The notes under the pieces: generated by a model | The model's database searches: none | The model's input: the letters and a program-made list of their open reading frames with translations, nothing else | Told to the model about the DNA's origin: nothing | Shown: positions 1 through 64,000 of the stretch, in pieces | Numbering within the stretch: position 1 is the stretch's first letter | How the letters are laid out: the number at the start of each line of letters is the position of its first letter | Source of the DNA: Escherichia coli | Lineage (GTDB): Bacteria; Pseudomonadota; Gammaproteobacteria; Enterobacterales; Enterobacteriaceae | Reading direction: 5' to 3' (one strand) | Length of the DNA: 64,000 bases | NCBI RefSeq assembly: GCF_048403405.1 | Contig: NZ_CP183129.1 | Position numbers and translations under genes: made by a program

Positions 1-116
1 ACCGTTGAGTCATACCAGCAAACCGGGATACACGTTGCCCAGTCAATAATTGATTACTTCGCAGGAAGGGAGATAAAAAACGTGTTGTGAGTTCAGCGAA
101 CGAAGATTTTAAATAC

Positions 117-150
117 AAAAAAACCGCAATTTGTGGAACACATTGCGGTT
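117..150 (-). terminator. Rho-independent terminator at the 3' end of the tRNA-fMet operon
   Basis: Inverted repeat ccgcaat / attgcgg (plus 124-130 and 143-149) followed on the minus strand by a 7-nt U run (plus-strand A run 117-123), directly downstream of the last tRNA copy. Confidence 0.55.
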
Positions 151-168
151 TATCAGCATTCTAAGTAT

Positions 169-245
<77 letters not shown>

Positions 246-279
246 TCACCGTACTGCTTTTACTTCATCAAATTTTGAT

Positions 280-356
<77 letters not shown>

Positions 357-389
357 TCACCGTACTGCTTTACTTCATCAAATTTTAAT

Positions 390-466
<77 letters not shown>

Positions 467-472
467 TCCGTG

Positions 473-520
473 GATGCGCACTATACTCCGCTCGCGTTTT
501 CATGCAACCTTTTTTTTAAC
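473..520 (-). promoter_or_regulatory. Stable-RNA type sigma70 promoter for the tRNA-fMet operon
   Basis: Minus-strand TTGCAT (plus 502-507), 16-bp spacer, TATAGT (plus 480-485), GC-rich discriminator (gcgcatcc) before the tRNA 5' end, A-tract UP-like element upstream (plus 511-519). Confidence 0.5.
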
Positions 521-674
521 CCGATCACGGATTCGGCATGATTTTGAACAAAAACAAATCACTAAAGCCTATTTTTTGTGCAAAATTTGCGTCAGGGAGA
601 GGCTGCTCATTTCATTAAACGCGGTGGTTTGTTATCTTCGTTGCGCCTTATTTTTTAACCTGAAGAAGAGAACA

Positions 675-1772
675 ATGAAAGGACGTTGGGTAAAGTACCT
701 TCTTATGGGCACGGTTGTGGCAATGCTTGCCGCCTGCTCTTCCAAACCAACCGATCGCGGACAGCAATATAAAGACGGGAAATTTACCCAGCCTTTCTCT
801 CTGGTGAACCAGCCAGATGCCGTTGGCGCGCCGATTAACGCCGGTGATTTTGCCGAGCAAATTAATCATATTCGTAATTCGTCACCGCGTCTGTATGGCA
901 ACCAGAGTAATGTTTATAACGCGGTGCAAGAGTGGCTGCGCGCAGGCGGTGATACCCGCAATATGCGCCAGTTCGGCATTGATGCCTGGCAGATGGAAGG
1001 TGCCGACAACTATGGTAACGTGCAGTTTACAGGCTATTACACGCCGGTAATTCAGGCGCGCCATACCCGCCAGGGCGAGTTCCAGTATCCGATTTACCGT
1101 ATGCCGCCAAAACGTGGTCGTTTGCCGTCTCGTGCGGAGATCTACGCGGGGGCATTGAGCGATAAATACATCCTCGCTTACAGCAACTCCCTGATGGATA
1201 ACTTCATTATGGATGTGCAGGGTAGTGGGTATATCGACTTTGGTGATGGCAGTCCGCTTAACTTTTTCAGCTATGCAGGGAAAAACGGTCATGCCTATCG
1301 CAGCATTGGTAAGGTGCTGATCGACCGTGGCGAAGTGAAAAAAGAAGATATGTCGATGCAGGCGATTCGTCACTGGGGCGAAACACACAGTGAAGCCGAG
1401 GTTCGCGAGCTGCTGGAACAGAACCCGTCTTTCGTCTTCTTTAAACCGCAATCTTTTGCACCGGTGAAAGGGGCAAGTGCGGTGCCGCTGGTTGGCCGTG
1501 CTTCTGTTGCCTCCGATCGTTCAATTATTCCGCCAGGTACTACCTTGCTGGCAGAAGTGCCGCTGCTGGATAATAACGGCAAATTTAACGGTCAGTACGA
1601 ATTGCGTCTGATGGTGGCGCTGGATGTCGGTGGCGCAATCAAAGGCCAACACTTCGATATCTATCAAGGGATCGGGCCGGAAGCCGGGCACCGCGCAGGT
1701 TGGTACAACCACTATGGACGTGTCTGGGTGCTGAAAACGGCTCCGGGCGCAGGTAACGTCTTTAGCGGCTGA
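675..1772 (+). CDS. mltA: Membrane-bound lytic murein transglycosylase A (lipoprotein)
   Basis: 365-aa product MKGRWVKYLL...NVFSG with lipobox LAACSS matches MltA. Track ORF 393..1772 runs through the tRNA gene; true start is the ATG at 675. Confidence 0.93.
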   Translation: MKGRWVKYLLMGTVVAMLAACSSKPTDRGQQYKDGKFTQPFSLVNQPDAVGAPINAGDFAEQINHIRNSSPRLYGNQSNVYNAVQEWLRAGGDTRNMRQFGIDAWQMEGADNYGNVQFTGYYTPVIQARHTRQGEFQYPIYRMPPKRGRLPSRAEIYAGALSDKYILAYSNSLMDNFIMDVQGSGYIDFGDGSPLNFFSYAGKNGHAYRSIGKVLIDRGEVKKEDMSMQAIRHWGETHSEAEVRELLEQNPSFVFFKPQSFAPVKGASAVPLVGRASVASDRSIIPPGTTLLAEVPLLDNNGKFNGQYELRLMVALDVGGAIKGQHFDIYQGIGPEAGHRAGWYNHYGRVWVLKTAPGAGNVFSG

Positions 1773-1847
1773 TGTGATATTCTGTATGCCGTTTTTACGG
1801 ATACGACAGGGTGAGGGATAACCTCGCCCTTTTTATTCTGAGGTGCT

Positions 1848-2654
1848 ATGTCTGTGGTAATTAGTGATGCATGGCGTCAGCGTTTTGGTGGCACAGCGCG
1901 TCTGTATGGTGAAAAAGCGTTGCAACTGTTTGCTGACGCGCATATTTGTGTGGTCGGTATTGGCGGTGTCGGTTCCTGGGCGGCGGAAGCGCTGGCGCGC
2001 ACAGGGATTGGCGCAATCACGCTTATCGATATGGATGATGTGTGCGTCACCAATACCAATCGGCAAATTCATGCCCTGCGCGATAACGTTGGGCTGGCAA
2101 AAGCGGAAGTTATGGCGGAGCGTATTCGCCAGATTAACCCGGAGTGCCGTGTAACGGTGGTGGATGATTTCGTGACGCCGGATAACGTAGCGCAGTATAT
2201 GAGCGTGGGTTATTCGTACGTGATTGATGCCATTGATAGTGTACGGCCCAAAGCGGCGCTGATTGCTTATTGTCGGCGCAATAAAATCCCACTGGTCACA
2301 ACCGGTGGCGCGGGTGGGCAGATTGACCCGACGCAGATTCAGGTTACCGATCTGGCGAAAACGATTCAGGACCCGCTGGCGGCGAAGTTGCGTGAGCGCC
2401 TGAAAAGCGATTTTGGCATAGTGAAAAACAGTAAAGGTAAGCTCGGCGTGGATTGCGTGTTCTCTACCGAAGCATTGGTGTACCCGCAGTCAGACGGTAC
2501 GGTGTGTGCTATGAAAGCCACGGCGGAAGGGCCGAAGCGGATGGATTGTGCATCTGGATTTGGCGCGGCGACGATGGTGACCGCCACCTTTGGTTTTGTT
2601 GCGGTTTCTCATGCGCTGAAGAAGATGATGGCGAAAGCGGCCCGTCAGGGGTAA
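1848..2654 (+). CDS. tcdA: tRNA threonylcarbamoyladenosine dehydratase (E1-like, ThiF/MoeB family)
   Basis: 268 aa; Rossmann motif VVGIGGVGSW; matches TcdA (CsdL/YgdL); ATG start with RBS. Confidence 0.9.
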   Translation: MSVVISDAWRQRFGGTARLYGEKALQLFADAHICVVGIGGVGSWAAEALARTGIGAITLIDMDDVCVTNTNRQIHALRDNVGLAKAEVMAERIRQINPECRVTVVDDFVTPDNVAQYMSVGYSYVIDAIDSVRPKAALIAYCRRNKIPLVTTGGAGGQIDPTQIQVTDLAKTIQDPLAAKLRERLKSDFGIVKNSKGKLGVDCVFSTEALVYPQSDGTVCAMKATAEGPKRMDCASGFGAATMVTATFGFVAVSHALKKMMAKAARQG

Positions 2655-2660
2655 ACAATC

Positions 2661-2694
2661 AGGTCGGATGCGACGCGAACGTCTTATCCGACCT
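2661..2694. repeat. REP (repetitive extragenic palindromic) element between convergent tcdA and csdE
   Basis: aggtcggatgcgacgcgaacgtcttatccgacct, typical REP consensus with inverted arms. Confidence 0.7.
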
Positions 2695-2704
2695 GGTGCA
2701 GTGC

Positions 2705-3148
2705 TTAAACCTGCTTCGCCACAGCGATAATCGCCTCGCTTAACGCATTCAACCCCTGGCTGCGTGAGGCGCTAAGCTGCGCACGCAATCCCAGCTCATC
2801 AAACAATGCCAGCGGCGACTGTGCCTGCAATTCGGCGGCGGTTTTCCCCTCAACGGCAGTCAACAACACCGCCAGCAGGCCGCGCACAATGCGCCCTTCG
2901 CTGTCGCCAAAGAAGTGCATTTTACCGTTTTCAGCCACGGTATATCCCAGCCAGACGCGGTTTTCGCATCCGGCAATCTCTTTAGCCTGCGCTTTTAACT
3001 CGTCTGGCAAAGCCGGAAGCTGTTTCCCCAGCATGATCAACTGGCGATATTTATCTTCCCATTGCGTCAACGGTGCGAAGGTATTGCGTAACGTTTCTGC
3101 GGTTACGGTTGTGCCGAACGGATGTCCGGCGAATTGCGGGTTTGTCAT
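2705..3148 (-). CDS. csdE: Sulfur acceptor protein CsdE (SufE-like)
   Basis: 147 aa [14 protein letters not shown]..., matches CsdE; start overlaps csdA stop. Confidence 0.92.
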
Positions 3149-4353
3149 TAATCCACCAATAATTCCAGCGCGCGGTCAACGGCATTCACCAGCGCATCCA
3201 CATCACTCTTTGTATTATATGGCGCAAAAGAGGCGCGCAGTGTGCCGGTTACGCCTAATTCTGCCAGTAGCGGCTGAGCGCAATGCTGCCCGGCGCGCAG
3301 GGCAATACCGTACTCCGCCAGCAGCGTCACCATATCGCTGTGATGAACGCCAGCAAAATCAAAGGCCAGCAGGCTGGAATCCTGGCAGCGAAATGAGCGG
3401 AAGCCAGGACGTTTTGCCAGCGCATCTTCCGCCAGCGTTGCTAAGCTACGGCTCCAGCTTTCTGCCTGGTTGATATCGTAATCTGCCAGCCATTCCAGCG
3501 CCGCGCTTAATCCTATGACACCAGCGACATTTGGCGTTCCGGCTTCCAGTTTCCACGGCGCAGATTGAGTCGTGAAGCCGTCAAAACTCACTTCGTGAAT
3601 CATTTTGCCGCCACCCAGCCAGGGTGACATCGCTTCCAGCAGTTCTGATTTGCCATACAGCACGCCGATACCCGTCGGGCCATACAGTTTGTGACCAGAG
3701 AAAGCATAGAAATCAATATCCAGTTGCTGAACATCTGCGGGGACATGCACCGCCCCCTGAGCACCATCAACCATCACCACCATCCCGGCTGAATGAGCAA
3801 AGGTAATCGCTCGCGCCAGATCCGGGCAACCGCCAGTGACGTTCGACATTTGTCCCAGAGCAAGAATTCGACTACGAGGTGTGATCAGTTCTGGCAACAA
3901 ATCGACATCCGGCAGTCGCTGCGCATTAAGCGGCAATTTCACCACTTTGGCTCCAGTTTGTTGGGCGACCATCAGCCAGGGGACGAGGTTGGCGTGGTGT
4001 TCTGCCACGCTGACAATAATCTCATCGCCCGGTTGCAGACGTGGACGCGCATAGCATTGTGCCACCATGTTGATGGATTCAGTGGTGCCGCGCGTCCAGA
4101 CGATAGTTTTGTCATCTGGTGCATTCAGTAATTGCGCCACTTTCTCTCGTGCAGCTTCATAACGCGCGGTCAGGCGTTGGGCTTCGGCAAACTGGCTGCG
4201 ATGGACGTTTCCGGCGCTCAGGCTGTAAAACTGTCGGGTGGCTTCAACCACGGCTTCAGGTTTAAGCGCGGTCGCGGCGCTGTCGAGATAGACGCCCGCA
4301 TCCTGAAGTGCGGGAAACTGGGCGCGAAACTGTGCGGGATTAAAAACGTTCAT
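3148..4353 (-). CDS. csdA: Cysteine desulfurase / sulfinate desulfinase CsdA (PLP-dependent)
   Basis: 401 aa starting [16 protein letters not shown]; PLP-lysine motif SGHKLYGP; start set at the internal ATG (4353) preceded by RBS gaggag rather than the TTG track start at 4389. Confidence 0.9.
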
Positions 4354-4544
4354 GGTACTCCTCGGCTTGATGAACCGATCGTGACGCAAAATTCACTTTG
4401 ATACAAGGAGAGTGCTAACCATCAGAATTATCTGGATATCCTGGCGAAGCCGCGTAAGTAACATATGCTGAATAGTGTTAGGCGTTAATTTTAGCCTGTT
4501 AATCAATACTATTAAGATTTATTAATCGCTTTAAGGAGAAGATG

Positions 4545-4772
4545 ATGAAAAAGACTGCCGCAATTATTTCTGCCTGTATGCTGACTTTTGCCCTGAGCGC
4601 CTGTTCCGGTTCGAACTATGTGATGCACACCAATGACGGACGTACCATCGTCTCTGACGGCAAACCACAGACTGATAACGATACCGGTATGATTTCGTAT
4701 AAAGACGCTAATGGCAACAAACAGCAGATCAACCGTACTGACGTGAAAGAGATGGTCGAACTGGATCAGTAA
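4545..4772 (+). CDS. ygdI: Small lipoprotein YgdI (DUF903)
   Basis: 75 aa [22 protein letters not shown]... with lipobox; RBS aaggag 6 nt upstream of the second ATG. Confidence 0.85.
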
Positions 4773-4788
4773 TTCGCGATCGCAAGGT

Positions 4789-4994
4789 AAAAAAAAGCAC
4801 CGCAATTAGGCGGTGCTACATTAATCACTATGGACAGACAGGGTAAATGTACAGGAAGTGAAAAAAGGTAGCTTTGCTACCATGGTCTGAATCGCAGACC
4901 AATTGCAAACACAACAACACAACATCACAACCGTAAGCCAAAAGTTCACCAGAACACGCATTCCGATAAAACTTTTCGTTCCGGCTCAGGAAGT
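4789..4994 (-). ncRNA. gcvB: GcvB small regulatory RNA (Hfq-dependent regulator of amino-acid and peptide transporter mRNAs)
   Basis: Minus strand reads ACTTCCTGAGCCGGAACGAAAAGTTTTATCGG...GTTGTGATGTTGTGTTGTTGTGTTTG...AGCACCGCCTAATTGCGGTGCTTTTTTTT, matching E. coli gcvB including the GU-rich R1 region and terminator; divergent from gcvA. Confidence 0.9.
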
Positions 4995-5122
4995 GCCGCC
5001 ACTATAGGTATTTGCTGGTAGAAGCTCAACGGACAATTTATAATGGCTCAGATTAAAAAAACTAATAGGTTACACAGTGTGATCTAATTGTTAAATTCAT
5101 TTAACATCAAAGTTTAAAAGCC

Positions 5123-6040
5123 ATGTCTAAACGATTACCACCGCTAAATGCCTTACGAGTTTTTGATGCCGCAGCACGCCATTTAAGTTTCACTCGCGCA
5201 GCAGAAGAGCTTTTTGTGACCCAGGCCGCAGTAAGTCATCAAATCAAGTCTCTTGAGGATTTTCTGGGGCTAAAACTGTTCCGCCGCCGTAATCGTTCAC
5301 TCCTGCTGACCGAGGAAGGTCAAAGCTATTTCCTCGATATCAAAGAGATATTTTCGCAATTAACCGAAGCGACGCGTAAACTCCAGGCCCGTAGCGCCAA
5401 GGGGGCGTTGACGGTCAGTTTACTCCCCAGTTTCGCCATTCATTGGTTGGTTCCGCGACTTTCCAGCTTTAATTCAGCTTATCCGGGAATTGACGTTCGA
5501 ATCCAGGCGGTTGATCGTCAGGAAGATAAGCTGGCGGATGATGTTGATGTGGCGATATTTTATGGTCGGGGCAACTGGCCGGGGCTACGGGTGGAAAAAC
5601 TTTACGCCGAATATTTATTGCCGGTGTGTTCGCCGCTACTGCTGACTGGCGAAAAACCCTTGAAGACCCCGGAAGATCTGGCTAAACATACGTTATTACA
5701 TGATGCGTCACGCCGTGACTGGCAGACATATACTCGCCAATTGGGGTTAAATCATATCAACGTTCAGCAAGGGCCAATTTTTAGCCATAGCGCCATGGTG
5801 CTGCAAGCGGCTATTCACGGGCAGGGAGTGGCGCTGGCAAATAACGTGATGGCGCAATCTGAAATCGAGGCCGGACGTCTTGTTTGCCCGTTTAATGATG
5901 TTCTGGTCAGTAAAAATGCTTTTTATCTGGTTTGTCATGACAGTCAGGCAGAACTGGGTAAAATAGCCGCCTTTCGTCAATGGATCCTGGCGAAAGCCGC
6001 TGCTGAACAAGAAAAATTCCGCTTTCGTTATGAACAATAA
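5123..6040 (+). CDS. gcvA: LysR-family transcriptional regulator of the glycine cleavage system
   Basis: 305 aa MSKRLPPLNALRVFDAAARHLSFTRAAEEL... matches GcvA; N-terminal HTH. Confidence 0.95.
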   Translation: MSKRLPPLNALRVFDAAARHLSFTRAAEELFVTQAAVSHQIKSLEDFLGLKLFRRRNRSLLLTEEGQSYFLDIKEIFSQLTEATRKLQARSAKGALTVSLLPSFAIHWLVPRLSSFNSAYPGIDVRIQAVDRQEDKLADDVDVAIFYGRGNWPGLRVEKLYAEYLLPVCSPLLLTGEKPLKTPEDLAKHTLLHDASRRDWQTYTRQLGLNHINVQQGPIFSHSAMVLQAAIHGQGVALANNVMAQSEIEAGRLVCPFNDVLVSKNAFYLVCHDSQAELGKIAAFRQWILAKAAAEQEKFRFRYEQ

Positions 6041-6058
6041 TTTACGTAGGGTACGACC

Positions 6059-6454
6059 ATGACCAGCCGTTTTATGCTGATTTTTGCCGCCATTAGCGGC
6101 TTCATTTTTGTGGCTCTGGGCGCTTTTGGCGCGCATGTGTTAAGTAAAACCATGGGGGCCGTTGAGATGGGCTGGATCCAGACCGGTCTCGAATACCAGG
6201 CGTTCCACACGCTGGCGATCTTAGGTCTGGCGGTGGCAATGCAGCGTCGCATCAGTATCTGGTTTTACTGGAGTAGCGTTTTCCTCGCGTTAGGCACGGT
6301 GCTGTTCAGCGGCAGCCTTTATTGCCTGGCGCTGTCCCATCTGCGTTTGTGGGCATTTGTCACACCGGTTGGCGGCGTGAGCTTCCTCGCGGGCTGGGCG
6401 TTAATGTTAGTTGGTGCTATCCGTTTAAAGCGCAAGGGCGTAAGTCATGAATAA
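6059..6454 (+). CDS. ygdD: Inner membrane protein YgdD (DUF423)
   Basis: 131 aa, four hydrophobic segments; position and sequence match YgdD. Confidence 0.85.
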
Positions 6455-7547
6455 GGTTGTATTGCTGTGCCGTCCGGGCTTTGAAAAAGAGTGCGCCGCA
6501 GAAATTACCGATAAAGCCGGCCAGCGGGAAATTTTCGGTTTTGCCCGCGTGAAAGAGAATGCGGGTTATGTCATTTATGAATGTTATCAACCTGATGATG
6601 GCGATAAGTTAATCCGTGAGCTGCCGTTCAGTTCATTAATTTTTGCCCGCCAGTGGTTTGTGGTGGGGGAACTCCTGCAGCATTTGCCGCCAGAAGATCG
6701 TATTACTCCCATTGTCGGCATGTTACAGGGCGTAGTAGAGAAGGGCGGTGAACTGCGTGTTGAAGTTGCCGATACCAACGAAAGCAAAGAGTTGCTGAAA
6801 TTCTGCCGTAAATTCACCGTGCCGCTACGCGCTGCCTTGCGCGATGCGGGTGTGCTGGCGAACTATGAAACGCCGAAGCGTCCGGTTGTACATGTATTCT
6901 TTATTGCACCAGGCTGCTGCTATACCGGTTACTCATACAGCAACAATAATTCGCTGTTCTATATGGGCATTCCGCGCCTGAAATTTCCGGCAGATGCGCC
7001 GAGTCGTTCCACGCTTAAACTGGAAGAGGCATTTCATGTGTTTATTCCTGCGGATGAGTGGGATGAACGCCTGGCGAACGGGATGTGGGCGGTGGATTTA
7101 GGCGCTTGCCCAGGCGGCTGGACCTACCAACTGGTGAAGCGCAACATGTGGGTTTATTCCGTCGACAACGGCCCGATGGCGCAAAGTCTGATGGATACCG
7201 GACAGGTGACGTGGCTGCGGGAAGACGGTTTCAAATTCCGTCCGACACGCAGCAATATCTCCTGGATGGTATGCGATATGGTTGAAAAACCGGCGAAAGT
7301 TGCGGCATTGATGGCGCAGTGGCTGGTTAATGGCTGGTGCCGTGAAACCATTTTCAACCTCAAACTGCCGATGAAAAAACGCTACGAAGAAGTGTCACAC
7401 AATCTGGCGTATATTCAGGCACAGCTTGATGAACATGGCATAAATGCTCAGATTCAGGCGCGGCAGTTGTATCACGATCGCGAAGAAGTGACGGTGCACG
7501 TCCGCCGTATCTGGGCTGCGGTGGGTGGTCGTCGCGACGAGCGATAA
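6447..7547 (+). CDS. rlmM: 23S rRNA (cytidine2498-2'-O)-methyltransferase
   Basis: 366 aa [20 protein letters not shown]... matches RlmM (YgdE); overlaps ygdD by 8 nt. Confidence 0.92.
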
Positions 7548-7590
7548 CAGGCAAGGCCGGGGCGTCGTCTCCGGCCTGCTACCCTTTCCG

Positions 7591-8322
7591 TCAGGCTGTT
7601 ACCAAAGAAGTTGCAACCTGGCGCTCATCAGAAATAATGTGCGTTACCTCATCCAGATGCCCGATGCGGGCTTCCCCTGAACGATTAAATTTACTTTTAT
7701 CAATCAATAACAACGATTGCGCGGCGCGTTTTAATAGCATTGATTTGTAATCAGCGTTGATGGCATTGGAGTCCCACAGTGCGCCGCTGCTATCGATCCC
7801 TTCACAAGAAAAAATAAACAGATCGATTTCCAGCGATTTAAGTTGGGAAATCAGCGAGGGATTGACGTAACAGCCATATTTGCGCTCAAGTGTGCCGCCG
7901 GAACTGATTAGTTGAATGCGTTCGCGTTTACCGAGTTCATGGCAAATCGGATGGCTATTGGTGAAGACCTGGATGTTGATGTCAGGCAACTGGCGTGCCA
8001 GATACCAGCAGGTTGAACTGGCGTCTAAGGCTATCACCATCCCTTCTTCAATCCACGCGAGCGCCTCGCGCGCGATATCTGCTTTATGCGCATAATGGCT
8101 TTTCAGCCGGATGTGAAAGGGATCGCCACTGTCTTGATTTTGACGGTGGATATATTTAGCGCGCCCATGATTGCGCAGAATTTTACCCTGCGTCTGTAAT
8201 TCATTGAGATCGCGACGAATGGTTTCTTTACTGACCTTTAGCTGTTCAGAAAGAGCTTCCGTGGTCAGGCTGGTATGGTTCAGCAGCAGGTCGACTATCG
8301 CTTGCTGGCGTGCCGCTTTCAT
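7591..8322 (-). CDS. fucR: DeoR-family activator of the fucose regulon
   Basis: Matches FucR; start set at the ATG (8322, MKAARQQAIV..., 243 aa) rather than the upstream GTG at 8331; N-terminal HTH, C-terminal sugar-phosphate binding domain. Confidence 0.88.
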   Translation of the reverse strand: MKAARQQAIVDLLLNHTSLTTEALSEQLKVSKETIRRDLNELQTQGKILRNHGRAKYIHRQNQDSGDPFHIRLKSHYAHKADIAREALAWIEEGMVIALDASSTCWYLARQLPDINIQVFTNSHPICHELGKRERIQLISSGGTLERKYGCYVNPSLISQLKSLEIDLFIFSCEGIDSSGALWDSNAINADYKSMLLKRAAQSLLLIDKSKFNRSGEARIGHLDEVTHIISDERQVATSLVTA

Positions 8323-8379
8323 ATTTTTCACCCCATCATTCGATAACCGCCCGCGTCATGCGGGCGTACCGGTATGAGA

Positions 8380-8802
8380 TTACGGTGTTACCCCTTTTTT
8401 TAAAAGAATATTCCCGTACTTCGCTCGTTCGCCTGTGATAACGATCGCAAAGGCTTTTTGCGCCCGTTCATAAAACGCAAAACGATTGATGCGGATGATG
8501 TCAGGACACGGGGCTTGTAGTGAAAGCGCATTACGGTAACGTCGTTCTACTTCAGGATCGAGAGTGTCACCTTCTACCGCCGCCATCATCACCAGCGGCG
8601 GTGCATAACTGTCCAGTTCAAATAACGGGATAATCGCCTGGAGCAAGTCGCTCACCAACAGGCCATCAGCGCGGATCACCTGCGGTCCCATCGAATGGGC
8701 GGGAAAGTGAGCATCGGAAAAAATAATTTCATCTCCATGTCCCATCTCTGCCAGCACTTTCAATAGTTCGGGAGAAATTAACGGCGAAATTGTTTTCAGC
8801 AT
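8380..8802 (-). CDS. fucU: L-fucose mutarotase
   Basis: 140 aa [26 protein letters not shown]... matches FucU (RbsD/FucU family). Confidence 0.93.
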
Positions 8803-8803
8803 T

Positions 8804-10222
8804 TCACACTTCCTCTATAAATTCAGGTTCAGTTTGCGGGTAGAAATAACGGTACTGATAATGAATCTGTGCACGGGCTTCTTCCGGGCTGTTAAATTCC
8901 CCTACGCCATACCAACCGAACAGCGCAGCTCCTGCGACGGTCGTTTCGGCATCGTCGAGAACTTTTACCGGAATATCAAGCATATTGGCTTTAATCTGAT
9001 TCCACAATGTGTTGCGACTTCCTCCGCCGACTAACAATAATTCAGAGGCTTTAAAGTGCCCGATTTTTTCCAGCATCTGTAGATTGCGCTGTAATTGCGC
9101 AGTTAACCCTTCCAGCGCCGCGCGATAGAAATGCCCCCGCGTGGTATTAAGCGTCACTCCTTGCCAGCCAGCGTTCTGACACGACAATAAATCACACTGC
9201 ATTTTCACACCATCCGCGCCAGGTGCGATCAGACGAGCCTCTTCAATCAACATTTGCCAGGGAGTTTCAGCCGTCCAGAACAGCTTTCTCACCCATTCCA
9301 GCACGCCGGATGCCAGCCATTGCATACCTGGGTTATACAACCCTGCCTGACTATCCAGTTCGCAGGTCGAACCGGCGTACTGACTTAACAGCGAAGTATC
9401 AACCTGGGCGCTACGGACCATTAAAATTTCCCATGTACCGGAAGAGAGCACGGGTTCATTTTGTTCGGCACCAGCGCCAAAAAGGGCGAACTGGGTATCG
9501 TGACCTGCGGAAATCACCGGTATGCCAACGGGTAAGCCGAGCATTGCTGCGGCGCTGTTCTGTAACGTACCAATCTGTTCACCCGCTTCCACCAGACGAG
9601 GGAAGAGTCGGCGTGGAATACCGGTGGCTTGTAAAATTTGCGGACTGAAATCGCGTTGCTGGATATCCAGCATCTGGCTGGTTCCGGCCATCGTGATATC
9701 AGTAGTGAATTCGCCGGTTAAACGGTGGTTAATCAGCGACGAAATAAAGAGCCAGGCGTGCGCGCGTTCCAGCAGTTGTGGATGATTTTCTTTCAACCAC
9801 ACCAACTTATATAACGTATTGAAACTAAAGGCTCCGACTCCAGAAATAGCCTGCAACTGCTGTGCGGAGATCAACCGTTCAATATTGTCCATTACCGCTG
9901 CTGTTCGCGGACATTTCCAGCTAATGATCGGATAGAGCAGATTGTTTTGCTTATCTACCAGAGCGCCATCCACACCAAAGGTGGTGACGGCGATACCGCG
10001 GATGTGGCAATCAGTCAGTTCACTATTGATTTGCCGACAGCAATCAGCAAAGCGTTGCAAAATGGCGGCTAAAGACCACTGGTGCCAGGTGTTGTTTTCC
10101 ATCGCGATATCGCTGGCATTAGGCGTTGAGGCGCGGGCAACAATTTTTCCCTGCCGATTAACCGCGATGGCCCTGACATTGGTCGCGCCACAGTCGAGTA
10201 CCAGGATAACTTCTTGTTTCAT
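8804..10222 (-). CDS. fucK: L-fuculokinase (FGGY family)
   Basis: Matches FucK; start set at the ATG at 10222 ([18 protein letters not shown], 472 aa) with strong RBS aggag 7 nt upstream; the track start at 10252 lies inside an upstream hairpin. Confidence 0.9.
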
Positions 10223-10240
10223 AATCGCTCCTGCAATATA

Positions 10241-10264
10241 GCCGGATAACATTGTTTATCCGGC
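10241..10264. repeat. Perfect hairpin palindrome in the fucI-fucK intergenic spacer
   Basis: gccggataa cattgt ttatccggc; a second inverted repeat gcccgg...ccgggc follows at about 10285-10309; REP-like mRNA stability element. Confidence 0.5.
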
Positions 10265-10330
10265 TAACCACTCTTGCTTGTTCAGGCCCGGTAGCCGGAG
10301 CGACCGGGCATCACATCAGGGAGTAATGTA

Positions 10331-12106
10331 TTAACGCTTGTACAACGGGCCGTAGTTCTGGCAAGCGCGGTAATCCTGGCCTTCAATATCCATGCCGTGC
10401 GCGGCCCAGGCAGAAGGACGATATACTTTGGTCTCTTCAACGTTGTGCATACATACCGGGATACGCAGCATGGAGGCGAGAGTGATAAAGTCTGCGCCAA
10501 CGTGGCCGATGGTTAGAACCCCGTGGTTAGCGCCCCAGTTCGCCATTACCGAGTACACATCCGTAAACGGCCCTTTACCGGTGAGGCGCGGTGCAAACCA
10601 GGTGGTTGGCCAGGTTGAGTTGGTGCGTTTGTTGAGGATGTCATGCACATCATTCGGTAACTCAACGCTCCAGCCTTCCGCGATTTGCAGTACCGGGCCC
10701 AGGCCTTTGATGATGTTGACACGGGTCATGGTGAACGGGACGCCGCCTTCGGTAAGGAAGCGGGAAGAGTAACCGCCGCCACGGAAGTATTCGTGGATCG
10801 CCGGGCACCATTCGGTAGCGGCGAGGCAAGCGTCAGCCTCTTGCTGAGAGATTTCCCAGTGTGGCTTCATCGTCGGGTTACCTTCGCTGTCGCGTTGTTT
10901 ACAGGAACCGTCCAGCGCAGCAGAACCGGAGTTGATCAAATGGATGATGCCGTGTTCTGCCAGTCCATCCAGTTTATGCCCCGTTACACGTTCAATTGCT
11001 TCTGGTGACCAGTAGGTACGCACATCGGCAAATACCTGAGCGGTGCCGGTGAGCTGGTGACCCATTAGCATTGCCACGCCGTTAAGACTGTCGTTTTCAG
11101 TCGCCACGACAAAGGGTTCGCGCACGCCATTCCAGTCAAATGAACTGTTGAGGATCGCTTCGGCGGTGTCACCATTGGGATATTGATCGGTCCAGTGACG
11201 TTGCCCCTGGAAGCCCGCAGCGATGGCGTTGTAGCCAAGTGATTCTTCCACGCGACCGATATCGGCCAGTTTGCTGTTGCCTTGCATCATGTCGCGGATA
11301 CACATCGCCATCAGTAAACTTTCGCGCAGAACTGCGCGGCTTTGCTCGGCATTTCGTTGATACTGTTTGTTATTTTCATCTTCGCCATAGCGGAAGTTTT
11401 TATCAGCCCAGGCCAGCGCCATTTCCAGTTCGGCTTCGTCGTAAATCTTCTGATCGATACGGCGACGCAGTTCGGTCATATCCACCGCCTGGACTTTCAT
11501 TCCCAGCCAGGATTCAAAGAAGTTGTGATCAACGATGGAACCAGCGATACCCATCGAAACGCCGCCCAGCGACAGATAGCTTTTACCTTTCATGCTGGCG
11601 ACGGCCAAACCGGCGCGGGCAAAGCGCAGCAGTTTTTCTTCAACATCGGCAGGAATCGATGTGTCATCGGCATCCTGAACGTCATGACCGTAAATGGAGA
11701 ATGCCGGGATGCCTTTCTGGCTGTGAGCTGCCAGAGCCGCTGCCAGGTAAACAGCGCCGGGACGTTCAGTGCCGTTAAAGCCCCAAATGGCTTTCGGGCG
11801 GGTTGGATCCATGTCGATGGTTTCACTGCCATAGCACCAGCAAGGCGTTACCGTAATGGTGAGGCCTACATTCTGGCTGCTGAATTTTTCTTCGCAAGCA
11901 GCGGCTTCAGCCATACCCGCGATACAGGTATCGGAAATGACACACTCGACGGCAGCTCCGCAGGCATGGCGCAGTTTCTCGGTCAGCAATGCAGCCGTGG
12001 CTTTCGCCATATTCATTGTTTGTTCTTCAAGCGACTCACGAACACCCATGCGACGACCGTCAATAACCGGGCGGATACCAATTTTCGGTAAGCTGATTTT
12101 TTTCAT
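10331..12106 (-). CDS. fucI: L-fucose isomerase
   Basis: 591 aa [19 protein letters not shown]... matches FucI. Confidence 0.95.
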
Positions 12107-12138
12107 TACTGATTCCTCACTTTATTCGGAAAATATGT

Positions 12139-13455
12139 TCAGTTAGTTGCCGTTTGAGAACGGAAACGGGCAAAGATAAAGATGACTGCGAAGCAGAGTG
12201 CCGGGATCAGTTCGGCAGTGGGGATGTTGCCCGCTGCGTCACTGACAAAACCCATGACCGGAGTGACAATACCGCCGCCAATAATGGTCATAACGATGAA
12301 GGACGAACCGTATTTGGTGTCCTGGCCGAGATTCTTAATGCCCAGCGAGAAGATTGTTGGGTACTGAATCGACATAAAGGCACTGCATAATGTCAGGGCT
12401 ATTAAGCCCACATGACCGCCAGCGAAGGCTGAGATCAGGCACAGTGCCATAGCGATTAATGCGTAGGCTGCCAGGACTTTGTGTGGTGCGAAGCGACTGA
12501 TGAGCCAGGTACCGGTGAAACGACCAATAAAGAAGCACACCATGGTTCCGGTTAAATAGTTAGCGGCAAAGCCTGCGGTCATACCTGGAATTTCTTCTAC
12601 AGCGTAGCGAATCAAATAGCTCCAGCAGGCCGTTTGCGCGCCGACATAGCAGAATTGCGCTAATACCGCCCAGCGCCAGTGACGAATACGCGCCAGACGA
12701 GAAAGCGATGCGGAGAACGATCCTTGTTTGGCGTCACTGTGATTATCACTCTGCAATGCCGGGAATTTCGTCAGCATGATCAGCAGGGCGACCAGTAACA
12801 CGATAGCCACGATGATCATATAAGGTGTCTGTACCGATAATACCAGGCTGTGTTTATACGCACTCAATTGCTCTGGAGACATTTTATCGAGAACGTCTTG
12901 CGATTGATGTGGCACGTTAGACAAAATAAGACTTTGTCCAAAGACAACCGCGATAATTGCGCCAAACGAGTTAAATGTTTGCGCAAGATTTAAGCGGAAG
13001 TGACCACTGCTTTCCGGCCCTAATACCGTAACAAAAGGGTTTGCGGCAGTTTCCAGACAACCTAATCCGGCTGCAATAATAAATAGGCCAACTAAAAATA
13101 AGGTGTAGTTCATTATTTCTGCAGCGGGCCAGAATAATGCAGCGCCCAAGGCATATAAAAATAATCCGGTAATAATCCCTGCTTTATAACTGAGTTTTTT
13201 CATCAATATCCCAGCAGGGATTGGGATAATGAAATAACCAAAGTAAAAGGCCGATTGGATCAGGCCAGCCTGGAAATTTGTCAGCGTAAAAGCCTGCTGG
13301 AATTGAGGTAATAAAATGTCGTTAAGGTTATTGGCTACCGCCCAAAGAAAAAACAGTGAGCACAGCAGCGCGAATGGAATAATGTAACTTCTGCTTTGCC
13401 CTGCATCTTTATCTACCGCACGGTAACTCTGCGTTTGTATTGATGTGTTTCCCAT
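12139..13455 (-). CDS. fucP: L-fucose:H+ symporter (MFS)
   Basis: 438 aa, 12 predicted TM segments, matches FucP. Confidence 0.95.
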   Translation of the reverse strand: MGNTSIQTQSYRAVDKDAGQSRSYIIPFALLCSLFFLWAVANNLNDILLPQFQQAFTLTNFQAGLIQSAFYFGYFIIPIPAGILMKKLSYKAGIITGLFLYALGAALFWPAAEIMNYTLFLVGLFIIAAGLGCLETAANPFVTVLGPESSGHFRLNLAQTFNSFGAIIAVVFGQSLILSNVPHQSQDVLDKMSPEQLSAYKHSLVLSVQTPYMIIVAIVLLVALLIMLTKFPALQSDNHSDAKQGSFSASLSRLARIRHWRWAVLAQFCYVGAQTACWSYLIRYAVEEIPGMTAGFAANYLTGTMVCFFIGRFTGTWLISRFAPHKVLAAYALIAMALCLISAFAGGHVGLIALTLCSAFMSIQYPTIFSLGIKNLGQDTKYGSSFIVMTIIGGGIVTPVMGFVSDAAGNIPTAELIPALCFAVIFIFARFRSQTATN

Positions 13456-13643
13456 AGCATCCTCTTAGGTTCAGAAGCTTAAGCACGTAATCGGTTATGT
13501 TTTCAAAAGTGCAAAACCAGCGAGTTCGGGCTTCATATCAGTGAATATTTGCCTGTCAGAAATGAACTCATGGATTCATTTTCAAATAAAAAACGCTCTG
13601 TAATATGACGGCGGTCACACTTATTAGCTGGGAGGTGACTTTA

Positions 13644-13659
13644 TGTGACTACCATCACT
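13644..13659. promoter_or_regulatory. CRP binding site in the divergent fucPIK / fucAO control region
   Basis: TGTGActaccaTCACt, 9 of 10 match to TGTGA-N6-TCACA; the fuc regulon is known to be CRP dependent. Confidence 0.6.
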
Positions 13660-13776
13660 TTAATAATCGAAATTTCATGCCCGTTTCAGAAAATAAATCA
13701 TAAAAAACACAAACCCGATGACCGTATTAATTGTTTGTGCCGAAAACGGGCATTTCTGGCGAGGGGGAATGGAAAA

Positions 13777-13812
13777 ATGACCGTTTTGATAAATATTTTT
13801 AAGAGCGGTCAT
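13777..13812. promoter_or_regulatory. Candidate FucR operator: inverted ATGACCG half-sites
   Basis: atgaccg (13777-13783) and its reverse complement cggtcat (13806-13812) flank a 22-bp AT-rich spacer; a third direct copy atgaccg lies at 13718-13724 and a related tgacggcggtca at about 13606-13617. Confidence 0.35.
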
Positions 13813-14001
13813 TTTTAATAGGGTTATAAAAAGAGAACTTGCGGTTATTTACTATGATTAGTTGAACCAGGTCACAAAATATAAGCTTGTGAATTTCTTT
13901 CTGGTTAATCAGGAAGAAGATGGTGGGTAATTAAACGGCTAATTCAATAGTGTGAAAGGAACAACATTATTGCCCTGTTTTGAATCAGAGAGAGGTAGCT
14001 A

Positions 14002-14649
14002 ATGGAACGAAATAAACTTGCTCGTCAGATTATTGACACTTGCCTGGAAATGACCCGCCTGGGACTGAACCAGGGGACAGCGGGTAACGTCAGTGTACGT
14101 TATCAGGATGGGATGCTGATTACGCCTACAGGTATTCCATATGAAAAACTGACGGAGTCGCATATTGTCTTTATTGATGGCAACGGTAAACATGAGGAAG
14201 GAAAGCTCCCCTCAAGCGAATGGCGTTTCCATATGGCGGCCTATCAAAGCAGACCGGATGCCAACGCGGTTGTTCACAATCATGCCGTTCATTGCACGGC
14301 AGTTTCCATTCTTAACCGACCAATCCCCGCTATTCACTACATGATTGCGGCGGCTGGCGGTAATTCTATTCCTTGCGCGCCTTATGCGACCTTTGGAACA
14401 CGTGAACTTTCTGAACATGTTGCGCTGGCTCTCAAAAATCGTAAGGCAACTTTGTTACAACATCATGGGCTTATCGCTTGTGAGGTGAATCTGGAAAAAG
14501 CGTTATGGCTGGCGCATGAAGTTGAAGTGCTGGCGCAACTTTACCTGACGACCCTAGCGATTACGGACCCGGTGCCAGTGCTGAGCGATGAAGAGATTGC
14601 CGTAGTGCTGGAGAAATTCAAAACCTACGGGTTACGGATTGAAGAGTAA
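14002..14649 (+). CDS. fucA: L-fuculose-1-phosphate aldolase (class II)
   Basis: 215 aa MERNKLARQIIDTCLEMTRLGLNQGTAGNVSVRY... matches FucA. Confidence 0.95.
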   Translation: MERNKLARQIIDTCLEMTRLGLNQGTAGNVSVRYQDGMLITPTGIPYEKLTESHIVFIDGNGKHEEGKLPSSEWRFHMAAYQSRPDANAVVHNHAVHCTAVSILNRPIPAIHYMIAAAGGNSIPCAPYATFGTRELSEHVALALKNRKATLLQHHGLIACEVNLEKALWLAHEVEVLAQLYLTTLAITDPVPVLSDEEIAVVLEKFKTYGLRIEE

Positions 14650-14676
14650 TTTCGTAAAGCAACAAGGAGAAGGATG

Positions 14677-15825
14677 ATGGCTAACAGAATGATTCTGAAC
14701 GAAACGGCATGGTTTGGTCGGGGTGCTGTTGGGGCTTTAACCGATGAGGTGAAACGCCGTGGTTATCAGAAGGCGCTGATCGTCACCGATAAAACGCTGG
14801 TGCAATGCGGCGTGGTGGCGAAAGTGACCGATAAGATGGATGCTGCAGGGCTGGCATGGGCGATTTACGACGGCGTAGTGCCCAACCCAACAATTACTGT
14901 CGTCAAAGAAGGGCTCGGTGTATTCCAGAATAGCGGCGCGGATTACCTGATCGCTATTGGTGGTGGTTCTCCACAGGATACTTGTAAAGCGATTGGCATT
15001 ATCAGCAACAACCCGGAGTTTGCCGATGTGCGTAGCCTGGAAGGACTTTCCCCGACCAATAAACCCAGTGTACCGATTCTGGCAATCCCCACCACAGCAG
15101 GCACTGCGGCAGAAGTGACCATTAACTACGTGATCACTGACGAAGAAAAACGGCGCAAGTTTGTTTGCGTTGATCCGCATGATATCCCGCAGGTGGCGTT
15201 TATTGACGCTGACATGATGGATGGTATGCCTCCAGCGCTGAAAGCTGCGATGGGTGTCGATGCGCTCACTCATGCTATTGAGGGGTATATTACCCGTGGC
15301 GCGTGGGCGCTAACCGATGCACTGCACATTAAAGCGATTGAAATCATTGCTGGGGCGCTGCGAGGATCGGTTGCTGGTGATAAGGATGCCGGAGAAGAAA
15401 TGGCGCTCGGGCAGTATGTTGCGGGTATGGGCTTCTCGAATGTTGGGTTAGGGTTGGTGCATGGTATGGCGCATCCACTGGGCGCGTTTTATAACACTCC
15501 ACACGGTGTTGCGAACGCCATCCTGTTACCGCATGTCATGCGCTATAACGCTGACTTTACCGGTGAGAAGTACCGCGATATCGCGCGCGTTATGGGCGTG
15601 AAAGTGGAAGGTATGAGCCTGGAAGAGGCGCGTAATGCCGCTGTTGAAGCGGTGTTTGCTCTCAACCGTGATGTCGGTATTCCGCCACATTTGCGTGACG
15701 TTGGTGTACGCAAGGAAGACATTCCGGCACTGGCGCAGGCGGCGCTTGATGACGTTTGTACCGGTGGCAACCCGCGCGAAGCAACGCTTGAGGATATTGT
15801 AGAGCTTTACCATACCGCCTGGTAA
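14677..15825 (+). CDS. fucO: L-1,2-propanediol oxidoreductase (iron-containing alcohol dehydrogenase)
   Basis: Matches FucO (MANRMILNETAWFGRG...); two adjacent ATGs, second chosen (382 aa); the first (14674) is equally possible. Confidence 0.92.
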   Translation: MANRMILNETAWFGRGAVGALTDEVKRRGYQKALIVTDKTLVQCGVVAKVTDKMDAAGLAWAIYDGVVPNPTITVVKEGLGVFQNSGADYLIAIGGGSPQDTCKAIGIISNNPEFADVRSLEGLSPTNKPSVPILAIPTTAGTAAEVTINYVITDEEKRRKFVCVDPHDIPQVAFIDADMMDGMPPALKAAMGVDALTHAIEGYITRGAWALTDALHIKAIEIIAGALRGSVAGDKDAGEEMALGQYVAGMGFSNVGLGLVHGMAHPLGAFYNTPHGVANAILLPHVMRYNADFTGEKYRDIARVMGVKVEGMSLEEARNAAVEAVFALNRDVGIPPHLRDVGVRKEDIPALAQAALDDVCTGGNPREATLEDIVELYHTAW

Positions 15826-15843
15826 ATGCGCTGATGTGATAAT

Positions 15844-15876
15844 GCCGGATGCGACGCTAGCTGCGTCTTATCCGGC
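15844..15876. repeat. REP element between convergent fucO and xni
   Basis: gccggatgcgacgctagctgcgtcttatccggc, canonical REP palindrome. Confidence 0.75.
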
Positions 15877-15929
15877 GTATAAGTTCATTAAATTCAATGT
15901 GTTGATAATCGTTTGCATCCGGCACGCCG

Positions 15930-18163
<2,234 letters not shown>

Positions 18164-18220
18164 AGGAAATACATCGCGTTAAAACGGAGGAAGCGCCGCC
18201 CGAAAGCGGCGCGAAAGGAC

Positions 18221-19510
18221 TTAGCTGAACAGAGAGTAGAAGATTGCGGAGATTGCAATCAGACCCATCACGACAACGAATACGTTGCTGATGTGACCGC
18301 TGTACTTACGCATTGCCGGTACTTTCTGAATTGCGTACATCGGCATCAGGAACAGGATCATCGCGATGATTGGGCCGCCCAGGGTTTCAATCATACCCAG
18401 GATGCTCGGGTTCAGGGTGGCAACAATCCAGGTCGTTACCAGCATGAACAGCGCAGTGATACGGTTCAGCTTGTTGATTTCGATAGACTTACCTTTACCA
18501 CGCAGAGATTTAATCACCATACCGTTGAAGCCTTCACGTGCGCCCAGGTAGTGGCCGAGGAAGGATTTGGTGATAGCGATAATCGCGATAATCGGAGCCA
18601 TCCACGCGATAACCGGTGCGTTAAAGTGGTTAGCCAGGTAAGACAGAATCGAGATGTTCTGCTCTTTAGCCGCAGCCAGGTCTGCCGGAGTCAGGCTCAG
18701 TACGCAGCTGAATACGAAGAACATTACGGTCAGCACCATCATGATGTGTGCGAATGCCAGGATCTTCGAGCATTTCTGTTCTGCCATATCGCCGTACTCT
18801 TCACGCTTCGCAACAGCGAAAGAAGAGATGATCGGAGAGTGGTTGAACGAGAACACCATTACTGGAATTGCCAGCCACAGGGTCATCCACAGACCGTTTC
18901 CGGTTGCCGATGCAGTGTCCAGAGACAGCGTTTCCAGTGCTGCGCCGTTCCACTGCGGGATCAGGTACAGAGCCAGCAGCATCAGTACGCCAACAAACGG
19001 GAATACCAGAATACTCATCGCTTTAACGATCATCTGCTCACCGAAGCGAACGATGGTCATCATACCCACGATCAGGATCAGCGACAGAATCGCACGCGGC
19101 GGTGGTGTCATACCCAGCTGATGAGACATGAAGCTTTCAACTGTATTGGTGATTGCCACGCTATAAACCAGCAGGATCGGGTAGATAGCGAAGAAGTAGA
19201 GCAGGGTAATCAGTTTACCTGCGCCAATACCAAAGTGTTCTTCTACAACCTCGGTGATGTCTTCGCCTGGGTTTTTACCAGACAGTACGAAGCGAGTCAG
19301 GCCGCGGTGAGCAAAAAATGTCATCGGGAACGCAAGGATAGCCATGATGATCAGCGGGATCATACCGCCAACACCGGCGTTGATTGGCAGGAACAGCACG
19401 CCCGCGCCGATTGCCGTGCCGTAAAGGCCCAGCATCCACATGGTGTCTGTCTTGCGCCAGGCACTACGAGAGTCTTTCGACGCAATCGTGCTGGTTTGAG
19501 TCGTTTCCAT
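18221..19510 (-). CDS. sdaC: Serine:H+ symporter
   Basis: 429 aa [31 protein letters not shown]... matches SdaC (HAAAP family). Confidence 0.95.
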
Positions 19511-20065
19511 CTATTTCTCCTGGAGGAATGCAAATAATTCAGCTTTTAGCCAGTTCAGCCCGGGAAGGTGCCTGACCGTAAAAATGAAATCTGTCTATCG
19601 GCGATGGCTTAATCATTTACCGCCGTAATAATTTGAGGGCGGAAAGATACACACAAGTTATGTATCTATCAGTGATCTTGATCCCAAATACAATAATCTA
19701 CTTGGAAGATAGATTATCCCAACGCTTTACTCTGTAAATCAAAAGTAAAAGAGAATTTAAGGGCAATATTTGCCCATTAAACGACATCTGACTTCTTCCG
19801 GGGCGCGCAATATATGTAGGTTGAACTGAAAAAATCAATACTTTTAGTTAATCATGGCGATAATTTCTTTTTCATAGCGATAAAATGTGGTTTATGAAAA
19901 TAGGGAAACGTTTGCGTTGCAATATAAATTGTATGACATATTAACTGTGATGATATTTATCGCGTGAGGGTGGTAAGAAACATTCATATAACAAATGAAA
20001 TAAATTGATGGGTATGTGACCAAAAACGAGAAAACCCGGCAACAAACGTCACCGGGGGAGGGAGA

Positions 20066-21430
20066 TTACGTGCAGATTTCGTAGCAAGGGATGTAGGCTG
20101 AGCCTGGCAACTTCATACGATGCTGGGCAACAAAACCCTGTAGCAGGTCGTCCATACGACGCATAATCTCTTTATCGCCGTTGATTTTGTAAGGACCAAA
20201 CTCTTCAATGGCGCGAATACCGACTTCTTTTACGTTACCCGCCACAATACCGGAGAACGCACGGCGCAGGTCGGCAGCCAGCACTTCAACGGGTTGATCC
20301 GGGTAAAGCTTCAGATTAGCCATATTCTCGTGAGAGGGCTCAAACGGCATTTGCAAATCTGGCGCAATGCGCATTGACCAGTTAAAGCTGTAGGCATCGC
20401 CTGTGTCGCGGCGATTTTCTTTCACCAGCGGCATCGATTTTTTCATCTGACGAGCGACTTCAGCGGCGTCATCAATGATGATGCGGTAATGGCGGCGCGC
20501 GTTTTCACCCAACGTATGCACGACAAACTCGTCCAGTACGCGGAAGTAGTCGGCGCTCTCTTTCGGGCCGGTGAGGATCAATGGTAAAACCTGATCTTTG
20601 TTGGCCGGGTTCATTAAAATTCCCAGCAAATACAGCAACTCTTCTGCCGTACCCACACCGCCAGGGAAGATAATGATACCGTGAGCGATACGGACAAACG
20701 CTTCCAGACGTTTTTCGATATCTGGCATGATGATCAATTCGTTGACCAGCGGGTTAGGCGGTTCAGCGGCGATAATCGACGGTTCTGTCATACCAATAAA
20801 ACGACTGTCTTTGTAACGCTGCTGTGCGTGTCCGACCGCAGCGCCTTTCATCGGCGCTTCCATCGCTCCCGGACCACAGCCGGTGCAGATATTCAGCTCA
20901 CGCAGGCCCAGCTGATTCCCGACGCGACGGGCATACAAATACTCGTTTTCGTTAATTGAGTGCCCGCCCCAGCAGACCACCATATTTGGCGCTTCACCGA
21001 CATGCAGCGCGCGAGCGTTACGCAAGATGGAAAAGACCAGGTTAGTGATGTGGACGGAGTTGTCGAGATTCAGGTTGGGAAAACGAACGGTGTTATGGAT
21101 TTGCCCGTAAACGAAGAGAATGTCACGCAGAACCGCGAACAAGTTGGCCTGCAAAGCGCGAATAATTCGCCCATCGACAAAAGCCTCTTCCGGGGGATTA
21201 ATCAGTTCCAGCTTTACGCCGCGTTCACGGCGCAAGACGTTAATATCGAAATTTTCAAAACGAGACAGCAATTCTTTGCTGTTATCGGTCAAACTACCGG
21301 AGTTCAGTACGGCAAGTGAACAGTTGCGAAACAGTTGATAGAGGTCGCTGCTGGCGGTGCGTTTAAGCATATCCACTTCCAGCTGCGACAACATATCCAT
21401 GGAGCCAAGCGGGCTAATATGTGTAATCAA
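20066..21430 (-). CDS. ppnN: Pyrimidine/purine nucleotide 5'-monophosphate nucleosidase (LOG-family, (p)ppGpp-regulated)
   Basis: 454 aa; matches YgdH/PpnN; LOG-family motif [10 protein letters not shown]. Confidence 0.9.
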
Positions 21431-21541
21431 GAAAAACTCCTTATGGGACGAATATCGTCATTCCCTTTGATTACAATAGCCCTGCCTGATGACCTTTCAC
21501 AACCTTCTGCGTGAATCCAGCACGCAAAATTGAGAAAAAAT

Positions 21542-22390
21542 TTATTGCCGAACCAGTCTTGTGGTCGATGGGACAAAATCGCTATTACTGCGCCACGGGT
21601 TAATGTCCAGACCGCCACGACGGGTATAACGTGCGTAAACGCTCAATTTCTCTGGCTGGCAGAAGCGTAACAGGTCATTAAAGATGCGTTCCACGCACTG
21701 TTCGTGGAACTCGTTGTGATGGCGGAAAGAAACCAGGTAACGCAGCAGTTTTTCTCTGTCAATTTGGCGTCCACGATACTGAATTTGGATCGATCCCCAA
21801 TCTGGTTGATGGGTGATCAGGCAGTTTGATTTCAGCAGGTGGCTGACGAGCGTCTCTTCTACTACTTTTTCGCCACTGGTGGCATTCTCCAGATAGTCAG
21901 TAGTGAATTCATAGTTATCGATAGTGATATCCTGGTCATCAATGCAAGTGCCATTGAAATGACCTATCGGTTGGCCTTCCAGTTCATCAAGACGATATAA
22001 CGCCACGCTAACCTTACCCTGAGCGCAAGTGCTTAAGTCGCGCTCCAGCGTCTGGCGCACCTCATCCCAGTTATTAAAACGCGTCTGGTTAAAACTGTTG
22101 AGATAGAGCTTAAAACTCTTCGATTCAATCAGATTTGCGCTGGTGTAATCAAGTTCAACATGACCGACGGCGACCTGCGGCAAACCTTTCGCATTCAGCC
22201 AGGAAAGTTCATATAGCGTCCAGATATCCGTACCGTGAAAAGGCAGGTTATCCGCTTTCAGACCCAGCGGATCGCGATTCAGACTACGCGGAACGCCTTG
22301 CAGTAGGCTGGCGTCATAGGTATCCCGGTAATCGGTTGATTTTCCAAGAGTCAGGCCCGCAAGTGCCTGATGGTTTGCATAAGAAGACAT
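21542..22390 (-). CDS. queF: NADPH-dependent 7-cyano-7-deazaguanine (preQ0) reductase
   Basis: 282 aa [31 protein letters not shown]... matches QueF (YqcD). Confidence 0.93.
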
Positions 22391-22457
22391 GTTTCACCGT
22401 CATAAACCAGATAAACTAAACGACAAGTGTATCTGGTTTAAGTGAAGAGAGAAATTA

Positions 22458-23003
22458 GTGGACGATTTGACCGCACAAGCCCTGAAAGATTTTACTGCAC
22501 GCTACTGCGATGCGTGGCATGAAGAGCATAAAAGCTGGCCGTTGAGTGAGGAACTGTACGGCGTTCCTTCACCGTGCATTATTTCAACCACCGAAGATGC
22601 CGTATACTGGCAACCCCAGCCGTTTACCGGGGAACAAAATGTAAACGCGGTTGAACGCGCTTTTGATCTTGTGATACAACCCACAATTCATACCTTTTAT
22701 ACGACTCAGTTTGCCGGGGATATGCACGCGCAGTTTGGCGATATCAAACTGACATTGCTGCAAACCTGGAGTGAAGACGACTTCCGTCGGGTGCAGGAAA
22801 ATCTGATTGGTCATCTGGTGACTCAGAAAAGGCTAAAATTGCCGCCCACGCTATTTATCGCGACGCTGGAAGAAGAGTTAGAGGTCATCTCGGTGTGTAA
22901 TCTCTCCGGTGAAGTGTGTAAAGAGACGCTGGGAACACGTAAACGGACGCATTTAGCCTCAAATCTTGCGGAATTCCTTAATCAACTTAAGCCTCTTCTG
23001 TAA
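22458..23003 (+). CDS. syd: SecY-interacting protein Syd
   Basis: 181 aa, GTG start, matches Syd. Confidence 0.9.
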
Positions 23004-23021
23004 TCCAAATACCCCATCTGG

Positions 23022-23039
23022 TTGTGAGAGATCTCTTAC
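23022..23039. promoter_or_regulatory. UvrY (SirA) response-regulator binding site upstream of csrB
   Basis: 18-bp near-perfect inverted repeat TGTGAGAGATCTCTTACA centred about 183 bp upstream of the csrB 5' end; matches the inverted repeat reported for UvrY/SirA at csrB; the cognate kinase gene barA is in this window. Confidence 0.7.
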
Positions 23040-23213
23040 AGACTCTGTAGGAGATCGCCAGGAAATAAGCGAATACTTAAAAAGATAAGAATCGTTATTT
23101 TCATTTAAAATCAATATATTGCTTGTCAATTCTTAACTTTCATATGAAGTTTTCCTTAAGGCATTGTCTGTAAGCGCCTTGTAAGACTTCGCGAAAAAGA
23201 CGATTCTATCTTC

Positions 23214-23579
23214 GTCGACAGGGAGTCAGACAACGAAGTGAACATCAGGATGATGACACTTCTGAAGGACACACCAGGATGGTGTTTCAGGGAAAGGCTT
23301 CTGGATGAAGCGAAGAGGATGACGCAGGACGCGTTAAAGGACACCTCCAGGATGGAGAATGAGAACCGGTCAGGATGATTCGGTGGGTCAGGAAGGCCAG
23401 GGACACTTCAGGATGAAGTATCACATCGGGGTGGTGTGAGCAGGAAGCAATAGTTCAGGATGAACGATTGGCCGCAAGGCCAGAGGAAAAGTTGTCAAGG
23501 ATGAGCAGGGAGCAACAAAAGTAGCTGGAATGCTGCGAAACGAACCGGGAGCACTGTGAATACAGTGCTCCCTTTTTTT
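23214..23579 (+). ncRNA. csrB: CsrB sRNA (CsrA-sequestering RNA)
   Basis: Begins GTCGACAGGGAGTCAGACAACGAAG; at least 8 CAGGATG/AGGATG motifs plus further GGA motifs; ends with hairpin gggagcactgtgaatacagtgctccc plus 7-nt T run; located between syd and yqcC as in E. coli. Confidence 0.92.
23547..23579 (+). terminator. csrB intrinsic terminator
   Basis: Perfect hairpin gggagcactgt / acagtgctccc followed by TTTTTTT. Confidence 0.85.
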
Positions 23580-23624
23580 ATTCCTGCTATCCTTCGCGGC
23601 AGTTTTTCTTATTGAGGTTGCTTT

Positions 23625-23954
23625 ATGACCACTCATGACCGCGTTCGTCTCCAGCTGCAGGCGCTTGAAGCATTACTGCGTGAACATCAGCACTGGCAAA
23701 ACGATGAACCCCAGCCGCATCAATTTAACAGTACCCAACCGTTCTTTATGGACACCATGGAACCACTGGAGTGGTTGCAGTGGGTGCTGATCCCGCGAAT
23801 GCACGATTTGTTAGATAACAACCAGCCGTTACCGGGCGCTTTTGCCGTTGCACCCTATTATGAAATGGTGCTGGCGACGGACCACCCGCAACGCGCGCTT
23901 ATTCTGGCTGAGCTGGAAAAACTGGATGCTCTTTTTGCGGATGATGCGAGCTAA
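23625..23954 (+). CDS. yqcC: YqcC (DUF446) protein
   Basis: 109 aa MTTHDRVRLQLQALEALLREHQHWQ... matches YqcC; stop overlaps truC start (TAATG). Confidence 0.88.
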   Translation: MTTHDRVRLQLQALEALLREHQHWQNDEPQPHQFNSTQPFFMDTMEPLEWLQWVLIPRMHDLLDNNQPLPGAFAVAPYYEMVLATDHPQRALILAELEKLDALFADDAS

Positions 23955-24736
23955 TGCTGGAAATACTCTATCAGGATGAATGGCTGGTTGCGGTAAATAA
24001 ACCCTCCGGCTGGCTGGTTCACCGCAGCTGGCTGGATCGCGACGAGAAAGTAGTGGTCATGCAAACCGTGCGTGACCAGATAGGCCAGCATGTGTTTACT
24101 GCTCATCGTCTGGACCGACCAACTTCTGGTGTGTTGTTGATGGGATTATCCAGCGAGGCCGGACGGCTGCTGGCACAACAGTTTGAACAGCACCAAATCC
24201 AGAAACGTTACCATGCGATTGTGCGCGGCTGGTTGATGGAAGAAGCAGTTCTGGATTATCCACTGGTGGAAGAACTGGACAAAATCGCTGATAAATTTGC
24301 CCGCGAAGATAAAGGCCCACAGCCAGCAGTGACGCATTATCGCGGTCTGGCGACCGTAGAAATGCCGGTAGCGACCGGACGTTACCCGACCACGCGCTAC
24401 GGCCTGGTGGAACTGGAGCCGAAAACCGGACGCAAGCACCAGCTCCGTCGCCATCTTGCCCATTTGCGCCACCCGATTATTGGCGACAGCAAACATGGTG
24501 ATTTACGCCAGAATCGCAGCGGTGCTGAACATTTTGGCCTTCAGCGGTTAATGCTGCATGCCAGTCAGTTGTCATTGACGCATCCTTTTACTGGCGAGCC
24601 GCTGACTATTCACGCGGGCCTGGACGACACCTGGATGCAGGCGTTATCACAATTTGGCTGGCGGGGGCTGCTTCCTGAAAATGAAAGGGTTGAGTTCAGT
24701 GCGCCATCGGGTCAGGATGGAGAGATAAGTTCCTAA
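23954..24736 (+). CDS. truC: tRNA pseudouridine(65) synthase
   Basis: 260 aa [23 protein letters not shown]... matches TruC (RluA family; catalytic-Asp motif HRLDRPTSG). Confidence 0.93.
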
Positions 24737-24753
24737 TCCAGGGAGAAAACGGT

Positions 24754-25203
24754 ATGGCGGAAATTGGTATTTTTGTGGGCACTATGTACGGAAATTCGCT
24801 GTTAGTGGCGGAAGAAGCGGAAGCAATTCTGACCGCGCAGGGCCACAAAGCAACGGTATTTGAAGATCCTGAATTAAGCGACTGGCTGCCCTATCAGGAT
24901 AAGTATGTTCTGGTGGTTACGTCCACGACCGGGCAGGGCGACCTTCCTGATAGCATTGTGCCGCTCTTTCAGGGAATCAAAGATACCCTGGGCTTCCAGC
25001 CGAATCTGCGTTATGGCGTGATTGCGCTCGGCGACAGTAGTTATGTGAATTTCTGCAATGGCGGCAAACAGTTCGATACCTTGTTGCAGGAACAGAGCGC
25101 TCAGCGGGTTGGCGAAATGCTGTTGATTGACGCCAGTGAGAACCCGGAACCGGAAACGGAATCAAATCCGTGGGTCGAACATTGGGGCACGCTGTTGTCC
25201 TGA
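24754..25203 (+). CDS. yqcA: Flavodoxin-like protein YqcA
   Basis: 149 aa [23 protein letters not shown]... flavodoxin fold signature. Confidence 0.9.
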
Positions 25204-25637
25204 TATGTTCAGCGAGCGGTAAATGCCGTTTTAGCGGTGCTGAATCGAATCTTTTCAGGCAAATGCCAGTAAAAACTGCTTCATAGCGCGGATTTTTACT
25301 GGCGTTTGCCTGGAGTCAAGCGATCCATTTCATACTCTTCTTTATTTCTTCGTTTTAACCCTTCCTTTCTTGTTCTTGTTTTCATTTCCGTGAAGTGGAT
25401 TCCACCGTCCAGGGCTAATGCCAAAATCGGGCCTCATTGAACGCATTAATGTTGTGTTGTTGCACGGTGAGCCGCTATGGCGCGCTTTTTATACTGCTAT
25501 TGCCAGATATAAACACGCGCCGTATTCGGCGAACGACCTATAAAAACGGCAAAAAACACCCTACGTCACCTCTGATTTCCTGGCGATGTCGCAGTCCAGA
25601 GTGAGCGTGGCTAACGCGAATTTTCAGGAGTGCAACA

Positions 25638-26990
25638 ATGAGTTCTTTAAGTCAGGCTGCGAGCAGTGTGGAAAAACGCACAAATGCTCGTTACTGGATA
25701 GTGGTGATGTTGTTTATCGTCACATCCTTCAACTACGGCGACCGCGCTACGCTCTCTATCGCCGGTTCGGAAATGGCCAAAGATATCGGCCTTGATCCTG
25801 TGGGAATGGGCTATGTGTTCTCTGCCTTCTCATGGGCTTATGTTATCGGGCAGATCCCTGGTGGTTGGTTGCTGGATCGTTTTGGTTCAAAACGCGTCTA
25901 CTTCTGGTCGATCTTTATCTGGTCGATGTTTACCTTGCTGCAAGGCTTCGTCGATATCTTTAGTGGATTCGGCATTATCGTTGCCCTGTTTACTCTGCGC
26001 TTCCTGGTCGGGCTTGCTGAAGCGCCATCTTTCCCCGGCAACAGTCGCATTGTTGCGGCCTGGTTTCCGGCGCAGGAAAGGGGAACGGCGGTGTCGATTT
26101 TTAACTCCGCTCAATACTTCGCAACGGTGATCTTCGCGCCGATTATGGGCTGGCTGACGCATGAAGTGGGCTGGTCACACGTCTTCTTCTTTATGGGCGG
26201 TCTGGGGATTGTCATCAGCTTTATCTGGTTGAAAGTCATCCACGAGCCAAATCAACATCCGGGGGTAAATCAGAAAGAGCTGGAGTACATCGCCGCGGGT
26301 GGCGCGCTGATCAATATGGATCAGCAAAACACCAAAGTTAAAGTGCCGTTCAGCGTGAAGTGGGGGCAGATCAAACAGCTGCTCGGGTCACGGATGATGA
26401 TCGGCGTTTATATCGGTCAGTACTGTATCAACGCCCTGACTTACTTTTTCATTACCTGGTTTCCGGTTTATCTGGTGCAGGCGCGTGGGATGTCGATTCT
26501 GAAAGCGGGCTTTGTGGCTTCCGTTCCGGCGGTTTGCGGTTTTATCGGCGGTGTGCTGGGTGGGATTATTTCCGACTGGCTGATGCGCCGCACGGGATCG
26601 CTGAACATTGCGCGTAAAACACCGATCGTAATGGGCATGTTGCTGTCGATGGTGATGGTGTTCTGCAACTACGTCAACGTTGAGTGGATGATCATCGGCT
26701 TTATGGCGCTGGCCTTCTTCGGTAAGGGCATCGGGGCGCTGGGTTGGGCAGTAATGGCAGATACCGCGCCAAAAGAGATCAGCGGTCTTTCCGGTGGCCT
26801 GTTCAACATGTTCGGTAACATTTCTGGCATCGTCACGCCAATCGCAATTGGTTATATCGTTGGCACGATTGGCTCGTTTAATGGGGCGCTGATTTATGTT
26901 GGTGTTCATGCCTTAATCGCGGTACTGAGCTACCTGGTGCTGGTGGGCGATATCAAGCGTATCGAGCTGAAACCTGTCGCGGGGCAATAA
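25638..26990 (+). CDS. gudP: Glucarate/galactarate MFS transporter
   Basis: 450 aa, MFS; matches GudP. Confidence 0.93.
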
Positions 26991-26991
26991 G

Positions 26992-28332
26992 ATGACGACA
27001 CAATCCAGTCCTGTTATTACTGATATGAAAGTCATTCCGGTCGCCGGGCACGATAGCATGTTGCTTAATATTGGTGGGGCGCATAACGCATATTTCACTC
27101 GCAATATTGTGGTACTCACCGATAACGCCGGGCATACCGGCATTGGTGAAGCGCCAGGCGGAGAGGTGATTTATCAGACACTGGTCGATGCTATTCCGAT
27201 GGTGTTGGGCCAGGAAGTTGCGCGCCTGAATAAAGTGGTTCAGCAGGTGCATAAAGGTAATCAGGCAGCCGATTTTGATACCTTCGGCAAAGGTGCCTGG
27301 ACTTTTGAATTGCGCGTTAATGCCGTGGCGGCGCTGGAAGCCGCCTTGCTTGACCTGCTAGGTAAGGCGCTGAATGTTCCGGTCTGCGAACTGTTGGGGC
27401 CAGGCAAGCAACGCGAGGCTATTACCGTCCTCGGTTATCTGTTTTATTTCGGTGATCGGACCAAAACCGATCTTCCTTATCTGGAAAATACGCCGGGCAA
27501 CCATGAGTGGTATCAGTTGCGCCATCAGAAAGCGATGAACAGCGAAGCCGTTGTGCGTCTGGCGGAAGCCTCACAGGATCGCTACGGCTTTAAAGATTTC
27601 AAACTTAAGGGCGGCGTGTTACCTGGCGAGCAAGAAATCGACACTGTTCGTGCATTGAAGAAACGCTTCCCGGATGCGCGGATTACCGTTGATCCCAACG
27701 GTGCATGGCTGCTTGATGAAGCCATTTCTCTGTGCAAAGGGCTGAATGATGTTCTTACCTATGCCGAAGATCCATGCGGAGCAGAACAGGGGGTCTCCGG
27801 ACGTGAAGTGATGGCGGAGTTTCGGCGGGCGACCGGCTTGCCCGTCGCGACTAATATGATCGCCACCAACTGGCGCGAAATGGGCCATGCGGTGATGCTC
27901 AATGCGGTAGATATTCCACTTGCCGATCCGCACTTCTGGACGCTTTCCGGTGCAGTCCGCGTGGCGCAGCTTTGCGACGACTGGGGGCTGACCTGGGGCT
28001 GCCATTCCAACAACCATTTCGATATCTCTCTGGCGATGTTTACCCATGTGGGCGCGGCGGCACCGGGTAATCCTACCGCTATCGATACCCACTGGATTTG
28101 GCAGGAGGGCGATTGTCGCCTGACCCAAAATCCGCTGGAGATTAAAAACGGAAAAATTGCCGTTCCTGATGCGCCCGGTCTGGGCGTGGAACTGGACTGG
28201 GAACAGGTACAAAAGGCACATGAGGCCTATAAACGTCTGCCTGGCGGTGCGCGTAACGACGCGGGCCCGATGCAGTACCTGATCCCCGGCTGGACCTTTG
28301 ACCGTAAACGTCCCGTTTTCGGCCGTCATTGA
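26992..28332 (+). CDS. gudX: Glucarate dehydratase-related protein (enolase superfamily paralog)
   Basis: 446 aa [24 protein letters not shown]...; paralog of the downstream gudD. Confidence 0.92.
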
Positions 28333-28352
28333 TTTTGAAAAAGGACATAAAT

Positions 28353-29693
28353 ATGAGTTCTCAATTTACGACGCCTGTTGTTACTGAAATGCAGGTCATC
28401 CCGGTGGCGGGCCATGACAGTATGCTGATGAATCTGAGTGGTGCACACGCACCGTTCTTCACGCGTAATATTGTGATTATCAAAGATAATTCTGGTCACA
28501 CCGGGGTAGGGGAAATTCCCGGCGGCGAGAAAATCCGTAAAACGCTGGAAGATGCGATTCCGCTGGTGGTGGGTAAAACGCTGGGTGAATACAAAAACGT
28601 TCTGACGCTGGTGCGTAATACATTTGCCGATCGTGATGCCGGCGGGCGCGGTTTGCAGACATTTGACCTGCGGACCACTATTCATGTGGTTACCGGGATA
28701 GAAGCGGCAATGCTGGATCTGCTGGGGCAGCATCTGGGGGTTAACGTGGCATCGCTGCTGGGCGATGGTCAACAGCGTAGCGAAGTCGAAATGCTCGGTT
28801 ATCTGTTCTTCGTCGGTAATCGCAAAGCCACACCGCTGCCGTATCAAAGCCAGCCGGATGATAAATGTGACTGGTATCGCCTGCGTCACGAAGAAGCGAT
28901 GACGCCGGATGCGGTGGTGCGCCTGGCGGAAGCGGCATATGAAAAATATGGCTTCAACGATTTCAAACTGAAGGGCGGTGTACTGGCCGGGGAAGAAGAA
29001 GCAGAATCTATTGTGGCACTGGCGCAACGCTTCCCACAGGCGCGTATTACCCTCGATCCTAACGGTGCCTGGTCGCTGAACGAAGCGATTAAAATTGGTA
29101 AATACCTGAAAGGTTCGCTGGCTTATGCAGAAGATCCGTGTGGTGCGGAGCAAGGTTTCTCCGGGCGTGAAGTGATGGCAGAGTTCCGTCGCGCGACTGG
29201 CCTGCCGACCGCAACCAATATGATCGCCACCGACTGGCGGCAGATGGGCCATACGCTCTCGTTACAATCCGTTGATATCCCGCTGGCGGATCCGCATTTC
29301 TGGACGATGCAAGGTTCGGTACGTGTGGCGCAAATGTGTCATGAATTTGGCCTGACCTGGGGTTCACACTCTAACAACCACTTCGATATTTCCCTGGCGA
29401 TGTTTACCCATGTAGCCGCTGCTGCACCGGGTAAAATTACTGCTATTGATACGCACTGGATCTGGCAGGAAGGCAATCAGCGTCTGACCAAAGAACCGTT
29501 TGAGATCAAAGGCGGGCTGGTACAGGTGCCGCAAAAACCAGGATTGGGCGTAGAAATCGATATGGATCAGGTGATGAAAGCCCACGAGCTGTATCAGAAA
29601 CATGGGCTTGGTGCGCGAGACGATGCGATGGGAATGCAGTATCTGATTCCTGGCTGGACGTTTGATAACAAGCGCCCGTGCATGGTGCGTTAA
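28353..29693 (+). CDS. gudD: D-glucarate dehydratase
   Basis: 446 aa starting [25 protein letters not shown] at the ATG (28353) with RBS; the track start is an upstream TTG. Confidence 0.93.
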
Positions 29694-29863
29694 GACAGAA
29701 AACCAAAACCGGCTTCATAAGAAGTCGGTTTGAGATTACTGACGAAGTGGTTTACGGGGCCGGTTTTCCCCCTCACCCTCTCCCCGGAGGGGCGAGGGGA
29801 CTGTCTGTGCTGCTCCCAGCATTGGCATTGGACGGAACCTATTTTGACTCGACAAGACGTCCA

Positions 29864-32620
29864 TTACCCGAGAATTTTGCTGGCTTCGCGCGCGACATTA
29901 TCCATCTCGTCCAACAGTTCCAGCAGCTCCGGCTCCAAATCTTCTTCTTTAGTACCGCTACGTAGCTGTTGTTCGATCAGCTGGCAGAGATTCTTCATAC
30001 GCGGCACACCGCTATAGCCGCAACTGCCATGCAGTTTATGAATCAAATCAACCAGGCCTTCCGGGTTTTCTCCAACCAGCTGTTCCTCAACTTTGTTGCG
30101 AACTTCAGGCAGGAAATCGAGTAACATTTGCAGCATATCGCGCGCTAAATCGGTTTTTCCTGCTGCCTGGCGTAGTGCCAGTTGCCAGTCGAGGGTCGCA
30201 TTCGGGTTCACCACAATTTCGTTGACTTCGGGCGTCACGACGCGAGACGAAATACCGCTGCCAGGCTTGTAGCGCAACAACAAATTATGCAATCGCTCTT
30301 CTTCAATCGGTTTCGCCAGATAATCGCTCATCCCTGCGCCAAGCAGCTTCTCTTTTTGCCCGGCCATTGCATGCGCCGTTACCGCGATAACTGGCGTTTG
30401 TTGCTGATGGGGGAGCTGGTGGATGAGTTCGCAGGCCCGAATGCCGTCCATGTCCGGCATTTGAATATCCATTAAGATCAAATCGAACGGCATCTGTTTC
30501 GCCCGTTCAACCGCCTGATGCCCGCTATCGCAAAGTTCCACATGTTGCACCATATCTTCCAGCAATGCGCCGATAAGTTTCAGGTTAGCGGGGTTGTCAT
30601 CAACCGCCATGACTGTCATTGCCAGCTTACTTTCATCGGTTACAGGCAAAAGCGTGTTTTGTTTGTGATGACAAAATTCCGTCAGGGCAGGTAACAGGCG
30701 CGTAGGTGTTAATGGTTTCAGCAGACACGCGCCGATACCATCTTGCTTAAGTTTTTCAGCATTGACTTGTGCATGGCAAGGAAGTGCCAGCATCAGAAAA
30801 TCGGTCATCGATACCGCTTTCGCTAATCGCTCATGTTGCATTGTTAGCGGCTCGCGGAAGGTCACCGCGATGCCTAACAACATCATGTCGTAATGCGCGG
30901 GAGGCAGCGCGGAGAACGTTGGGCTATAAACCACTTCCAGCGGCGTTTCACTTAAAATATCCAGCGTGCATTGCGCTGCTGCGGAGTTTGGTTCGACATA
31001 GGCCAGGCGCTTGCCGGCTAGGCACTGGGTGGATGGCCCTTCGATAATAATGTTCGGGTTCAGATCGAGATTAATGTGGAACCAGAAAGTTGAACCGCGA
31101 TTCGGCTGGCTATGGAACGAAATATCGCCGCCCATTTCATTAACCAGTTTTTGTGTAATCACCAGCCCCAGCCCGGTGCCACCATGACGGCGGGAAATAC
31201 TGGCATCAGCCTGTCGGAAGGCCTGGAATAAGCGCGATTGATCGCGTTCAGGAATACCAATGCCGGTATCCCGAATCTGCACTTCAATCTGCACTTTAGT
31301 ATTACTCAGAGCACGTTTTTCTACCAGAATATCAATGTTGCCATTCTCGGTGAATTTAATTGCATTCCCCACCAGGTTAGTGATGATTTGCTGTAATCGC
31401 AGTGGGTCGCCGATCACGTTATCGGGCACGTCGCTCTTAATATTGAGCGTCAGTTCCAACCCTTTATCGTGAGAAGAATGTGCCAGCAGGGTAACGACTT
31501 CATCCAGCGTGCTGCGTAGTGGGAATGGAATACTTTCCAGAATCAGCTTACCTGCTTCCAGTTTCGAGAAGTCGAGAACATCATTAATAATTGCCAGCAA
31601 ATTATTTGCCGAACGTTCAATCGTATTCAGGTGATCGCGCTGCGTTGGTGTTAATTCTGTTTTCAGCGTCAGGCGGGTAAAGCCAATAACACCATTCAGT
31701 GGTGTACGCAGCTCGTGTGACATATTTGCAAGAAACTCGGATTTAATACGCGCCGCTTCCTGGGCGCGCTTTTTCGCCAGATCCAACTCAACGTTCTGAA
31801 TTTCCATCTGCTCCAGCGTTTCACGCAGATCGGACGTCGCCTGGTCGATATTGTGCTGCATCTCTTCGTGATAAGCAGCCAGCGACATTGCCATCGAGTT
31901 GATACCGTTTTTCAGCATATCCAGCTCGCCGAGCATAAATCCTTCCACACGGCTGTCGAGTTGCCCGCGACGGATGCGGTCGACGGTATTCACCATATTG
32001 CGAATCGGACCGGTTACATCGCGCATTAAGCGCCAGCCAAAAATAAGCGCAATACCGATACAAAACAGCATCATCACGCTGGAAATAAAGATCTCTTTAT
32101 ATTGCTGCAAGCGAACCGATTTAAGATCCAGCTCCAGCGCAATATATCCCAGCATATTTTGACTATTTTTGGCATCGCTACTGGGCGATTCGTCGGGGGA
32201 GTAACTCTCAGAAATAATCGGCGTGCGGAGGATCATAATATCGCCGTCACGAGTGACAGTGAGCTGGCGAGGAAACGGCACGTTGCTGCCGAGCTGCATT
32301 GATGAAGGATCAAGATGAAAATTGGAGGTGACAAAGAGTCGGTTATTTTCATCATAAACCGAAATCGCGCGAACAATATCGGAATGGCGACGATGCAGTA
32401 CGCTTATTAACTGACCGATAGATTCGCGATTTTGCAGGCTCATGCCATATTCAGTAGAAACTGCAAGCGGCTCAATAATGCTGGCTCCGGCATCTTCCAG
32501 TTGACGCTGCAAGTCGTTATAGCGATGCACAACGAAAAAGATACTCAGCAATAAACCAATAAGGACGGTCGGTGCCAGGATCAGAATCATCATGCGTGCG
32601 CGCAGGCTGTAGTTGGTCAT
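29864..32620 (-). CDS. barA: Hybrid sensor histidine kinase BarA (HAMP-HisKA-HATPase-REC-HPt)
   Basis: 918 aa [24 protein letters not shown]...; H-box SHELRTPLN; matches BarA. Confidence 0.95.
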
Positions 32621-32676
32621 GGAGTTCCGTTATGGGACAATTAAGGTCACACTGTTAAATTGAGAAAGTCTCGCCA

Positions 32677-33978
32677 ATGGCGCAATTCTACTCTGCAAAA
32701 CGACGCACGACGACGCGTCAGATCATAACTGTTTCAGTCAACGACCTCGACTCTTTTGGTCAGGGCGTGGCACGACATAACGGCAAAGCGTTATTTATTC
32801 CTGGATTACTGCCACAGGAAAACGCGGAAGTTACTGTTACTGAAGATAAAAAACAGTACGCCCGCGCTAAAGTCGTGCGCCGGTTAAGCGATAGCCCGGA
32901 ACGCGAAACGCCACGCTGCCCTCATTTTGGCGTATGCGGTGGCTGTCAGCAACAACACGCCAGCGTGGATTTACAGCAGCGAAGCAAAAGTGCGGCACTC
33001 GCCCGATTAATGAAACACGAAGTCTCTGAAGTGATCGCCGATGTTCCCTGGGGCTATCGCCGTCGCGCGCGTTTAAGTTTGAACTACTTACCGAAAACAC
33101 AGCAACTTCAGATGGGGTTTCGCAAAGCGGGCTCCAGTGACATTGTCGACGTTAAACAATGCCCCATTTTAGTGCCCCAACTTGAAGCATTGCTGCCCAA
33201 AGTCAGGGCATGCCTGGACAGCTTACAAGCTATGCGCCATCTTGGTCATGTTGAACTGGTACAGGCAACCAGCGGCACGCTGATGATTTTGCGCCATACC
33301 GCACCGCTAAGTTCGGCTGATCGCGAAAAACTGGAACGCTTTTCGCATTCTGAAGGCCTGGATCTGTATCTCGCCCCCGATAGTGAGATACTCGAAACCG
33401 TCGCTGGTGAGATGCCCTGGTATGACTCAAACAGGTTGCGCTTAACTTTTAGCCCGCGCGATTTTATTCAGGTCAATGCGGGTGTGAACCAAAAAATGGT
33501 AGCGCGTGCGTTGGAATGGCTGGATGTGCAACCTGAAGATCGCGTACTGGATTTGTTCTGCGGTATGGGCAACTTTACACTGCCATTAGCGACACAAGCT
33601 GCCAGTGTGGTGGGTGTAGAAGGTGTTCCGGCGCTGGTGGAAAAAGGCCAGCAGAATGCGCGTCTTAATGGCTTACACAATGTGACGTTTTATCACGAAA
33701 ATCTTGAAGAAGATGTCACAAAGCAGCCGTGGGCGAAAAACGGCTTCGATAAAGTGTTGCTGGACCCGGCGCGAGCAGGTGCCGCAGGTGTTATGCAGCA
33801 AATTATAAAACTGGAACCTATTCGTATAGTTTATGTATCCTGTAACCCTGCAACGCTGGCTCGGGATAGCGAAGCGTTATTAAAAGCAGGATATACCATT
33901 GCGCGACTGGCGATGCTGGATATGTTCCCACACACGGGACATCTGGAATCGATGGTACTTTTCTCGCGCGTTAAATAG
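32677..33978 (+). CDS. rlmD: 23S rRNA (uracil1939-C5)-methyltransferase
   Basis: 433 aa [25 protein letters not shown]...; Fe-S cysteine cluster [10 protein letters not shown]; matches RlmD (RumA). Confidence 0.95.
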
Positions 33979-34025
33979 TTGCGATTTGCCGATTTCGGCA
34001 GGTCTGGTCCCTAAAGGAGAGGACG

Positions 34026-36260
34026 ATGGTTGCGGTAAGAAGTGCACATATCAATAAGGCTGGTGAATTTGATCCGGAAAAATGGATCGCAAGTCTGGGT
34101 ATTACCAGCCAGAAGTCGTGTGAGTGCTTAGCCGAAACCTGGGCGTATTGTCTGCAACAGACGCAGGGGCATCCGGATGCCAGTCTGTTATTGTGGCGTG
34201 GTGTTGAGATGGTGGAGATCCTCTCGACATTAAGTATGGACATTGACACGCTGCGGGCGGCGCTGCTGTTCCCTCTGGCGGATGCCAACGTAGTCAGCGA
34301 AGATGTGCTGCGTGAGTGCGTCGGTAAGTCGGTCGTTAACCTTATTCACGGCGTGCGTGATATGGCGGCGATCCGCCAGCTGAAAGCGACGCATACCGAT
34401 TCTGTTTCCTCCGAACAGGTCGATAACGTTCGCCGGATGTTATTGGCGATGGTCGATGATTTTCGCTGCGTGGTCATCAAACTGGCAGAGCGTATTGCTC
34501 ATCTGCGCGAAGTAAAAGACGCGCCGGAAGATGAACGCGTACTGGCGGCAAAAGAGTGCACCAATATCTACGCGCCGTTGGCGAACCGTCTTGGGATTGG
34601 ACAACTGAAATGGGAGCTGGAAGATTACTGCTTCCGTTATCTCCACCCGACCGAATACAAACGCATCGCAAAACTGCTGCATGAACGCCGTCTCGACCGC
34701 GAACACTATATCGAAGAGTTTGTCGGCCATCTGCGCGCTGAGATGAAAGCTGAAGGCGTTAAAGCTGAAGTGTATGGTCGACCGAAACACATCTACAGCA
34801 TCTGGCGCAAAATGCAGAAAAAGAACCTCGCCTTCGATGAGCTGTTTGATGTGCGTGCGGTACGTATTGTCGCCGAGCGTTTACAGGATTGCTATGCCGC
34901 ACTGGGGATAGTGCACACTCACTATCGCCACCTGCCGGATGAGTTTGACGATTACGTCGCTAACCCGAAACCAAACGGTTATCAGTCTATTCATACCGTG
35001 GTTCTGGGGCCGGGTGGCAAAACCGTTGAGATCCAAATCCGCACTAAACAGATGCATGAAGATGCAGAGTTGGGTGTTGCTGCGCACTGGAAATATAAAG
35101 AGGGCGCGGCAGCTGGCGGCGCACGTTCGGGACATGAAGACCGGATTGCCTGGCTGCGTAAACTGATTGCGTGGCAGGAAGAGATGGCTGATTCCGGCGA
35201 AATGCTCGACGAAGTACGTAGCCAGGTCTTTGACGACCGGGTGTACGTCTTTACGCCGAAAGGTGATGTCGTTGATTTGCCTGCGGGATCAACACCGCTG
35301 GACTTCGCTTACCACATCCACAGTGATGTCGGACACCGCTGCATCGGGGCAAAAATTGGCGGGCGCATTGTGCCGTTCACCTACCAGCTGCAGATGGGCG
35401 ACCAGATTGAAATTATCACCCAGAAACAGCCGAACCCCAGCCGTGACTGGTTAAACCCAAACCTCGGTTACGTCACAACCAGCCGTGGGCGTTCGAAAAT
35501 TCACGCCTGGTTCCGTAAACAGGACCGTGACAAAAACATTCTGGCTGGGCGGCAAATCCTTGACGACGAGCTGGAACATCTGGGGATCAGCCTGAAAGAA
35601 GCAGAAAAACATCTGCTGCCGCGTTACAACTTCAATGATGTCGACGAGTTGCTGGCGGCAATTGGTGGCGGGGATATCCGTCTCAATCAGATGGTGAACT
35701 TCCTGCAATCGCAATTTAATAAGCCGAGTGCCGAAGAGCAGGATGCCGCCGCGCTGAAGCAACTTCAGCAAAAAAGCTATACGCCGCAAAACCGCAGTAA
35801 AGATAACGGTCGTGTGGTGGTAGAAGGTGTCGGTAACCTGATGCACCACATCGCGCGCTGCTGCCAGCCGATTCCTGGAGATGAGATTGTCGGCTTCATT
35901 ACCCAGGGGCGCGGTATTTCAGTGCATCGTGCAGACTGTGAGCAACTGGCGGAACTGCGCTCCCATGCGCCAGAACGCATTGTTGACGCGGTATGGGGCG
36001 AGAGCTACTCCGCCGGATATTCGCTGGTGGTCCGGGTGATGGCCAATGATCGCAGTGGATTATTGCGTGATATCACGACCATTCTTGCCAACGAGAAGGT
36101 GAACGTGCTTGGCGTTGCCAGCCGTAGCGACACTAAACAGCAACTGGCGACTATCGACATGACCATTGAGATTTACAATCTGCAAGTGCTGGGCCGCGTG
36201 CTGGGTAAACTCAATCAGGTGCCGGATGTTATCGACGCGCGTCGGTTGCACGGGAGTTAG
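34026..36260 (+). CDS. relA: GTP pyrophosphokinase ((p)ppGpp synthetase I)
   Basis: 744 aa MVAVRSAHINKAGEFDPEKWIASLG... matches RelA. Confidence 0.96.
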   Translation: MVAVRSAHINKAGEFDPEKWIASLGITSQKSCECLAETWAYCLQQTQGHPDASLLLWRGVEMVEILSTLSMDIDTLRAALLFPLADANVVSEDVLRECVGKSVVNLIHGVRDMAAIRQLKATHTDSVSSEQVDNVRRMLLAMVDDFRCVVIKLAERIAHLREVKDAPEDERVLAAKECTNIYAPLANRLGIGQLKWELEDYCFRYLHPTEYKRIAKLLHERRLDREHYIEEFVGHLRAEMKAEGVKAEVYGRPKHIYSIWRKMQKKNLAFDELFDVRAVRIVAERLQDCYAALGIVHTHYRHLPDEFDDYVANPKPNGYQSIHTVVLGPGGKTVEIQIRTKQMHEDAELGVAAHWKYKEGAAAGGARSGHEDRIAWLRKLIAWQEEMADSGEMLDEVRSQVFDDRVYVFTPKGDVVDLPAGSTPLDFAYHIHSDVGHRCIGAKIGGRIVPFTYQLQMGDQIEIITQKQPNPSRDWLNPNLGYVTTSRGRSKIHAWFRKQDRDKNILAGRQILDDELEHLGISLKEAEKHLLPRYNFNDVDELLAAIGGGDIRLNQMVNFLQSQFNKPSAEEQDAAALKQLQQKSYTPQNRSKDNGRVVVEGVGNLMHHIARCCQPIPGDEIVGFITQGRGISVHRADCEQLAELRSHAPERIVDAVWGESYSAGYSLVVRVMANDRSGLLRDITTILANEKVNVLGVASRSDTKQQLATIDMTIEIYNLQVLGRVLGKLNQVPDVIDARRLHGS

Positions 36261-36276
36261 GCCGAAATTAGCTCGT

Positions 36277-36315
36277 ATCTACAATGTAGATTGATATATA
36301 CTGTATCTACATATG
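36277..36315. promoter_or_regulatory. mazEF promoter/operator palindromes (alternating palindrome)
   Basis: Perfect palindrome atctacaATGtagat (36277-36291) followed by ttgatatatactgtatctacata, the known MazE-MazF autoregulatory site upstream of mazE. Confidence 0.7.
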
Positions 36316-36337
36316 ATAGCGGTTTGAGGAAAGGGTT

Positions 36338-36586
36338 ATGATCCACAGTAGCGTAAAGCGTTGGGGAAATTCACCGGCGGTGCGGATCCCGGCTACGTTA
36401 ATGCAGGCGCTCAATCTGAATATTGATGATGAAGTGAAGATTGACCTGGTGGATGGCAAATTAATTATTGAGCCAGTGCGTAAAGAGCCCGTATTTACGC
36501 TTGCTGAACTGGTCAACGACATCACGCCGGAAAACCTCCACGAGAATATCGACTGGGGAGAGCCGAAAGATAAGGAAGTCTGGTAA
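36338..36586 (+). CDS. mazE: Antitoxin MazE
   Basis: 82 aa [27 protein letters not shown]... exact MazE-like sequence (AbrB/SpoVT fold). Confidence 0.96.
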
Positions 36587-36921
36587 TGGTAAGCCGATAC
36601 GTACCCGATATGGGCGATCTGATTTGGGTTGATTTTGACCCGACAAAAGGTAGCGAGCAAGCTGGACATCGTCCGGCTGTTGTCCTGAGTCCGTTCATGT
36701 ACAACAACAAAACAGGTATGTGTCTGTGTGTTCCTTGTACAACGCAATCAAAAGGATATCCGTTCGAAGTTGTTTTATCCGGTCAGGAACGTGATGGCGT
36801 AGCGTTAGCTGATCAGGTAAAAAGTATCGCCTGGCGGGCAAGAGGAGCAACGAAGAAAGGAACAGTTGCCCCAGAGGAATTACAACTCATTAAAGCCAAA
36901 ATTAACGTACTGATTGGGTAG
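36586..36921 (+). CDS. mazF: mRNA interferase toxin MazF (ACA-specific endoribonuclease)
   Basis: 111 aa [36 protein letters not shown]...; start overlaps mazE stop. Confidence 0.96.
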   Translation: MVSRYVPDMGDLIWVDFDPTKGSEQAGHRPAVVLSPFMYNNKTGMCLCVPCTTQSKGYPFEVVLSGQERDGVALADQVKSIAWRARGATKKGTVAPEELQLIKAKINVLIG

Positions 36922-36992
36922 GTGTTACTAACTCACTTCTATTCTGGTCACAGGTTTCCACCTGACAGACCCGCAATTTTCAGGACATTCTA

Positions 36993-37784
36993 ATGAATCA
37001 AATCGACCGTTTGCTCACTATTATGCAGCGCCTGCGCGATCCGGAAAACGGCTGCCCGTGGGATAAAGAGCAGACATTTGCCACCATTGCGCCTTACACC
37101 CTTGAAGAAACCTACGAGGTGCTGGACGCCATCGCCCGTGAAGATTTTGACGATCTTCGCGGTGAACTGGGCGATCTGCTATTCCAGGTGGTGTTTTACG
37201 CGCAAATGGCTCAGGAAGAAGGGCGCTTTGACTTTAATGATATTTGCGCTGCTATTAGCGATAAATTAGAACGTCGCCATCCGCATGTTTTTGCTGACAG
37301 TTCTGCCGAAAACAGTAGTGAAGTGCTTGCCCGTTGGGAGCAAATTAAAACCGAAGAGCGCGCGCAGAAAGCGCAGCATTCGGCGCTGGACGATATTCCT
37401 CGTAGTTTACCGGCTTTAATGCGTGCGCAAAAAATCCAGAAACGTTGCGCCAACGTTGGCTTCGACTGGACGACGCTTGGTCCGGTAGTCGATAAAGTCT
37501 ACGAAGAGATCGACGAGGTGATGTACGAGGCGCGGCAGGCTGTTGTCGACCAGGCTAAACTGGAGGAGGAAATGGGTGACCTGCTGTTTGCCACGGTCAA
37601 TCTGGCTCGTCATTTAGGGACAAAAGCGGAAATCGCATTGCAAAAAGCGAACGAAAAATTCGAGCGTCGTTTTCGCGAAGTGGAGCGTATTGTTGCCGCG
37701 CGTGGACTGGAAATGACAGGTGTTGACCTCGAAACAATGGAAGAAGTCTGGCAACAGGTAAAACGGCAGGAAATTGATCTCTAA
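36993..37784 (+). CDS. mazG: Nucleoside triphosphate pyrophosphohydrolase MazG
   Basis: 263 aa MNQIDRLLTIMQRLRDPENGCPWDKEQTF... matches MazG. Confidence 0.95.
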   Translation: MNQIDRLLTIMQRLRDPENGCPWDKEQTFATIAPYTLEETYEVLDAIAREDFDDLRGELGDLLFQVVFYAQMAQEEGRFDFNDICAAISDKLERRHPHVFADSSAENSSEVLARWEQIKTEERAQKAQHSALDDIPRSLPALMRAQKIQKRCANVGFDWTTLGPVVDKVYEEIDEVMYEARQAVVDQAKLEEEMGDLLFATVNLARHLGTKAEIALQKANEKFERRFREVERIVAARGLEMTGVDLETMEEVWQQVKRQEIDL

Positions 37785-37996
37785 GGGAATTACGTGGTCA
37801 AGCGCGATTTGTGTCATTTTTTAAATGACAAGCGCTTGATTTGCGTCAAAAACATTTACCCCAAAGGGGCTATTTTCTCACTCCTGATTTCAATAGTGCG
37901 CTGGCGAAGAGGAGGGATAATGAAAGTTTGTGGCACAGGTCATGTTCGGGTATACTGCTTTCCCGTCCTGGTTATTCCATCGTCTTTTCAACCTAA

Positions 37997-39649
<1,653 letters not shown>

Positions 39650-39668
39650 GTAAAAAAGTTAGAACGGC

Positions 39669-39691
39669 AACGCGTACCCTGGGTACGCGTT
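39669..39691 (+). terminator. Palindromic hairpin in the pyrG-eno spacer (partial terminator or processing site)
   Basis: aacgcgtaccc t gggtacgcgtt, 11-nt perfect arms, followed by gtttgt (weak U run). Confidence 0.4.
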
Positions 39692-39721
39692 GTTTGTCTG
39701 GAGTTTCAGTTTAACTAGTGA

Positions 39722-41035
<1,314 letters not shown>

Positions 41036-41060
41036 GTCTGACTTTATCTGATTTAAAAAT

Positions 41061-41085
41061 GCCAGCCTTCGGGCTGGCATTTTTT
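41061..41085. terminator. Bidirectional intrinsic terminator between convergent eno and ygcG
   Basis: gccagcc ttcg ggctggc hairpin flanked by A-rich run upstream and T run downstream (T/U run on both strands). Confidence 0.8.
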
Positions 41086-41094
41086 ATGGTTGAG

Positions 41095-41967
41095 TTACCA
41101 GCGACCGGACGCGCCGCCACCGCCAGAAGAACCGCCCCCGCCGCTAAATCCGCCGCCACTTGAGCCGCCACCGGAACCGCTGTTGTCTGAATGATAACTT
41201 CTACCAGATGCTTTTTTCTGAAGTACACATAAACAGGTAAAGACCATAATGGTGGTGAAAGTAAAAAAGAAGAAAAATACAGCAATGGAAAAAGTTTTAT
41301 CGGAGAACAGGAATAAATCTAAAAGATAGATTGCTGAAATACAGACACTGCTTTTACATGCGCGACAAAAATTACTGCCTTGATGAAAAAACCAGAAAGG
41401 GAAGAACATCACTGCAAATACCCAAAAAATAGCAAAGTAGTAATGATCGCTGGAAGACGCTGATTCACTTTCTGAAGGATTAGCCGAATATTGGTGTTGT
41501 GAAGTGAGTTGGTTATTCAAAGCGATTATAGCTAACTCTAATCCCTTAGCTAATTTTTGTTGTTTAAATGCGGGTATCATGTTGCTACGGATGATATCTC
41601 CAGCCAGAGCATCGGTTACCTTTTCTTCCAGCCCATAACCTACCTGGATGCGGACAGTACGATCCGACCAGGCAACAATGATCAGTATCCCATCATTGCG
41701 TTTGGCATCTCCTAAACGCCAATTGTTAAAAACCCTTGTAGCATATTGTTCAATTGTCTCGTCTTTGGTTGTGGGAATAATTAATACAGCAATTTGTACT
41801 TGGGTATTATTGAAAATAGATTCTAACTTCCGCGTCAGTTCTTTCTTTTCTTGTGAGTTTAAGCTACTCGTAAGATCCGTAACTTGTTGCTGTAATTGTG
41901 GGACAATAGTTGGTTGGGCTGCAACAAAGGAACACACGAATGTGAATATTAGTATGAAATAGCGCAT
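41095..41967 (-). CDS. ygcG: TPM-domain (TLP18.3/Psb32/MOLO-1 phosphatase-like) membrane protein YgcG
   Basis: Signal peptide [21 protein letters not shown] domain, TM segment, Gly/Ser-rich C-terminal tail ([27 protein letters not shown]); start set at the ATG at 41967 (290 aa), the track start at 42012 is also an ATG; AT-rich coding sequence. Confidence 0.8.
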
Positions 41968-42260
41968 TATAAATGTCCCATTAAAGCTGGATAAATAAAT
42001 TGACGGCGACATCGGTAATTTGAGATTCGTTATAATTAAAAACGAACACAGAAAAAATAAGTATAATTTTGGTGAATGTTTTTGACATGATTAAATCCAT
42101 TTGCTTTATTTATTTCTGACATAATACGTTACTCCCTTTTATTATTAACGATCTGTTTCTCATTTTTCTTTAAACCTGCCTGTAACAGAATGTTAATAAG
42201 ACATGATTGTTGCGGCAGGATCTGCAATAATTAACAATTATCCACTTCACAGAGAATGCT

Positions 42261-42932
42261 ATGCAGTACCCGATTAACGAGATGTTCCAGACCCTGCAAG
42301 GTGAGGGTTACTTTACCGGCGTCCCCGCCATTTTTATTCGTTTACAGGGATGCCCGGTTGGCTGTGCCTGGTGCGACACCAAACACACCTGGGAAAAGCT
42401 TGAGGATCGGGAAGTCTCCCTTTTCAGCATTCTGGCGAAGACCAAAGAGAGTGATAAGTGGGGGGCGGCGAGCAGTGAAGACTTGCTGGCTGTCATTGGT
42501 CGCCAGGGATACACCGCGCGGCATGTGGTGATTACGGGTGGTGAGCCTTGCATTCATGATTTGCTGCCACTGACTGACCTGCTCGAAAAGAACGGTTTTA
42601 GCTGCCAGATCGAAACCAGTGGTACTCATGAAGTACGCTGCACACCGAATACCTGGGTTACCGTATCGCCAAAGCTGAACATGCGCGGCGGCTATGAAGT
42701 GTTGTCACAGGCACTGGAGCGAGCCAACGAAATCAAGCATCCAGTGGGACGCGTGCGTGATATTGAAGCACTGGATGAACTACTGGCAACACTGACCGAT
42801 GATAAACCGCGAGTCATTGCGCTGCAGCCGATTAGCCAAAAGGAAGATGCTACTCGTTTATGTATCGATACGTGCATTGCGCGCAACTGGCGTTTGTCGA
42901 TGCAAACACATAAATATTTAAATATTGCCTGA
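42261..42932 (+). CDS. queE: 7-carboxy-7-deazaguanine synthase (radical SAM)
   Basis: 223 aa MQYPINEMFQTLQGEGYFTGVPAIFIRLQGCPVGCAWCDTKHTW... (CxxxCxxC-variant radical SAM motif). Confidence 0.95.
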   Translation: MQYPINEMFQTLQGEGYFTGVPAIFIRLQGCPVGCAWCDTKHTWEKLEDREVSLFSILAKTKESDKWGAASSEDLLAVIGRQGYTARHVVITGGEPCIHDLLPLTDLLEKNGFSCQIETSGTHEVRCTPNTWVTVSPKLNMRGGYEVLSQALERANEIKHPVGRVRDIEALDELLATLTDDKPRVIALQPISQKEDATRLCIDTCIARNWRLSMQTHKYLNIA

Positions 42933-43069
42933 TTAAACATTTATAAGCGTTATAAATGGGTGGAACCTGTAAAGACTTCTACTCATTTATATTCTTTGTC
43001 GCCTCTAAAAAACCTCCATTTTGCCCATCCTGGACTAATCATTATCATTTTCTACAAATTCTGTGGTGT

Positions 43070-43270
43070 TAATTTTTCGTTGGAGTGAAAATTATTGCGG
43101 TGAAATTTGGTAGATTTTAGTTTGAATAGAGTTATTTTAAATATTTATCTTTTTAATCAATGGATTAAATGCTCTTTAACATAATGGATGTGTTGTTTGT
43201 GTGATCCTGTAAAGTTGGTAGATTGTGACTGGCTTAAAAAATCATTAATTAATAATAGGTTATGTTTAGA
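43070..43270 (+). promoter_or_regulatory. CRISPR leader (AT-rich, promoter and spacer-acquisition signals)
   Basis: About 200 bp AT-rich sequence ending ...aatcattaattaataataggttatgtttaga directly abutting the first repeat; degenerate repeats lie at the opposite end of the array, fixing polarity; left boundary approximate. Confidence 0.55.
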
Positions 43271-44031
43271 GTGTTCCCCGCGCCAGCGGGGATAAACCGC
43301 GTTCAGCGTTGCTGGGCTGCGCAATGGACTGGTGTTCCCCGCGCCAGCGGGGATAAACCGCGGAGTTTTCACGGAACGCACAGCGAATTATGGTGTTCCC
43401 CGCGCCAGCGGGGATAAACCGCCGATAAATTTTCGCCCCGTTTCCAGCGCCGCGTGTTCCCCGCGCCAGCGGGGATAAACCGTTCAAACTGTAGGGATCG
43501 GCAATGGTGCCGAAGTGTTCCCCGCGCCAGCGGGGATAAACCGGGGCATTAGAATAACTTAAATGGAAAAAGAAAGTGTTCCCCGCGCCAGCGGGGATAA
43601 ACCGTCAGCCAGCACATAATTTTTATAGTCAGTATTGTGTTCCCCGCGCCAGCGGGGATAAACCGAAAGAGGTTATCGAGCGATATAACGCGTCCATGTG
43701 TTCCCCGCGCCAGCGGGGATAAACCGGTGCCTGGCGTCCATCTATTCACATGCCGCGCGTGTTCCCCGCGCCAGCGGGGATAAACCGTATTGGCGACGAT
43801 GGCATACCAGGACTACTCCGTGTTCCCCGCGCCAGCGGGGATAAACCGGCTCAGCGTCTGCTCTGGTGCCTCGCCCGTGAGTGTTCCCCGCGCCAGCGGG
43901 GATAAACCGGACCGTTACGGGCGCGTTCTTGGACTTGTTGAGTGTTCCCCACATCAGCGGGGATAAACCGGACACAGAGCGCCGCTATAGCGCCTATGCC
44001 AAGAGTTTCCCGCACCAGCGGGAATAAACCA
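43271..44031 (+). CRISPR. Type I-E CRISPR array: 13 repeats of 29 bp, 12 spacers of 32 bp (the queE-ygcE array of E. coli)
   Basis: Repeat GTGTTCCCCGCGCCAGCGGGGATAAACCG at 43271, 43332, 43393, 43454, 43515, 43576, 43637, 43698, 43759, 43820, 43881, then degenerate copies at 43942 (gtgttccccacatcagcggggataaaccg) and 44003 (gagtttcccgcaccagcgggaataaacca); exact 61-bp period. Confidence 0.97.
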
Positions 44032-44500
44032 CCATATAACCCGTTATCTCTTTCTCAAGTTTTTATATTAGCTGTACTTGTAATAAGCAACATATCCACG
44101 TAACACCTCATGTTCAAAATAGTTCTCCATGTCAGAGAAGTTCACAATTATCGATACAAAAAATTAAATTTAATCAAAGTGTTATTTGTATGATTCTTAA
44201 ATCGTTAAGAAATTTTAATCTATTATTTTTTTAATATTGAATTAATGCCTGTTAATTTTTTCTTTAGAATAACAGTGTGTTTTTTAAGCTTGTTATTCAT
44301 TGATTAAGTAATAAATCTGGAAGTTTGTCTTTGTTTTGAGGCTAATGAGTGGTTTTACATAACCGTCTCTATAGGCTGTTGATGAATAGTTCTTATGAAT
44401 AAAGATATCCAGTTCATACTTTAAATGAAAATTGATAAAGTACGGTTTGCGTTGTCTTTTATTCTAAAGACATCGAGTGTAGTTAATATTCCTTGTAAAA

Positions 44501-44623
44501 ACAGGGATAAACCGAACTAGTTAAAGTTTTTATTATGTTCCCTGCATCAGCGGGGATAAACCGGACTTGTTATCATTTTTTAAGTTGTCGAACTTATGTT
44601 CCCCACGTCAGCGGGGATAACCA
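44501..44623 (+). CRISPR. Decayed satellite CRISPR array (truncated repeat, two degenerate repeats, one 32-bp spacer)
   Basis: Partial repeat cagggataaaccg (ends 44514), degenerate repeats atgttccctgcatcagcggggataaaccg (44535-44563) and atgttccccacgtcagcggggataacc (44596-44623) separated by a 32-bp spacer; preceded by about 470 bp of AT-rich leader-like sequence. Confidence 0.8.
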
Positions 44624-44669
44624 TTCAGGTATGTTCAGGCCGGGCAGTTTCCCGCCCGGTCTTCCTCAC

Positions 44670-46148
44670 TTACGCATTCGACCAGCTCTGGATCGAATCC
44701 GCATTCCCCAATTCCCCATGCATCACTTCATACGATTTTTTCAGGATTACATCAGTATGTTTGGTTAACTCCTTGAAAATGCCTTTATTCATCGCGTTGT
44801 AGCGTTTGGCGTTGCTCTCAACAGGCATAAAGATATCTTTCACGCGAACCATTTTGTCGACAGCCGTTGCGTAATCCGGGTATAGCCCCAGACCTACCGC
44901 CGTATTAATCGCTGCCCCCAGGCTTGCACAACCATTAATGGCGTTACGGCGTGCCGGAAGGTTGAACACGTCGGCAAAAATCTGCATAAACAGATCGCTG
45001 TTCGAACCGCCGCCAGTAATGATCACATGCTTTGCAAAGTGATTCATTTCATTACACATATTGTCGTAATTGTTCTTCAGCGTCAGCGCCACGCTTTCCA
45101 GTATCGAACGATATATCCATGCGTAATCCATGCTGGAATCAAAGCCAATCATAATCCCGCGTTTGTACGGTTCCCACGGATTGGTCAGCCAGTCCAGCAC
45201 CGTCATCAGACCATTACAGCCTGGCGGCACACAAGACGCTTTTTTGTTGAGCAAATCTTCCGGTGAAAGATCCTGTGCTTTGGCATCCTGAATTAACGAC
45301 TCGCCTAACATGTCGCGTAGCCAGCTCACCGTCCACATGCCTTTGCGAATACCGTAACCTTCATACAGCAAGGTTTGCGGAATAGAAGACATAATCGGCC
45401 AGTACGCTACCGGATCTTTCGGTAGTAATTTGCCGTTCATCATCAACGCGATGTAAGTGCCAAGAGAAATTACCGCAGTTTCATCATCCAGTAACCCGGC
45501 TCCCAGTGCTTCTACCGGTTTATCACTGGTGGTACAAACAACCGGCAGCCCAGCCGGGAAATGTGTCGCCAGCGCGGCTTGAGGAGTGATATGCCCAAGA
45601 ACAGTGCCCGGCATTTGCACATCAAACAGCATATGACGGGGGATATTAAACTTCTCCATGACTGCGGCATCTTCACTCCATGCCCAGGTCTTATAATCCA
45701 CCGGCCACTGACCAAAATAGTTGGCGATATTGTCTTTAAACTCGCCGGTTAAGCGATGCGTCAGATAACCCGAAAAAGAGGTGACATATGCCACGTCAGG
45801 ATTCGTATGTTCGTAAGGGCGTGTAACGCGTGCATCCTGCCAGCTAATCAACGGCGCAGCTGGCGTGCCATCGGCTTTCAATAACGCACGGCAGCAACGG
45901 ATGGATCCCAGACCAATACCGACAATATCTTCTTTATTTCCGGCAAACTGACTCATCAAATCGTGACCGGCAAAGCATAATGATGCCCATAAATCGTCGT
46001 CAGGATGTTCTGCGGTATCGGCATCTGGCGTGTGCATCGGCTGCAATAAGCCTTTGCCTTCGCAAACCACATTACCTTCCAGATCGTACATCACCACTTT
46101 TGTGCTCTGACTTCCACCATCAATCCCTATGATGTATTTTTTCGACAT
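44670..46148 (-). CDS. ygcE: FGGY-family carbohydrate kinase (uncharacterised substrate)
   Basis: 492 aa MSKKYIIGIDGGSQSTKVVMYDLEGN...; FGGY sugar kinase fold; matches YgcE. Confidence 0.88.
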   Translation of the reverse strand: MSKKYIIGIDGGSQSTKVVMYDLEGNVVCEGKGLLQPMHTPDADTAEHPDDDLWASLCFAGHDLMSQFAGNKEDIVGIGLGSIRCCRALLKADGTPAAPLISWQDARVTRPYEHTNPDVAYVTSFSGYLTHRLTGEFKDNIANYFGQWPVDYKTWAWSEDAAVMEKFNIPRHMLFDVQMPGTVLGHITPQAALATHFPAGLPVVCTTSDKPVEALGAGLLDDETAVISLGTYIALMMNGKLLPKDPVAYWPIMSSIPQTLLYEGYGIRKGMWTVSWLRDMLGESLIQDAKAQDLSPEDLLNKKASCVPPGCNGLMTVLDWLTNPWEPYKRGIMIGFDSSMDYAWIYRSILESVALTLKNNYDNMCNEMNHFAKHVIITGGGSNSDLFMQIFADVFNLPARRNAINGCASLGAAINTAVGLGLYPDYATAVDKMVRVKDIFMPVESNAKRYNAMNKGIFKELTKHTDVILKKSYEVMHGELGNADSIQSWSNA

Positions 46149-46174
46149 GATTTTTCTCCTGTAATTTTCTGGAC

Positions 46175-47452
46175 TTACTTGCTGCTAGCCATAGCAGGGG
46201 CGCTATCAGCAGTACGAATTTTTTGGAACAGCAAAAAGGTAAAGACGATCACCATGGCAAGCGCCGCCATGCCCATCAGCCACATATTGCGGTAGGCTTC
46301 TGCAGCGGGCAGGGTGTCTTGCCAGTAGCCGATAATCGGGTAAACGAAGACATCCGGCAGGAATCCAATCACCGAACAAATACCTACCGTGGTGCCCATA
46401 ATGTAAGACGGTGTTCTCGCTTCGCCAGGGCAGGCCCAGTACAGCCCGCGTGAGGCGTAACAGGTGAATCCCAGCAGTAAAATCAGGCCAATCCCCATCG
46501 CGACCGATTGCGGGTTAGAGTTCGTGACGAGCAGGGCAGTTAACGCCAGCAAGCCGAGTACGGAAAGGATTTGGATCACGCGGGTAGGGGATTTCACTTT
46601 GCTGTAGGTGGAGATAATGCCACCAAGTGGGCCGCACAGTGCGCGGAAGATTTTGTTGATCACAATCCCCATGTAGCTCGCCGCCACCAGCGACATGCCG
46701 TACATTTCGGTCAGATAGTTGGTGGAGTAACTCAGAATGGCGTAGATGGTGAAGACACCAAAAATCACCATGCTGCAATACCAGGTGGTGCTGATGCGCA
46801 AAACAGCCAGGATGTCGCTAAGCTGGAATGACTGTTTTTCTTCGTTATTGGTATTGCGCAGGTTGTTGTTATCGCTAACAAAAAACCAACACAAAATGCC
46901 CAGCAGAATGTAAACCACACTATAGATAATAATGACCGTTTTCAGGCTGGCGCTGTCATCCGGTGCAAAGCGAGAAAAGACCCACATGGTAAACACCGCC
47001 AGCGACATTACACCGACGCCGCGCAGCCCTTCCATCCAGCCCATAATTTTCCCTTGCTCGCTATGATCGCCCAGCAACGAGGCGGCTTTAATCGACACCG
47101 ACCACAGCATTAAAATCGTCGTTATCGCAAAGGCGACCTGAATACAGAGCATTACCCACAGCGGTGGATATGTTGCCATTAACAGACCCAGTAATCCGGT
47201 AATGATCATCGCGGAAGTAATCATTTTGCGGTGTGAAAATTTATCGGCAATAACGCCGCTGGGGGCATAAAGAATAATAGCCGCAATACCAAAGGTACTC
47301 ATTATTAAACCTATCTCGGTATTGCTGAATCCCATAAATTTCGCCATGGGAATTTGATAAATATAACGTAAATAAGCCAGGTCGAAACTAACGCCGCCGC
47401 TAAAACTAATTATCGCGAGGGTTATCCAACGGCGATATGAGTTGTGTTGCAT
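46175..47452 (-). CDS. yqcE: MFS transporter (uncharacterised)
   Basis: 425 aa, 12 predicted TM helices; matches YqcE. Confidence 0.88.
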   Translation of the reverse strand: MQHNSYRRWITLAIISFSGGVSFDLAYLRYIYQIPMAKFMGFSNTEIGLIMSTFGIAAIILYAPSGVIADKFSHRKMITSAMIITGLLGLLMATYPPLWVMLCIQVAFAITTILMLWSVSIKAASLLGDHSEQGKIMGWMEGLRGVGVMSLAVFTMWVFSRFAPDDSASLKTVIIIYSVVYILLGILCWFFVSDNNNLRNTNNEEKQSFQLSDILAVLRISTTWYCSMVIFGVFTIYAILSYSTNYLTEMYGMSLVAASYMGIVINKIFRALCGPLGGIISTYSKVKSPTRVIQILSVLGLLALTALLVTNSNPQSVAMGIGLILLLGFTCYASRGLYWACPGEARTPSYIMGTTVGICSVIGFLPDVFVYPIIGYWQDTLPAAEAYRNMWLMGMAALAMVIVFTFLLFQKIRTADSAPAMASSK

Positions 47453-47629
47453 ATCGTATTCCCATTTGTAATAGACAAAAAAAGAGAAAAGTAAGCCGCC
47501 CTTTCAGGTGGATTACTTTTCTCAGGTCTCTAGTAATTGCAATAAGAAATAACATGGAAAGTAGTGGTGTTGTGTGAGAGTAATCACGCTTCTGCTTTTT
47601 AAAATTATTTGACAATTCGAATATCACAC

Positions 47630-47645
47630 TGTGATTACGATCACA
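47630..47645. promoter_or_regulatory. Consensus CRP binding site upstream of ygcW
   Basis: TGTGAttacgaTCACA, perfect match to both CRP half-sites, centred about 130 bp upstream of the ygcW start; candidate -10 (tatgat / gataaa, 47662-47670) places it near a class II position. Confidence 0.65.
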
Positions 47646-47698
47646 TTAGCGATTATGCCCTTATGATAAAAATTATCTCCAGTTACCAGAGATAATGA

Positions 47699-47743
47699 GA
47701 AAGGTAACTTCCCTCTCGCGGGGGAAGTTACCTTTCTTTTTTT
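47699..47743 (+). terminator. Strong intrinsic terminator inside the ygcW 5' leader (candidate antitermination target)
   Basis: Perfect 15-bp stem gaaaggtaacttccc / gggaagttacctttc (47699-47713 and 47722-47736), 8-nt loop, then TTTTTTT (47737-47743), ending 24 nt before the ygcW ATG. Confidence 0.75.
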
Positions 47744-47767
47744 GCCTTACGGAAATTGGAGCTAACT

Positions 47768-48553
47768 ATGTCAATCGAATCTCTCAATGCGTTCTCAATG
47801 GATTTTTTCTCCCTGAAAGGTAAAACCGCAATTGTTACCGGCGGGAATAGCGGTTTAGGCCAGGCATTTGCCATGGCGCTGGCCAAAGCAGGCGCAAATA
47901 TCTTTATTCCAAGCTTCGTTAAAGATAACGGCGAAACAAAGGAAATGATTGAAAAACAGGGTGTTGAGGTGGACTTCATGCAGGTGGATATCACCGCAGA
48001 AGGCGCGCCGCAGAAGATAATCGCCGCCTGTTGCGAACGTTTCGGTACCGTCGATATTCTGATTAACAATGCCGGTATTTGTAAGCTGAATAAGGTGCTG
48101 GACTTCGGTCGTGCCGACTGGGACCCGATGATTGATGTGAACCTGACCGCCGCATTCGAGTTAAGCTATGAAGCTGCAAAAATTATGATCCCGCAGAAAA
48201 GCGGTAAAATCATTAATATCTGTTCATTATTCTCTTACTTAGGTGGACAATGGTCACCTGCATATTCTGCCACTAAACATGCTCTTGCCGGGTTCACCAA
48301 AGCTTATTGTGATGAACTAGGTCAATATAATATTCAGGTAAATGGTATTGCTCCGGGATATTACGCTACCGATATCACTCTGGCGACCCGTAGTAATCCA
48401 GAAACTAACCAGCGCGTTCTTGATCATATTCCGGCAAACCGTTGGGGCGATACTCAGGATTTAATGGGCGCAGCCGTATTCCTCGCAAGTCCGGCATCGA
48501 ATTATGTCAACGGACATTTATTAGTGGTTGATGGCGGTTATTTAGTGCGCTAA
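47768..48553 (+). CDS. ygcW: Short-chain dehydrogenase/reductase (SDR), uncharacterised
   Basis: Start at ATG 47768 (MSIESLNAF..., RBS ggag 7 nt upstream); NAD(P)-binding motif TGGNSGLG and catalytic YxxxK (YSATK); track start is an upstream TTG. Confidence 0.88.
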   Translation: MSIESLNAFSMDFFSLKGKTAIVTGGNSGLGQAFAMALAKAGANIFIPSFVKDNGETKEMIEKQGVEVDFMQVDITAEGAPQKIIAACCERFGTVDILINNAGICKLNKVLDFGRADWDPMIDVNLTAAFELSYEAAKIMIPQKSGKIINICSLFSYLGGQWSPAYSATKHALAGFTKAYCDELGQYNIQVNGIAPGYYATDITLATRSNPETNQRVLDHIPANRWGDTQDLMGAAVFLASPASNYVNGHLLVVDGGYLVR

Positions 48554-48622
48554 TCCATAACGGTGGTTTCTGTTTTCTCTTATTAATGATTATTCCATTT
48601 TTATTATCAGGAAGGAATTACT

Positions 48623-50077
48623 ATGTCTTTATCTCGCGCAGCGATTGTCGACCAGCTAAAGGAAATTGTTGGTGCAGATCGCGTAATTACCGATGAAACA
48701 GTATTAAAGAAGAACAGTATTGACCGTTTTCGCAAATTTCCGGATATTCATGGCATTTATACTTTGCCGATTCCGGCAGCGGTCGTAAAACTCGGTTCCA
48801 CAGAACAAGTATCCCGTGTGCTGAATTTTATGAATGCGCACAAAATTAACGGTGTGCCGCGTACCGGTGCTTCCGCTACCGAAGGTGGGCTGGAAACCGT
48901 TGTGGAAAACTCGGTGGTGCTCGACGGCTCTGCCATGAATCAAATCATTAATATTGATATTGAGAATATGCAGGCCACGGCGCAATGCGGAGTTCCGCTG
49001 GAAGTGCTGGAAAACGCGTTGCGTGAAAAAGGTTACACCACGGGGCATTCTCCGCAGTCAAAGCCGCTGGCGCAGATGGGCGGCCTGGTAGCAACCCGCA
49101 GTATCGGGCAGTTCTCCACACTCTACGGCGCAATCGAAGATATGGTCGTTGGTCTGGAAGCAGTATTGGCTGATGGCACCGTAACACGCATTAAAAACGT
49201 ACCACGCCGCGCGGCAGGCCCGGACATTCGTCACATCATCATCGGCAACGAAGGTGCATTGTGCTATATCACTGAAGTAACAGTGAAAATCTTTAAGTTC
49301 ACCCCGGAAAACAACCTCTTCTACGGCTATATCCTGGAAGACATGAAAACCGGCTTCAACATCCTGCGTGAAATCATGGTGGAAGGGTATCGTCCGTCGA
49401 TCGCTCGTTTGTATGACGCTGAAGATGGCACCCAACACTTCACCCATTTTGCCGACGGAAAATGCGTGCTGATCTTTATGGCTGAAGGTAACCCTCGCAT
49501 TGCGAAGGCGACGGGCGAAGGGATTGCTGAAATCGTGGCACGTTACCCGCAATGCCAGCGAGTGGACAGCAAGCTGATCGAAACCTGGTTTAACAACCTG
49601 AACTGGGGACCGGATAAAGTAGCTGCCGAACGTGTGCAGATCCTCAAAACCGGCAACATGGGCTTTACCACCGAAGTGTCCGGCTGCTGGAGCTGCATTC
49701 ACGAAATCTACGAAAGCGTTATTAACCGTATTCGTACCGAGTTCCCGCACGCCGACGACATCACCATGCTGGGCGGTCACTCCTCTCATAGCTATCAGAA
49801 CGGCACCAACATGTACTTCGTCTACGACTACAACGTCGTTGACTGTAAGCCGGAAGAGGAAATCGACAAGTACCACAATCCGCTCAACAAAATCATCTGC
49901 GAAGAAACCATTCGCCTCGGTGGTTCGATGGTGCACCACCACGGCATTGGTAAACATCGCGTTCACTGGAGCAAGCTGGAACACGGCAGCGCGTGGGCGT
50001 TGCTGGAAGGGCTGAAAAAGCAGTTCGATCCTAACGGCATTATGAATACGGGTACTATCTATCCGATTGAAAAATAA
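48623..50077 (+). CDS. ygcU: FAD-linked oxidase (alkyldihydroxyacetonephosphate-synthase / D-lactate dehydrogenase-like)
   Basis: 484 aa; FAD-binding PCMH-type domain; matches YgcU. Confidence 0.88.
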   Translation: MSLSRAAIVDQLKEIVGADRVITDETVLKKNSIDRFRKFPDIHGIYTLPIPAAVVKLGSTEQVSRVLNFMNAHKINGVPRTGASATEGGLETVVENSVVLDGSAMNQIINIDIENMQATAQCGVPLEVLENALREKGYTTGHSPQSKPLAQMGGLVATRSIGQFSTLYGAIEDMVVGLEAVLADGTVTRIKNVPRRAAGPDIRHIIIGNEGALCYITEVTVKIFKFTPENNLFYGYILEDMKTGFNILREIMVEGYRPSIARLYDAEDGTQHFTHFADGKCVLIFMAEGNPRIAKATGEGIAEIVARYPQCQRVDSKLIETWFNNLNWGPDKVAAERVQILKTGNMGFTTEVSGCWSCIHEIYESVINRIRTEFPHADDITMLGGHSSHSYQNGTNMYFVYDYNVVDCKPEEEIDKYHNPLNKIICEETIRLGGSMVHHHGIGKHRVHWSKLEHGSAWALLEGLKKQFDPNGIMNTGTIYPIEK

Positions 50078-50170
50078 TGTGTCAGGCAGCGTTCCGCGAT
50101 GACGGAGCGTTGCCTTTTCGGCTTCTCAGGCGAGAAGCCGTTCTTATTACCGGACAATGAAGGGGTAAAG

Positions 50171-51508
50171 ATGAACACTTCACCGGTGCGAATGGATGAT
50201 TTACCGCTTAACCGTTTTCACTGTCGAATTGCTGCGCTCACTTTCGGCGCACACCTGACCGACGGTTATGTTCTCGGCGTCATTGGTTACGCCATTATTC
50301 AGCTTACGCCCGCCATGCAACTGACGCCGTTAATGGCGGGAATGATTGGCGGCTCGGCGCTCCTTGGTTTGTTTCTTGGCAGCCTGGTTCTTGGATGGAT
50401 CTCCGACCATATTGGTCGGCAAAAAATCTTCACCTTCAGCTTTTTGCTGATTACGCTCGCTTCGTTTTTACAATATTTTGCCACCACGCCAGAGCATCTT
50501 ATAGGACTACGCATTTTGATTGGCATTGGTCTGGGAGGCGATTACTCAGTAGGTCACACTTTGCTGGCTGAATTTTCTCCGCGCCGCCATCGCGGTGTTT
50601 TGCTGGGCGCATTCAGTGTGGTGTGGACCGTAGGCTATGTGCTGGCAAGTATTGCCGGACATCACTTTATTACCGAAAGCCCGGAGGCCTGGCGCTGGCT
50701 GCTGGCATCAGCGGCGTTACCAGCCTTGCTGATTACGCTGCTACGTTGGGGAACGCCAGAATCGCCACGCTGGCTACTGCGCCAGGGGCGTTTTGCAGAA
50801 GCTCACGCTATCGTGCATCGCTACTTTGGTCCCCATGTTTTACTGGGCGATGAAGTGGCAACGGCGACCCATAAACACATCAAAACCTTGTTCTCTTCGC
50901 GCTACTGGCGGCGCACGGCGTTTAACAGCGTCTTCTTTGTCTGCCTCGTAATCCCATGGTTTGTGATTTACACCTGGCTGCCAACTATCGCGCAAACTAT
51001 TGGTCTGGAAGATGCGCTGACAGCTAGCCTGATGCTTAATGCGTTGTTAATTGTGGGCGCGCTGCTGGGATTAGTTCTGACGCACCTGCTGGCACATCGC
51101 AAATTTTTGCTGGGAAGTTTTTTGCTGCTGGCGGCAACGCTGGTAGTGATGGCCTGTTTGCCTTCCGGTAGTTCATTAACGCTGCTGCTTTTTGTTCTCT
51201 TCAGCACCACCATTTCGGCAGTCAGTAATCTGGTGGGCATTTTGCCTGCGGAAAGTTTTCCTACTGACATTCGCTCGCTGGGCGTCGGTTTTGCCACCGC
51301 CATGAGTCGGTTGGGCGCGGCAGTAAGTACGGGCCTGCTGCCGTGGGTGCTGGCGCAGTGGGGAATGCAAGTCACCTTATTGCTCCTGGCGGCAGTGTTG
51401 TTGGTTGGTTTTGTCGTGACCTGGCTATGGGCACCAGAAACCAAAGCACTCCCGCTGGTGGCGGCGGGAAATGTAGGAGGTGCGAATGAACATTCTGTTA
51501 GCGTTTAA
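50171..51508 (+). CDS. ygcS: MFS transporter (sugar-porter-like, uncharacterised)
   Basis: Start at ATG 50171 (MNTSPVRMDDLPL..., RBS aggggt); 12 TM MFS protein; the track start is 24 codons upstream. Confidence 0.85.
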   Translation: MNTSPVRMDDLPLNRFHCRIAALTFGAHLTDGYVLGVIGYAIIQLTPAMQLTPLMAGMIGGSALLGLFLGSLVLGWISDHIGRQKIFTFSFLLITLASFLQYFATTPEHLIGLRILIGIGLGGDYSVGHTLLAEFSPRRHRGVLLGAFSVVWTVGYVLASIAGHHFITESPEAWRWLLASAALPALLITLLRWGTPESPRWLLRQGRFAEAHAIVHRYFGPHVLLGDEVATATHKHIKTLFSSRYWRRTAFNSVFFVCLVIPWFVIYTWLPTIAQTIGLEDALTASLMLNALLIVGALLGLVLTHLLAHRKFLLGSFLLLAATLVVMACLPSGSSLTLLLFVLFSTTISAVSNLVGILPAESFPTDIRSLGVGFATAMSRLGAAVSTGLLPWVLAQWGMQVTLLLLAAVLLVGFVVTWLWAPETKALPLVAAGNVGGANEHSVSV

Positions 51509-52265
51509 AGCCGAACCGGATGCCGGAATGCTGGCGGAAAAAGAGTGGCAGGCGGCGGCTCAGGGTAATAGCGGACCGGATGTTTCGCTTCTGCTAAGTT
51601 TACTCGGTGCTGATGAACAGGCTGCCGCCGCGCTGCTGTTGGCGCAGAGAAAAAACGGTACGTCGATGTCTTTAACCGCGTTGAGCATGGGGAATGAACG
51701 GGCGTTGCACTGGCTGCGCTATCTCATGGCTCTTGGGTTTGAGGAAGCTGTATTGCTGGAGACGGCGGCAGATCTGCGCTTTGCGCCGGAATTTGTCGCT
51801 CGCCATATTGCCGAATGGCAGCGTCAGAATCCGCTGGATCTGATAATTACCGGCTGCCAAAGCAGCGAAGGGCAGAATGGGCAAACGCCATTTTTGCTGG
51901 CGGAAATGCTGGGCTGGCCCTGCTTCACCCAGGTGGAGCGTTTCACTCTCGACGCGCCGTTTATCACCCTCGAACAGCGTACTGAACATGGGCTGCGCTG
52001 TTGCCGGGTTCGCTTGCCTGCGGTGATTGCCGTGCGTCAGTGTGGTGAAGTGGCCTTGCCAGTACCGGGAATGCGCCAGCGAATGGCTGCGGGGAAAGCA
52101 GCAATTATCCGTAAAACTGTTGCTGCCGAATCGCCAGCGATGCAGTGTCGGCAACTGGCAAGAGCAGAGCAACGACGCGGAGCGACGCTGATTGATGGGC
52201 AAACGGTAGCAGAAAAAGCGCAAAAGCTATGGCAGGACTATTTACGCCAAAGGATGCAGCCATGA
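51486..52265 (+). CDS. ygcR: Electron-transfer flavoprotein beta-subunit paralog (FixA-like)
   Basis: MNILLAFKAEPDAGMLAEKEW...; ETF-beta-like; start ATG 51486 with RBS aggagg; overlaps ygcS 3' end by 23 nt. Confidence 0.82.
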   Translation: MNILLAFKAEPDAGMLAEKEWQAAAQGNSGPDVSLLLSLLGADEQAAAALLLAQRKNGTSMSLTALSMGNERALHWLRYLMALGFEEAVLLETAADLRFAPEFVARHIAEWQRQNPLDLIITGCQSSEGQNGQTPFLLAEMLGWPCFTQVERFTLDAPFITLEQRTEHGLRCCRVRLPAVIAVRQCGEVALPVPGMRQRMAAGKAAIIRKTVAAESPAMQCRQLARAEQRRGATLIDGQTVAEKAQKLWQDYLRQRMQP

Positions 52266-53122
52266 ATATCGCAATTGTGACAATAAATCAGGAGAATGCC
52301 GCAATAGCGAGCTGGCTGGCAGAACAGGATTTCAGCGGTTGTACCCTGGCACACTGGCAGATTGAACCTCAGCCCGCTGTGGCGGAACAGGTACTGGATG
52401 CGCTGGTGGAACAGTGGCAGCGAACGCCTGCGGACGTTGTTATCTTTCCGCCGGGAACGTTTGGCGATGAACTGTCGACCCGGCTGGCCTGGCGTTTACA
52501 TGGTGCAAGCATCTGCCAGGTGACTTCGTTAGATATTCCAACCGTAAGCGTGCGCAAATCCCACTGGGGAAATGCGCTAACGGCGACGCTGCAAACAGAA
52601 AAACGCCTGCTATGCCTTTCCCTGGCGCGTCAGGCGGGAGCAGCGAAAAACGCCACGTTGCCCTCTGGTATGCAGCAACTGAACATTGTCCCAGGTGCGC
52701 TTCCCGACTGGCTGGTTAGCATAGAGAATCTGAAAAATGTTAGCCGCGACCCATTAGCTGAAGCCAGACGGGTGCTGGTGGTGGGGCAGGGCGGAGAGGC
52801 AGATAACCAGGAAATCGCTATGCTGGCAGAAAAGCTGGGAGCCGAAGTGGGCTACAGTCGGGCGCGAGTGATGAACGGTGGCGTTGATGCTGAAAAAGTG
52901 ATTGGTATTTCCGGACATCTGCTGGCACCTGAGGTGTGCATTGTTGTTGGCGCTTCCGGCGCAGCAGCGTTAATGGCGGGCGTACGCAATAGCAAGTTTG
53001 TGGTGGCGATTAATCATGACGCCAGCGCGGCGGTATTTTCACAGGCAGATGTTGGCGTGGTTGATGACTGGAAAGCGGTGCTGGAGGCACTGGTGACAAA
53101 CATTCACGCAGATTGCCAATAA
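52262..53122 (+). CDS. ygcQ: Electron-transfer flavoprotein alpha-subunit paralog (FixB-like)
   Basis: MNIAIVTINQENAAIASWLAEQ...; ETF-alpha-like; ATGA overlap with the ygcR stop. Confidence 0.82.
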   Translation: MNIAIVTINQENAAIASWLAEQDFSGCTLAHWQIEPQPAVAEQVLDALVEQWQRTPADVVIFPPGTFGDELSTRLAWRLHGASICQVTSLDIPTVSVRKSHWGNALTATLQTEKRLLCLSLARQAGAAKNATLPSGMQQLNIVPGALPDWLVSIENLKNVSRDPLAEARRVLVVGQGGEADNQEIAMLAEKLGAEVGYSRARVMNGGVDAEKVIGISGHLLAPEVCIVVGASGAAALMAGVRNSKFVVAINHDASAAVFSQADVGVVDDWKAVLEALVTNIHADCQ

Positions 53123-53170
53123 CGTGTTGCCGGATGATCCTGCCGATGGTTCTGGGCTGGGGATTTGTAA

Positions 53171-53204
53171 GCCTGATAAGACGCGTCAAGCGTCGTATCA
53201 GGCG
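53171..53204. repeat. REP element (part of a BIME-like cluster spanning about 53125-53235) between convergent ygcQ and ygcP
   Basis: gcctgataagacgcgtcaagcgtcgtatcaggcg palindrome flanked by further partial REP copies (gccggatg..., gtcggatgtggcgtg...). Confidence 0.7.
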
Positions 53205-53268
53205 CTGAATGTCGGATGTGGCGTGCAGCCTACAAATCACACAAATTCAATTCGTTACGATTATCCCG

Positions 53269-53844
53269 TCAAAGCAATTTTTTCGCTAGCGTCCAGACCC
53301 CGGTATTCGTGGTGGAAAGCGCCACAACACCCGCGTTAATCGCATTACGCGCATCTTCTTCATCGCACACCAGCCCGCCGGCAATCAGCGGTTGGCGGAT
53401 TTTCTCCGTCACCCAGCCCAGCACTTTGGGCATACAGCCTGGCAGGATCTCAATACAATCCGGATTCGATTGCGCAACTTGCTTATCAATGTTGTGAAAC
53501 GAAATCGAATCAACAATAAACAGGCGATGAATACAGAAAAAACCTTCCGCTCTTGCTGCTTTCAGCATCGATGCTTTCGTGCTGATAATGCCGTCCGCCT
53601 CAGTCACCAGTTTCAAAAACTGAATCACCACTTCTTTATTTGACGCGCCTTCCAGCAAATCAACATGAATAAAAGCATATTTTCCGGCGTTCTTAATCTT
53701 TTTAACGATATTACTGATGGTGCAGATATTGCCGTACAACACGGAAATAAACTGGCATTCAGAGTCGATTGCCAGTTGCAGGCTGGCATTATCTTTAACG
53801 GCAGCAATCACCGGATTCTGGCGGAGCAGGTGTAAGAGGGGCAT
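53269..53844 (-). CDS. ygcP: GlpP-like glycerol-3-phosphate-responsive transcription antiterminator family protein
   Basis: 191 aa MPLLHLLRQNPVIAAVKDNASLQLAIDSECQFISVLYGNICT...; resembles the B. subtilis GlpP antiterminator family. Confidence 0.85.
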   Translation of the reverse strand: MPLLHLLRQNPVIAAVKDNASLQLAIDSECQFISVLYGNICTISNIVKKIKNAGKYAFIHVDLLEGASNKEVVIQFLKLVTEADGIISTKASMLKAARAEGFFCIHRLFIVDSISFHNIDKQVAQSNPDCIEILPGCMPKVLGWVTEKIRQPLIAGGLVCDEEDARNAINAGVVALSTTNTGVWTLAKKLL

Positions 53845-53860
53845 AAATTATCCTTATTAT

Positions 53861-54121
53861 TTATCCAAAACGGTAGGTGATGCCGAATCCGGAAGGCGGA
53901 TAGCGCCACTGTTGTAGTGTTGATTCGTCGCACAGCAAACGGCAGGTGCCACACTCCAGGCAGCCGCGATAATCAACGCGTAAGTCACCTTCCGGTGTGA
54001 GCGAAAAAAGACCAGCCGGACAAGCGTTAATCAACCGTTGTACCGTCTGACGCTCAACGGAGTCAGCCGGAACAATGTGCGGCGCATCGGCAACGCGCCA
54101 GAGATTACGGGCTACAGACAT
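53861..54121 (-). CDS. ygcO: Ferredoxin-like protein (FixX-like)
   Basis: 86 aa from the ATG at 54121 (MSVARNLWRV...); Cys cluster CxxCxxC (CLECGTCRLLC); track ORF extends upstream. Confidence 0.8.
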   Translation of the reverse strand: MSVARNLWRVADAPHIVPADSVERQTVQRLINACPAGLFSLTPEGDLRVDYRGCLECGTCRLLCDESTLQQWRYPPSGFGITYRFG

Positions 54122-55383
54122 CGCAGACTCCTGATAACATCGCCCGCCAGATGCCACAGGCCGTGACGACGTAAATGACGCCAGAATAACTGGCGCAGCG
54201 GTGGAACAGGTTTATCACCCTGATCCCATAAATCACGGGAAATATCCTGCATTAACGCAGGCCATGCACGGTACCATCCAGGGCGTTGCAAAAGCGCCGG
54301 AACATGCTGATAACGTTGTAGAACATCCCATAGCAGGCTGCGCTCTATGTTGTGATGATAAAGCGCAAACAGATTTTGCGGCTCGCGGTGCTGGCAGGCG
54401 CTTATCAGCGTTTGTGCCGCCGCCTGCGCGCCAGTCAGCGCCATATCCATGCCGCGCACGGAAATTCCGGTATTGACGCAACTGCGCAACGCATCGCCCA
54501 GCAGCAGCCAGCCGTTACCGGCGTATTGCACCGGCATACTGTGCAAGCCACCTTCTGGCACCAGATGCGCACCATACTCCAGTGATTCCGTGTTTTTGAT
54601 AAGCGGGCGCACTGCCGGATGCGTTTTAAAGCGAGCCAGCAGCTCGCTTGCCGGAACACGACTTTGCGTAAGGGAAGAGAGCGGGCAAACAATCCCTAAC
54701 GAGAGCGTTTGTTGATTAGTATAAAGAAATGTGCCGCCGGGTAAGTCATCACAGATCCTGCCGCTGAACAGCAACGCTGCGCCTTCGTTATTCTCCAGAT
54801 GAAAACGTTCTTCAATAGCGGATGTTTCCAGCGACAGCACTTCTTTGATCCCCAACGCCATCGCTTCGCCAGCAGGACGAGTCACTAACCCGTGACGTTC
54901 AGCCAGGACGCTGTTGGCACCTTCTGCCAGCACCACATAACGGGCGCGGAGAATATCGTCACCACAAATGACACCACACACCCTGCCGTTTTCTTCATAC
55001 AGCGCATCCACCGTCGCACCAGGGATGCATTCGACACCTTCTTTTTCGGCTTCGGCAACCAGCCACGGATCGAACCGTGCACGTAATACGCTCCAGGATT
55101 CACCGCCGGGCTGTAAGCTGGAAAACGTCGTTGCGCCATCCGGCGTTAACAGGGAAAGGCTTTCGTGAGTGATGCGTCGTTCAAGAGGCGCGGTCAGATG
55201 AAATTGTGGGAGGAGTTCCGCGAGCGCATGGGTGTATAAACGCCCGCCGGAAAGGTTTTTACTGCCGGGAATTTCAGCTCGTTCCAGTAACAGAACGGAC
55301 AAACCTGCCCGCGCGCAGCGTAAAGCACAAGCGGTGCCTGCTATACCCGCACCAATAATAATAATGTCGCAGTCGTCTTCCAT
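54112..55383 (-). CDS. ygcN: FAD-dependent oxidoreductase (FixC / ETF-quinone oxidoreductase-like)
   Basis: FAD-binding motif IIIIGAGIAG near the N-terminus; start uncertain (ATG at 55383 or 55395, GTG at 55413). Confidence 0.82.
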   Translation of the reverse strand: MEDDCDIIIIGAGIAGTACALRCARAGLSVLLLERAEIPGSKNLSGGRLYTHALAELLPQFHLTAPLERRITHESLSLLTPDGATTFSSLQPGGESWSVLRARFDPWLVAEAEKEGVECIPGATVDALYEENGRVCGVICGDDILRARYVVLAEGANSVLAERHGLVTRPAGEAMALGIKEVLSLETSAIEERFHLENNEGAALLFSGRICDDLPGGTFLYTNQQTLSLGIVCPLSSLTQSRVPASELLARFKTHPAVRPLIKNTESLEYGAHLVPEGGLHSMPVQYAGNGWLLLGDALRSCVNTGISVRGMDMALTGAQAAAQTLISACQHREPQNLFALYHHNIERSLLWDVLQRYQHVPALLQRPGWYRAWPALMQDISRDLWDQGDKPVPPLRQLFWRHLRRHGLWHLAGDVIRSLRCL

Positions 55384-55460
55384 GTCGTGCCCCATATATC
55401 CAGAGCGCAACACCCTAACATAGCGTTACTTAAGGGAAATTGACCGCCGACACACTCTTA

Positions 55461-55826
55461 TCATTCGCCGCGATAGATGCAACCTGCGGTGCAGGTTTCT
55501 TTCACCATAACCGCACTTAACAGCGGAACAACCGGTTTAACCTGATCCCAAATCCATTTTGCTAAAACCTCGCTGGTCGGGTTTTCCAGGCCAGGAATAT
55601 CATTGAGATAATAGTGATCGAGGCGCTCGTAGGTTGGCTTAAACGCCGCTTTTAGTTCAGCGAAATCGATAATCCAGCCCGTATGCGGATCGACTTCCCC
55701 GGTAATTTCCAGTCGCACCATAAAGGAATGCCCGTGCAGGCGACCACATTTATGCCCTTCCGGGACGTGTGGTAAGCGGTGAGCGGCTTCGAAGGTGAAA
55801 TCTTTAAATAACGTGGTGGACATCAT
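55461..55826 (-). CDS. queD: 6-carboxy-5,6,7,8-tetrahydropterin synthase
   Basis: 121 aa [35 protein letters not shown]... matches QueD; track ORF extends 28 codons upstream. Confidence 0.93.
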
Positions 55827-56141
55827 AATTTCTCTACATGACGATAAAACCGCCGTAGAGTACCGGAAAGGCTGTTTTTTCGCATTATCTAAAACGACTT
55901 TGTTGCGCAAAATCGCTGATTTATCTTAATGATTGGCTAAATTCATTTGTTTTTCATTGGGTTGGTTAATCTGTTTTGTTGTTAAAGACTATTGCTAAAA
56001 CAGGTTAGTCGATTTGGTTATTAGTTATCGCTATCCCGTCTTTAATCCACACCGTTCACCCCGTTAACCTTACCTTCTCTTCTGTTTTATGGGCGCTGAC
56101 AGGGCGCAGAAACAGCTTTGCTTACTGGAACATAACGACGC

Positions 56142-57941
56142 ATGACGACACAGGTCCCACCTTCCGCGTTGCTTCCGTTGAACCCGGAGCAACTGGCACG
56201 CCTTCAGGCGGCCACGACCGATTTAACTCCCACCCAGCTTGCCTGGGTTTCTGGCTATTTCTGGGGCGTGCTCAACCAGCAGCCTGCTGCGCTTGCAGCG
56301 ACGCCAGCGCCCGCCGCAGAAATGCCGGGTATAACTATTATCTCTGCTTCGCAAACCGGCAATGCGCGCCGGATTGCTGAAGCATTACGCGATGATTTAT
56401 TGACGGCAAAACTGAACGTTAAGCTGGTGAACGCGGGCGACTATAAATTCAAACAAATCGCCAGCGAAAAACTGCTTATCGTGGTGACGTCAACGCAAGG
56501 GGAAGGGGAACCGCCGGAAGAAGCCGTCGCGCTGCATAAGTTCCTGTTCTCCAAAAAAGCGCCGAAGCTGGAAAACACCGCGTTTGCCGTGTTTAGCCTC
56601 GGCGATAGTTCTTATGAATTTTTCTGCCAGTCCGGGAAAGATTTTGACAGTAAGCTGGCGGAACTGGGCGGTGAACGCCTGCTCGACCGTGTCGATGCCG
56701 ACGTTGAATACCAGGCTGCTGCCAGCGAGTGGCGCGCCCGCGTGGTTGATGCGCTTAAATCGCGTGCGCCTGTCGCGGCACCTTCGCAATCCGTCGCTAC
56801 TGGCGCGGTAAATGAAATCCACACCAGCCCGTACAGCAAAGACGCGCCGCTGGTGGCGAGCCTCTCTGTTAACCAGAAAATTACCGGGCGTAACTCTGAA
56901 AAAGACGTTCGCCATATCGAAATTGACTTAGGTGACTCGGGCCTGCGTTACCAGCCGGGTGACGCGCTGGGTGTCTGGTATCAGAACGATCCGGCACTGG
57001 TGAAAGAACTTGTCGAACTGCTGTGGCTGAAAGGTGATGAACCTGTCACCGTTGAGGGCAAAACCCTGCCGCTGAACGAAGCGCTACAGTGGCACTTCGA
57101 ACTGACCGTCAACACCGCCAACATTGTTGAGAACTATGCCACGCTTACCCGCAGCGAAACGCTGCTGCCGCTGGTGGGCGATAAAGCGAAGTTACAGCAT
57201 TACGCCGCGACGACGCCGATTGTCGACATGGTGCGTTTCTCTCCGGCGCAACTGGATGCCGAAGCGCTGATTAACCTGCTGCGCCCGCTGACCCCGCGCC
57301 TGTATTCCATCGCCTCCTCGCAGGCGGAAGTCGAGAACGAAGTACACGTCACCGTTGGCGTGGTGCGTTACGACGTGGAAGGCCGCGCCCGTGCCGGTGG
57401 TGCCTCCAGCTTCCTCGCGGACCGCGTGGAAGAAGAGGGCGAAGTCCGCGTCTTTATCGAACATAACGATAACTTCCGCCTGCCAGCCAATCCGGAAACC
57501 CCGGTGATTATGATTGGCCCAGGCACCGGCATCGCGCCGTTCCGCGCCTTTATGCAGCAGCGCGCTGCTGACGAAGCGCCGGGGAAAAACTGGCTGTTCT
57601 TTGGCAACCCGCACTTTACGGAAGATTTCCTCTACCAGGTGGAGTGGCAGCGCTACGTCAAAGAGGGCGTGCTGACGCGTATCGATCTCGCCTGGTCGCG
57701 CGATCAAAAAGAAAAAGTTTACGTACAAGACAAACTGCGCGAACAGGGCGCGGAGCTGTGGCGCTGGATCAATGACGGTGCCCACATTTATGTCTGCGGC
57801 GACGCTAATCGCATGGCGAAAGACGTTGAGCAGGCACTTCTGGAAGTGATTGCCGAATTTGGTGGCATGGACACCGAAGCGGCGGATGAATTTTTAAGTG
57901 AGCTGCGCGTAGAGCGCCGTTATCAGCGAGATGTCTACTAA
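56142..57941 (+). CDS. cysJ: Sulfite reductase [NADPH] flavoprotein alpha subunit
   Basis: 599 aa [28 protein letters not shown]... matches CysJ. Confidence 0.97.
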
Positions 57942-59653
57942 TGAGCGAAAAACATCCAGGGCCTTTAGTGGTCGAAGGAAAACTGACAGACGCCGAGCGC
58001 ATGAAGCTTGAAAGCAACTACCTGCGCGGCACCATTGCGGAAGATTTAAACGACGGCCTGACCGGTGGTTTTAAGGGCGACAACTTCCTGCTGATCCGCT
58101 TCCACGGCATGTATCAGCAGGATGACCGCGACATCCGCGCCGAACGTGCTGAACAGAAGCTGGAGCCACGTCATGCAATGCTGTTGCGCTGTCGTCTGCC
58201 GGGTGGGGTTATTACCACCAAACAGTGGCAGGCGATCGATAAATTTGCCGGTGAAAACACCATCTATGGCAGCATTCGCCTGACCAACCGCCAGACGTTT
58301 CAGTTCCACGGCATTCTGAAAAAGAACGTCAAACCGGTGCACCAGATGCTGCACTCGGTCGGTCTTGATGCGCTGGCGACTGCTAACGACATGAACCGTA
58401 ACGTACTCTGCACCTCGAACCCTTACGAGTCGCAGCTGCACGCGGAAGCCTATGAATGGGCGAAGAAAATCTCTGAACATCTGCTGCCGCGTACCCGCGC
58501 GTATGCGGAGATCTGGCTCGATCAGGAAAAAGTCGCCACCACCGATGAAGAACCGATCCTCGGTCAGACTTATTTGCCGCGTAAATTCAAAACCACGGTA
58601 GTGATCCCGCCGCAGAACGATATCGATCTGCACGCCAACGACATGAACTTCGTGGCGATCGCCGAAAACGGCAAGTTGGTGGGCTTTAACCTGCTGGTGG
58701 GCGGTGGGCTTTCTATCGAACACGGCAACAAGAAAACCTACGCCCGCACGGCGAGTGAGTTTGGTTATCTGCCGCTGGAGCATACGCTGGCGGTGGCAGA
58801 AGCCGTCGTGACGACTCAGCGCGACTGGGGTAACCGTACCGATCGTAAAAATGCCAAAACCAAATACACGCTGGAGCGCGTGGGAGTTGAGACGTTTAAA
58901 GCGGAAGTGGAGCGTCGCGCGGGGATCAAATTTGAACCGATCCGTCCATATGAGTTCACCGGACGCGGCGATCGTATTGGTTGGGTTAAGGGCATTGATG
59001 ATAACTGGCACCTGACGCTGTTTATCGAAAATGGTCGCATCCTTGATTATCCGGGGCGTCCGCTGAAAACTGGCCTGCTGGAGATCGCGAAGATCCACAA
59101 AGGTGATTTCCGCATTACGGCGAACCAGAATCTGATCATCGCCGGTGTGCCGGAAAGCGAGAAAGCGAAGATCGAGAAGATCGCCAAAGAGAGCGGGTTA
59201 ATGAATGCCGTCACGCCGCAGCGTGAAAACTCAATGGCCTGCGTGTCATTCCCGACTTGCCCGCTGGCGATGGCCGAAGCCGAGCGTTTCCTGCCGTCTT
59301 TTATCGACAACATCGATAATTTAATGGCGAAACATGGTGTCAGCGATGAGCATATCGTGATGCGTGTAACAGGCTGCCCGAACGGTTGTGGTCGCGCGAT
59401 GCTGGCGGAAGTGGGCCTGGTGGGTAAAGCGCCGGGTCGCTACAACCTGCATCTTGGCGGCAACCGCATTGGGACACGTATCCCACGGATGTATAAAGAA
59501 AACATCACCGAGCCGGAAATCCTGGCGTCGCTTGATGAACTGATAGGGCGCTGGGCGAAAGAGCGCGAAGCGGGTGAAGGCTTCGGCGACTTTACGGTGC
59601 GTGCGGGCATCATTCGCCCGGTGCTCGATCCGGCGCGCGATTTGTGGGATTAA
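57941..59653 (+). CDS. cysI: Sulfite reductase [NADPH] hemoprotein beta subunit
   Basis: 570 aa [30 protein letters not shown]... matches CysI; start overlaps the cysJ stop (TAATG). Confidence 0.97.
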
Positions 59654-59670
59654 CCATCAGCCCGGTCTTG

Positions 59671-59705
59671 TAGGCCTGATAAGACGCGTGAGCGTCGCAT
59701 CAGGC
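59671..59705. repeat. REP element in the cysI-cysH spacer
   Basis: taggcctgataagacgcgtgagcgtcgcatcaggc. Confidence 0.7.
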
Positions 59706-59726
59706 AAGGCAAACAGTGAGGAATCT

Positions 59727-60461
59727 ATGTCCAAACTCGATCTAAACGCCCTGAACGAACTGCCGAAGGTAGATCGCATTCTGGCGCTGGCGGAAACTAA
59801 CGCCGAACTGGAAAAACTGGACGCTGAAGGCCGCGTTGCTTGGGCGCTGGATAATCTGCCCGGTGAATATGTACTTTCTTCTAGCTTTGGCATTCAGGCG
59901 GCGGTGAGCCTGCATCTGGTGAATCATATTCGCCCGGATATTCCAGTGATCCTCACCGATACCGGTTATCTGTTCCCGGAAACCTACCGCTTTATTGACG
60001 AGTTAACGGACAAACTCAAGCTCAACCTGAAAGTGTACCGTGCTACCGAAAGCGCGGCCTGGCAGGAAGCACGCTACGGCAAACTGTGGGAACAGGGCGT
60101 TGAAGGCATTGAAAAGTACAATGACATCAACAAAGTCGAACCGATGAACCGGGCGCTGAAAGAACTTAACGCGCAAACCTGGTTTGCTGGCCTGCGCCGT
60201 GAACAATCCGGCAGCCGCGCCAATTTACCGGTGCTGGCAATTCAGCGTGGCGTATTTAAAGTGCTGCCGATTATCGACTGGGATAACCGAACTATTTATC
60301 AGTACCTGCAAAAACATGGCCTGAAATATCACCCATTATGGGACGAAGGATATTTATCGGTGGGCGATACCCATACAACCCGTAAATGGGAACCCGGCAT
60401 GGCGGAAGAAGAAACGCGTTTCTTTGGCTTAAAAAGGGAATGTGGGTTACACGAAGGGTAA
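59727..60461 (+). CDS. cysH: Phosphoadenosine phosphosulfate (PAPS) reductase
   Basis: 244 aa [36 protein letters not shown]...; the track ORF begins upstream inside the REP / cysI 3' end. Confidence 0.96.
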
Positions 60462-60479
60462 ATATTGCCGGATAAATTA

Positions 60480-60517
60480 AACGCCTCTGTCAGAAATGAT
60501 GGGGGCGTTTTTATTTT
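60480..60517 (+). terminator. Candidate cysH intrinsic terminator
   Basis: aacgcc...ggcgtt stem with a long loop followed by tttttatttt. Confidence 0.4.
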
Positions 60518-60725
60518 GCGAGCAGCATTCCGGCATTTAAAGGTGAACATCGCAGGGAGAATTAACAGGTATAGAATGGAGTTGGGTGCTTGAGGCTGTC
60601 TGGCGTTAAGCATTCGCGAGGTTCCAGATGGACAAAAGCCCCAGGCGATATTTCTATCAACCTGAGGCCAGCGTTCGAACCTAAGCAATTCGAATGTTAG
60701 TCTCTTCTTTGCAGGGAGGCAAGAC

Positions 60726-60878
60726 ATGCTGACAAAATATGCCCTTGTGGCAATCATCGTACTGTGTTGTACAGTACTGGGATTCACGCTGATGGTAGGC
60801 GACTCGTTGTGTGAGTTGAGTATCAGAGAACGTGGTATGGAGTTTAAGGCAGTTCTCGCTTACGAATCGAAGAAGTAG
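60726..60878 (+). CDS. Hok-family type I toxin (50-aa small membrane protein), part of a hok/sok-like locus
   Basis: [53 protein letters not shown]: N-terminal TM helix plus conserved Hok motif DSLCE...R...[11 protein letters not shown]; below the 60-aa cutoff of the ORF track; followed by hairpin cgcgggg gtaaaa ccccgcg (60885-60904) and a T run; K-12 carries a hok/sok-type locus (sokX) at this position. Confidence 0.8.
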
Positions 60879-61115
60879 CCACCACGCGGGGGTAAAACCC
60901 CGCGTATTGGATTGTGATGGTTTGGTCTCCTGCACCCTTTTTTAATTTATATTGTTTATGTAAATATTATGCCTATGTTTATTATTCATATATATTACGG
61001 ATGAAAATTATTTGATTATTCATAATGTAAATATTTTATTGAACGATATATATCACAGATAATTTTTAATATATGCGTAAATATCCTTTAAGTTTTACTG
61101 AAGGATAAAAACATT

Positions 61116-63773
61116 GTGACTTTCTTTGATTTCTGGGGAAAAACCCGACGTGGCGAGAAAGAGGGTGGTGACGACTATCACCTTCTTTGCTGGCATTCGC
61201 TGGATGTAGCCGCGATGGGCTATTTAATGGTTAAAAGCAATTGCTTCGGGCTGGCTGACTATTTTCGTCAACTAGGTTTCGCTGATACGGAGCAGGCAGC
61301 ACAATTTTTCGCCTGGTTGCTGTGCTGGCACGATACTGGAAAATTTGCCCGCTCTTTTCAGCAACTTTACCTGCACCCGCAACTCAAGGTTCCGGAAAGC
61401 TCTAGAAAAAATTACGAAAAAATCTCTCATTCAACGCTGGGTTACTGGTTGTGGCACCATTATTTAAGTGAATGCGAAGAATTGCTTCCTTCATCTTCAC
61501 TCTCTCCGCGCAAACTTAAACGGGTGATAGAGATGTGGATGCCCATGACTACCGGGCATCATGGTCGCCCGCCTGACCGTATGGATGAACTGGATAATTT
61601 TCTGCCTGAAGACAAAGCCGCCGCGCGAGATTTTCTCCTTGTAATCAAGGCACTGTTTCCTCTCATCGAGATCCCCGCATTCTGGGATGATGACGATGGC
61701 GTTGAACTTTTAAAACAACTTTCCTGGTATATCTCTGCAACTGTCGTACTTGCAGACTGGACGGGATCGTCAACGCGATTTTTTCCACGCGTCGCGCAGG
61801 CAATGGATATTGAAGATTACTGGCAGAAGGCTTTAGTTCAGGCTCAAAACGCATTAACCGTCTTTCCTCCAAAAGCACAAACCGCGCCTTTCACCGGAAT
61901 TAATACGCTGTTTCCTTTTATTGAGCACCCGACACCGTTACAGCAAAAGGTGCTGGATCTGGATATCAGCCAGCCTGGGCCACAGTTATTTATTCTGGAG
62001 GATGTGACTGGCGCAGGTAAAACAGAAGCGGCGCTTATCCTGGCCCACAGGTTGATGGCTGCGGGGAAAGCACAGGGTTTGTTTTTTGGCCTGCCAACAA
62101 TGGCAACGGCCAATGCCATGTACGATCGGCTGGTAAAAACCTGGCTTGCTTTCTATTCGCCAGAATCCCGCCCCAGCCTGGTGCTGGCACACAGTGCCCG
62201 CACATTAATGGACCGCTTTAATGAATCACTCTGGTCCGGTGATTTAGTCGGGTCAGAAGAACCGGATGAACAAGCGTTCAGTCAGGGATGTGCGGCCTGG
62301 TTTGCCGACAGTAACAAGAAGGCGTTGCTGGCTGAAATTGGCGTCGGCACGCTGGATCAGGCGATGATGGCGGTGATGCCGTTTAAACATAATAATCTGC
62401 GGCTTCTGGGACTGAGTAACAAAATCCTGCTGGCTGATGAGATCCATGCCTGTGACGCTTACATGTCGTGCATTCTTGAAGGATTGATTGAGCGGCAGGC
62501 GCGTGGCGGAAACAGCGTTATTTTGCTTTCTGCCACGTTATCTCAACAGCAGCGCGACAAACTCGTTGCTGCCTTTGCGCGTGGTGCAGAGGGTCAGCAA
62601 GAAGCTCCGTTCCTGGAAAAGGATGATTACCCCTGGCTGACGCACGTTACGAAATCGGATGTGCATTCACACCGGGTAGCAACGCGCAAAGACGTTGAGC
62701 GTAGCGTGAGCGTGGGTTGGCTTCATAGCGAACAAGAGTGTATTGCGCGTATCGAATCGGCGGTAAGTCAGGGGAAATGCATCGCCTGGATCCGGAATTC
62801 TGTCGATGATGCTATTAAAGTTCATCGTCAGTTGCTTGCCCGCGGCGTCATTCCTGCTTCCAGCCTTTCTCTGTTTCATAGCCGCTTTGCTTTTAGCGAT
62901 CGCCAGCGAATTGAAACGGAAACGCTGGCACGCTTCGGTAAAGAAGATAGCTCACAGCGTGCCGGAAAAGTCCTCATTTGTACTCAGGTCTTAGAGTCGA
63001 GCGTTGATTGCGATATGGACGAAATGATTTCCGACCTGGCCCCTGTTGATTTGCTGATCCAGCGAGCGGGGCGATTACAGCGGCATATCCGCGATATTAA
63101 TGGTCAGTTAAAGCGTGACGGAAAAGACGAGCGTTCTCCTCCTGAATTGCTGATTCTGGCCCCCGTCTGGGACGACGCTCCAGGTGACGAATGGTTCGGC
63201 AGTGCCATGCGTAACAGTGCATATGTCTATCCCGATCATGGACGAATCTGGCTGACGCAGCGTGTACTGCGTGAGCAAGGCGCGATTCAAATGCCACACG
63301 CAGCCCGCCTTCTTATTGAATCAGTCTACGGTGAGGACGTGGTAATGCCGGAAGGATTTGCCCGCAGCGAGCAGGAACAAGTGGGCAAATATTACTGCGA
63401 TCGCGCAATGGCTAAAAAGTTTGTGCTGAACTTCAGGCCCGGCTATGCCGCCAATATCAACGATTACCTCCCGGAAAAGCTGTCGACACGTCTGGCTGAG
63501 GAGTCTGTTTCCCTGTGGCTGGCTACCTGTATTGACGGTGTGGTGAAGCCTTATGCCACCGGTGCTCACGCATGGGAAATGAGCGTTGTCAGAGTGCGTC
63601 GAAGCTGGTGGAAAAAACATTGCGATGAGTTTTCTTTACTGGAAGGGGAAGCGTTCAGGCAGTGGTGCGTTGAACAGCGGCAAGATCCGGAGATGGCAAA
63701 TGTGATTTTAGTTACCGATGACGAAAGTTGCGGGTATTCGGCTAGGGAGGGATTGATTGGTAAGGTTGATTGA
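61116..63773 (+). CDS. cas3: Cas3 (type I-E CRISPR-associated HD nuclease / SF2 helicase), non-K-12 allele
   Basis: 885 aa; HD motifs (HSLDVAA, WHDTGKF), helicase motif I TGAGKTEA, motif II DEIH, motif III SATL, motif VI QRAGRLQRH; GTG start; sits directly downstream of cysH as in E. coli; N-terminal sequence differs from the K-12 Cas3 I recall (MEPFKYICHYWGKS...). Confidence 0.9.
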   Translation: MTFFDFWGKTRRGEKEGGDDYHLLCWHSLDVAAMGYLMVKSNCFGLADYFRQLGFADTEQAAQFFAWLLCWHDTGKFARSFQQLYLHPQLKVPESSRKNYEKISHSTLGYWLWHHYLSECEELLPSSSLSPRKLKRVIEMWMPMTTGHHGRPPDRMDELDNFLPEDKAAARDFLLVIKALFPLIEIPAFWDDDDGVELLKQLSWYISATVVLADWTGSSTRFFPRVAQAMDIEDYWQKALVQAQNALTVFPPKAQTAPFTGINTLFPFIEHPTPLQQKVLDLDISQPGPQLFILEDVTGAGKTEAALILAHRLMAAGKAQGLFFGLPTMATANAMYDRLVKTWLAFYSPESRPSLVLAHSARTLMDRFNESLWSGDLVGSEEPDEQAFSQGCAAWFADSNKKALLAEIGVGTLDQAMMAVMPFKHNNLRLLGLSNKILLADEIHACDAYMSCILEGLIERQARGGNSVILLSATLSQQQRDKLVAAFARGAEGQQEAPFLEKDDYPWLTHVTKSDVHSHRVATRKDVERSVSVGWLHSEQECIARIESAVSQGKCIAWIRNSVDDAIKVHRQLLARGVIPASSLSLFHSRFAFSDRQRIETETLARFGKEDSSQRAGKVLICTQVLESSVDCDMDEMISDLAPVDLLIQRAGRLQRHIRDINGQLKRDGKDERSPPELLILAPVWDDAPGDEWFGSAMRNSAYVYPDHGRIWLTQRVLREQGAIQMPHAARLLIESVYGEDVVMPEGFARSEQEQVGKYYCDRAMAKKFVLNFRPGYAANINDYLPEKLSTRLAEESVSLWLATCIDGVVKPYATGAHAWEMSVVRVRRSWWKKHCDEFSLLEGEAFRQWCVEQRQDPEMANVILVTDDESCGYSAREGLIGKVD

Positions 63774-63777
63774 GATG

Positions 63778-63801
63778 CCCTGGAGTCGGAGGACTCCAGG
63801 G
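63778..63801 (+). other. GC-rich hairpin 5 nt after the cas3 stop codon
   Basis: ccctggagtc ggag gactccaggg, 10-bp perfect stem with 4-nt loop, no following U run. Confidence 0.6.
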
Positions 63802-63889
63802 CCTATCCCCGCTGACGCGGGGAACGGAATAACAGAGTAACAGGAGCTACCTCTTACTGCTGGTTTATCCCTACGTTAATAGGGAAGAA
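63799..63889 (-). repeat. Two degenerate CRISPR-repeat-like units in inverted orientation, 62 bp apart
   Basis: gggcctatccccgctgacgcggggaacgg (63799-63827) matches the reverse complement of the array repeat at 24 of 29 positions with the stem-loop preserved; ctggtttatccctacgttaatagggaaga (63861-63889) matches at 17 of 29, concentrated at both ends; spacing close to the 61-bp array period. Confidence 0.5.
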
Positions 63890-64000
63890 GGGAGTATAGC
63901 ATCTACTGAGATGAATTTGTTTTGATATTTAATGTGAACTTCCTCTTACTGCCTTTACATTTTTCTATGCGAGGAGTAATCTTTGCTCAGTTTGGGAGAG

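Follow-up and report, generated by a model that had tools for sequence, protein, structure and literature searches.

Divergent control regions that depend on CRP together with a specific activator are well known in E. coli and include malEp/malKp (MalT plus CRP), araBAD/araC, rhaSR/rhaBAD, and melAB. The fuc control region is like these in that asymmetric activator boxes, in both orientations, share the intergenic region with CRP sites and in the need for both CRP and the specific activator. It is unlike them in that the activator belongs to the DeoR family and the boxes appear to be distal (about −110 to −240), with CRP bound close to the promoters. Members of the DeoR family are mostly repressors. 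The operators of DeoR, GlpR, AgaR, and UlaR overlap promoters, serve repression, and consist of short palindromes or tandem repeats. They have in common with those of FucR a multisite arrangement and oligomeric regulators that sense sugar phosphates, but in the FucR boxes the CGGKCA core is asymmetric, and these boxes are paired at 29 to 30 bp, lie far upstream, and serve activation.

The closest described system is the fuc regulon of K-12 itself, with OFucR2 and OFucR3 (OR0 to OR3; PMC11011485, PMC11894529), which has the same locus, regulator, and motif as the DNA examined here. FucR with fuculose-1-phosphate has been shown by others to activate both fuc operons together with CRP. The DAP-seq consensus for FucR (Baumgart 2021, Nat Methods), in the form quoted in PMC11011485, is G/A-C/T-C/G-A-A-A-A-CGG-T/G-CA-T-T (..AAAACGGKCATT), and CGG and CA are given there as its most conserved positions. 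Zhang et al. (IJMS 2024; PMC11011485) defined two sites, OFucR2 (ccgaaaaCGGtCAtt) and OFucR3 (ttaagagCGGtCAtt). A DAP-seq site was reported for OFucR2 only, and the mutants covered these two sites: in K-12, mutating OFucR2 lowered fucose-induced PfucAO activity by about 30%, while mutating OFucR3 lowered it more than 50-fold and abolished induction. FucR action at PfucAO required the CRP site OCrp2, on which both FucR sites depended (PMC11011485). A second paper (PMC11894529; NAR 2025) locates “all four known” FucR sites between an IS5 target and fucA and assigns OR0 and OR1, as putative sites, to fucPIKR and OR2 and OR3 to fucAO; its supplements contained no OR0 or OR1 sequences. Our literature search found no published DNase footprint or EMSA of FucR, the evidence consisting of DAP-seq and promoter mutagenesis, and located an Enterobacterales FucR motif (footprint, SELEX, DAP-seq, or RegPrecise) only in the two Zhang/Saier papers. 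A PDB search returned no structure of FucR or of a close full-length DeoR-family protein.

The fuc locus and its regulator

The window that we analysed is a 64-kb stretch of DNA containing the E. coli fuc locus, with a gene order that includes fucR, fucU, fucK, fucI, fucP, fucA, and fucO. Gene coordinates were taken from the annotation of an identical genome.

7591-8322, minus strand: fucR, “L-fucose operon activator” in the annotation of the identical genome
12139-13455, minus strand: fucP
14002-14649, plus strand: fucA

The original prediction had proposed a DeoR-type regulator, FucR, for repeats seen upstream of fucA. The window does encode such a protein: the fucR product matches the Pfam domains HTH_DeoR (E = 6.6e-23) and DeoRC (E = 1.6e-45). 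The fucP-fucA intergenic region (13456-14001, 546 bp) is the divergent fucPIK/fucAO control region. An 801-bp stretch around the repeats has a match in 5041 of 5426 complete E. coli genomes, invariably between fucP and fucA. Compared with K-12 MG1655, the intergenic region differs at 16 of its 546 positions. Of these, a single one is inside a box, the one that we call S3, at the K position, where variation is tolerated. Scanning the intergenic region for sigma-70 promoters and terminators gave no sites, which is consistent with activator-dependent promoters.

Candidate FucR boxes between fucP and fucA

We consider it highly probable (roughly 85%) that the ATGACCG/CGGTCAT repeats are FucR boxes and form a five-box array between fucPIK and fucAO. 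The boxes and one degenerate element are as follows.

13677-13683, minus strand: S1, aaaCGGGCATg, oriented toward fucP
13702-13713, plus strand: S1′, a conserved degenerate element, AAAAAACACAAA; aaaaCCCACAg in most other genera
13718-13724, minus strand: S2, ataCGGTCATc, oriented toward fucP (ATGACCG on the plus strand)
13740-13754, plus strand: S3, which is OFucR2, ccgaaaaCGGgCAtt, core at 13747-13753
13777-13783, minus strand: S4, tcaaaaCGGTCATttt, oriented toward fucP
13799-13813, plus strand: S5, which is OFucR3, ttaagagCGGtCAtt, core at 13806-13812

Three copies of ATGACCG had been put forward as candidate FucR operators, and we found them exactly as claimed, at 13718-13724 (plus), 13777-13783 (plus), and 13806-13812 (minus). 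Their proposed role also held up, as they match the DAP-seq motif; the copy at 13806 is OFucR3, and those at 13718 and 13777 are conserved in position and orientation. The list was incomplete, with S1 (13677) and S3 (13747), both CGGGCAT here, having been missed. For S3, this was because the core is CGGGCAT in the window versus the exact CGGTCAT of K-12, a T-to-G change at the variable position that the consensus allows; the G allele is carried by 8 of the 11 Escherichia sequences sampled. The S1 core is likewise CGGTCAT in most other genera. S5 is identical to the published OFucR3 over all 15 bp.

All five boxes conform to the DAP-seq motif, in that CGG and CA are invariant, the position between them is T or G, and the 5′ flank is A-rich, a flank that a CGGNCAN scan of the intergenic regions found on every one of them. 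S1 to S4 read (a/t)aCGG(G/T)CAT, and S5 reads gagCGGTCAT. They lie in the fucP-fucA intergenic region of a genome that encodes FucR, and they are kept in orthologous control regions and scarce in non-fuc controls. Using 210 unique orthologous box contexts, we built a position weight matrix (PWM) whose consensus, AAAA-CGG-K-CA-TTT, agrees with that from DAP-seq. The five boxes were all among the nine best PWM matches of the 64-kb window, with S4 as the top match (score of 21.8). Further strong matches occurred at unrelated sites (46932, inside yqcE; 48720; 1286; and 9056), so the motif alone is no proof of FucR binding.

Two of these unrelated matches are described here for their own sake. One (tgaaaaCGGTCATtat; 46932-46938, minus strand; PWM score of 20.9) lies inside the MFS transporter gene yqcE, and the other (cgaaaaCGGTCAAtac; 48720-48726, minus strand; PWM score of 16.4) lies between ygcW and ygcU. 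Both could be chance occurrences or additional FucR targets in an uncharacterised sugar-gene cluster.

Counts over the whole window would by themselves suit the view that the repeats arose by chance or from the composition of an AT-rich intergenic region and have no regulatory meaning. CGGKCAT is at chance level (26 versus 20.6 expected) and ATGACCG is only mildly enriched (14 versus 7.7 expected), with five copies of the latter motif in fucP/fucI coding sequence. It is the clustering that is exceptional. In 1000 first-order Markov simulations of the window, not one had three ATGACCG copies in 95 bp or five CGGKCAT copies in 136 bp. The coding copies are without the flanks and have low PWM scores, and the chance view has already been refuted by conservation over 46 genomes and by the published mutants of S3 and S5, which leaves it with almost no probability.

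The coding sequence of fucI and fucP (11473-12582) holds five exact ATGACCG/CGGTCAT copies in 1.1 kb, far above the window average. We rejected these as operators; since they are without A/T flanks and score low with the PWM, they are probably a coincidence of codon usage. As a sixth box, CGGTTAT at 13842-13848 was also rejected, being CAGTTAT in K-12 and poorly conserved.

CRP sites and promoters

The CRP sites and the mapped fucAO promoter elements, with no strand assigned to the former, are as follows.

13601-13622: OCrp0, taaTaTGAcggcggTCACActt, containing the palindrome at 13606-13617; identical to the site in PMC11894529
13641-13662: OCrp1, TGTGA at 13644-13648 and TCACT at 13655-13659
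13858-13879: OCrp2, ttagtTGAaccaggTCACAaaa, about −70.5 from the fucA transcription start
13929-13934, plus strand: PfucAO −10 element AATTAA, mapped from PMC11011485
13939, plus strand: fucA transcription start (C), mapped from the 5′ RACE of PMC11011485, 63 nucleotides upstream of the ATG
13948-13969: OCrp3, an accessory site for PfucAO according to PMC11011485

OCrp0 to OCrp3 are identical in sequence to the K-12 sites. OCrp0 is a conserved island in 26 species and is present in most orthologues, and OCrp1 and OCrp2 are conserved islands as well. The “good CRP site” of the original prediction (13644-13659) is TGTGA-N6-TCACT and proved to be the published OCrp1, which adjoins OCrp0 and lies between the IS5 target and fucA (PMC11011485, PMC11894529). 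OCrp2 has the published sequence in the window and is essential for PfucAO, its mutation causing a 350-fold loss (PMC11011485). With the start at 13939, its location at −70.5 is class I-like.

The same prediction had pointed to a palindrome, tgacggcggtca (also tgacGGCGgtca), at 13606-13617 as a further candidate FucR operator. The sequence is indeed there. If every element in that prediction were a FucR operator, tgacGGCGgtca would act as a close inverted pair of half-sites, and it does contain CGGTCAC, which has both invariant parts of the FucR core, CGG and CA. The spacer of a CRP site is normally not constrained by CRP, yet the CGG in this spacer is conserved across genera. Set against this is the identity of the surrounding 22-mer (taaTaTGAcggcggTCACActt), which is OCrp0: it reads TATGA-cggcgg-TCACA at 13604-13619, with half-sites that match at 4/5 and 5/5 positions, and the palindrome is its centre. 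Mutating the TGA and TCACA motifs of OCrp0, or deleting crp, abolishes the CRP-dependent fusion promoter Pfsn, which is FucR independent, and no FucR site is placed upstream of the IS5 insertion point, where the palindrome sits (PMC11894529). Moreover, although the core is present, the 5′ flank is tgg, tga, or cgg and not aaa. Because the palindrome is the centre of OCrp0, we assign it to a validated CRP site and not to a FucR operator, and we regard the alternative as very unlikely. Thus, the overall interpretation that had been offered stood for the three 7-mers as FucR sites and fell for the palindrome.

The CGGTCAC in the right half of OCrp0 (13612-13618) has counterparts in the OCrp2 equivalents of several loci in our set (L015, L018, L019, L021, L023, and L040). 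It recurs in the right half of OCrp0 and OCrp2 in many genera and resembles the FucR core CGGTCAT. This conservation of CGG inside a CRP spacer could reflect hybrid CRP/FucR recognition or common descent.

On the fucP side, OCrp0 would be centred at about −41.5 of the fucPIK promoter. If it is a class II site there, transcription of fucP would start near 13570, and the boxes would be at about −110 to −240. A start near 13570 is consistent with a published remark that the fucP start is a T. On the fucA side, the published PfucAO −35 element, TTGtgA, is placed at −96 to −91 (PMC11011485), where the window (13906-13911) reads TAATCA; TTGTGA is found at −115 to −110 (13887-13892), 36 bp before the −10 AATTAA. 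This sequence does not seem to fit the published −35 assignment.

Conservation and spacing of the boxes

A FucA search of genome contigs gave 80 Enterobacterales loci, 46 of which have a divergent fucP, and we compared the intergenic regions of these 46. The boxes keep their position and orientation across them, and the same five-box order and orientation is found in Escherichia, Klebsiella, Citrobacter, Salmonella, Raoultella, Kluyvera, Hafnia, and Yersinia. When 26 species are aligned, the boxes (S1 included) and the CRP sites form conserved islands, and the rest of the sequence has diverged. Among 11 Escherichia sequences, all boxes are invariant save for the K position of S3, and polymorphism is concentrated in the OCrp0-OCrp1 spacer, the S1′-S2 junction, and the S3-S4 linker. 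S4 is invariant in Escherichia and has its S5 partner at 29 to 30 bp in every genus; S2 has a conserved ATTAATT flank and is inverted with respect to S3 at 29 bp in almost all species. Strict boxes have a density per 550 bp of 3.6 upstream of fucA versus 0.12 in neighbouring coding DNA. The density is 0.5 ahead of FucA paralogues that have no divergent fucP, with Edwardsiella loci as exceptions. The Edwardsiella loci L042, L048, and L054 have no close FucP; their upstream transporter is 40% identical to FucP, and they carry 3 to 4 FucR-type boxes. This suggests that the FucR regulon in Edwardsiella may reach a different transporter.

Spacing is also conserved within the array, except at one place. 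Adjacent minus-plus pairs are 29 bp apart in 70 of 82 cases and 30 bp apart in another 10 (80/82 in total), and S1 and S2 are separated by 41 or 42 bp in 35 of 37. At loci where S5 failed the pattern, a degenerate version was present with the spacing exactly preserved. The CRP sites, too, lie at fixed distances, as measured between centres: OCrp0 to OCrp1 is 39 to 40 bp (40 bp in nearly all species), OCrp1 to S1 is 28.5 bp, and S5 to OCrp2 is 58.5 to 59.5 bp in all genera. The S3-S4 linker (plus-minus) is variable, with lengths between 11 and 52 bp for true box pairs. From these fixed distances and the one variable linker, the control region reads as two rigid modules joined by a variable linker, with OCrp0, OCrp1, S1, S1′, S2, and S3 in the module facing fucP and S4, S5, OCrp2, and the promoter in that facing fucA.

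A natural rearrangement of the control region is an IS1 insertion in E. coli strain E3 (L090, NZ_CM130010.1, 1740-2568), at the equivalent of the part of the window left of 13763. The IS1 replaces the fucP start, the fucP promoter, OCrp0, OCrp1, and S1 to S3, and S4, S5, and the fucAO promoter are retained.

Published truncations of PfucAO bear on which boxes matter to that promoter. A 5′ end at −270 (V5; 13732 in the window) left full activity, one at −206 (V6; 13796), which is without S3 and S4, left about 70% of the induced activity, and one at −166 lost induction (PMC11011485). Since V5 is fully active, S2 (and S1) are dispensable for fucAO, and since V6 keeps about 70% without S3 and S4, a lone S5 works at PfucAO. 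These results lend themselves to the view that only S3 and S5 are functional and that S1, S2, and S4 are look-alikes or sites for another factor: deleting S1 and S2 (V5) or S4 and S3 (V6) costs fucAO only the effect of losing S3, and direct site mutagenesis has been confined to S3 and S5. In our literature search, we found no direct FucR binding data (EMSA, footprint, or ChIP) for S1, S2, or S4. The fucAO reporters, however, are uninformative on fucPIK, which also needs FucR and so must have sites, and PMC11894529 assigns it two putative operators here. The conservation of S1, S2, and S4, at fixed spacing and orientation, equals that of S3 and S5 and reaches from Escherichia to Yersinia and Photorhabdus, and no sequence in the window matches the motif better than S4. 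We therefore find it very unlikely that the array has only two working boxes.

Returning to the five-box reading, the motif match, conservation, and spacing argue that S1, S2, and S4 are likely to be genuine FucR boxes. Because they are oriented toward fucP and are dispensable for fucAO in V5 and V6, they probably serve the fucPIK promoter. In the mechanism that we propose, FucR, the DeoR-family activator that responds to fuculose-1-phosphate, would recognise AAAA-CGG-K-CA-TTT boxes. When fucose is metabolised, FucR carrying fuculose-1-phosphate would occupy the boxes and aid CRP and RNA polymerase at both promoters. The boxes lie in the middle of the intergenic region, and the CRP sites adjoin the promoters (OCrp0 and OCrp1 on the fucP side and OCrp2 and OCrp3 on the fucA side).

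A possible paired operator unit

Due to the constancy of the inverted spacing, the basic operator unit could be an inverted pair, ATGMCCGTTT-N16-AAACGGKCAT, with centres 29 to 30 bp apart in a rigid 36-bp unit. S4 and S5 in E. coli form a 44-bp palindrome (13773-13816) with arms that are 82% complementary. The conserved inverted-pair spacing suggests that one two-fold symmetric FucR oligomer may bind each pair. S1′ lies exactly 29 bp from S1, at the expected place of an inverted partner box, and Photorhabdus has a canonical attCGGTCAT at that position; on this comparison, S1′ is possibly a FucR half-site. The S1/S1′ unit would then have one half that is degenerate in the Enterobacteriaceae and intact in Photorhabdus.

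Two points weigh on the other side. The inverted pair is not required for fucAO, where V6 with S5 alone supports about 70% of induction, and 29 bp from centre to centre is unusually long for one dimer, which counts against a pair model. We hold the following only tentatively, as one joint reading that falls somewhat short of even odds. The true FucR operator would be the rigid long-spaced inverted repeat ATGMCCGTTT-N16-AAACGGKCAT and not the single 15-bp box, and the region would contain three such units, S1/S1′, S2/S3, and S4/S5. These would be set in the modules OCrp0-40 bp-OCrp1-28.5 bp-S1...S3 and S4-29 bp-S5-59 bp-OCrp2, with a free linker between them. The minus-strand boxes would drive fucPIK and the plus-strand boxes fucAO, and S4 would be a box that the literature has not recognised.

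Discussion

The FucR/fuc system was already known and largely described, and the finding of its operators here is a rediscovery. Only modest additions are made here, namely a fifth and perhaps a sixth box, the inverted unit at 29 to 30 bp, the modular layout, and a likely unnamed S4. Where the two Zhang papers speak of four sites and give sequences for OFucR2 and OFucR3 only, we describe five boxes and a further, degenerate element. Provided that the published sites are numbered in map order, as OCrp0 to OCrp3 are, the box without a published name is probably S4 (13777). The text of the Zhang papers, as far as it is available, contains neither the 29- to 30-bp spacing of the inverted pairs nor the split into two modules. 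For the fucPIK promoter, the least-studied half of the fuc regulon, the comparative work gives a testable architecture. The pair model predicts that spacing within a pair matters and that the S3-S4 linker does not.

The window also bears on how the regulon is rewired by insertion. In K-12, the IS5 target CTAG lies between OCrp0 and OCrp1, at −374 to −371 from fucA, and all propanediol-positive IS5 insertions land there (PMC11894529). The corresponding position in the window (13628-13631) reads CTGG. CTAG was present in 3 of the 11 Escherichia sequences sampled (K-12, ESY002, and SW071619), and the same three carry T in OFucR2. Among these 11, K-12 is a minority haplotype with T in OFucR2 and the CTAG target, and it may be that only this CTAG/T haplotype offers the classic route of activation by IS5. 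Because the haplotype is a minority one, most E. coli lineages, the strain of the window among them, may be unable to gain growth on propanediol by the classic IS5 route.

Follow-up and report, generated by a model that had tools for sequence, protein, structure and literature searches.

The 64,000-nucleotide stretch of Escherichia coli DNA analyzed here, referred to below as the window, contains csrB, which encodes a small RNA (sRNA), together with a near-perfect inverted repeat upstream of it and the sensor kinase gene barA (Table 1). The gene order, queF-syd-csrB-yqcC-truC-yqcA-gudPXD-barA-rlmD-relA, was the same as in E. coli K-12, in the orientation opposite to that of the K-12 reference. 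Because neither uvrY nor csrA lies in the window, only part of the pathway is encoded in it.

Table 1. Features of the csrB locus and its neighborhood in the window
Feature	Position	Strand	Description and basis
syd (SecY-interacting protein)	22458-23003	+	Upstream flank; Pfam Syd, 244.5 bits; synteny
Predicted UvrY-P binding site, TGTGAGAGATCTCTTACA	23023-23040	.	18-bp near-perfect inverted repeat; same sequence and position as the site footprinted in K-12
Extra half-site-like element, TGTAGGAGA	23046-23054	+	5 bp downstream of the inverted repeat; read from sequence
Putative IHF site, AATCAATATATTG (consensus WATCAANNNNTTR)	23109-23121	+	-105 to -93, between UvrY box and promoter
Two direct TGTAAG hexamers	23169-23174, 23180-23185	+	At -45 and -34, 11 bp apart
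Likely -35 hexamer, TTGTAA	23179-23184	+	Inferred; overlapped by the proximal TGTAAG
Likely -10 hexamer, GATTCT	23202-23207	+	-12 to -7, 17 bp after TTGTAA; weak, non-consensus
csrB	23214-23582	+	369-nt CsrA-sequestering sRNA; Rfam RF00018, K-12 identity, GGA/AGGATG load, hairpin covariation
csrB intrinsic terminator	23547-23579	+	11-bp stem (7 G-C pairs), 4-nt loop, T7; terminator scan
yqcC (DUF446)	23625-23954	+	Downstream flank; Pfam DUF446, 119.7 bits; synteny
barA	29864-32620	-	Tripartite sensor histidine kinase, cognate kinase of UvrY; 918-aa ORF

barA and its linkage to csrB

The original prediction had placed barA about 6 kb from csrB, and the boundaries that it gave for the gene were exact. 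The two genes are convergent, with 6.28 kb between their 3' ends. The encoded protein was identical to K-12 BarA (b2786) at 918 of 918 amino acids, and its Pfam domains (sCache_4, HAMP, HisKA, HATPase_c, Response_reg, and Hpt) all scored above the cut-offs, making up the complete tripartite architecture (HisKA/HATPase, receiver, and Hpt) together with a periplasmic Cache domain and a HAMP domain. The domain order is that of K-12 BarA, from which the protein does not differ at all, and in K-12 too barA lies past the gud operon and is convergent with csrB.

Convergent linkage of csrB and barA, with a variable gap, was common to loci from Escherichia, Enterobacter, Kluyvera, and Cedecea (L045, L010, L017, L059, and L087). 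For example, in Escherichia albertii (L045, positions 2516-7553) no more than about 1.7 kb separates the two genes, which leaves no room for gudPXD, whereas with these genes the gap in the window is 6.3 kb. The possibility that the proximity of the two genes reflects functional clustering was considered and rejected because ordinary core-genome synteny explains the linkage across Enterobacterales genera equally well. No BarA-level match was found in the flanks fetched for Vibrio and Photobacterium loci, in which the matches had only 30-42% identity over partial lengths.

Identity and extent of csrB

A scan of the whole window with Rfam models yielded a match to CsrB (RF00018) at 23223-23582 on the plus strand (382.9 bits; E value, 2e-111; gathering threshold, 71 bits). 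The match was full length, covering model positions 1-356 of 356, and no non-canonical pairs were flagged. We set the csrB +1 at 23214, the base that aligns with the 5' end of K-12 csrB. The K-12 MG1655 counterpart (b4408; NC_000913.3, 2924156-2924524, minus strand) is a 369-nt noncoding RNA gene that is likewise flanked by syd and yqcC. Rather than divergence, direct alignment of the two genes revealed identity at 367 of 369 bases (99.5%), with 2 substitutions, and the wider segment at 23001-23626 was 99% identical to that of K-12. Gene length, the UvrY box, the extra half-site, the IHF consensus, the promoter hexamers, the terminator, and all eight AGGATG motifs are also common to both strains. 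The covariance model, the K-12 identity, and the synteny thus agree with the original identification of csrB. The interval originally assigned to the locus, 23022-23579, needs only minor correction: its start is one base before the first base of the repeat, and its end is the last T of the terminator's T run, whereas the end equivalent to that of K-12 csrB is 23582.

The Csr/Rsm RNA families have a common architecture of GGA-bearing hairpins and belong to a single Rfam clan (CL00106), and the RNA might therefore be another member of this group, such as csrC or a duplicated paralog, rather than the csrB ortholog. In E. coli csrC encodes a second CsrA-sequestering sRNA, with the same mechanism and the same activator as csrB. 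We consider this alternative exceedingly improbable. The best match within the clan was CsrB over its full length, the near-identity to b4408 is accompanied by the same flanking genes, and the csrB region is single copy in nearly all E. coli genomes. Furthermore, csrC is shorter, is found at another locus, and is absent from the window, and its repeat has a different sequence, TGTGAGACATTGCCGATA (PMC4682653). The csrC inverted repeat is also weaker, and csrC has no IHF dependence (PMC4682653). The RNA encoded in the window is the csrB ortholog itself, already known, and not simply a member of the CsrB family.

The two substitutions are at 23265 (A in the window, C in K-12) and at 23553 in the terminator stem (A in the window, G in K-12), where a G-U pair in K-12 is an A-U pair in the window. 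When 23 further Enterobacterales sequences were aligned, the window proved to have the common base at both positions, and K-12 was the odd one out. Because the bases found in the window are shared with E. albertii, Escherichia whittamii, and other genera, K-12 has the derived state at both sites. Upstream of the RNA there are five single-nucleotide differences from K-12, all within 23115-23149. They make up five of the eight differences found over the 626-bp csrB region and are confined to 35 bp in the vicinity of the IHF consensus and immediately past it. Each falls at an unconserved or N position, and the idea that this cluster near the putative IHF site is a functional variant was therefore rejected.

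Of 5426 complete E. coli genomes, 5425 had a match to the 601-bp csrB region, which was nearly always single copy. One genome had no match and 22 had coverage below 80%; one match was on a plasmid, and some genomes had matches in two places. These missing, partial, or extra matches could be csrB deletions, disruptions, or duplications. The closest complete genome found was that of strain 4621 (NZ_CP103479.1), with 99.987% identity over the first 23 kb.

Motifs and structure of the CsrB RNA

At least eight AGGATG motifs plus further GGA sites had been predicted for csrB. The gene contains exactly 8 AGGATG, versus 0.13 per 369 nt predicted from the density on the plus strand of the window, where the motif occurs only 22 times with the 8 in csrB included. 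The RNA has 22 GGA, where about 5.2 would be expected, and CAGGA[ACU]G was matched 9 times. The predicted fold of the 369-nt RNA had a free energy of -119.9 kcal/mol, with a z-score of -4.3 relative to shuffled sequences. When GGA motifs in the predicted stem-loops were counted, 9 of 22 (minimum free energy structure) to 12 of 22 (centroid structure) were in hairpin loops. All 11 of the GGA-presenting hairpins in the Rfam CsrB consensus were intact in the window RNA, as was the terminator.

When csrB sequences from 25 Enterobacterales were aligned and the Rfam CsrB structure was projected onto them, 95.0% of alignment cells formed standard pairs, versus 35-48% when the partners were slid by one to three columns. 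Both sides had changed in 23 of the 54 pairs of the structure, and none of 500 shuffles reached the observed values. The terminator helix (helix 12) was paired in 100% of cases, with three pairs changed on both sides. These results support the conclusion that the CsrB hairpins are upheld by covariation among Enterobacterales, and the compensatory substitutions in the hairpin stems indicate selection on RNA structure.

Four open reading frames of 45-71 amino acids overlap csrB (23156-23344, minus strand; 23238-23378, plus strand; 23287-23424, minus strand; and 23421-23636, minus strand). Their mechanical existence allows the alternative that the locus encodes one or more small proteins, instead of or besides a noncoding RNA. 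However, none of the four had a Pfam match, and no coding sequence over csrB is annotated in K-12 or in the PGAP-annotated strain, in agreement with the original view that these frames are spurious. In addition, relatives differ by frequent 1- to 2-nt indels that would disrupt every reading frame in the csrB region, and the compensatory changes in the stems point to selection on the RNA rather than on a protein. A coding function therefore has almost no chance of being correct.

K-12 CsrB is established to bind and sequester CsrA. With only 2 differences in 369 nt between the two RNAs, CsrB of the strain studied here would be expected to do the same.

The UvrY box and the csrB promoter region

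The inverted repeat TGTGAGAGATCTCTTACA occurs once in the window, and none was expected from 100 dinucleotide-preserving shuffles. It is self-complementary at 16 of 18 positions (2 mismatches on the opposite strand) and has the form TGTRAG-N6-CTTACA. In K-12 an inverted repeat of identical sequence, "centered at -183/-182," is bound by phosphorylated UvrY (UvrY-P) (Zere et al. 2015, PMC4682653). It was the only site that UvrY-P footprinted in vitro with DNase I and the strongest target in ChIP-exo, and UvrY binding to it in vivo was BarA dependent, being abolished by deletion of barA (PMC4682653). The center of the repeat in the window is 182.5 bp upstream of the csrB +1. The "about 183 bp upstream" of the original prediction is thus correct as a center-to-+1 distance but not edge to edge, with the end of the repeat 173 bp before +1; the end is 183 bp before the first position of the Rfam model. 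The identity to the K-12 site in sequence and position, which bears out the earlier designation of this element as a UvrY box, suggests that UvrY-P binds at 23023-23040. The 50 bp around the repeat are single copy in E. coli genomes, 4378 of which matched at 99% identity or more.

The half-site-like element TGTAGGAGA repeats the left arm of the inverted repeat at a distance of 23 bp. The same element, 5 bp downstream of the repeat, has also been described for K-12 (PMC4682653). It is part of TGTnnGAGATCG (23046-23057), whose positions were 80-100% conserved in 51 Enterobacterales sequences. Among 56 Enterobacterales loci, 37 had TGTRAG at an offset of +23; among 56 other loci, 15 had it at +22 or +23. 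The 18-mer, its center, the half-site, and the placement of the putative IHF site in the window are the same as those of the TGTAAGN6CTTACA-type UvrY/SirA/GacA box (Zere et al. 2015, PMC4682653).

In K-12 csrB expression is IHF dependent, and a putative IHF site is located between the upstream and the promoter-proximal regions of UvrY crosslinking (PMC4682653). The published site probably corresponds to the 13-mer AATCAATATATTG, a perfect match to WATCAANNNNTTR, but the window has 8 such matches in total versus 2.9 expected, and the motif alone is thus weak evidence. In the conservation profile of the 51 Enterobacterales sequences the AATCAA and TT positions of this site were conserved, and the N positions varied, a pattern that favors the assignment. 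Conservation of the intergenic region was low overall, with sharp islands at TGTnnGAGATCG, at AATCAA..TT, at TTGTAAG (23179-23185, 60-100% conserved), and at GATTCTAT (23202-23209, the likely -10 region).

A promoter scan detected no sigma-70 consensus promoter in 22950-23650, which fits an activator-dependent promoter. For this reason the promoter hexamers in Table 1 were deduced from spacing and conservation; the -10 assignment came from the spacing to +1 and from 70-80% conservation.

Of 56 Enterobacterales loci, 32 had the proximal TGTAAG hexamer at an identical offset, versus 1 of 56 others, and it occurred in none of the control intervals. TGTAAG is not a signal across the window as a whole, in which 19 hexamers were found and 21 were expected; it clusters only locally, at the csrB promoter. 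Both hexamers lie in the region from -56 to +25 that is crosslinked near the promoter in ChIP-exo of K-12, for which neither an inverted repeat nor a footprint in vitro was found (Zere et al., PMC4682653). One conceivable explanation, which we regard as rather unlikely, is that the TGTAAG half-sites at -45 and -34 are contacted directly by UvrY-P once bending by IHF delivers it to the promoter. If so, such direct contact would explain the second, promoter-proximal crosslink. However, the proximal hexamer overlaps the likely -35 element, and its conservation may reflect promoter function alone; the single case among 56 loci from other taxa also speaks against this explanation.

Distribution of the UvrY box among species

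A scan for the exact 18-mer in GTDB representatives, with each species represented by one genome, returned at least 120 loci. Enterobacterales, Vibrio, Photobacterium, Enterovibrio, and Shewanella, along with a few other taxa, contributed the loci listed, and several Vibrio genomes had two or three copies. To quantify GGA-rich neighbors, AGGA was counted on the strand running outward from each copy, in the 500 nt at a distance of 100-600 bp. Among the matches listed, 97 of the 103 exact copies with complete flanks (94%) had at least 8 AGGA beside them, versus about 1-2 in control flanks. The 18-mer had the same orientation relative to the RNA gene as in the window at 69 of these loci and was flipped at 28 (28 of 97 among the matches listed; for example, L005, L006, L011, L022, L047, and L049). 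The occurrence of both orientations of this slightly asymmetric sequence (TGTGAG...CTTACA) indicates that its G/A asymmetry carries no directional information. The spacing between the repeat's center and the aligned +1 had a median of 182.5 bp and was 170.5-184.5 bp in 49 of 51 Enterobacterales sequences.

An Rfam CsrB RNA adjoined the repeat in 10 of 15 diverse loci tested, and no CsrB match was obtained at the other 5. One of the latter, the Shewanella locus L029, has a GGA-rich flank with 17 AGGA and was probably missed by the Rfam model. Exact copies in three metagenome-assembled genomes (MAGs), from Hahellaceae, Kangiellaceae, and Pseudomonadales, and in Vibrio sp. 14G-20 (L031, L074, L076, and L085) had neither a GGA-rich neighbor nor an Rfam CsrB match in their flanks. 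These copies could be due to chance, could be other UvrY/GacA targets, or could accompany very divergent sRNAs. Separately, the flank of the Vibrio breoganii locus L005 contained a group II intron (7925-8687; RF00029 and RF02012) about 3.5 kb from the csrB-family gene.

The copies without a GGA-rich neighbor, and the start of the repeat only 20 bp after the syd stop codon, are what might suggest that the 18-bp repeat is incidental to csrB, as a chance palindrome, a 3' element of syd, or the site of another regulator. The probability of this is, in our judgment, close to nil. No 18-mer of this kind is expected by chance, and 94% of the exact copies listed, from more than 100 genomes, have a GGA-rich RNA gene beside them; both orientations occur, and the spacing is conserved. 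The repeat is not a syd terminator because no T run follows it. Moreover, the exact sequence is footprinted by UvrY-P in K-12, and binding in vivo is lost upon barA deletion (PMC4682653). The repeat is therefore best regarded as the UvrY box of csrB.

Other features of the window

The window contains several further features. A GcvB sRNA gene (4789-4994, minus strand; full-length RF00022 match, 199 bits) and gcvA (5123-6040, plus strand) are divergent, as in K-12. Three tandem tRNA-Met genes about 111 bp apart (169-466, minus strand; 61.4 bits each with Rfam) lie upstream of mltA, a position that matches the K-12 metZ-metW-metV cluster. A sok antitoxin RNA (60584-60741, plus strand; RF01794, 111.7 bits) adjoins a Hok/Gef family gene between cysH and cas3, and the two form a locus of the chromosomal hok/sok type.

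A type I-E-like CRISPR array at 43270-44039, downstream of queE, has 13 repeats (GTGTTCCCCGCGCCAGCGGGGATAAACCG) at 61-bp spacing and appears to be one unit (61 bp) shorter than the array of strain 4621. Two degenerate repeats were found about 500 bp beyond the main array (44534-44632). Where strain 4621 is annotated with cas3 as a frameshifted pseudogene, the window has an uninterrupted 885-aa open reading frame (61116-63773, plus strand), and thus cas3 may be intact in this strain.

Proposed regulatory mechanism

The BarA-UvrY-Csr pathway is established: BarA phosphorylates UvrY, and CsrB sequesters CsrA dimers through its GGA motifs. By analogy, BarA encoded in the window would autophosphorylate and pass the phosphate via its receiver and Hpt domains to UvrY. 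UvrY-P would then bind the 18-bp repeat centered at -182.5, and IHF, probably acting at 23109-23121, would bend the intervening DNA and bring UvrY-P to a weak sigma-70 promoter (TTGTAA, 17 bp, GATTCT). Transcription would start at about 23214 and stop at the intrinsic terminator. The resulting 369-nt RNA would present 22 GGA, about half of them in short hairpin loops, and would titrate CsrA dimers from their mRNA targets. For the strain studied here, phosphotransfer, binding, DNA bending, and CsrA sequestration are all attributed on the strength of the literature.

The analysis established the identity, position, conservation, and structure of the DNA and RNA elements, as well as the identity of BarA, and found no substantive evidence against the reading of the region as csrB with its UvrY box and barA. 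The region is almost certainly the chromosomal csrB locus of an E. coli strain. The BarA-UvrY-CsrB circuit seen here is the one known from textbooks, and the E. coli chromosome is an ordinary one: all of the elements match the published description of K-12.

Implications

The discovery value of the csrB locus is small, and its practical value lies in annotation. The PGAP RefSeq record that was inspected has no feature for csrB or gcvB. Because the open reading frames over csrB are spurious and this record lacks a csrB feature, an open reading frame track displays only noise at the locus, and scans that rely on such tracks will keep flagging it. The cross-species scan provides an independent, purely computational confirmation, and it indicates that in Enterobacterales, Vibrionales, and Shewanella the exact 18-mer marks Csr-type sRNA genes with high specificity.

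Follow-up and report, generated by a model that had tools for sequence, protein, structure and literature searches.

The two genes examined here were identified as gudX and gudD, which with gudP make up the hexarate-catabolism operon gudP-gudX-gudD of E. coli. There is virtually no doubt about this identification, and the pair belongs to the well-known, textbook content of the E. coli genome. Judging from the comparisons made here, GudX appears to be a working dehydratase whose specificity has changed, not a dead copy. As a whole, we find it fairly probable that GudX is an active acid-sugar enzyme of altered specificity that is likely associated with GudD. GudX occurs in nearly every E. coli and in three orders of Gammaproteobacteria, yet it has gone more than 25 years without an assigned function despite solved structures. 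Its function is a modest specialist question that holds no surprise; the use of glucarate and galactarate matters to the growth of Enterobacteriaceae in plant lesions and in a gut that is inflamed or has been treated with antibiotics.

Layout and identity of the locus

The window, i.e., the whole stretch of 64,000 nucleotides that was analysed, carries the following features at this locus:

25204..25637, + strand: yqcA-gudP intergenic region of 434 bp (gap between ORFs), presumed promoter/regulatory region of the gudP-gudX-gudD unit
25638..26990, + strand: gudP (ORF, RefSeq name gudP), MFS glucarate/galactarate transporter, 450 aa
26992..28332, + strand: gudX (ygcY, b2788 homologue; ATG ORF, RefSeq gudX), glucarate dehydratase-related protein, 446 aa
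28333..28352, + strand: gudX-gudD spacer with the gudD ribosome-binding site (AAGGA), sequence TTTTGAAAAAGGACATAAAT, followed by ATG
28353..29693, + strand: gudD (RefSeq gudD; TIGR03247), D-glucarate dehydratase, 446 aa
29706..29731, + strand: hairpin read from the sequence, AAACCGGCTTC-ATAA-GAAGTCGGTTT, likely a transcript-end structure between the convergent gudD and barA

The first-pass annotation had described gudX and gudD as tandem 446-aa paralogs downstream of gudP, which was confirmed by the ORFs, the RefSeq annotation and BLASTP. GudX and GudD align over their full length with 63% identity and 77% positives (586 bits, E=0), which places their paralogy far beyond chance. The gudP product was matched by TIGR00893 (536.5 bits, cutoff 395) and also by Pfam MFS_1. 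The end of gudP and the start of gudX are 1 nt apart, and 20 nt separate gudX from gudD. The start of gudD given by RefSeq is the ATG at 28353, with the AAGGA Shine-Dalgarno sequence 8 nt upstream; the TTG at 28329 is merely the first in-frame start codon in the ORF listing. No promoter-like or terminator-like site was found in a scan of the gudX-gudD spacer.

The yqcA-gudP gap presumably regulates gudP-gudX-gudD. A scan of its + strand gave no consensus sigma-70 site, which fits the expectation for an activator-dependent promoter, and the homologous PgudTYD promoter of Salmonella has been described as CdaR-controlled (PMC11077982). The putative transcript-end hairpin begins 12 nt past the gudD stop codon, and its stem is retained in K-12 with other stem bases (CCGGCTC...GGAGCCGG). 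A terminator scan gave no call at this hairpin because of its short T-tail.

The 2,702-bp gudX-gudD stretch is 100% identical to that of E. coli strain 4621, where the genes are annotated gudX/gudD. It was found at a coverage of at least 80% in 5,403 of the 5,426 complete E. coli genomes, and with at least 99% identity in just 19 of 5,422. The idea that the locus is unusual in this strain was rejected, because the flanking genes diverge from K-12 by a similar 1-2.5%, as expected for ordinary lineage divergence.

Age and maintenance of the duplication

The pair had been called a retained duplication, which is right but understated, since the two genes diverged long ago and strong purifying selection acts on each of them. 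Synonymous sites between gudX and gudD are saturated (overall pS 0.68, dS about 1.8), pS is not under 0.48 in any 30-codon window, and the longest nucleotide run common to the two genes is 20. Gene conversion was considered as the source of protein blocks with 87-90% identity and was rejected, with pS of 0.50-0.74 and pN of 0.06-0.09 in these blocks. GudX formed a monophyletic, deep-branching clade in an NJ tree, which is approximate. The saturated synonymous sites, the lack of gene conversion and the deep GudX clade together indicate that the duplication is ancient. Among seven orthologue pairs, dN/dS was 0.017-0.083 for gudX and 0.024-0.113 for gudD, and the conservation per region was similar in the two clades. 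Purifying selection on GudX is as strong as that on GudD.

Of the 43 loci with a GudX-type gene, 38 have gudD immediately after gudX, and the order gudP-gudX-gudD is kept across Enterobacterales, Orbaceae and Pasteurellaceae. In Dickeya solani, gudP-gudX-gudD are co-directional and lie upstream of garL-garR-garK; in Dickeya and Pantoea stewartii, garD lies upstream of gudP in divergent orientation. GudD-type genes only were found in 37 loci of Pseudomonas, Bradyrhizobium, Bacillus and others. The GudX-type gene of Halomonas adjoins kdgD and that of Paludibacterium follows garK and gudP, both with no GudD within 6 kb, although one may exist elsewhere in either genome. The natural variants comprise this stand-alone Halomonas gene, a gudX::gudD hybrid in Pantoea stewartii and an independent pair in Lucifera. 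The 583-690-aa "fusion" proteins atop the homology search, all of them single-member clusters, were set aside as probable sequencing or assembly errors: in two (P0002, P0003) a frameshift at the end of gudX lets translation continue in the frame of gudD, and one (P0001) has internal duplications.

Active site and function of GudX

Both proteins have the two-domain architecture of the enolase superfamily, i.e., an N-terminal capping domain and a C-terminal (beta/alpha)7-beta barrel. GudX was matched by PF02746 (MR_MLE_N, 35.9 bits) and PF13378 (MR_MLE_C, 173.5 bits). GudD was matched by PF13378 (163.7 bits); its N-domain went unreported at E<=0.001, yet it can be aligned to GudX over the full length. 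The assignment of GudD as glucarate dehydratase holds, as its score of 899.3 bits exceeds the 828.7-bit cutoff of the TIGR03247 equivalog and it departs from GlucD in PDB 1ec7 (1030.6 bits) solely by S171K and E394Q. GudX scored 742.9 bits, below the same cutoff, and is therefore not filed as glucarate dehydratase; it is named "glucarate dehydratase-related protein" in K-12 and, generically, "enolase C-terminal domain-like protein" in PGAP. The first-pass annotation had considered its function unclear, a view that a clear published activity would overturn; no activity assignment was found in the full-text literature searched.

Pairwise alignment, proposed earlier as a check, revealed that the catalytic residues are kept in both proteins. 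At all 19 catalytic and ligand-contact positions, the 22 GudX and 37 GudD-type proteins carry the same residue, with Lucifera T103 as the sole exception. These include D235, E260, E266 and N289, of which we take Asp235, Glu260 (in the E-D-P motif) and Asn289 to be the Mg2+ ligands of GlucD, with Glu266 also considered. The K-x-K motif (Lys205/Lys207) and the His339-Asp313 dyad, presumably the general bases of GlucD, and Asn341, presumably an additional catalytic residue, are likewise invariant in both clades, which places GudX and GudD in the GlucD subgroup. We assume for the 19 residues the roles given in GlucD structural papers and UniProt; that of Asn341 alone is corroborated here, by the GlucD mutants in PDB 1jdf (N341D) and 1jct (N341L).

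The two clades are discriminated by 14 alignment columns, namely L28I, S29G, R88H, +G89, Q102W, D105E, a deletion at 109, H111N, T114A, Q140K, D294N, S322A, S338C and G418P. In GudX numbering the clade signature comprises I27, G28, W103, E106, N110, A113, N293, A321, C337 and P417 together with a 2-residue deletion after R108, and the GudX of the window carries all of it. When placed on the GlucD residues, the fixed differences appear to cluster in two active-site capping loops and beside His339. Remodelling seems to have affected the 20s loop, which adjoins Asn27/His32, and the part of the 100s loop that surrounds Thr103. Engineered GlucD proteins in the PDB, S29G/P34A and P34A (3pwg, 3pwi), convert GlucD to the GudX consensus and thus lend independent support to the signature as one of specificity.

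According to Hubbard et al. 1998, GlucD is reportedly efficient in converting D-glucarate and L-idarate to 5-dehydro-4-deoxy-D-glucarate, and the purified related protein is said to be strongly impaired on both. We know of no better GudX substrate reported since then, and the impairment is no functional assignment of GudX. The pathway scheme of a Salmonella study from 2024 assigns no role to ygcY (PMC11077982). In S. Paratyphi A, ygcY decays jointly with gudT, gudD and garD, which suggests a pathway linkage of GudX (PMC11077982). Weak GudD or GarD alleles of S. Typhi are not offset by its ygcY, which is apparently intact (PMC11077982), so in this organism GudX does not dehydrate glucarate or galactarate efficiently. 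In a Tn-seq experiment on galactarate in Dickeya solani, the whole gudP-gudX-gudD-garLRK block was conditionally essential and the annotated garD was not. This was rejected as evidence for galactarate activity of GudX, because polarity explains the whole flagged block. The non-essentiality of garD is the one point of this experiment that polarity leaves unexplained.

GudX is thus an ancient paralog of the GlucD subgroup, kept intact by selection, with a full set of Mg2+-binding and acid/base residues. As the most likely mechanism we infer that it is catalytically competent in vivo, as a dehydratase or epimerase of acid sugars that depends on Mg2+; it would draw on the gudP-imported substrate pool and feed the same 5-dehydro-4-deoxyglucarate stream as GudD. 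Its preferred substrate or stereochemistry would be other than D-glucarate, a shift that the remodelling of both capping loops and the changed residue beside His339 may have brought about. GudX probably also associates physically with GudD, because one crystal entry, PDB 4gyp, contains both.

It is possible, though we hold it only tentatively, that GudX-type proteins form an isofunctional family of their own, made up of dehydratases for hexarates or related diacid sugars, whose physiological substrate has never been offered to the enzyme, with the 20s and 100s loops conferring specificity. Galactarate, or a further hexarate stereoisomer or lactone, would be candidate substrates, and activity on galactarate would explain why garD was not essential in the Dickeya solani experiment. 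In a variant of this proposal, activity would appear only in a GudD-GudX hetero-oligomer.

An unlikely explanation is that GudX is a non-catalytic, pseudoenzyme-like partner, which assembles with GudD and tunes its stability, activity or regulation. The joint presence in PDB 4gyp, the adjacency to gudD in most GudX-type loci, the close spacing of the two genes with no terminator between them and the weak in vitro activity reported for GudX are consistent with such a role. So is the lack of rescue of defective GudD by intact ygcY in S. Typhi (PMC11077982). However, pseudoenzymes usually lose catalytic residues, whereas GudX keeps all 19 in 22 genera and has dN/dS equal to that of GudD. In addition, its fixed differences appear to flank substrate-contacting residues rather than to be scattered over the surface, and GudX-type genes without an adjacent GudD exist in Halomonas and Paludibacterium.

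We doubt that GudX is a redundant, low-efficiency D-glucarate/L-idarate dehydratase that serves as a backup or in another kinetic regime (subfunctionalisation). GudX has operon, fold and catalytic residues in common with GudD and reaches 742.9 bits on the glucarate dehydratase model, but this lies under the curated equivalog cutoff. Likewise, S. Typhi with a working transporter still manages to grow on glucarate, with a lag, in spite of its weak GudD (PMC11077982), but weak GudD is not compensated there, and a fixed 14-position signature with two capping-loop indels is unexpected for mere redundancy at such phylogenetic depth. Finally, decay of the gudX duplicate towards a pseudogene, which would suit the missing functional assignment and the generic PGAP name, is already refuted by the intact 446-aa frame, the low dN/dS, the invariant catalytic residues and the retention of gudX in nearly all E. 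coli genomes and across three orders.

For the favoured reading of GudX as an active enzyme of altered specificity, the comparative evidence names loop residues and natural variants, which makes the question of function more directly testable.

Comparison with known systems

The pair resembles gudX (b2788, ygcY) and gudD (b2787, ygcX) of the K-12 gudPXD operon in genes, order, lengths and flanks, and the order queF-syd-csrB-yqcC-truC-yqcA-gudP-gudX-gudD-barA is common to K-12 and the window. gudX is 97.1% identical to K-12 at the nucleotide level, with five amino acid changes (A2T, D58E, I153F, V164L, F268V), and gudD is 96.2% identical, with the two changes that also separate it from 1ec7. 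The repeat element in the gudD-barA spacer of the window is not the one in K-12.

The GudX of the window matches PDB 4il0 (1037 bits) and chain C of 4gyp (1035 bits), an entry that combines a GlucD sequence with a related-protein sequence. E. coli 4il0 and 4gyp chains C/D represent the K-12 allele of GudX and differ from the GudX of the window by the same five amino acids. Further structures of glucarate dehydratase-related proteins are 3n6h, 3n6j and 3pfr, and 3n6h bears the GudX signature (W, E, the deletion, N, A, C337, N293, P417). No citation of these entries was found among the literature searched, and all five (4il0, 4gyp, 3n6h, 3n6j, 3pfr) look like unpublished structural-genomics deposits.

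L-talarate/galactarate dehydratase (NF047820, cutoff 500 bits) shares the superfamily with GudX but belongs to a different subgroup; GudX scored 63.9 and GudD 36.3 bits, and neither is a member. Its chemistry is of the same kind as that of the GudX superfamily, in which a Mg2+-stabilised enolate is formed and water is then lost from the diacid sugar by beta-elimination. GarD, the UxaA-family galactarate dehydratase (TIGR03248), is from an unrelated protein family and is not encoded within the gudX-gudD coordinates, but it is a functional neighbour with a common pathway and regulon and an identical product. GudD belongs to the GlucD family (TIGR03247; 1ec7, 1ec8, 1ec9, 1ecq, 1bqg, 4g8t). GudX shares with this family the fold, the arrangement of domains and all catalytic and ligand residues. 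It is set apart by the 14 positions that are fixed by clade, among them a deletion and an insertion of two residues each in the region of the 100s loop.

Gene structure and setting of the gudX-gudD pair

The genes concerned are annotated in RefSeq as follows.
25638-26990, + strand, gudP
26992-28332, + strand, gudX (446 aa)
28353-29693, + strand, gudD (446 aa)

The first-pass annotation had described two tandem 446-residue paralogs downstream of gudP, and the ORF listing, RefSeq and protein comparison showed its coordinates and description to be exact. The identity of the feature as the gudX-gudD pair is certain. GudX and GudD align over their full length with 63% identity and 77% similarity (586 bits). 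The window is E. coli chromosomal DNA; its 2,702-base stretch at 26992-29693 recurs with 100% identity in strain 4621 and several others, and 5,422 of the 5,426 complete E. coli genomes gave a match. The three genes are flanked by yqcA on one side and convergent barA on the other, and a scan of the sequence revealed no promoter-like or terminator-like signals among them. A hairpin, kept in K-12 with altered stem bases, lies 12 nt 3' of the gudD stop. The ORF lister's 454-residue form of GudD begins at an in-frame TTG upstream of the annotated ATG at 28353; a ribosome-binding site, AAGGA, lies 8 nt 5' of this ATG.

The gudD frame continues upstream past the gudX stop without interruption (28329-28352), so that a one-base frameshift in the final codons of gudX yields a GudX-GudD read-through fusion. 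Two such database proteins, P0002 (690 aa) and P0003 (650 aa), each form a single-member cluster and probably reflect sequencing errors. Between gudD and barA the window has 170 bp, against 231 bp in K-12, whose spacer holds a REP-like element (GCCGGATAAGGCG...CGCATCCGGC); in its place, at 29732-29863, the window carries a distinct, GC-rich inverted element (CCCCCTCACCCTCTCCCCGGAGGGGCGAGGGG). The CsrB small RNA gene lies at 23223-23582 (+), between syd and yqcC (full-length match to Rfam RF00018, 382.9 bits) and a few kb from barA; BarA acts as sensor kinase in BarA-UvrY, the system that activates csrB.

Divergence and active-site residues of the two paralogs

The duplication is ancient: when gudX and gudD were aligned by codon, their synonymous sites proved saturated (pS 0.68, dS ~1.8), with a pN of 0.24. 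pS was at least 0.48 in every 30-codon window, and in-register nucleotide identity ran for 20 bases at most. Divergence was fastest in the N-terminal capping domain, over codons 61-120, and codons 256-300 and 346-375 encode blocks that are 87-90% identical in protein. Gene conversion was rejected as the cause of these blocks because pS there is 0.50-0.74 while pN is 0.06-0.08; judged from the codon comparison, they are kept by purifying selection. Against the window genes, seven orthologue pairs gave dN/dS values of 0.017-0.083 for gudX and 0.024-0.113 for gudD, and region-by-region conservation was alike in the two proteins across 21 matched taxa, which excludes gudX as a decaying copy or pseudogene. 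Long-range protein identity drops somewhat faster in GudX (for example 71% in Cricetibacter, versus 82% for GudD).

GudD scored 899.3 bits on NCBIfam TIGR03247, the glucarate dehydratase equivalog (cutoff 828.7 bits), and differs from crystallised E. coli GlucD (PDB 1ec7) only by S171K and E394Q, in line with its earlier assignment as glucarate dehydratase. GudX scored 742.9 bits, under the cutoff, which explains both its PGAP name, "enolase C-terminal domain-like protein", and its K-12 name, "glucarate dehydratase-related protein". A GudX crystal structure is on deposit (PDB 4il0), as is another GudX-type protein (3n6h, 3n6j, 3pfr). One entry, 4gyp, contains both the GlucD and the related-protein sequence and is reportedly titled as a GlucD-GlucDRP heterotetramer.

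We take the ligand-contact and catalytic set of GlucD to be Asn27, His32, Thr103, Tyr150, Phe152, Lys205, Lys207, Asp235, Asn237, Glu260, Glu266, Asn289, Asp313, His339, Ser340, Asn341, Asp366, His368 and Arg422. The window GudX, checked for catalytic residues as the first-pass annotation had suggested, keeps this whole set, which is invariant in 22/22 GudX and 37/37 GudD-type proteins except for Lucifera at Thr103. Asn341 is the sole position whose role the analysis corroborated, through PDB mutants (1jdf, N341D; 1jct, N341L). This invariance argues against GudX being a non-catalytic partner of GudD, a role that we consider unlikely.

Fourteen alignment columns are fixed differently between the same 37 GudD-type and 22 GudX proteins (GudD to GudX: L28I, S29G, R88H, inserted Gly89, Q102W, D105E, a deleted residue at 109 with a two-residue gap in all, H111N, T114A, Q140K, D294N, S322A, S338C and G418P). 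Nine of them lie within the two capping-domain loops bearing Asn27/His32 (20s loop) and Thr103 (100s loop), and S338C adjoins catalytic His339. Deposited GlucD variants carry P34A (3pwi) or S29G and P34A (3pwg). Position 29 is Ser in 36/37 GudD-type versus Gly in 21/22 GudX proteins, and position 34 is Pro in 36/37 versus Ala in 19/22. Each substitution therefore turns GlucD into the GudX consensus, and structural biologists had evidently already targeted the 20s loop as the seat of the difference; a literature search found no paper describing 3pwg or 3pwi. The fixed 14-column signature, together with the score under the equivalog cutoff, argues against a merely redundant, weak glucarate dehydratase, which we regard as quite improbable.

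The window GudX carries Phe153 and Val268 in place of the Ile and Phe of K-12. Neither residue occurs at its position in any other of the 22 GudX-clade sequences compared, which show I/V/L at 153 and F/Y at 268; position 153 comes two residues after ligand-contact Phe151, and 268 three after Glu265.

Distribution and natural variants

A scan of one genome per species yielded 80 loci, in which each GlucD-family ORF was classified. A GudX-type gene was found in 43; in 38 of them a GudD-type gene comes immediately after it, usually with gudP upstream. The genera were Citrobacter, Enterobacter, Kosakonia, Pantoea, Erwinia, Mixta, Dickeya, Pectobacterium, Brenneria, Serratia, Rahnella, Rouxiella and Budvicia, and beyond them Orbaceae and Cricetibacter (Pasteurellaceae). 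The 37 remaining loci had GudD-type genes only (Pseudomonas, Bradyrhizobium, Variovorax, Bacillus, Paenibacillus, Acinetobacter and others). In a neighbour-joining tree, an approximate method, the GudX proteins formed a single deep clade outside the enterobacterial GudD clade.

Halomonas eurihalina (L043:4866-11635) has a lone basal GudX-type gene with the loop signature, immediately 3' of kdgD and flanked by a second kdgD nearby. KdgD is 5-dehydro-4-deoxyglucarate dehydratase, which consumes the GlucD product. No GudD-type gene was found within 6 kb, and the three ORFs downstream had no NCBIfam matches. In Paludibacterium, garK and gudP precede a gene of the GudX clade proper, again with no gudD within 6 kb. 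These stand-alone genes also speak against a non-catalytic partner and argue that GudX-type proteins can be enzymes by themselves, although GudD may lie elsewhere in these genomes.

In Pantoea stewartii subsp. stewartii CCUG 26359 (L033:6001-7338), gudP and garL-garR-garK enclose a single GlucD-family gene, a gudX::gudD hybrid. Before residue ~285 its informative sites split 68 X-type to 13 D-type, and after ~293 they split 36 D-type to 2 X-type; control GudX proteins were X-type throughout. The crossover in the most conserved block, with one gene length lost, is as expected from homologous recombination of tandem copies, and the hybrid fits such an origin. Lucifera butyrica (L060:4512-7323) has an independent tandem GlucD-type pair, 76% identical, 3' of a transporter. 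Its upstream copy carries Q102H, T103E, D105N, a one-residue deletion and H111N in the 100s loop, plus S29C, and looks like convergent remodelling of the loop altered in GudX. The 100s loop thus seems to diverge repeatedly among GlucD paralogs.

Possible role of GudX

Hubbard et al. of the Gerlt laboratory reportedly described in 1998 (Biochemistry 37:14369) a ~65%-identical "GlucDRP" strongly impaired in GlucD dehydration and epimerisation. A full-text literature search found no activity assignment for GudX. A 2024 mBio Salmonella study placed ygcY (gudX) within the CdaR-controlled gudT-ygcY-gudD operon and gave it no pathway role (PMC11077982), in agreement with the first-pass remark that GudX function is unclear. 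In S. Paratyphi A, ygcY is degraded along with gudT, gudD and garD; S. Typhi, whose ygcY is apparently intact, nevertheless depends on S. Typhimurium GudD or GarD to grow normally on glucarate/galactarate (PMC11077982). This lack of compensation also weighs against a redundant weak glucarate dehydratase.

In Dickeya solani, Tn-seq listed gudP, gudD, gudX and garL as galactarate fitness genes (PMC10202176). However, gudP-gudX-gudD-garL-garR-garK are contiguous and co-directional there (PMC10202176 supplement), and all six, with cdaR, were flagged conditionally essential on galactarate (PMC10202176 Table S2 sheet 6). Polarity on garLRK therefore accounts for the gudX signal, and we rejected it as evidence of galactarate action. 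The annotated galactarate dehydratase garD (DS0823_v1_1595) is absent from the galactarate list (PMC10202176), which may leave room for a second galactarate dehydratase in D. solani or reflect a miss by the calling method.

The best-supported reading, which we favour while placing the uncertainty in the mechanism, is that GudX would be a catalytically active member of the GlucD subgroup whose substrate-capping loops have changed, supplying the pathway that GudD supplies and probably associating with GudD. The gudX-gudD pair is real and was already known, and the first-pass reading of it is correct; what the analysis leaves is a sharper hypothesis that can be tested on a long-standing orphan enzyme.

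Follow-up and report, generated by a model that had tools for sequence, protein, structure and literature searches.

A degenerate BoxC (PIT/TMECO) remnant in the gudD-barA spacer of Escherichia coli

A GC-rich palindrome and a stem-loop between two convergent genes

The window, by which we mean the whole 64-kb stretch of Escherichia coli DNA analyzed here, contains two convergent open reading frames (ORFs) that correspond to gudD and barA in the annotation of an E. coli genome identical to the window over positions 29544-30013. The 170-bp spacer between them hosts a GC-rich imperfect palindrome, CCCCCTCACCCTCTCCCC/GGAGGGGCGAGGGG, which is strictly intergenic, with the gudD stop (29693) on one side and the barA stop (29864) on the other. 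The text of the window across the palindrome reads ...ggccggttttCCCCCTCACCCTCTCCCCGGAGGGGCGAGGGGactgtctg..., and it is made up of a C-rich arm, ccccctcaccctctcccc, and a G-rich arm, ggaggggcgagggg (Table 1). A repeat finder matches two 10-nt arms within it (29769-29778 and 29790-29799) that are 90% complementary. A preliminary description of this DNA, made by reading the letters, had reported a GC-rich imperfect palindrome between the convergent gudD and barA genes, and the sequence is as it described; the limits that it gave (29767-29800) are in the right place but are one base too wide at each end. A 42-codon ATG ORF on the minus strand (29864-29736) overlaps the barA stop and reads through the repeat. 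This ORF was rejected as mechanical, and the majority allele of the spacer replaces its sequence entirely.

RNA folding of the palindrome is not better than that of composition-matched shuffles on either strand (z = -1.0 on the plus strand and -1.5 on the minus strand), and the same is true of DNA folding (z = 0.07). Folding energy thus provides no evidence that the palindrome exceeds what is expected by chance, and it is homology that shows the sequence to be nonrandom. Within the window, the 31-mer of the palindrome occurs once, against 0.00 occurrences expected in shuffles, and the two-block core CCCTCNCCC-N3-6-GGGNGAGGG likewise has one match, against 0.00 expected. No further copies of the palindrome were found within the 64-kb window. 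Because of this single copy, the signal for a repeat family was taken from other genomes.

An 11-bp stem-loop is found just after the gudD stop. It had been described as a weak gudD hairpin, ccggcttcataagaagtcgg, at 29709-29728; that position is correct, but the hairpin is not weak, as the full stem extends over 29706-29731. As plus-strand RNA, it has a dG of -17.9 kcal/mol and a z score of -5.5, with 0 of 200 shuffles folding as well, and on the minus strand it has a dG of -15.6 kcal/mol and a z score of -3.35. The stem-loop is kept in the divergent spacer of the K-12 type, where one pair has changed in a compensatory manner (U-A to C-G) and two other changes affect one side of the stem only. 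Its plus-strand tail, GAGAUUACUG, is U poor, and on the minus strand UGGUUUUCUGUC follows three U residues of the stem. With an A tract upstream, a T-rich stretch downstream, and conservation across divergent alleles, this stem-loop resembles Rho-independent bidirectional terminators, whereas the GC-rich palindrome differs from them in that it has no U tract on either strand. Indeed, no run of U or T follows the palindrome on either strand, where the tails are ACUGUCUG (plus) and GAAAACCG (minus). A scan for promoter and terminator consensus sequences over 29600-29950 returned no calls; it also missed the stem-loop, because the U tract of the latter is interrupted. The preliminary description thus read the palindrome correctly both in finding no U run beside it and in judging that it is not a standard intrinsic terminator.

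Judged by its folding, conservation, and tails, the stem-loop is probably a bidirectional intrinsic terminator common to gudD and barA, and for barA it is plausibly no less effective than for gudD, with the better U tract being on the barA strand. Transcription of both convergent genes is more likely to end at the stem-loop than at the palindrome. If the stem-loop does terminate, then the palindrome would lie inside the 3' untranslated region (UTR) of barA and beyond the terminator of gudD.

Typical rut sites are stretches of ~70 to 80 nt of unstructured RNA that are rich in C and poor in G. The preliminary description had raised the possibility of Rho-dependent termination at the palindrome, with the C-rich run acting as a rut site, and the plus strand does contain an 18-nt run that is C rich and G poor, with no U run after the hairpin. 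However, this run is short and is sequestered at once by pairing with its G-rich complement, the leading arm on the barA strand is G rich, and gudD transcription probably ends at the strong hairpin upstream, before the run is reached. Furthermore, PIT elements, i.e., members of the repeat family identified below, are reported to lack terminator activity in the summary of earlier work given in PMC4666352. We thus found no support for a Rho site here and regard one as very improbable.

Table 1. Coordinates of features in the gudD-barA spacer, elsewhere in the window, and in compared loci
Feature	Coordinates	Strand	Basis
ORF corresponding to gudD	28329..29693	+	annotation of E. coli genome identical over 29544-30013
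ORF corresponding to barA	29864..32620	-	annotation of E. coli genome identical over 29544-30013
U-rich tail UGGUUUUCUGUC after stem-loop, barA sense	29694..29705	-	sequence reading
Stem-loop, candidate bidirectional intrinsic terminator of gudD/barA	29706..29731	.	folding, conservation
Remnant of ~124-bp composite BoxC pair, approximate limits	29757..29810	.	composite copies aligned from five loci
GC-rich imperfect palindrome, core of truncated BoxC/PIT/TMECO	29768..29799	.	inverted repeat and alignments to BoxC copies
C-rich arm of palindrome	29768..29785		
G-rich arm of palindrome	29786..29799		
Deletion junction CCCTCACCCT, hybrid of CCCTCGCCCT and CCCTAACCCT	29770..29779	+	alignments, deletion reconstruction
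Two surviving BoxC blocks CCCTCTCCC-CGGAG-GGGCGAGGG, Watson-Crick hairpin part	29776..29798	+	sole two-block match in window
CsrB	23223-23582	+	Rfam, ARAGORN
GcvB	4789-4994	-	Rfam, ARAGORN
sok antitoxin RNA	60584-60741	+	Rfam, ARAGORN
Three tandem tRNA-Met (CAT) genes	169-466	-	Rfam, ARAGORN
Composite BoxC pair copies in compared loci	L001 1566-1690; L006, L008-L011 ~positions 400-525		alignment

Membership in the BoxC family and alleles of the spacer

As had been judged from the letters, the palindrome is not a REP element. No match to the REP consensus palindrome (GCCGGATG...CATCCGGC type) was found in the window with up to three mismatches; the K-12 allele of the spacer does contain one. 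REP and BIME elements are also short GC-rich intergenic palindromes that are often found between convergent genes, and K-12-type E. coli has a REP in this very spacer, but the sequences are unrelated, with the stem of REP being GCCGGATG...CATCCGGC rather than homopurine/homopyrimidine blocks. Rfam searches, performed permissively on 29400-30100 and at gathering thresholds on the whole window, returned nothing credible at the palindrome. The best match there, to a eukaryotic antizyme element, scored 22.1 bits against a threshold of 40 and was taken as chance.

The family to which the palindrome belongs is BoxC, an enterobacterial repeat known since the 1990s (Bergler 1992) and characterized in three later studies (Hoyne et al. 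2000; Hoyne and Maher 2002; Holder et al. 2015). The name BoxC gave way to PIT (potential intrastrand triplex) and subsequently to TMECO (PMC4666352). Its consensus, CCCTCNCCC-N3-6-GGGNGAGGG-N3-GGGNGAGGG, consists of three G/C blocks (Holder et al. 2015, PMC4666352). In K-12 MG1655, the same authors described 23 TMECOs and five inverted pairs of a type A and a type B unit. Another study of K-12 (PMC2267715) detected 22 BoxC copies, compared with a reported number of 32. Holder et al. (2015, PMC4666352) also found raised local variability at TMECO loci, no stable triplex in vivo, and, for paired TMECOs, a “palindrome effect” in which parts of both units are lost and a stem-loop is left.

The sequence in the window descends from this family. 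Full-length BoxC copies from other places align to it without gaps and with 95% identity, and it also aligns to the right-hand BoxC unit of a longer allele of the same spacer. It has the same blocks, CCCTCNCCC and GGGNGAGGG, is likewise intergenic, and is orthologous to a full inverted pair of type A and type B-like units in sister genomes. It differs from the family in that it keeps only two separated blocks, the third overlapping the second without the 3-nt loop. The remnant therefore misses the three-block consensus, and the proposed triplex fold is unavailable to it; no match to the consensus CCCTCNCCC-N3-6-GGGNGAGGG-N3-GGGNGAGGG or its complement was found in the window. Given this arrangement of blocks, formation of an intrastrand triplex by the remnant would not be expected. 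As it lacks the strict three-block consensus, the sequence should be classed with degenerate BoxC remnants rather than with canonical members. The left unit of the ancestral pair departs from type B as well, in that its loop is GCG and not CCG.

The partial loss of a pair that is seen here resembles the “TMECO mutated” and “palindrome effect” cases of Holder et al. The literature already covers the family, its taxonomic spread, and decay of this kind, and the remnant is not a new element. The earlier suggestion that the palindrome may belong to a distinct small repeat family was thus correct as to a family, but the family is a known one and the site holds a truncated remnant rather than a typical member. 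Neither gudD nor barA had a match in the searched part of the supplements of Holder et al., whose set comprises 62 TMECO loci.

As a query for the family, we used a 45-nt full-length copy from the fimH-gntP spacer (L005), which appears as TMECO no. 23 in Holder et al. 2015 (PMC4666352). Of 5,426 complete E. coli genomes, 5,425 contained matches to it, at 94,182 places that were almost all chromosomal, with a median of 19 and a range of 2 to 34 per genome. A genome-wide search for the motif had been proposed in the preliminary description; the family is multicopy, and the motif is thus not unique. The genome with accession no. OX030728.1, which is identical to the window over the 170-bp spacer, has 22 BoxC places. 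Copy number is strongly lineage dependent: UTI89, Nord8, and Ecol_244 have only 2 to 5 places, and others have 26 to 34.

Every genome of the 5,426 except one matched the ends of gudD and barA, and a 470-bp query across the spacer was covered to at least 80% in only 189 of them. The spacer is polymorphic, and three states were found: REP, BoxC pair, and BoxC remnant. Most E. coli genomes have the REP allele, an example of which is the K-12 derivative KLY (L002), with a 231-bp spacer that contains a REP (GCCGGATAAGGCGTTAACGCCGCATCCGGC) and no BoxC. The long allele is found in ~140 genomes (records at ≥99% identity) and has a 240-bp spacer with two full BoxC units inverted around a spacer of ~28 nt; strains 266917_2 (L001) and MSB1_6C (L003) are examples that have identical flanks and two three-block matches in inverted orientation. 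One or two three-block matches are likewise present at other BoxC loci. The short 170-bp allele is present in 13 of the 5,426 genomes (the window and 12 others), with position 29775 being G in seven of these and A in six, the window included; strains MS 69-1 and TUM14771, whose sequence equals that of the window over 29544-30013, are carriers of it. In all, roughly 153 genomes have BoxC sequence in this spacer. The coding flanks of the window are identical to those of the long-allele haplotype at 338/340 and 340/340 positions, versus 324/340 and 337/340 for the K-12 type.

The REP of KLY (L002 473-505) is located at the equivalent of ~29760-29810 in the window, which is the site of the BoxC remnant. 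The surrounding ~130 to 200 bp of spacer can barely be aligned between the REP and BoxC allele classes, and the flanking genes are 95 to 99% identical. The spacer seems to have been replaced wholesale between allele classes.

These alignments also bear on whether the palindrome could be a chance GC-rich sequence that belongs to no repeat family. Its folding energy is no better than that of shuffles and it has a single copy in the 64-kb window, as a chance sequence might. However, sister genomes have a full BoxC pair as its ortholog, from which it differs by exactly 70 bp, it has the 95% alignment to BoxC copies elsewhere, and its two-block pattern is expected 0.00 times. A chance origin is refuted by the orthology and the family match, and we give it next to no credence.

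The 70-bp difference and possible routes to the remnant

Removal of exactly 70 bp from the long allele gives the short allele with G at position 29775 (G type). Any of five equivalent breakpoints yields this sequence, which corresponds to a 4-nt microhomology, CCCT. The deletion is in register between imperfect 10-nt direct repeats, CCCTCGCCCT in the first block of the left unit and CCCTAACCCT at the boundary of blocks 1 and 2 in the right unit. The allele of the window, CCCTCACCCT, is reproduced if the 70-bp deletion, again in register, has its crossover after the fifth base of the repeat and before the sixth, i.e., one step earlier than in the G type. It is equally reproduced by the G-type allele with one G-to-A change at 29775, and a two-step route of 64 plus 6 bp likewise gives the same sequence. 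At the unique single-step breakpoint of the window allele, perfect microhomology is absent, so this allele must have arisen by a homeologous crossover, through a point mutation acquired later, or in two steps.

Overall, we consider it highly probable (approximately 0.85) that the palindrome is a degenerate BoxC (PIT/TMECO) remnant that represents the scar of an inverted pair after loss of its inner 70 bp. That the change was a deletion, as opposed to an insertion or a gene conversion repair, is inferred from parsimony, allele frequency, and flank similarity rather than from a rooted tree.

Folding of the long pair gives one hairpin of ~100 nt (single-stranded DNA dG of -35 kcal/mol; z = -4.8). 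An inverted BoxC pair would thus constitute a long quasi-palindrome that could be extruded as a hairpin of about this size, and slipped mispairing or microhomology-mediated repair across the hairpin could then delete the inner 70 bp. The outer base of the hairpin would survive as two blocks able to form a short GC hairpin, with the third triplex block gone, and the remnant would simply be carried in the 3' UTR of barA. Slippage or microhomology-mediated repair across the extruded quasi-palindrome is the likely deletion route, and the remnant, as far as its sequence indicates, most likely has no dedicated function.

We also found the same truncated 31-nt core, CCCCTCACCCTCTCCCCGGAGGGGCGAGGGG, at a second locus, between yafL and a truncated flhA in strain MB53 (L014 248-345), where it is the right-hand partner of a pair. 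A solitary BoxC unit with the same right flank (GGACAGTCCGAGACCTTATATAGCC) is located ~170 bp past this pair (L014 458-515). The arrangement at this locus suggests a local duplication, combined either with 6-nt slippage that recurs or with gene conversion among BoxC copies. Such slippage or conversion may also have produced the core in the window, and to that extent the yafL locus counts against the deletion account.

The whole BoxC pair with its spacer (~124 bp) is itself repeated, at 83 to 89% identity and with a median of four places per genome. Copies of this composite at ygfF-gcvP, entC-fepB, gldA-yijF, and alx-sstT align over the whole length, with the spacer and a few outer bases included, and it is this alignment that gives the approximate limits of the remnant in Table 1, which include the conserved edges GGCCGGTTTT (left) and ACTGTCTGTGC (right). 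The existence of a composite unit fits the five inverted type A and type B pairs of MG1655. In its length of ~124 bp, inverted ends, conserved spacer, and presence at several loci, the composite BoxC pair is similar to MITE-like repeats (ERIC/IRU); the window differs from these in that it holds only an internally deleted remnant.

The composite might be viewed as a nonautonomous mobile element that was inserted in the gudD-barA spacer of one lineage and whose collapse is recurrent and selected, leaving a functional GC clamp in the 3' UTR of barA that would stabilize RNA or insulate the two convergent genes from each other. The truncated 31-nt core in MB53 could be read as a recurrence of this collapse. 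Such a history seems quite unlikely to us.

Probable position in the barA 3' UTR and significance of the locus

As an alternative to a remnant without dedicated function, its GC hairpin could be a REP-like stabilizer of RNA that blocks 3'-to-5' exonucleases, either in the 3' UTR of barA or in gudD read-through transcripts. The remnant is suitably placed for this, being between the barA stop and the probable shared terminator, and it forms a stable hairpin on both strands, with 66-nt segments that contain it folding at approximately -28 to -30 kcal/mol. The majority K-12-type allele also has a REP at the equivalent position, so a structured element recurs there. However, the folding is no better than that of composition-matched shuffles, the locus can accommodate a REP, a BoxC pair, or the remnant, all three being very different from one another, and the literature, as relayed in PMC4666352, finds no effect of PIT elements on transcription-related activities. 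A stabilizing role is therefore unlikely. According to the summary in PMC4666352 of Hoyne and Maher 2002, PIT elements have neither promoter nor terminator activity and do not affect RNA polymerase, and the titles and abstract openings of post-2015 literature on intrastrand triplex repeats in E. coli report no function for BoxC.

Elsewhere in the window, Rfam and ARAGORN identify CsrB, GcvB, the sok antitoxin RNA, and three tandem tRNA-Met (CAT) genes. CsrB, the transcription of which depends on BarA/UvrY, is encoded only ~6 kb from barA.

The correct annotation of the palindrome is thus a BoxC/PIT/TMECO remnant and not a candidate new family or a Rho site, and beyond this correction the sequence is of little importance in itself. 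The locus is, however, a clean natural case of instability of paired BoxC elements, with three allelic states, a 70-bp deletion that can be reconstructed, and frequencies among 5,426 genomes, and it could serve studies of palindrome- or triplex-stimulated deletion in E. coli.

Follow-up and report, generated by a model that had tools for sequence, protein, structure and literature searches.

Does the segment between relA and mazG in this Escherichia coli chromosome hold an intact, working mazEF toxin-antitoxin module, and does its position tie that module to ppGpp metabolism? The stretch of DNA analyzed, referred to here as the window, comprises 64,000 nucleotides of contig NZ_CP183129.1 (RefSeq assembly GCF_048403405.1). 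A reading made from the sequence alone had assigned mazEF and its operator palindromes to positions 36277-36921, an interval that runs from the first palindrome base through the mazF stop codon. Our comparisons indicate, with a probability that we put at about 98%, that the locus is an intact chromosomal type II toxin-antitoxin operon, mazEF (chpA) of E. coli, which is presumably functional. The genes concerned are the following.

34026-36260, + strand: relA, (p)ppGpp synthetase I, 744 aa (Pfam HD_4, RelA_SpoT, TGS, and ACT_4)
36326-36330, + strand: Shine-Dalgarno-like GAGGA, 7 nt 5' of the mazE ATG (read from the sequence)
36338-36586, + strand: mazE, antitoxin, 82 aa, ATG start (open reading frame list; Pfam PF04014, PDB and K-12 identity)
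36586-36921, + strand: mazF, toxin, 111 aa, ATG start (open reading frame list; Pfam PF02452, PDB and K-12 identity)
36993-37784, + strand: mazG, nucleoside triphosphate pyrophosphohydrolase, 263 aa (Pfam PF03819, E=1.6e-39)

The gene order around the locus is barA, rlmD, relA, mazE, mazF, mazG, pyrG, and eno, with spacers of 77 bp between relA and mazE and 71 bp between mazF and mazG; the last base of relA is 36260 and the first of mazG 36993, so the placement of relA directly upstream and mazG downstream given by the sequence-only reading holds. This is the chromosomal position of E. coli mazEF, annotated in the same way in K-12 and in the near-identical strain TUM14771, in which RefSeq lists relA, mazE, mazF, and mazG in this order. 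The antitoxin gene comes first, and the two genes are small, adjacent, and co-oriented, which is the type II layout of the MazEF/PemIK and Kis-Kid family. At their junction (CTGGTAATGGTAA) they share, as had been claimed, a single nucleotide: within TAATG, the A that closes the mazE stop codon TAA also opens the mazF ATG. The mazF start codon is preceded, 7 nt upstream, by a Shine-Dalgarno-like AAGGAAG.

Domain and structure searches agree on the identity of both proteins. MazE matches the MazE_antitoxin family (PF04014) over residues 6-51 (E=3.5e-14, 52.9 bits against a cut-off of 24.7) and is 100% identical over 82 residues to PDB chains 1MVF_D and 1UB4_C, so that its N-terminus is assigned to the AbrB/MazE/SpoVT type of DNA-binding domain. 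MazF matches the PemK_toxin family (PF02452) over residues 10-109 of 111 (E=5.9e-24, 84.8 bits against a cut-off of 23.1), a PemK/MazF domain with a CcdB-like SH3 barrel. It is identical to PDB chain 3NFC_A over all 111 residues and also matches 5CK9 and 1UB4_A at E ~1e-73, the solved MazF chains 3NFC, 5CK9, and 1UB4 all being 100% identical to the protein of the window. The identification as mazEF is thus borne out by Pfam domains, PDB chains, K-12 identity, and the RefSeq gene names of the near-identical genome.

The alignment to K-12 (MG1655) mazEF that the sequence-only reading had proposed as a check shows the same gene order, 1-nt overlap, and operator as in K-12 chpAI/chpAK (b2783/b2782), with MazE, MazF, and MazG 100% identical. 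Neither mazE nor mazF contains a frameshift or premature stop, the finding that would have spoken against the annotation, and both proteins match their K-12 counterparts over their full length. At the nucleotide level (584 nt compared), mazE has no differences and mazF has two SNPs, both synonymous (36675 and 36693). The relA-mazE spacer is 77 bp in both genomes, with one SNP upstream of the operator (36270), whereas the mazF-mazG spacer is 71 bp here and 70 bp in K-12, with a 1-nt indel and three SNPs. A seven-strain alignment (the window, K-12, IAI1, S88, O157:H7, strain 2D, and UPEC 536) showed MazE to be identical in all strains and MazF to differ by at most two residues; the B2 strains carry a MazF allele of their own, M9T. 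More distant relatives are the plasmid modules pemIK and parD (kis-kid) and plasmid-borne mazEF homologues, which share the PemK/MazF fold family, an AbrB-type antitoxin, and the antitoxin-then-toxin order; the structure of Kid (1M1F) matches the MazF of the window at E=7.6e-9. The plasmid homologues have 65-69% nucleotide identity over about half of the cassette defined below and serve as plasmid-maintenance modules, whereas the copy in the window is chromosomal.

The region upstream of mazE could be resolved further by comparison with published binding studies, which describe the operator as a 47-bp region with three sites for MazE dimers, named c, a, and b (PMC4333400). Its elements in the window are listed below.

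36272-36321, + strand: mazEF operator/promoter region 'cab', three MazE-dimer sites (exact match to 50/51 nt of the published oligonucleotide; K-12 identity)
36277-36291: inverted repeat ATCTACA-A-TGTAGAT within site c, arms 36277-36283 and 36285-36291, 100% complementary, 1-nt spacer
36291-36304: site a, TTGATATATACTGT, which holds the ATATAT palindrome and is the highest-affinity MazE site (PMC4333400; exact match to the published 'a' oligonucleotide)
36305-36312: third arm, ATCTACAT, within site b, 8 nt, 100% complementary to 36284-36291, 13-nt spacer

The 'cab' oligonucleotide used to measure MazE binding by ITC (PMC4333400) is found verbatim at 36272-36321 for 50 of its 51 nt, the sole mismatch being its final base, and the start of the site c oligonucleotide maps to 36275. 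The region combines inverted repeats with promoter overlap, and its identity to the 'cab' DNA that binds three MazE dimers (PMC4333400) suggests that it would be bound by the antitoxin here as well. The perfect palindrome and the alternating palindrome of the sequence-only reading were both recovered, as three arms with the sequences ATCTACA, TGTAGAT, and ATCTACA(T). The element described there as a perfect palindrome, atctacaatgtagat, is strictly an inverted repeat of 7+1+7 nt (ATCTACA / TGTAGAT). A repeat finder showed that the middle arm ATGTAGAT (36284-36291) also pairs at 100% with ATCTACAT (36305-36312) across 13 nt, and the complementarity of this arm to both its upstream and its downstream neighbor accounts for the alternating palindrome. 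It further returned a direct repeat, GTATCTACA, at 36275-36283 and from 36303, and ATATAT/TATATA palindromes at 36294-36300. The previously named inverted repeats therefore fall in sites c and b, while the best-bound site, a, is the ATATAT stretch between them.

The 15-mer inverted-repeat pattern occurs once in the 64-kb window with two mismatches allowed, compared with 0.07 occurrences expected from shuffled sequences. The three arms are invariant in the seven aligned strains, and six other positions of the 77-bp spacer vary. Position 36270, 7 bp upstream of the first palindrome, is A in the window and T in K-12; we considered a private promoter mutation and rejected it, because the same 60-mer is present in 342 of 4371 genomes and thus represents a common allele. 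Two mazEF promoters separated by 13 nt, with a Fis site upstream, have been described (PMC4803016). In a consensus scan, the sigma-70 hexamers of the published P2 and P3 were not convincingly recovered; the scan returned a 9/12 match at 36313-36342 and another match within mazE.

An additional element of the locus, which the sequence-only reading did not include, is an antisense RNA that has been characterized and annotated in K-12.

36227-36626, - strand: position homologous to the K-12 antisense RNA aMEF (ameF, b4844), mapped from K-12 annotation 2911051-2911450

As mapped, aMEF has its 5' end at 36626 inside mazF, spans the whole of mazE and the operator, and covers the final 34 nt of relA. 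The only difference from K-12 in this span is at position 36270. Both mazF SNPs (36675 and 36693) fall in the 75 bp preceding the mapped start, at about -49 and -67 and thus clear of the -10 and -35 regions. Expression of mazEF in K-12 was lowered by silent mutations in the weak, non-canonical aMEF promoter (PMC8749433). An Rfam scan of the window returned no family in the mazEF locus, aMEF included. Opposite mazE and mazF, the minus strand also has a 146-aa open reading frame with a TTG start (36307-36747), whose first codon precedes the mapped aMEF 5' end; it was set aside as most likely a mechanical open reading frame.

Since the K-12 proteins and operator are identical to those of the window, the biochemistry and regulation of the locus can be taken from the literature. 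MazF, which cuts single-stranded RNA at ACA, is kept inactive when two of its dimers are joined by one dimer of MazE, and the antitoxin is broken down by ClpAP and Lon. The mazF mRNA is itself a target of MazF; by published count, ACA occurs nine times in mazF and twice in mazE (PMC5888573). MazE binds the operator through its N-terminal domain with micromolar affinity, and this binding is strengthened by MazF at ratios close to 1:1 and weakened when MazF is in excess (PMC4333400). From the 100% identity to the characterized K-12 proteins, we infer that the MazF encoded here is an ACA-specific, ribosome-independent endoribonuclease that is neutralized by direct binding of its antitoxin.

The locus would then be expected to work as follows. 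MazF would form dimers with endoribonuclease activity against single-stranded RNA, cutting at ACA, and MazE would be a labile antitoxin whose disordered C-terminal tail would wrap MazF in a MazF2-MazE2-MazF2 complex. The N-terminal AbrB-type domain of MazE would bind c-a-b (36272-36321) over the promoter, so that the pair would repress its own transcription, more tightly with MazF bound. Once loss of MazE through ClpAP and Lon outpaced its resynthesis, free MazF would cleave mRNAs and rRNA precursors, and growth would stop. MazF would presumably also cleave its own message, given that ACA is found nine times in the mazF of the window and twice in its mazE, the same as the published counts (PMC5888573). 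A weak aMEF transcript starting within mazF may raise mazEF expression, as shown in K-12.

While the genes themselves are conserved, their presence is not universal. Searched with the segment 36200-37000, 5425 of 5426 complete E. coli genomes gave matches, but only 4415 were covered to at least 80%. A query restricted to mazEF matched 4418 genomes in 4421 places, all of them chromosomal and never on plasmids of those assemblies. The module is thus missing from about 1010 of the 5426 complete genomes (19%), in which the site is empty. The empty sites of three genomes (MZ1211, 4/1-1, and 2017-02-2CC) allowed the borders of the insertion to be placed.

36261-36958, + strand: mazEF cassette, 698 bp, comprising promoter/operator, mazE, mazF, and 37 bp of 3' flank (borders from the empty sites of three genomes)

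In these genomes (L002 1562-1656, L003 3062-3156, and L004 2949-3042), relA is followed by 95 bp and then mazG. They have the same relA and mazG flanks as the window, including identical last 34 bp before the mazG ATG, but carry a 95-bp relA-mazG spacer with 61 bp in place of the 698-bp cassette. These 61 bp contain a hairpin with a 12-bp stem and a T-rich tail, scored as terminator-like by our scan and absent from mazEF-bearing genomes. For the 95-nt spacer, the folding energy is -33.3 kcal/mol (z = -5.8). As the cassette replaces this segment with its terminator-like hairpin, it would be transcribed together with its neighbors.

The cassette has a G+C content of 46.0%, compared with 53.7% for relA and 50.7% for the window, and is a known accessory insertion: UTI89 has been named as a strain with an empty relA-mazG site, relA-mazG forms an undisturbed operon in mazEF-less strains, and Salmonella carries a parDE module at the same site (PMC7167474). 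A search for a mobile source found no phage match to the cassette. The only near-identical 'plasmid' match was discarded, since the record, at 4.8 Mb, is evidently chromosomal; genuine plasmid homologues are found mainly on conjugative plasmids from Klebsiella, Providencia, and Proteus. Comparison of the cassette borders with the empty sites revealed no flanking direct repeats. One genome shows a different arrangement: in E. coli SW07163 (L012 2788-3854), an IS1 element abuts an intact mazF, beside which only the last 19 nt of mazE remain. The remainder of the mazEF query matches a second place in that genome, so that mazF is split from its antitoxin gene and promoter.

This accessory status bears on what the module may be doing in this lineage. 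Chromosomal toxin-antitoxin modules are accessory and often lost, a course illustrated by the IS1-disrupted copy of SW07163, and the window does carry one promoter-proximal SNP (36270). It could be supposed on these grounds that mazEF is a decaying or silent remnant, with frames that are intact but no longer expressed or active in the lineage. We regard this as highly improbable. MazE and MazF match the active K-12 proteins at 100%, with gene differences limited to two synonymous changes, and the operator, the Shine-Dalgarno sequence of each gene, and the overlap are all preserved. Moreover, MazE and MazF are as closely conserved among the seven strains as described above, and the 36270 allele is shared by 342 genomes. 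No feature of the sequence speaks against an intact mazEF operon, and such reservations as there are bear on its physiology rather than its identity.

A further question is whether this operon belongs functionally to its neighbors. It has been proposed that relA, mazEF, and mazG constitute one stringent-response unit, in which ppGpp shuts off mazEF and thereby triggers MazF and programmed cell death, while MazG limits ppGpp; models of this kind by Aizenman 1996 and Gross 2006 are summarized in PMC4803016 and PMC7167474. The order relA-mazE-mazF-mazG, the short spacers of 77 bp and 71 bp, and a scan of the + strand of the mazF-mazG interval, which found no terminator-like site, are in line with such a unit. 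The scan result is also consistent with the co-transcription of mazEFG reported by Gross 2006, as cited in PMC5120126. Set against this, mazEF is missing from about 1010 of 5426 complete genomes, where mazG comes directly after relA, from which we conclude that the relA-mazG pair works without the module, and the cassette, with its G+C content of 46%, looks foreign and has a sharp border at the relA stop codon. A 2020 review states that no functional link to the neighboring cistrons has been found for mazEF and notes that the ppGpp-dependent and ppGpp-independent models contradict one another; the biological role of chromosomal mazEF is itself disputed there between programmed death, reversible stasis, phage defence, and a selfish element (PMC7167474). 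With relA-mazG standing alone in a fifth of complete E. coli genomes, adjacency is no proof of a tie to ppGpp, and we consider a single stringent-response unit unlikely. The statement in the sequence-only reading that the arrangement links a toxin module to ppGpp metabolism can therefore be retained for the adjacency, and agrees with the literature as regards co-transcription, but not for a functional link, since none has been found (PMC7167474) and 19% of genomes have the site empty.

Divergence from K-12 is unevenly distributed across the locus, amounting to 0.3% in mazEF and 3.0% in relA, the latter with 67 SNPs and two amino-acid changes. With queries of equal length, 4060 of 4418 genomes were at least 99% identical in mazEF; among 5425 genomes, 15 reached this level in the relA 3' end and 21 did so in mazG. 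An anomalous conservation of mazEF relative to its flanks was considered and dropped, as the proportions of segregating sites in the seven-strain alignment (2.0% in mazE, 3.0% in mazF, 3.8% in mazG, 2.3% in pyrG, and 4.9% in relA) removed most of the contrast. By these values, mazEF evolves much like its neighbors, and the outlier is the relA allele of this lineage. For the last 584 nt of relA, most complete E. coli genomes show about 95% identity, and the divergence of relA stops exactly at the border of the mazEF cassette. Two parts of the gene, 34472-34835 and 35744-36215, contain dense clusters of almost entirely synonymous differences from K-12. To judge from these patterns, relA looks like a recombinant (mosaic) allele.

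The rare, diverged relA 3' end, the near-K-12 mazEF cassette, and the A at 36270 could together mark a recombination breakpoint that arose as the cassette moved from one lineage to another, and relA read-through or promoter strength may have changed with it. We hold this to be a long shot; if true, it would add a small population-genetic footnote to a known accessory module.

Several other features of the window were recorded alongside the locus. Compared with the chromosome of TUM14771, its nearest complete genome, the window has only six SNPs over the first 43.4 kb. From 43422 on it no longer matches, probably because a CRISPR array differs between the strains: a type I-E array of 13 repeats with 61-bp spacing occupies 43270-44039, with a lone repeat at 44534-44571. 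The cas3 frame is open at 61116-63773 (885 aa, GTG start) and is annotated as frameshifted in TUM14771. A second toxin-antitoxin locus, of type I, lies at 60584-60878 between cysH and cas3, where an Rfam match to the sok antitoxin RNA (111.7 bits) overlaps a 50-aa open reading frame of the Hok/Gef family (60726-60878). The small RNAs CsrB (23223-23582, + strand) and GcvB (4789-4994, - strand) and three tandem tRNA-Met genes (172-466, - strand) are as expected for the region.

Taken together, these results place the mazEF of the window as a textbook locus that is already known, to which the present analysis adds small refinements only. The operator is best read as three MazE sites, the strongest of which, missed in the sequence-only reading, lies between the repeats named there, and the account of the locus is extended by the antisense RNA that overlaps mazEF. 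The value of the finding is one of annotation, in that the window holds an intact copy of one of the best-studied bacterial toxin-antitoxin modules.

Follow-up and report, generated by a model that had tools for sequence, protein, structure and literature searches.

The 87-nt spacer between pyrG and eno in the window (the whole 64,000-nt stretch of E. coli DNA that was analysed) encodes a GC-rich hairpin that, judged from its pattern of substitutions, is a selected sense-strand RNA structure conserved across Enterobacterales. With a probability of roughly 0.65, this hairpin supplies the double-stranded part of an RNase III-dependent post-transcriptional processing site that separates the eno mRNA from the pyrG mRNA. 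The structure is genuine and not new, as it has already been described in the literature on E. coli K-12; the present analysis adds its covariation across Enterobacterales, the terminators that Vibrionaceae and Haemophilus carry in this place, and the observation that the -27 end resembles an RNase E/G-type site. In the proposed mechanism, the palindrome would encode the 13-bp apical helix of an interrupted hairpin of ~18-20 bp in sense pyrG-eno transcripts, to which RNase III would presumably bind directly. RNase III-dependent cuts at the foot of the hairpin (-77) and downstream of it (-27) would free the eno message from pyrG and strip the hairpin, leaving an eno mRNA whose short, AU-rich leader begins with a 5′-monophosphate. 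This leader would then be open to attack by RNase G (and RNase E), including a cut leaving 18 nt, and enolase output would thus be uncoupled from CTP-synthase output.

The sequence-only reading had reported a perfect palindrome with 11-bp arms and a near-zero loop between the two genes, and aacgcgtaccc-t-gggtacgcgtt was found at 39669..39691 exactly as given and, as claimed, within the 87-nt spacer (Table 1). The palindrome is indeed perfect, but the length of its arms had been understated, as one extra pair on each side extends it to 12+1+12 bp. When the window was simulated 100 times with a first-order Markov model, perfect palindromes with arms of at least 12 bp and loops of 0-4 nt numbered 0.02 on average per 64-kb window (0.11 for arms of at least 11 bp), and the palindrome is therefore no chance feature. 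An 801-nt query around the site gave one match each in 5425 of 5426 complete E. coli genomes, with pyrG and eno annotated. The hairpin 32-mer was identical in 5300 of these 5425 genomes and was present at one locus per genome; an apparent second place was the same site on the opposite strand. Seven of the 5425 genomes fell in the 90-95% identity class, which is the class of E. coli strain E1739, where a 3-nt insertion (GTACCACCCTGGGTAC) is located in the hairpin loop (L082:41-75) and the stem is intact. About 2000 of the 5425 genomes have at least one difference from the window within the 87-nt spacer. In K-12, the spacer departs from that of the window by a single base, A39664G, situated outside the helix in the internal loop that adjoins the 5′ side of the apical helix, so the published K-12 results hold for the window. 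In MG1655, the hairpin region corresponds to 2,907,968-2,908,018 on the minus strand (2,947,678 minus the window position).

Table 1. Coordinates of the features of the pyrG-eno region in the window.
Feature	Position	Strand	Description and source
pyrG (CTP synthase) CDS	38012..39649	+	ORF list and RefSeq annotation of identical E. coli genomes; stop codon ends at 39649
pyrG-eno intercistronic spacer, 87 nt	39650..39736	+	Doubles as eno 5′ UTR in read-through transcripts
eno (enolase) CDS	39737..41035	+	ORF list and RefSeq annotation of identical E. coli genomes
Perfect DNA palindrome CAACGCGTACCC-T-GGGTACGCGTTG	39668..39692		No strand; 12-bp arms, single central T
Apical RNA helix, 13 bp	39666..39694	+	5′ arm 39666..39678, loop CUG 39679..39681, 3′ arm 39682..39694
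Extended hairpin	39659..39701	+	Basal helix UUAGA (39659..39663) / UCUGG (39697..39701); MFE and suboptimal folds
U-rich tail TTGTTTGTCT	39690..39699	+	Conserved across Enterobacterales; overlaps the 3′ base of the stem
AU-rich eno leader UUUGUCUGGAGUUUYAGUUUAAC...GAGGAAAACCUA	39693..39736	+	Highly conserved; alignment of 50 Enterobacterales spacers
Published 5′ end -77 (formerly enoP6)	39660, +/- 1 nt	+	Olvera 2009 sequence mapped; RNase III-dependent (Lee 2019)
Published 5′ end -27 (CAG|UUUAAC; formerly enoP4-P5)	39710	+	Olvera 2009 sequence ends ...GGAGTTTCAGT; RNase III-dependent (Lee 2019)
Implied RNase G cut	39719	+	Counted 18 nt back from the ATG at 39737; text of Clarke 2014

When folded as RNA, the 87-nt spacer reached -27.9 kcal/mol (z = -3.07), a value that none of 200 shuffled sequences matched, and the 25-nt palindrome alone gave -17.0 kcal/mol. 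The hairpin, which starts 17 nt after the pyrG stop codon, was retained in larger sequence contexts and among suboptimal folds. Because an RNA loop needs at least 3 nt, the loop in the transcript is CUG. The two basal pairs of the apical helix are G·U and exist in the sense strand only; in the antisense strand, just 11 Watson-Crick pairs form. The basal and apical helices are parted by a 2x2 internal loop (AC / UG), which gives an interrupted structure of about 18-20 bp in total. The E. coli MFE hairpin comprises 18 bp broken by this loop, and the hairpins of other genera total 14-23 bp. For comparison, a substrate for double cleavage by RNase III is a stem of about two helical turns (~20 bp).

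A scan for the PyrG C-terminus with one genome per species yielded 80 loci, ranging from Enterobacterales to Pseudomonas. The two genes were adjacent in Enterobacterales, Vibrionaceae, and some Pasteurellales, with spacers of 47-193 nt. A GC-rich hairpin occupied the same place in essentially all of the 50+ Enterobacterales spacers, with stem sequences that differed among relatives (for example, CAACGCGTACC, CAGTGCACCC, CAATGCACCC, CAGCGCCCC, CAACGCGCGA, and GGGGCGGCA), and it was followed on the 3′ side by a nearly invariant tail and leader (TTGTTTGTCTGGAGTTTTAGTTTAACTTGTACTGAGGAAAACCTA-ATG). When pairs were counted from this conserved 3′ anchor, at least 6 stem positions displayed several pair types. 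A covariance model constructed from 15 gapless seeds matched the + strand in 31 species at E < 1e-6 and had a single match in the 64-kb window. In the resulting 31-species alignment, the apical helix was 97% paired, compared with just 30-54% in controls in which the partner was slid by 1-3 columns. Compensatory double changes were present at 7 of the 13 apical-helix pairs among these Enterobacterales species, and the double-change cells numbered 68, as opposed to 22 +/- 3.6 in shuffles, none of which (0 of 500) reached the observed value. RNAalifold independently predicted 12 of the apical-helix pairs, 6 of them compensatory. The basal helix was 80.6% paired in the same alignment and showed no compensatory change; other genera lengthen the stem with sequences of their own.

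The near-zero loop applies to the DNA of Escherichia, with its 1-nt centre, but not to the hairpin in general, as relatives carry non-complementary loops of 3-5 nt (CCT, AAG, TCG, ATTC, and others) and loop length across relatives extends from 3 to 13 nt. The 1-nt centre is a peculiarity of Escherichia, where the two outermost bases of the loop are complementary by coincidence. Insertions of ~90-110 nt were located in the loop in Siccibacter colletis (L012:2541-2710), Erwinia endophytica (L034:2541-2733), and Mangrovibacter yixingensis (L041:2541-2727). Each of them folds as a long hairpin of its own, with the base of the original stem (GCAACGCG...CGCGTTG) kept. These three insertions had no Rfam family match, and they may be small mobile palindromic elements targeting the hairpin. 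For the pyrG-eno hairpin itself, no Rfam match was obtained at permissive thresholds on 39000..40400, nor at gathering thresholds on the whole window and six loci; the best sub-threshold match over it was the nrdJ RNA on the minus strand, with 17.5 bits against a threshold of 40.3 (E = 2.9).

The sequence-only reading had offered an RNA processing site as one option, and published experiments on exactly the pyrG-eno spacer support it: RNase III-dependent ends flank the hairpin. Romero 2014 and Clarke 2014 cite Ow 2003 (Ow, Perwez & Kushner) for the presence of two RNase III sites plus one RNase E site in the spacer. Clarke 2014 refers to the RNase E site in this intergenic region as known and describes an RNase G-dependent cut after which 18 nt of the eno leader remain, and Romero 2014 classified the spacer sites as endonucleolytic cleavage sites from reads obtained without TAP treatment. 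According to Lee 2019, the 87-nt eno 5′ UTR carries RNase III- and RNase G-responsive cis-elements, and an eno-cat reporter with only -87..+60 suffices for the response to both enzymes. The same paper describes four 5′ ends in the UTR as RNase III-dependent and absent in an rnc deletion. One RNase III-dependent end accumulates without RNase G, and two correspond to the earlier "promoter" ends enoP4 (-27) and enoP6 (-77). It further reports that RNase III cuts a model hairpin in vitro, at positions that differ from the in vivo ends, and proposes that processing by the enzyme takes away "a large hairpin" located 5′ of the Shine-Dalgarno sequence. Whether enolase output gains or loses by this is disputed, with Romero 2014 stating that RNase III primes eno mRNA for inactivation and Lee 2019 that it enhances Eno production. 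It is RNase III, not RNase E, that is linked to the hairpin, and RNase E and RNase G act on the AU-rich leader downstream.

Mapped onto the window, the -77 end sits at the 5′ foot of the extended hairpin, and with -77 at 39660 and -27 at 39710 the two ends bracket the hairpin. The eno promoters reported at -212, -731, -760, and -903 are all situated upstream of it. The promoter reading of the -27 and -77 ends (Olvera 2009) was rejected, given that the ends are RNase III-dependent and appear as cleavage sites without TAP; a promoter scan found no sigma-70-like promoter in the spacer. Downstream of the hairpin, RN|WUU-type sites are located at 39703/39704 (GAG|UUU) and 39709/39710 (CAG|UUU), and the Shine-Dalgarno sequence GAGGA is at 39725..39729. 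In the MFE and suboptimal folds, U39660 pairs with G39700, which places the expected partner cut near 39702/39703 and not at 39709/39710. A single RNase III double cut is unlikely to have produced both -77 and -27, because the two do not face each other across the stem in a way that leaves the canonical 2-nt 3′ overhang; such a cut was rejected, as no fold puts them 2 nt apart across the helix. The Mfold model of Lee 2019 is stated there to give a 2-nt stagger for its sites 1 and 3. The -27 end, we infer, comes from a secondary cut of the RNase E/G type that is stimulated by the 5′ monophosphate made by RNase III, and is not the partner of -77, because it fits RN|WUU, because the stagger partner of -77 lies elsewhere (39702/39703), and because a requirement for a 5′ monophosphate could be enough to account for the dependence of this end on RNase III. 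Binding of CsrA at the two conserved GGA motifs of the leader (39700..39702 and 39727..39729; 27 nt apart), which resemble a dual site for this protein, was also considered and dropped, since the eno CLIP peak is in the coding sequence (MG1655 2907036-2907217) and not in the UTR.

Among the other explanations, an element acting at the DNA level, either the operator of some dimeric regulator or a site of cruciform formation, would account for a perfect 25-bp palindrome with a 1-bp centre and for the wide conservation of the outer half-sites CAACGCG/CGCGTTG. However, an operator would have conserved half-sites at fixed spacing, whereas here the inner arms vary by compensatory substitution, the spacing of the conserved outer halves changes with loops of 3-13 nt, and these halves are ~100 nt apart by insertion in Siccibacter, Erwinia endophytica, and Mangrovibacter. 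Moreover, the 1-nt centre is restricted to Escherichia, and the G·U pairs lengthen the helix in sense RNA only. Covariation, variable loop, loop insertions, and G·U pairs together point to a sense-strand RNA structure and argue strongly against an operator or cruciform; the protein-binding site raised in the sequence-only reading is accordingly disfavoured, and a DNA-level role is very improbable. A repeated element of the REP/BIME type was ruled out by the single-copy occurrence (5425 E. coli genomes; one covariance-model match in 64 kb). A leaky intrinsic (Rho-independent) terminator or attenuator, matching the partial terminator offered in the sequence-only reading, in which the hairpin and its UUGUUUGUCU tail would stop some polymerases after pyrG and set the pyrG:eno ratio, is compatible with processing and carries some weight, though it remains on the unlikely side. 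Its geometry fits, with a GC-rich stem of 11-13 bp, a 3-nt CUG loop within the 3-8 nt typical of terminator stem-loops, 5-6 U in the first 8 nt past the Watson-Crick stem, a position 17 nt past the stop codon, and a conserved U-rich tail. The palindrome had been described as followed by only a weak U run, and this was correct (TTTGTCTGG). The tail TTTGTCTGGAGTTTC obtained a TransTermHP-type score of -4.08 (5/8 U) with a stem of Watson-Crick pairs only, ending at 39692, and of -2.93 (3/8 U) when G·U pairs were counted as stem. The former value falls between those of the three canonical terminator-like hairpins of the window (CsrB, eno, and 47698..47737; -5.2 to -5.8) and those of its other palindromes (-1.5 to -3.95, + strand). 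Nevertheless, a simple consensus terminator scan did not call the hairpin, because the U's at the start of the tail are engaged in G·U or A-U pairs with the 5′ arm. Furthermore, all four promoters listed above lie upstream, and their transcripts must read through the hairpin to express eno; eno-cat expression rises when pyrG sequence upstream of the hairpin is included (Lee 2019), which indicates substantial read-through. The tables of Adams 2021 (Term-seq) and Yan 2018 (SMRT-Cappable) contain no 3′ end at MG1655 2,907,97x-2,908,0xx, a weak counterargument, and the supplement of Gordon 2017 lists none in the spacer; the tables of Adams 2021 and Yan 2018 are uninformative here because the strong eno terminator is also missing from them. 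A terminator of the minus strand for the reported antisense RNA was rejected (tail score -1.93, with the T run starting 9 nt away).

Canonical terminator-like hairpins, each followed by a proper U tract (such as ...GGCAGCCGCTTTTATTTTT or ...TCACCGCTCTTTTATTTTG), are situated directly after pyrG in Salinivibrio (L070:2538-2613), Grimontia (L060:2538-2618), Vibrio (L069:2541-2624), and Haemophilus (L055:2541-2730). Since they share the position of the enterobacterial hairpin, they suggest a terminator ancestry, and the enterobacterial hairpin may descend from a true terminator. It is conceivable, though we hold it only tentatively and at low odds, that the hairpin is a dual-function relic in which the U tract of an ancestral pyrG terminator was weakened to the conserved leaky tail and the stem was lengthened, so that the element would terminate a fixed fraction of transcripts and also serve as an RNase III entry site. 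A further reading, which we regard as improbable, is an exonuclease barrier or end-protecting stem-loop that would protect pyrG mRNA from PNPase and RNase II at its 3′ end once RNase E-type cleavage had taken place in the leader, or shield the 5′ end of the -77 eno species from RNase E/G, giving the two messages differing half-lives. The very stable hairpin immediately past the stop codon, the RN|WUU-type sites just downstream, the location of the -77 end within the basal helix (such that this species would start with a nearly base-paired 5′ end), and the conservation of structure but not of apical sequence would all suit a barrier. On the other hand, the RNase III-dependent -77 cut takes the hairpin off pyrG mRNA, and Eno levels were unchanged by altered RNase E levels (both Lee 2019). 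Finally, the hairpin might be incidental and the RNase III substrate might be sense eno/pyrG RNA in duplex with a cis-antisense RNA that initiates within eno (+272) and extends across the spacer, which we consider decidedly improbable. As given in Lee 2019, cDNAs of the antisense RNA cover the region, replacement of chromosomal -45..-28 abolishes RNase III responsiveness, plasmids carrying eno up to +320 restore it, and one in vivo site is cut in vitro only with antisense RNA present. Yet a duplex of this kind needs no intramolecular hairpin, and the hairpin is maintained across Enterobacterales by compensatory changes and sense-specific G·U pairs; the endogenous antisense RNA was undetectable by northern blot (Lee 2019), and the minus strand is without a terminator-like tail at the hairpin. 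The covariation speaks for a role of the intramolecular structure itself, whatever antisense RNA contributes.

As an RNase III processing site, the region of the window is the same locus with the same hairpin as the published K-12 pyrG-eno RNase III/E/G region, and nothing substantive differs. The rpsO-pnp hairpin and the adhE 5′ leader (an RNase III site, followed by RNase G) resemble it in that a long hairpin is cut by RNase III and, in all three, the 5′-monophosphorylated downstream mRNA is then attacked by another nuclease. Cleavage of the rpsO-pnp intercistronic hairpin by RNase III was reported by Portier and colleagues in 1987. The pnp hairpin is described in the general literature as longer than that of pyrG-eno and as feeding PNPase autoregulation, with a separate terminator for rpsO. 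In contrast, at pyrG-eno the hairpin and the U-rich tail form one element, and the second nuclease is RNase G. Attenuators located within operons, such as that of the rplL-rpoB region, where an attenuator is combined with an RNase III site, likewise consist of a GC-rich stem-loop with a U-containing tail between co-transcribed genes of unequal expression. Unlike in these, the U tract of pyrG-eno is interrupted and partly base-paired, and the downstream gene is probably the more expressed one, which is the opposite of an attenuator effect. REP/BIME barriers to 3′ exonucleases (malE-malF) are also stable intercistronic stem-loops that could give unequal cistron stability, whereas the pyrG-eno hairpin is single-copy per genome and belongs to no repeated family. 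Romero 2014 groups rpsO-pnp, adhE, and pyrG-eno together.

Several other structured elements were identified in the window. Just past eno, a perfect palindrome with 13-bp arms (AAAAATGCCAGCC-TTCG-GGCTGGCATTTTT; 41055..41084) is flanked by an A tract and a T tract and resembles a bidirectional intrinsic terminator common to eno and the convergent ORF at 41095..42012 (-). Another perfect palindrome, with 16-bp arms (AGAAAGGTAACTTCCC...GGGAAGTTACCTTTCT; 47698..47737), is followed by TTTTTT and looks like a strong terminator because of its fold of -29.2 kcal/mol and tail score of -5.16. Matches at Rfam gathering scores include the CsrB sRNA at 23223..23582 (+; 382.9 bits), the GcvB sRNA at 4789..4994 (-; 199 bits), and a sok-type antitoxin RNA at 60584..60741 (+; 111.7 bits). 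The leftmost part of the window (169..466, -) contains three tandem tRNA-Met genes (CAT anticodon) whose Rfam scores are identical. In the species scan, pyrG and eno were about 0.8-1.0 kb apart in Pseudomonas, Kangiella, Methylomagnum, and related loci (L071, L073-L080). In one of these gaps (L075:2538-3412), the frame presumably encodes a KdsA-like protein, recognised by eye (...KASFDKANRSS...DVHE...).

Enolase works in core glycolysis and also belongs to the RNA degradosome, and eno is probably expressed at a much higher level than pyrG. The separation of the eno and pyrG mRNAs, published for K-12, is a worked example of expression tuned by RNases inside an operon. If the hairpin were in addition a dual-function relic of a pyrG terminator, a single 45-nt element would govern the pyrG:eno ratio at both the transcriptional and the post-transcriptional level.

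Follow-up and report, generated by a model that had tools for sequence, protein, structure and literature searches.

Between eno and queE on the chromosome of Escherichia coli lies ygcG, a gene whose composition departs from that of its neighbours and whose protein product ends in a run of glycine and serine. The locus raises two questions, namely where the AT-richness of ygcG comes from and whether the Gly/Ser tail is incidental low complexity or a feature of the protein family. The window analyzed here is a stretch of 64,000 nucleotides of E. coli DNA (RefSeq assembly GCF_048403405.1, contig NZ_CP183129.1). E. coli strain TUM14771 matches bases 40900-42400 of the window at 100% identity, and of 5426 complete E. 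coli genomes, 5425 contain a match to this interval. The genes of the neighbourhood follow the order mazG, pyrG, eno, ygcG, a frameshifted small ORF, queE, a CRISPR array, ygcE and yqcE. The features used throughout the text are the following:

39737-41035, plus strand: eno
41055-41085, both strands: bidirectional intrinsic terminator serving eno (plus) and ygcG (minus), stem AAAAATGCCAGCC-TTCG-GGCTGGCATTTTT
41095-41967, minus strand: ygcG, 'type A' allele, TPM-domain inner-membrane protein, 290 codons plus stop
41098-41181, minus strand: Gly/Ser tail of YgcG, residues 263-290
41218-41445, minus strand: membrane module of YgcG, residues 175-250, with three predicted TM helices and the lowest GC within the coding sequence
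41515-41883, minus strand: TPM domain of YgcG (Pfam PF04536), residues 29-151, predicted periplasmic
41914-41967, minus strand: predicted Sec signal peptide of YgcG, residues 1-18, with a hydrophobic segment at 1-17
41981-42122, minus strand: yqcG, putative remnant of the lemA 5' end, frameshifted according to RefSeq, with an intact 35-codon ORF from the ATG at 42088
42123-42260, no strand assigned: divergent yqcG/queE control region
42261-42932, plus strand: queE
43271-44031: CRISPR array, 13 repeats
44486-44628: degenerate CRISPR mini-array

Composition of ygcG and its surroundings

ygcG is a known, annotated gene. The name and the coordinates 41095-41967 proposed in an earlier note on this DNA are correct, as RefSeq calls ygcG at the same coordinates in the identical strain TUM14771, and the start of the protein (MR...) is common to all homologues. 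The promoter/terminator scan overlooked the terminator shared by eno and ygcG; folding confirmed it as a 13-bp perfect stem of -20 to -22 kcal/mol on either strand with a T-run on each strand. No Rfam family matched between 40900 and 44800 at gathering thresholds.

The earlier note had described ygcG as markedly AT-richer than its neighbours, and this holds true: the GC content of ygcG is 0.414 as compared to 0.503 for eno and 0.518 for queE. Both its GC and its GC3 (0.375) are lower than in any other long ORF of the window. Those 45 ORFs have a mean GC of 0.519 (sd 0.027) and a mean GC3 of 0.555 (sd 0.049), which places ygcG at z = -3.96 and z = -3.71, respectively. Codon usage likewise separates ygcG from the other window genes, its distance from the window pool (0.433) exceeding the maximum of size-matched genes (0.388). 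The classical rare-codon fraction is unexceptional (z = 1.0), and the codon anomaly is therefore a general preference for A- or T-ending codons and not a loading with rare codons. GC skew, which the note had also proposed to calculate, showed nothing specific at ygcG across the window.

From its amino acids and the window-average synonymous usage, ygcG is expected to have a GC content of 0.483, and the observed value lies 0.068 below this expectation (z = -3.8). About one third of the GC deficit is due to amino-acid composition (the protein is rich in Phe, Ile, Asn and Lys) and about two thirds to synonymous codon choice. Within the gene, GC amounts to 0.398 in the TPM domain, 0.338 in the TM module and 0.738 in the DNA of the Gly/Ser tail; owing to this GC-rich tail, the remainder of ygcG is more AT-extreme than the gene average shows.

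The note had also regarded the stretch from ygcG to the CRISPR array as one compositionally distinct block. Along 41.1-44.6 kb, GC is 0.414 in ygcG, 0.300 in the yqcG remnant with the adjoining intergenic DNA, 0.518 in queE, 0.290 in the gap between queE and the CRISPR array, 0.595 in the array and 0.324 in leader and intergenic DNA. Hence, ygcG and the non-coding gaps are indeed AT-rich, whereas queE is normal and the CRISPR array is GC-rich, and the description as one block holds only in part.

ygcG, yqcG and the lemA-TPM operon

In E. coli O157:H7, the eno-queE interval contains lemA and three TPM genes of 224, 382 and 304 codons. lemA and three TPM genes are also found in E. coli strain WP2-W18-ESBL-08, in E. 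albertii and in E. whittamii, and lemA with two TPM genes occupies the slot in two further Escherichia species (L010 and L012) and in Entomohabitans. Kosakonia and Enterobacter sp. Bisph1 carry one TPM gene beside queE and no detectable lemA; a solitary TPM gene thus also occurs outside E. coli. The phylogenetic distribution of ygcG, another check named in the note, thus comprises TPM genes in the eno-queE slot of Escherichia species, Entomohabitans, Kosakonia and Enterobacter sp. Bisph1; the genome scan for this slot used two restrictive peptide patterns, and non-detection in Salmonella, Klebsiella and other genera does not equal absence. The wider distribution was taken from a search of 50% representatives together with the genome scan, the first protein search having been filled with E. 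coli variants.

A census of the 5426 complete E. coli genomes assigned 3924 to the short form seen in the window and 1103 to the long form (at least 80% of the four-gene form). The remaining genomes contain other rearrangements, including an IS1 insertion, truncations and replacement by other islands. Across many phyla, 61 of 80 homologous loci have lemA upstream of the TPM gene and in the same orientation, and an orphan TPM gene is therefore the exception. In the window, an intact lemA directly upstream of ygcG is absent and a remnant of about 35 codons is found in its place.

The long operons of O157:H7, E. albertii and E. whittamii share slot, orientation, promoter-proximal DNA and tail with the ygcG locus, and differ from it by an intact lemA and two additional TPM genes. 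Window positions 41000-41176, which comprise the 3' end of eno, the terminator and the Gly/Ser tail, match the end of the last TPM gene of O157 at 93% identity, a gene of which ygcG appears to be the diverged counterpart. At the other end, window positions 42054-42300 align with the lemA 5' end, the promoter region and the queE 5' end of the long form. The 35-codon ORF starting with the ATG at 42088 is collinear and ungapped with LemA residues 1-30 (MLRIFIVIIFIVNLSGCGYNDIQTYDEQVN), and its spacing from the conserved promoter DNA equals that of lemA. The protein score of this alignment was reached by 3 of 2000 shuffles and the DNA score by 2 of 1000. The LSGC lipobox is gone from the remnant; in Enterobacterales and Pseudomonas, LemA carries this lipobox, which indicates that LemA is a periplasmic lipoprotein there. 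ygcG starts 13 nt after the stop of the remnant. Relative to K-12, yqcG of the window has one extra A in an A-run, which breaks the longer K-12 frame. In the NCBI annotation, YqcG goes by the name of a cell envelope stress response protein. Judged from these alignments, yqcG is most simply the remnant of the lemA 5' end, and ygcG and yqcG together would be the remainder of a four-gene lemA-TPM operon, with ygcG as an orphan devoid of its usual partner.

queE blocks cell division when PhoQ is strongly activated. Phosphorylated PhoP was reported to bind within the 300 bp upstream of queE and within the next 300 bp, and cells deleted for yqcG show strong derepression of queE and form filaments (PMC4974570). 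For sigma-S, a ChIP peak was located between queE and ygcG (PMC4447067). In K-12, the queE/ygcG and ygcE/queE intergenic regions are 'promoter islands' bound by H-NS (PMC3661553); these entries of the Shavkunov/Ozoline set are the K-12 equivalents of approximately 42.0-42.3 kb of the window (queE/ygcG) and of the CRISPR leader (ygcE/queE), and their classification is based on K-12 data. In a simple scan of our own, sigma-70 promoter-like sites were not enriched in this region (5 as compared to 3.5 ± 1.6 in shuffles). Transposon insertions in yqcG are rare (PMC5821084), which could be due to protection by a bound protein such as H-NS. From this literature, the AT-rich remnant DNA appears to double as a silencer and PhoP-responsive control region for queE. 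In the window strain, ygcG itself is without its partners and probably poorly expressed.

Domain, topology and tail of YgcG

The TPM domain of YgcG was recognized by PF04536 with 123.8 bits (cutoff 22.1, E = 5.6e-36) over profile positions 1-123 of 125. An AF2 model of the protein was built from 70 diverse homologues and reached a mean pLDDT of 79.8, with values above 90 over residues 29-159. The alpha/beta TPM fold, consisting of a central four-stranded sheet and flanking helices, was recovered in the model, which further contains helices at residues 174-193, 199-221 and 226-252 followed by a disordered stretch at 252-274. A short basic linker connects the TM helices to the Gly/Ser tail.

Foldseek returned BA41 (5anp, target TM-score 0.89, rmsd 1.9 A), 7tbr (0.88) and 3pvh (0.78), and in addition PG0361 (2kw7), TLP18.3, Psb32 and a subunit of the mycobacterial respiratory supercomplex. 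The nearest solved relatives by sequence (phmmer against the PDB) are BA41 (5ANP, E = 1e-23), Rhom172_1776 (7TBR) and PG0361 (2KW7). BA41 and BA42 (4OA3) of Bizionia argentinensis, Rhom172_1776 and PG0361 have the same domain by sequence and predicted fold (target TM-score 0.79-0.90), their structures being those of the soluble domains only. For some of the solved TPM proteins, weak phosphatase or ATPase/ADPase activities and metal sites were reported (bioRxiv 10.1101/2024.10.28.620569), though not for YgcG. Psb32/TLP18.3, which act in photosystem II assembly and repair, share with YgcG an extracytoplasmic TPM domain and a C-terminal TM anchor. Psb32 proper, however, has no Gly tail and one TM helix, whereas YgcG has a Gly/Ser tail and three predicted TM helices, and E. 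coli lacks photosystem II. Assignment of YgcG as a Psb32 equivalog was rejected (NF047379, 36.7 bits against a cutoff of 160). PF25184, a family of YxzE-like putative bacteriocins, did not match YgcG; in the operon paralogues and the Yersinia homologue it scored 15-32 bits, below the cutoff of 40, over the Ser/Gly-rich end, a likely compositional effect. The membrane module of YgcG shares the loop motif P-x-W-x-F-x-x-x-S/N-N-F-x-R-A-x-K-S with a Brenneria protein (P0126) and, more loosely, with a Yersinia protein (P0136).

A Lys or Arg is present within the first eight residues in 60 of 70 homologues, and cleavage of the signal peptide would occur after VAA. Based on this Sec-like N-terminus, the TPM domain is predicted to reside in the periplasm, comparable to the lumen-facing plant and cyanobacterial relatives. 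Crude counts across the homologues gave one TM in 39, three in 14 and two in 12 cases, and are too rough to prove an odd number. Lys and Arg are more frequent after the last TM helix than before the first (2.73 as compared to 1.56, p = 8.5e-5), a positive-inside bias that is weak in the single-TM homologues. Signal peptide, mostly odd TM counts and positive-inside bias together suggest that the tail is probably cytoplasmic. In the AF2 model, the last ten residues have a pLDDT of 84 and form a beta-strand with the TPM domain, whereas the membrane module and tail modeled alone gave a pLDDT of 57 and no strand. AF2 therefore docks the C-terminal peptide onto the TPM domain, and this modeled contact is at odds with a predicted topology that places the two on opposite sides of the membrane.

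Gly and Ser account for 25 of the 28 residues (89%) between 263 and 290. The earlier note's description of an approximately 30-residue Gly/Ser tail was accurate in this respect, but three TM helices and not a single TM segment are predicted to precede it. Its description of the tail as low complexity did not survive the comparison with 80 homologues drawn from one-genome-per-species contigs. The C-terminal motif F[SG]GGGG[SG]xGGGGASGxW (type FSGGGGSxGGGGASGxW-COOH) is present in 69 of these, and the 11 proteins that lack it are short or truncated. Homologues with this tail come from Gamma-, Beta- and Alphaproteobacteria, Bacteroidota, Ignavibacteriales, Elusimicrobia and a Firmicutes-like MAG. 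The alignment of 70 sequences has 14 invariant columns, of which 8 fall within the tail, the terminal Trp included. The three paralogues of the long operon have near-identical tails ending in [A/S]SGRW that are encoded by different codons, which points to selection on the peptide and not to recent gene conversion. By these comparisons, the tail is a conserved signature and the most conserved part of the family rather than incidental low complexity. [quoted passage not shown] PDB matches of YgcG to single-chain MHC constructs and to a GPCR were discarded as artefacts of synthetic Gly/Ser linkers.

Origin of the type-A gene and its place in the family

K-12 ygcG was listed before as alien according to the Nakamura, Lawrence-Ochman and Price predictions (PMC3661553, Table 1), and the compositional anomaly of the gene, its assignment to horizontal transfer and its binding by H-NS are already published. 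E. coli YgcG proteins are mosaics of module types A (window, K-12) and B (O157); three modules recombine, namely residues 1-70, the TPM core and the membrane module, and the tail does not vary. In strain WP2-W18, a B-type N-terminus is fused to an A-type remainder with the switch at around codons 59-80, near a conserved IEQYATRVF motif. In the GTDB reference E. coli (L008), one B-type and one A-like gene stand in tandem, a hint that the two types may be paralogues and not alleles. All other Escherichia species that were sampled had the type-B long form only.

The TPM gene of the window and its O157 counterpart share 45% protein identity and differ in their TM module. Over codons 1-150, the two genes have a pS of 0.74, which is saturated, and a dN of 0.40, as compared to a flanking dS of 0.030 in eno, 0.120 in queE and 0.204 in ygcE between the same two strains. 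Between the window and K-12, dN/dS is 0.30 for ygcG and 0-0.03 for eno, pyrG and queE, and type-A alleles differ by 4-6% within E. coli; ygcG is still under purifying selection. Identity to the long haplotype is approximately 99% over 42169-42260 (the 91 nt next to queE) and approximately 65% beyond, the drop being located near 42169. The 5' segment of type A (41793-42055) had no detectable DNA match in long-form loci and was seen in the short form only. Assigning the type-A 5' end to TPM1 or TPM3 failed, since over residues 1-70 the two identities (37% and 44%) do not allow a decision, and a 13-nt spacer of equal length ahead of the start codon is unconvincing by itself.

We consider it likely that ygcG encodes a membrane protein of the TPM or 'Psb32-like' (YgcG) family and is the reduced remnant of a lemA-TPM1-TPM2-TPM3 operon, belonging to an anciently diverged type-A lineage. 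This lineage would represent a lost-and-found paralogue or else a segment brought in through homologous recombination at conserved flanks.

Alternatively, the AT-richness may have arisen in place, after a deletion of lemA and two TPM genes had left ygcG as an orphan under relaxed selection, AT-biased mutation and possibly H-NS silencing. The raised dN/dS of ygcG relative to its neighbours, the extreme AT-richness of remnant and intergenic DNA (GC 0.30), the frameshift in yqcG and the differences among type-A alleles are all in line with such a course of events, as is the finding that the lemA/TPM operon is AT-shifted in Escherichia and not in other genera. A saturated pS next to flanking dS values of 0.03-0.20 is, however, too much change to be explained by drift after the deletion within the age of E. 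coli. Furthermore, a dN/dS of 0.30 still denotes purifying selection, and a TM-module motif retained in common with Brenneria, and more loosely with Yersinia, is not that of a decayed sequence. Taken together, we regard an origin in place as unlikely.

Still less probable is the acquisition of ygcG, queE and the CRISPR arrays (41.1-44.6 kb) as one old island, with the AT-richness as the unameliorated signature of a donor. ygcG and three non-coding stretches do have a GC content of 0.29-0.41, published composition methods and GIST flag the neighbourhood, H-NS binds there, and the whole stretch from eno to queD is rearranged in many strains. Against this stands queE, which is normal in GC and GC3 and whose protein, encoded at this position in different genera, is 90% identical between them. 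The CRISPR array has a high GC content, and AT-rich CRISPR leaders and intergenic DNA are normal features. The lemA/TPM family is found in this slot in at least five genera, and outside Escherichia its GC equals or exceeds that of the flanks; occupation of the slot in several genera argues that the family is old at this position, and on this distribution it would be ancestral between eno and queE. The ORFs of 41-44.7 kb include no mobility genes, and neither an integrase, a transposase, a tRNA nor direct-repeat boundaries were found in this stretch of the window. Searches of plasmids and phages yielded only distant TPM proteins, the best true matches being at most 49% identical and none a close homologue; the E. 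coli "plasmid" matches to ygcG were chromosomes of 4.8-4.9 Mb. Among 1.84 billion cluster representatives there was no relative at 50-83% identity, the next matches below the E. coli cluster (83%) being at 42-47%, and no donor can therefore be named. The older horizontal acquisition of the ygcG-CRISPR block put forward in the earlier note is favoured, as far as ygcG is concerned, by the compositional anomaly, the saturated pS, the sharp identity breaks such as that near 42169, the restriction of the other sampled Escherichia species to the type-B long form and the published composition-based calls with H-NS binding in K-12, but it does not extend to queE, an ordinary core gene, nor does it fit a family long resident in the slot or the lack of mobility genes.

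That the low GC is a mere consequence of amino-acid composition and the tail a functionless slippage run is refuted for both parts and hardly credible: the expected GC of 0.483 does fall short of the mean of the window (0.523, z = -1.7), Phe is frequent in the TM module and the tail is close enough to synthetic (G4S)n linkers to match them in the PDB, but two thirds of the deficit are synonymous and the tail motif stays unchanged across Proteobacteria, Bacteroidota, Ignavibacteria and Elusimicrobia, is written in different codons in the paralogues and always has the terminal Trp.

Returning to the reading of ygcG as a remnant of the lemA-TPM operon, the protein would begin with a Sec signal peptide, followed by a periplasmic TPM domain, three TM helices, a basic linker and a tail ending in GGGGxxGGGGASGxW. 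In most bacteria, proteins of the YgcG type are encoded directly downstream of lemA. Experiments on YgcG itself were not found in the searchable literature, so its function was inferred from family and context. LemA and the TPM protein most likely form an envelope-facing accessory or stress module, given that TPM folds serve as auxiliary subunits of membrane complexes (Psb32 on photosystem II, and the match to the supercomplex subunit), that a Flavobacterium mutant under envelope stress induces lemA together with a TPM gene, and that a sigma-S ChIP peak is found in the queE/ygcG intergenic region. At the window locus, lemA and two TPM genes would have been lost, with one TPM gene and about 30 lemA codons retained. 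The AT-richness, which resides mostly at synonymous sites, would then mark the type-A lineage, be it a paralogue or a recombinational import, and not recent decay.

As a more tentative extension, to which we attach clearly less belief, the C-terminal peptide FSGGGGSxGGGGASGxW-COOH may be the working part of an uncharacterised pan-bacterial LemA/TPM envelope module, acting either as a strand that plugs into the TPM domain or as a cytoplasmic docking peptide. K-12-type strains would then possess a translated fossil of this module, YqcG would be the leftover signal-peptide end of LemA, and the remnant DNA might have been co-opted as an H-NS- and PhoP-responsive silencer of queE.

Taken alone, the finding of the earlier note matters little, as ygcG is annotated, its composition and H-NS association are published and the tail was noticed before. 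The present analysis adds the reading of ygcG and yqcG as a lemA-TPM remnant and of the tail as the most conserved element of the family. Since lemA and two of the three partner genes appear to be lost, K-12 would be a poor model for the TPM family, and a long-form strain such as O157:H7 would be better suited. YqcG as a gene remnant would also bear on the interpretation of 'new' small proteins. Finally, the tail is a short motif of extreme conservation that lends itself to experiments, within a family of more than 20,000 sequence clusters that has no agreed function.

Terminator and Gly/Ser tail of ygcG

eno and ygcG are convergent and have a terminator in common, a stem-loop that was not picked up by the consensus terminator scan. 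The tail of YgcG is encoded close by.

41055-41085, both strands: bidirectional terminator, perfect 13-bp stem-loop with T-runs on each strand
41098-41181: YgcG tail, resembling synthetic (GGGGS)n linkers

A PDB sequence search returned dozens of engineered single-chain MHC constructs. The natural tail draws these matches through its likeness to the synthetic linkers, and automated annotation should discount them as false. In the AF2 models (m11f9086b5bbc and m0a624aca634f; residues 281-290) the C-terminal GGGGASGRW forms a beta-strand with confidence only in the presence of the TPM domain. The modelled strand conflicts with the predicted membrane topology, which would place the tail and the TPM domain on opposite sides.

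Decay of the short and long forms

Compared with K-12, yqcG, the lemA remnant, has a frameshift in the window, the run GTCAAAAAC containing one A more. What stays open is a shorter ORF of 35 codons, whose ATG at 42088 is homologous in position to the start codon of lemA.

41981-42122, minus strand: yqcG
L002 (O157:H7) 3512-3744: tail-encoding DNA of the first TPM gene, directly upstream of the next gene

In O157:H7, which carries the long form, annotation shows TPM gene number one cut short at 224 codons; the sequence for its conserved tail nevertheless persists. Decay is therefore under way in the long form, too, in some lineages.

Neighbourhood of ygcG and lemA-TPM pairs

A CRISPR array and a mini-array lie in the window, with cas3 at its end, 17 kb away.

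43271-44031: type I-E-style CRISPR array, 13 repeats, 61-nt period
44486-44628: degenerate mini-array, two to three repeats, about 500 bp beyond the main array
61215-63773: cas3, encoding Cas3 (HD and helicase)

The ygcG neighbourhood is a rearrangement hot spot (rearranged strain loci L004 8675-8893, L005 1-4971, L006 7605-8561 and L007 6545-7788).

In certain strains, CRISPR and ygcE are replaced after queE by a LacI-family regulator and sucrose-6-phosphate hydrolase; in one strain eno-ygcG has given way to a PTS/MurR/ManNAc-6-P epimerase island, which carries a remnant of IS4, and in further strains a truncated ygcE adjoins queD.

L088 (Yersinia pseudotuberculosis) 5308-6843: lemA-TPM pair within a type VI secretion cluster

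The TPM protein of this pair and YgcG have the membrane-module motif in common. The pair is flanked on one side by VgrG, an uncharacterised 740-residue protein and an FGE-sulfatase, and on the other by PAAR and TssM. Its location inside a type VI secretion cluster suggests that T6SS cargo is a travelling companion of some lemA-TPM pairs.
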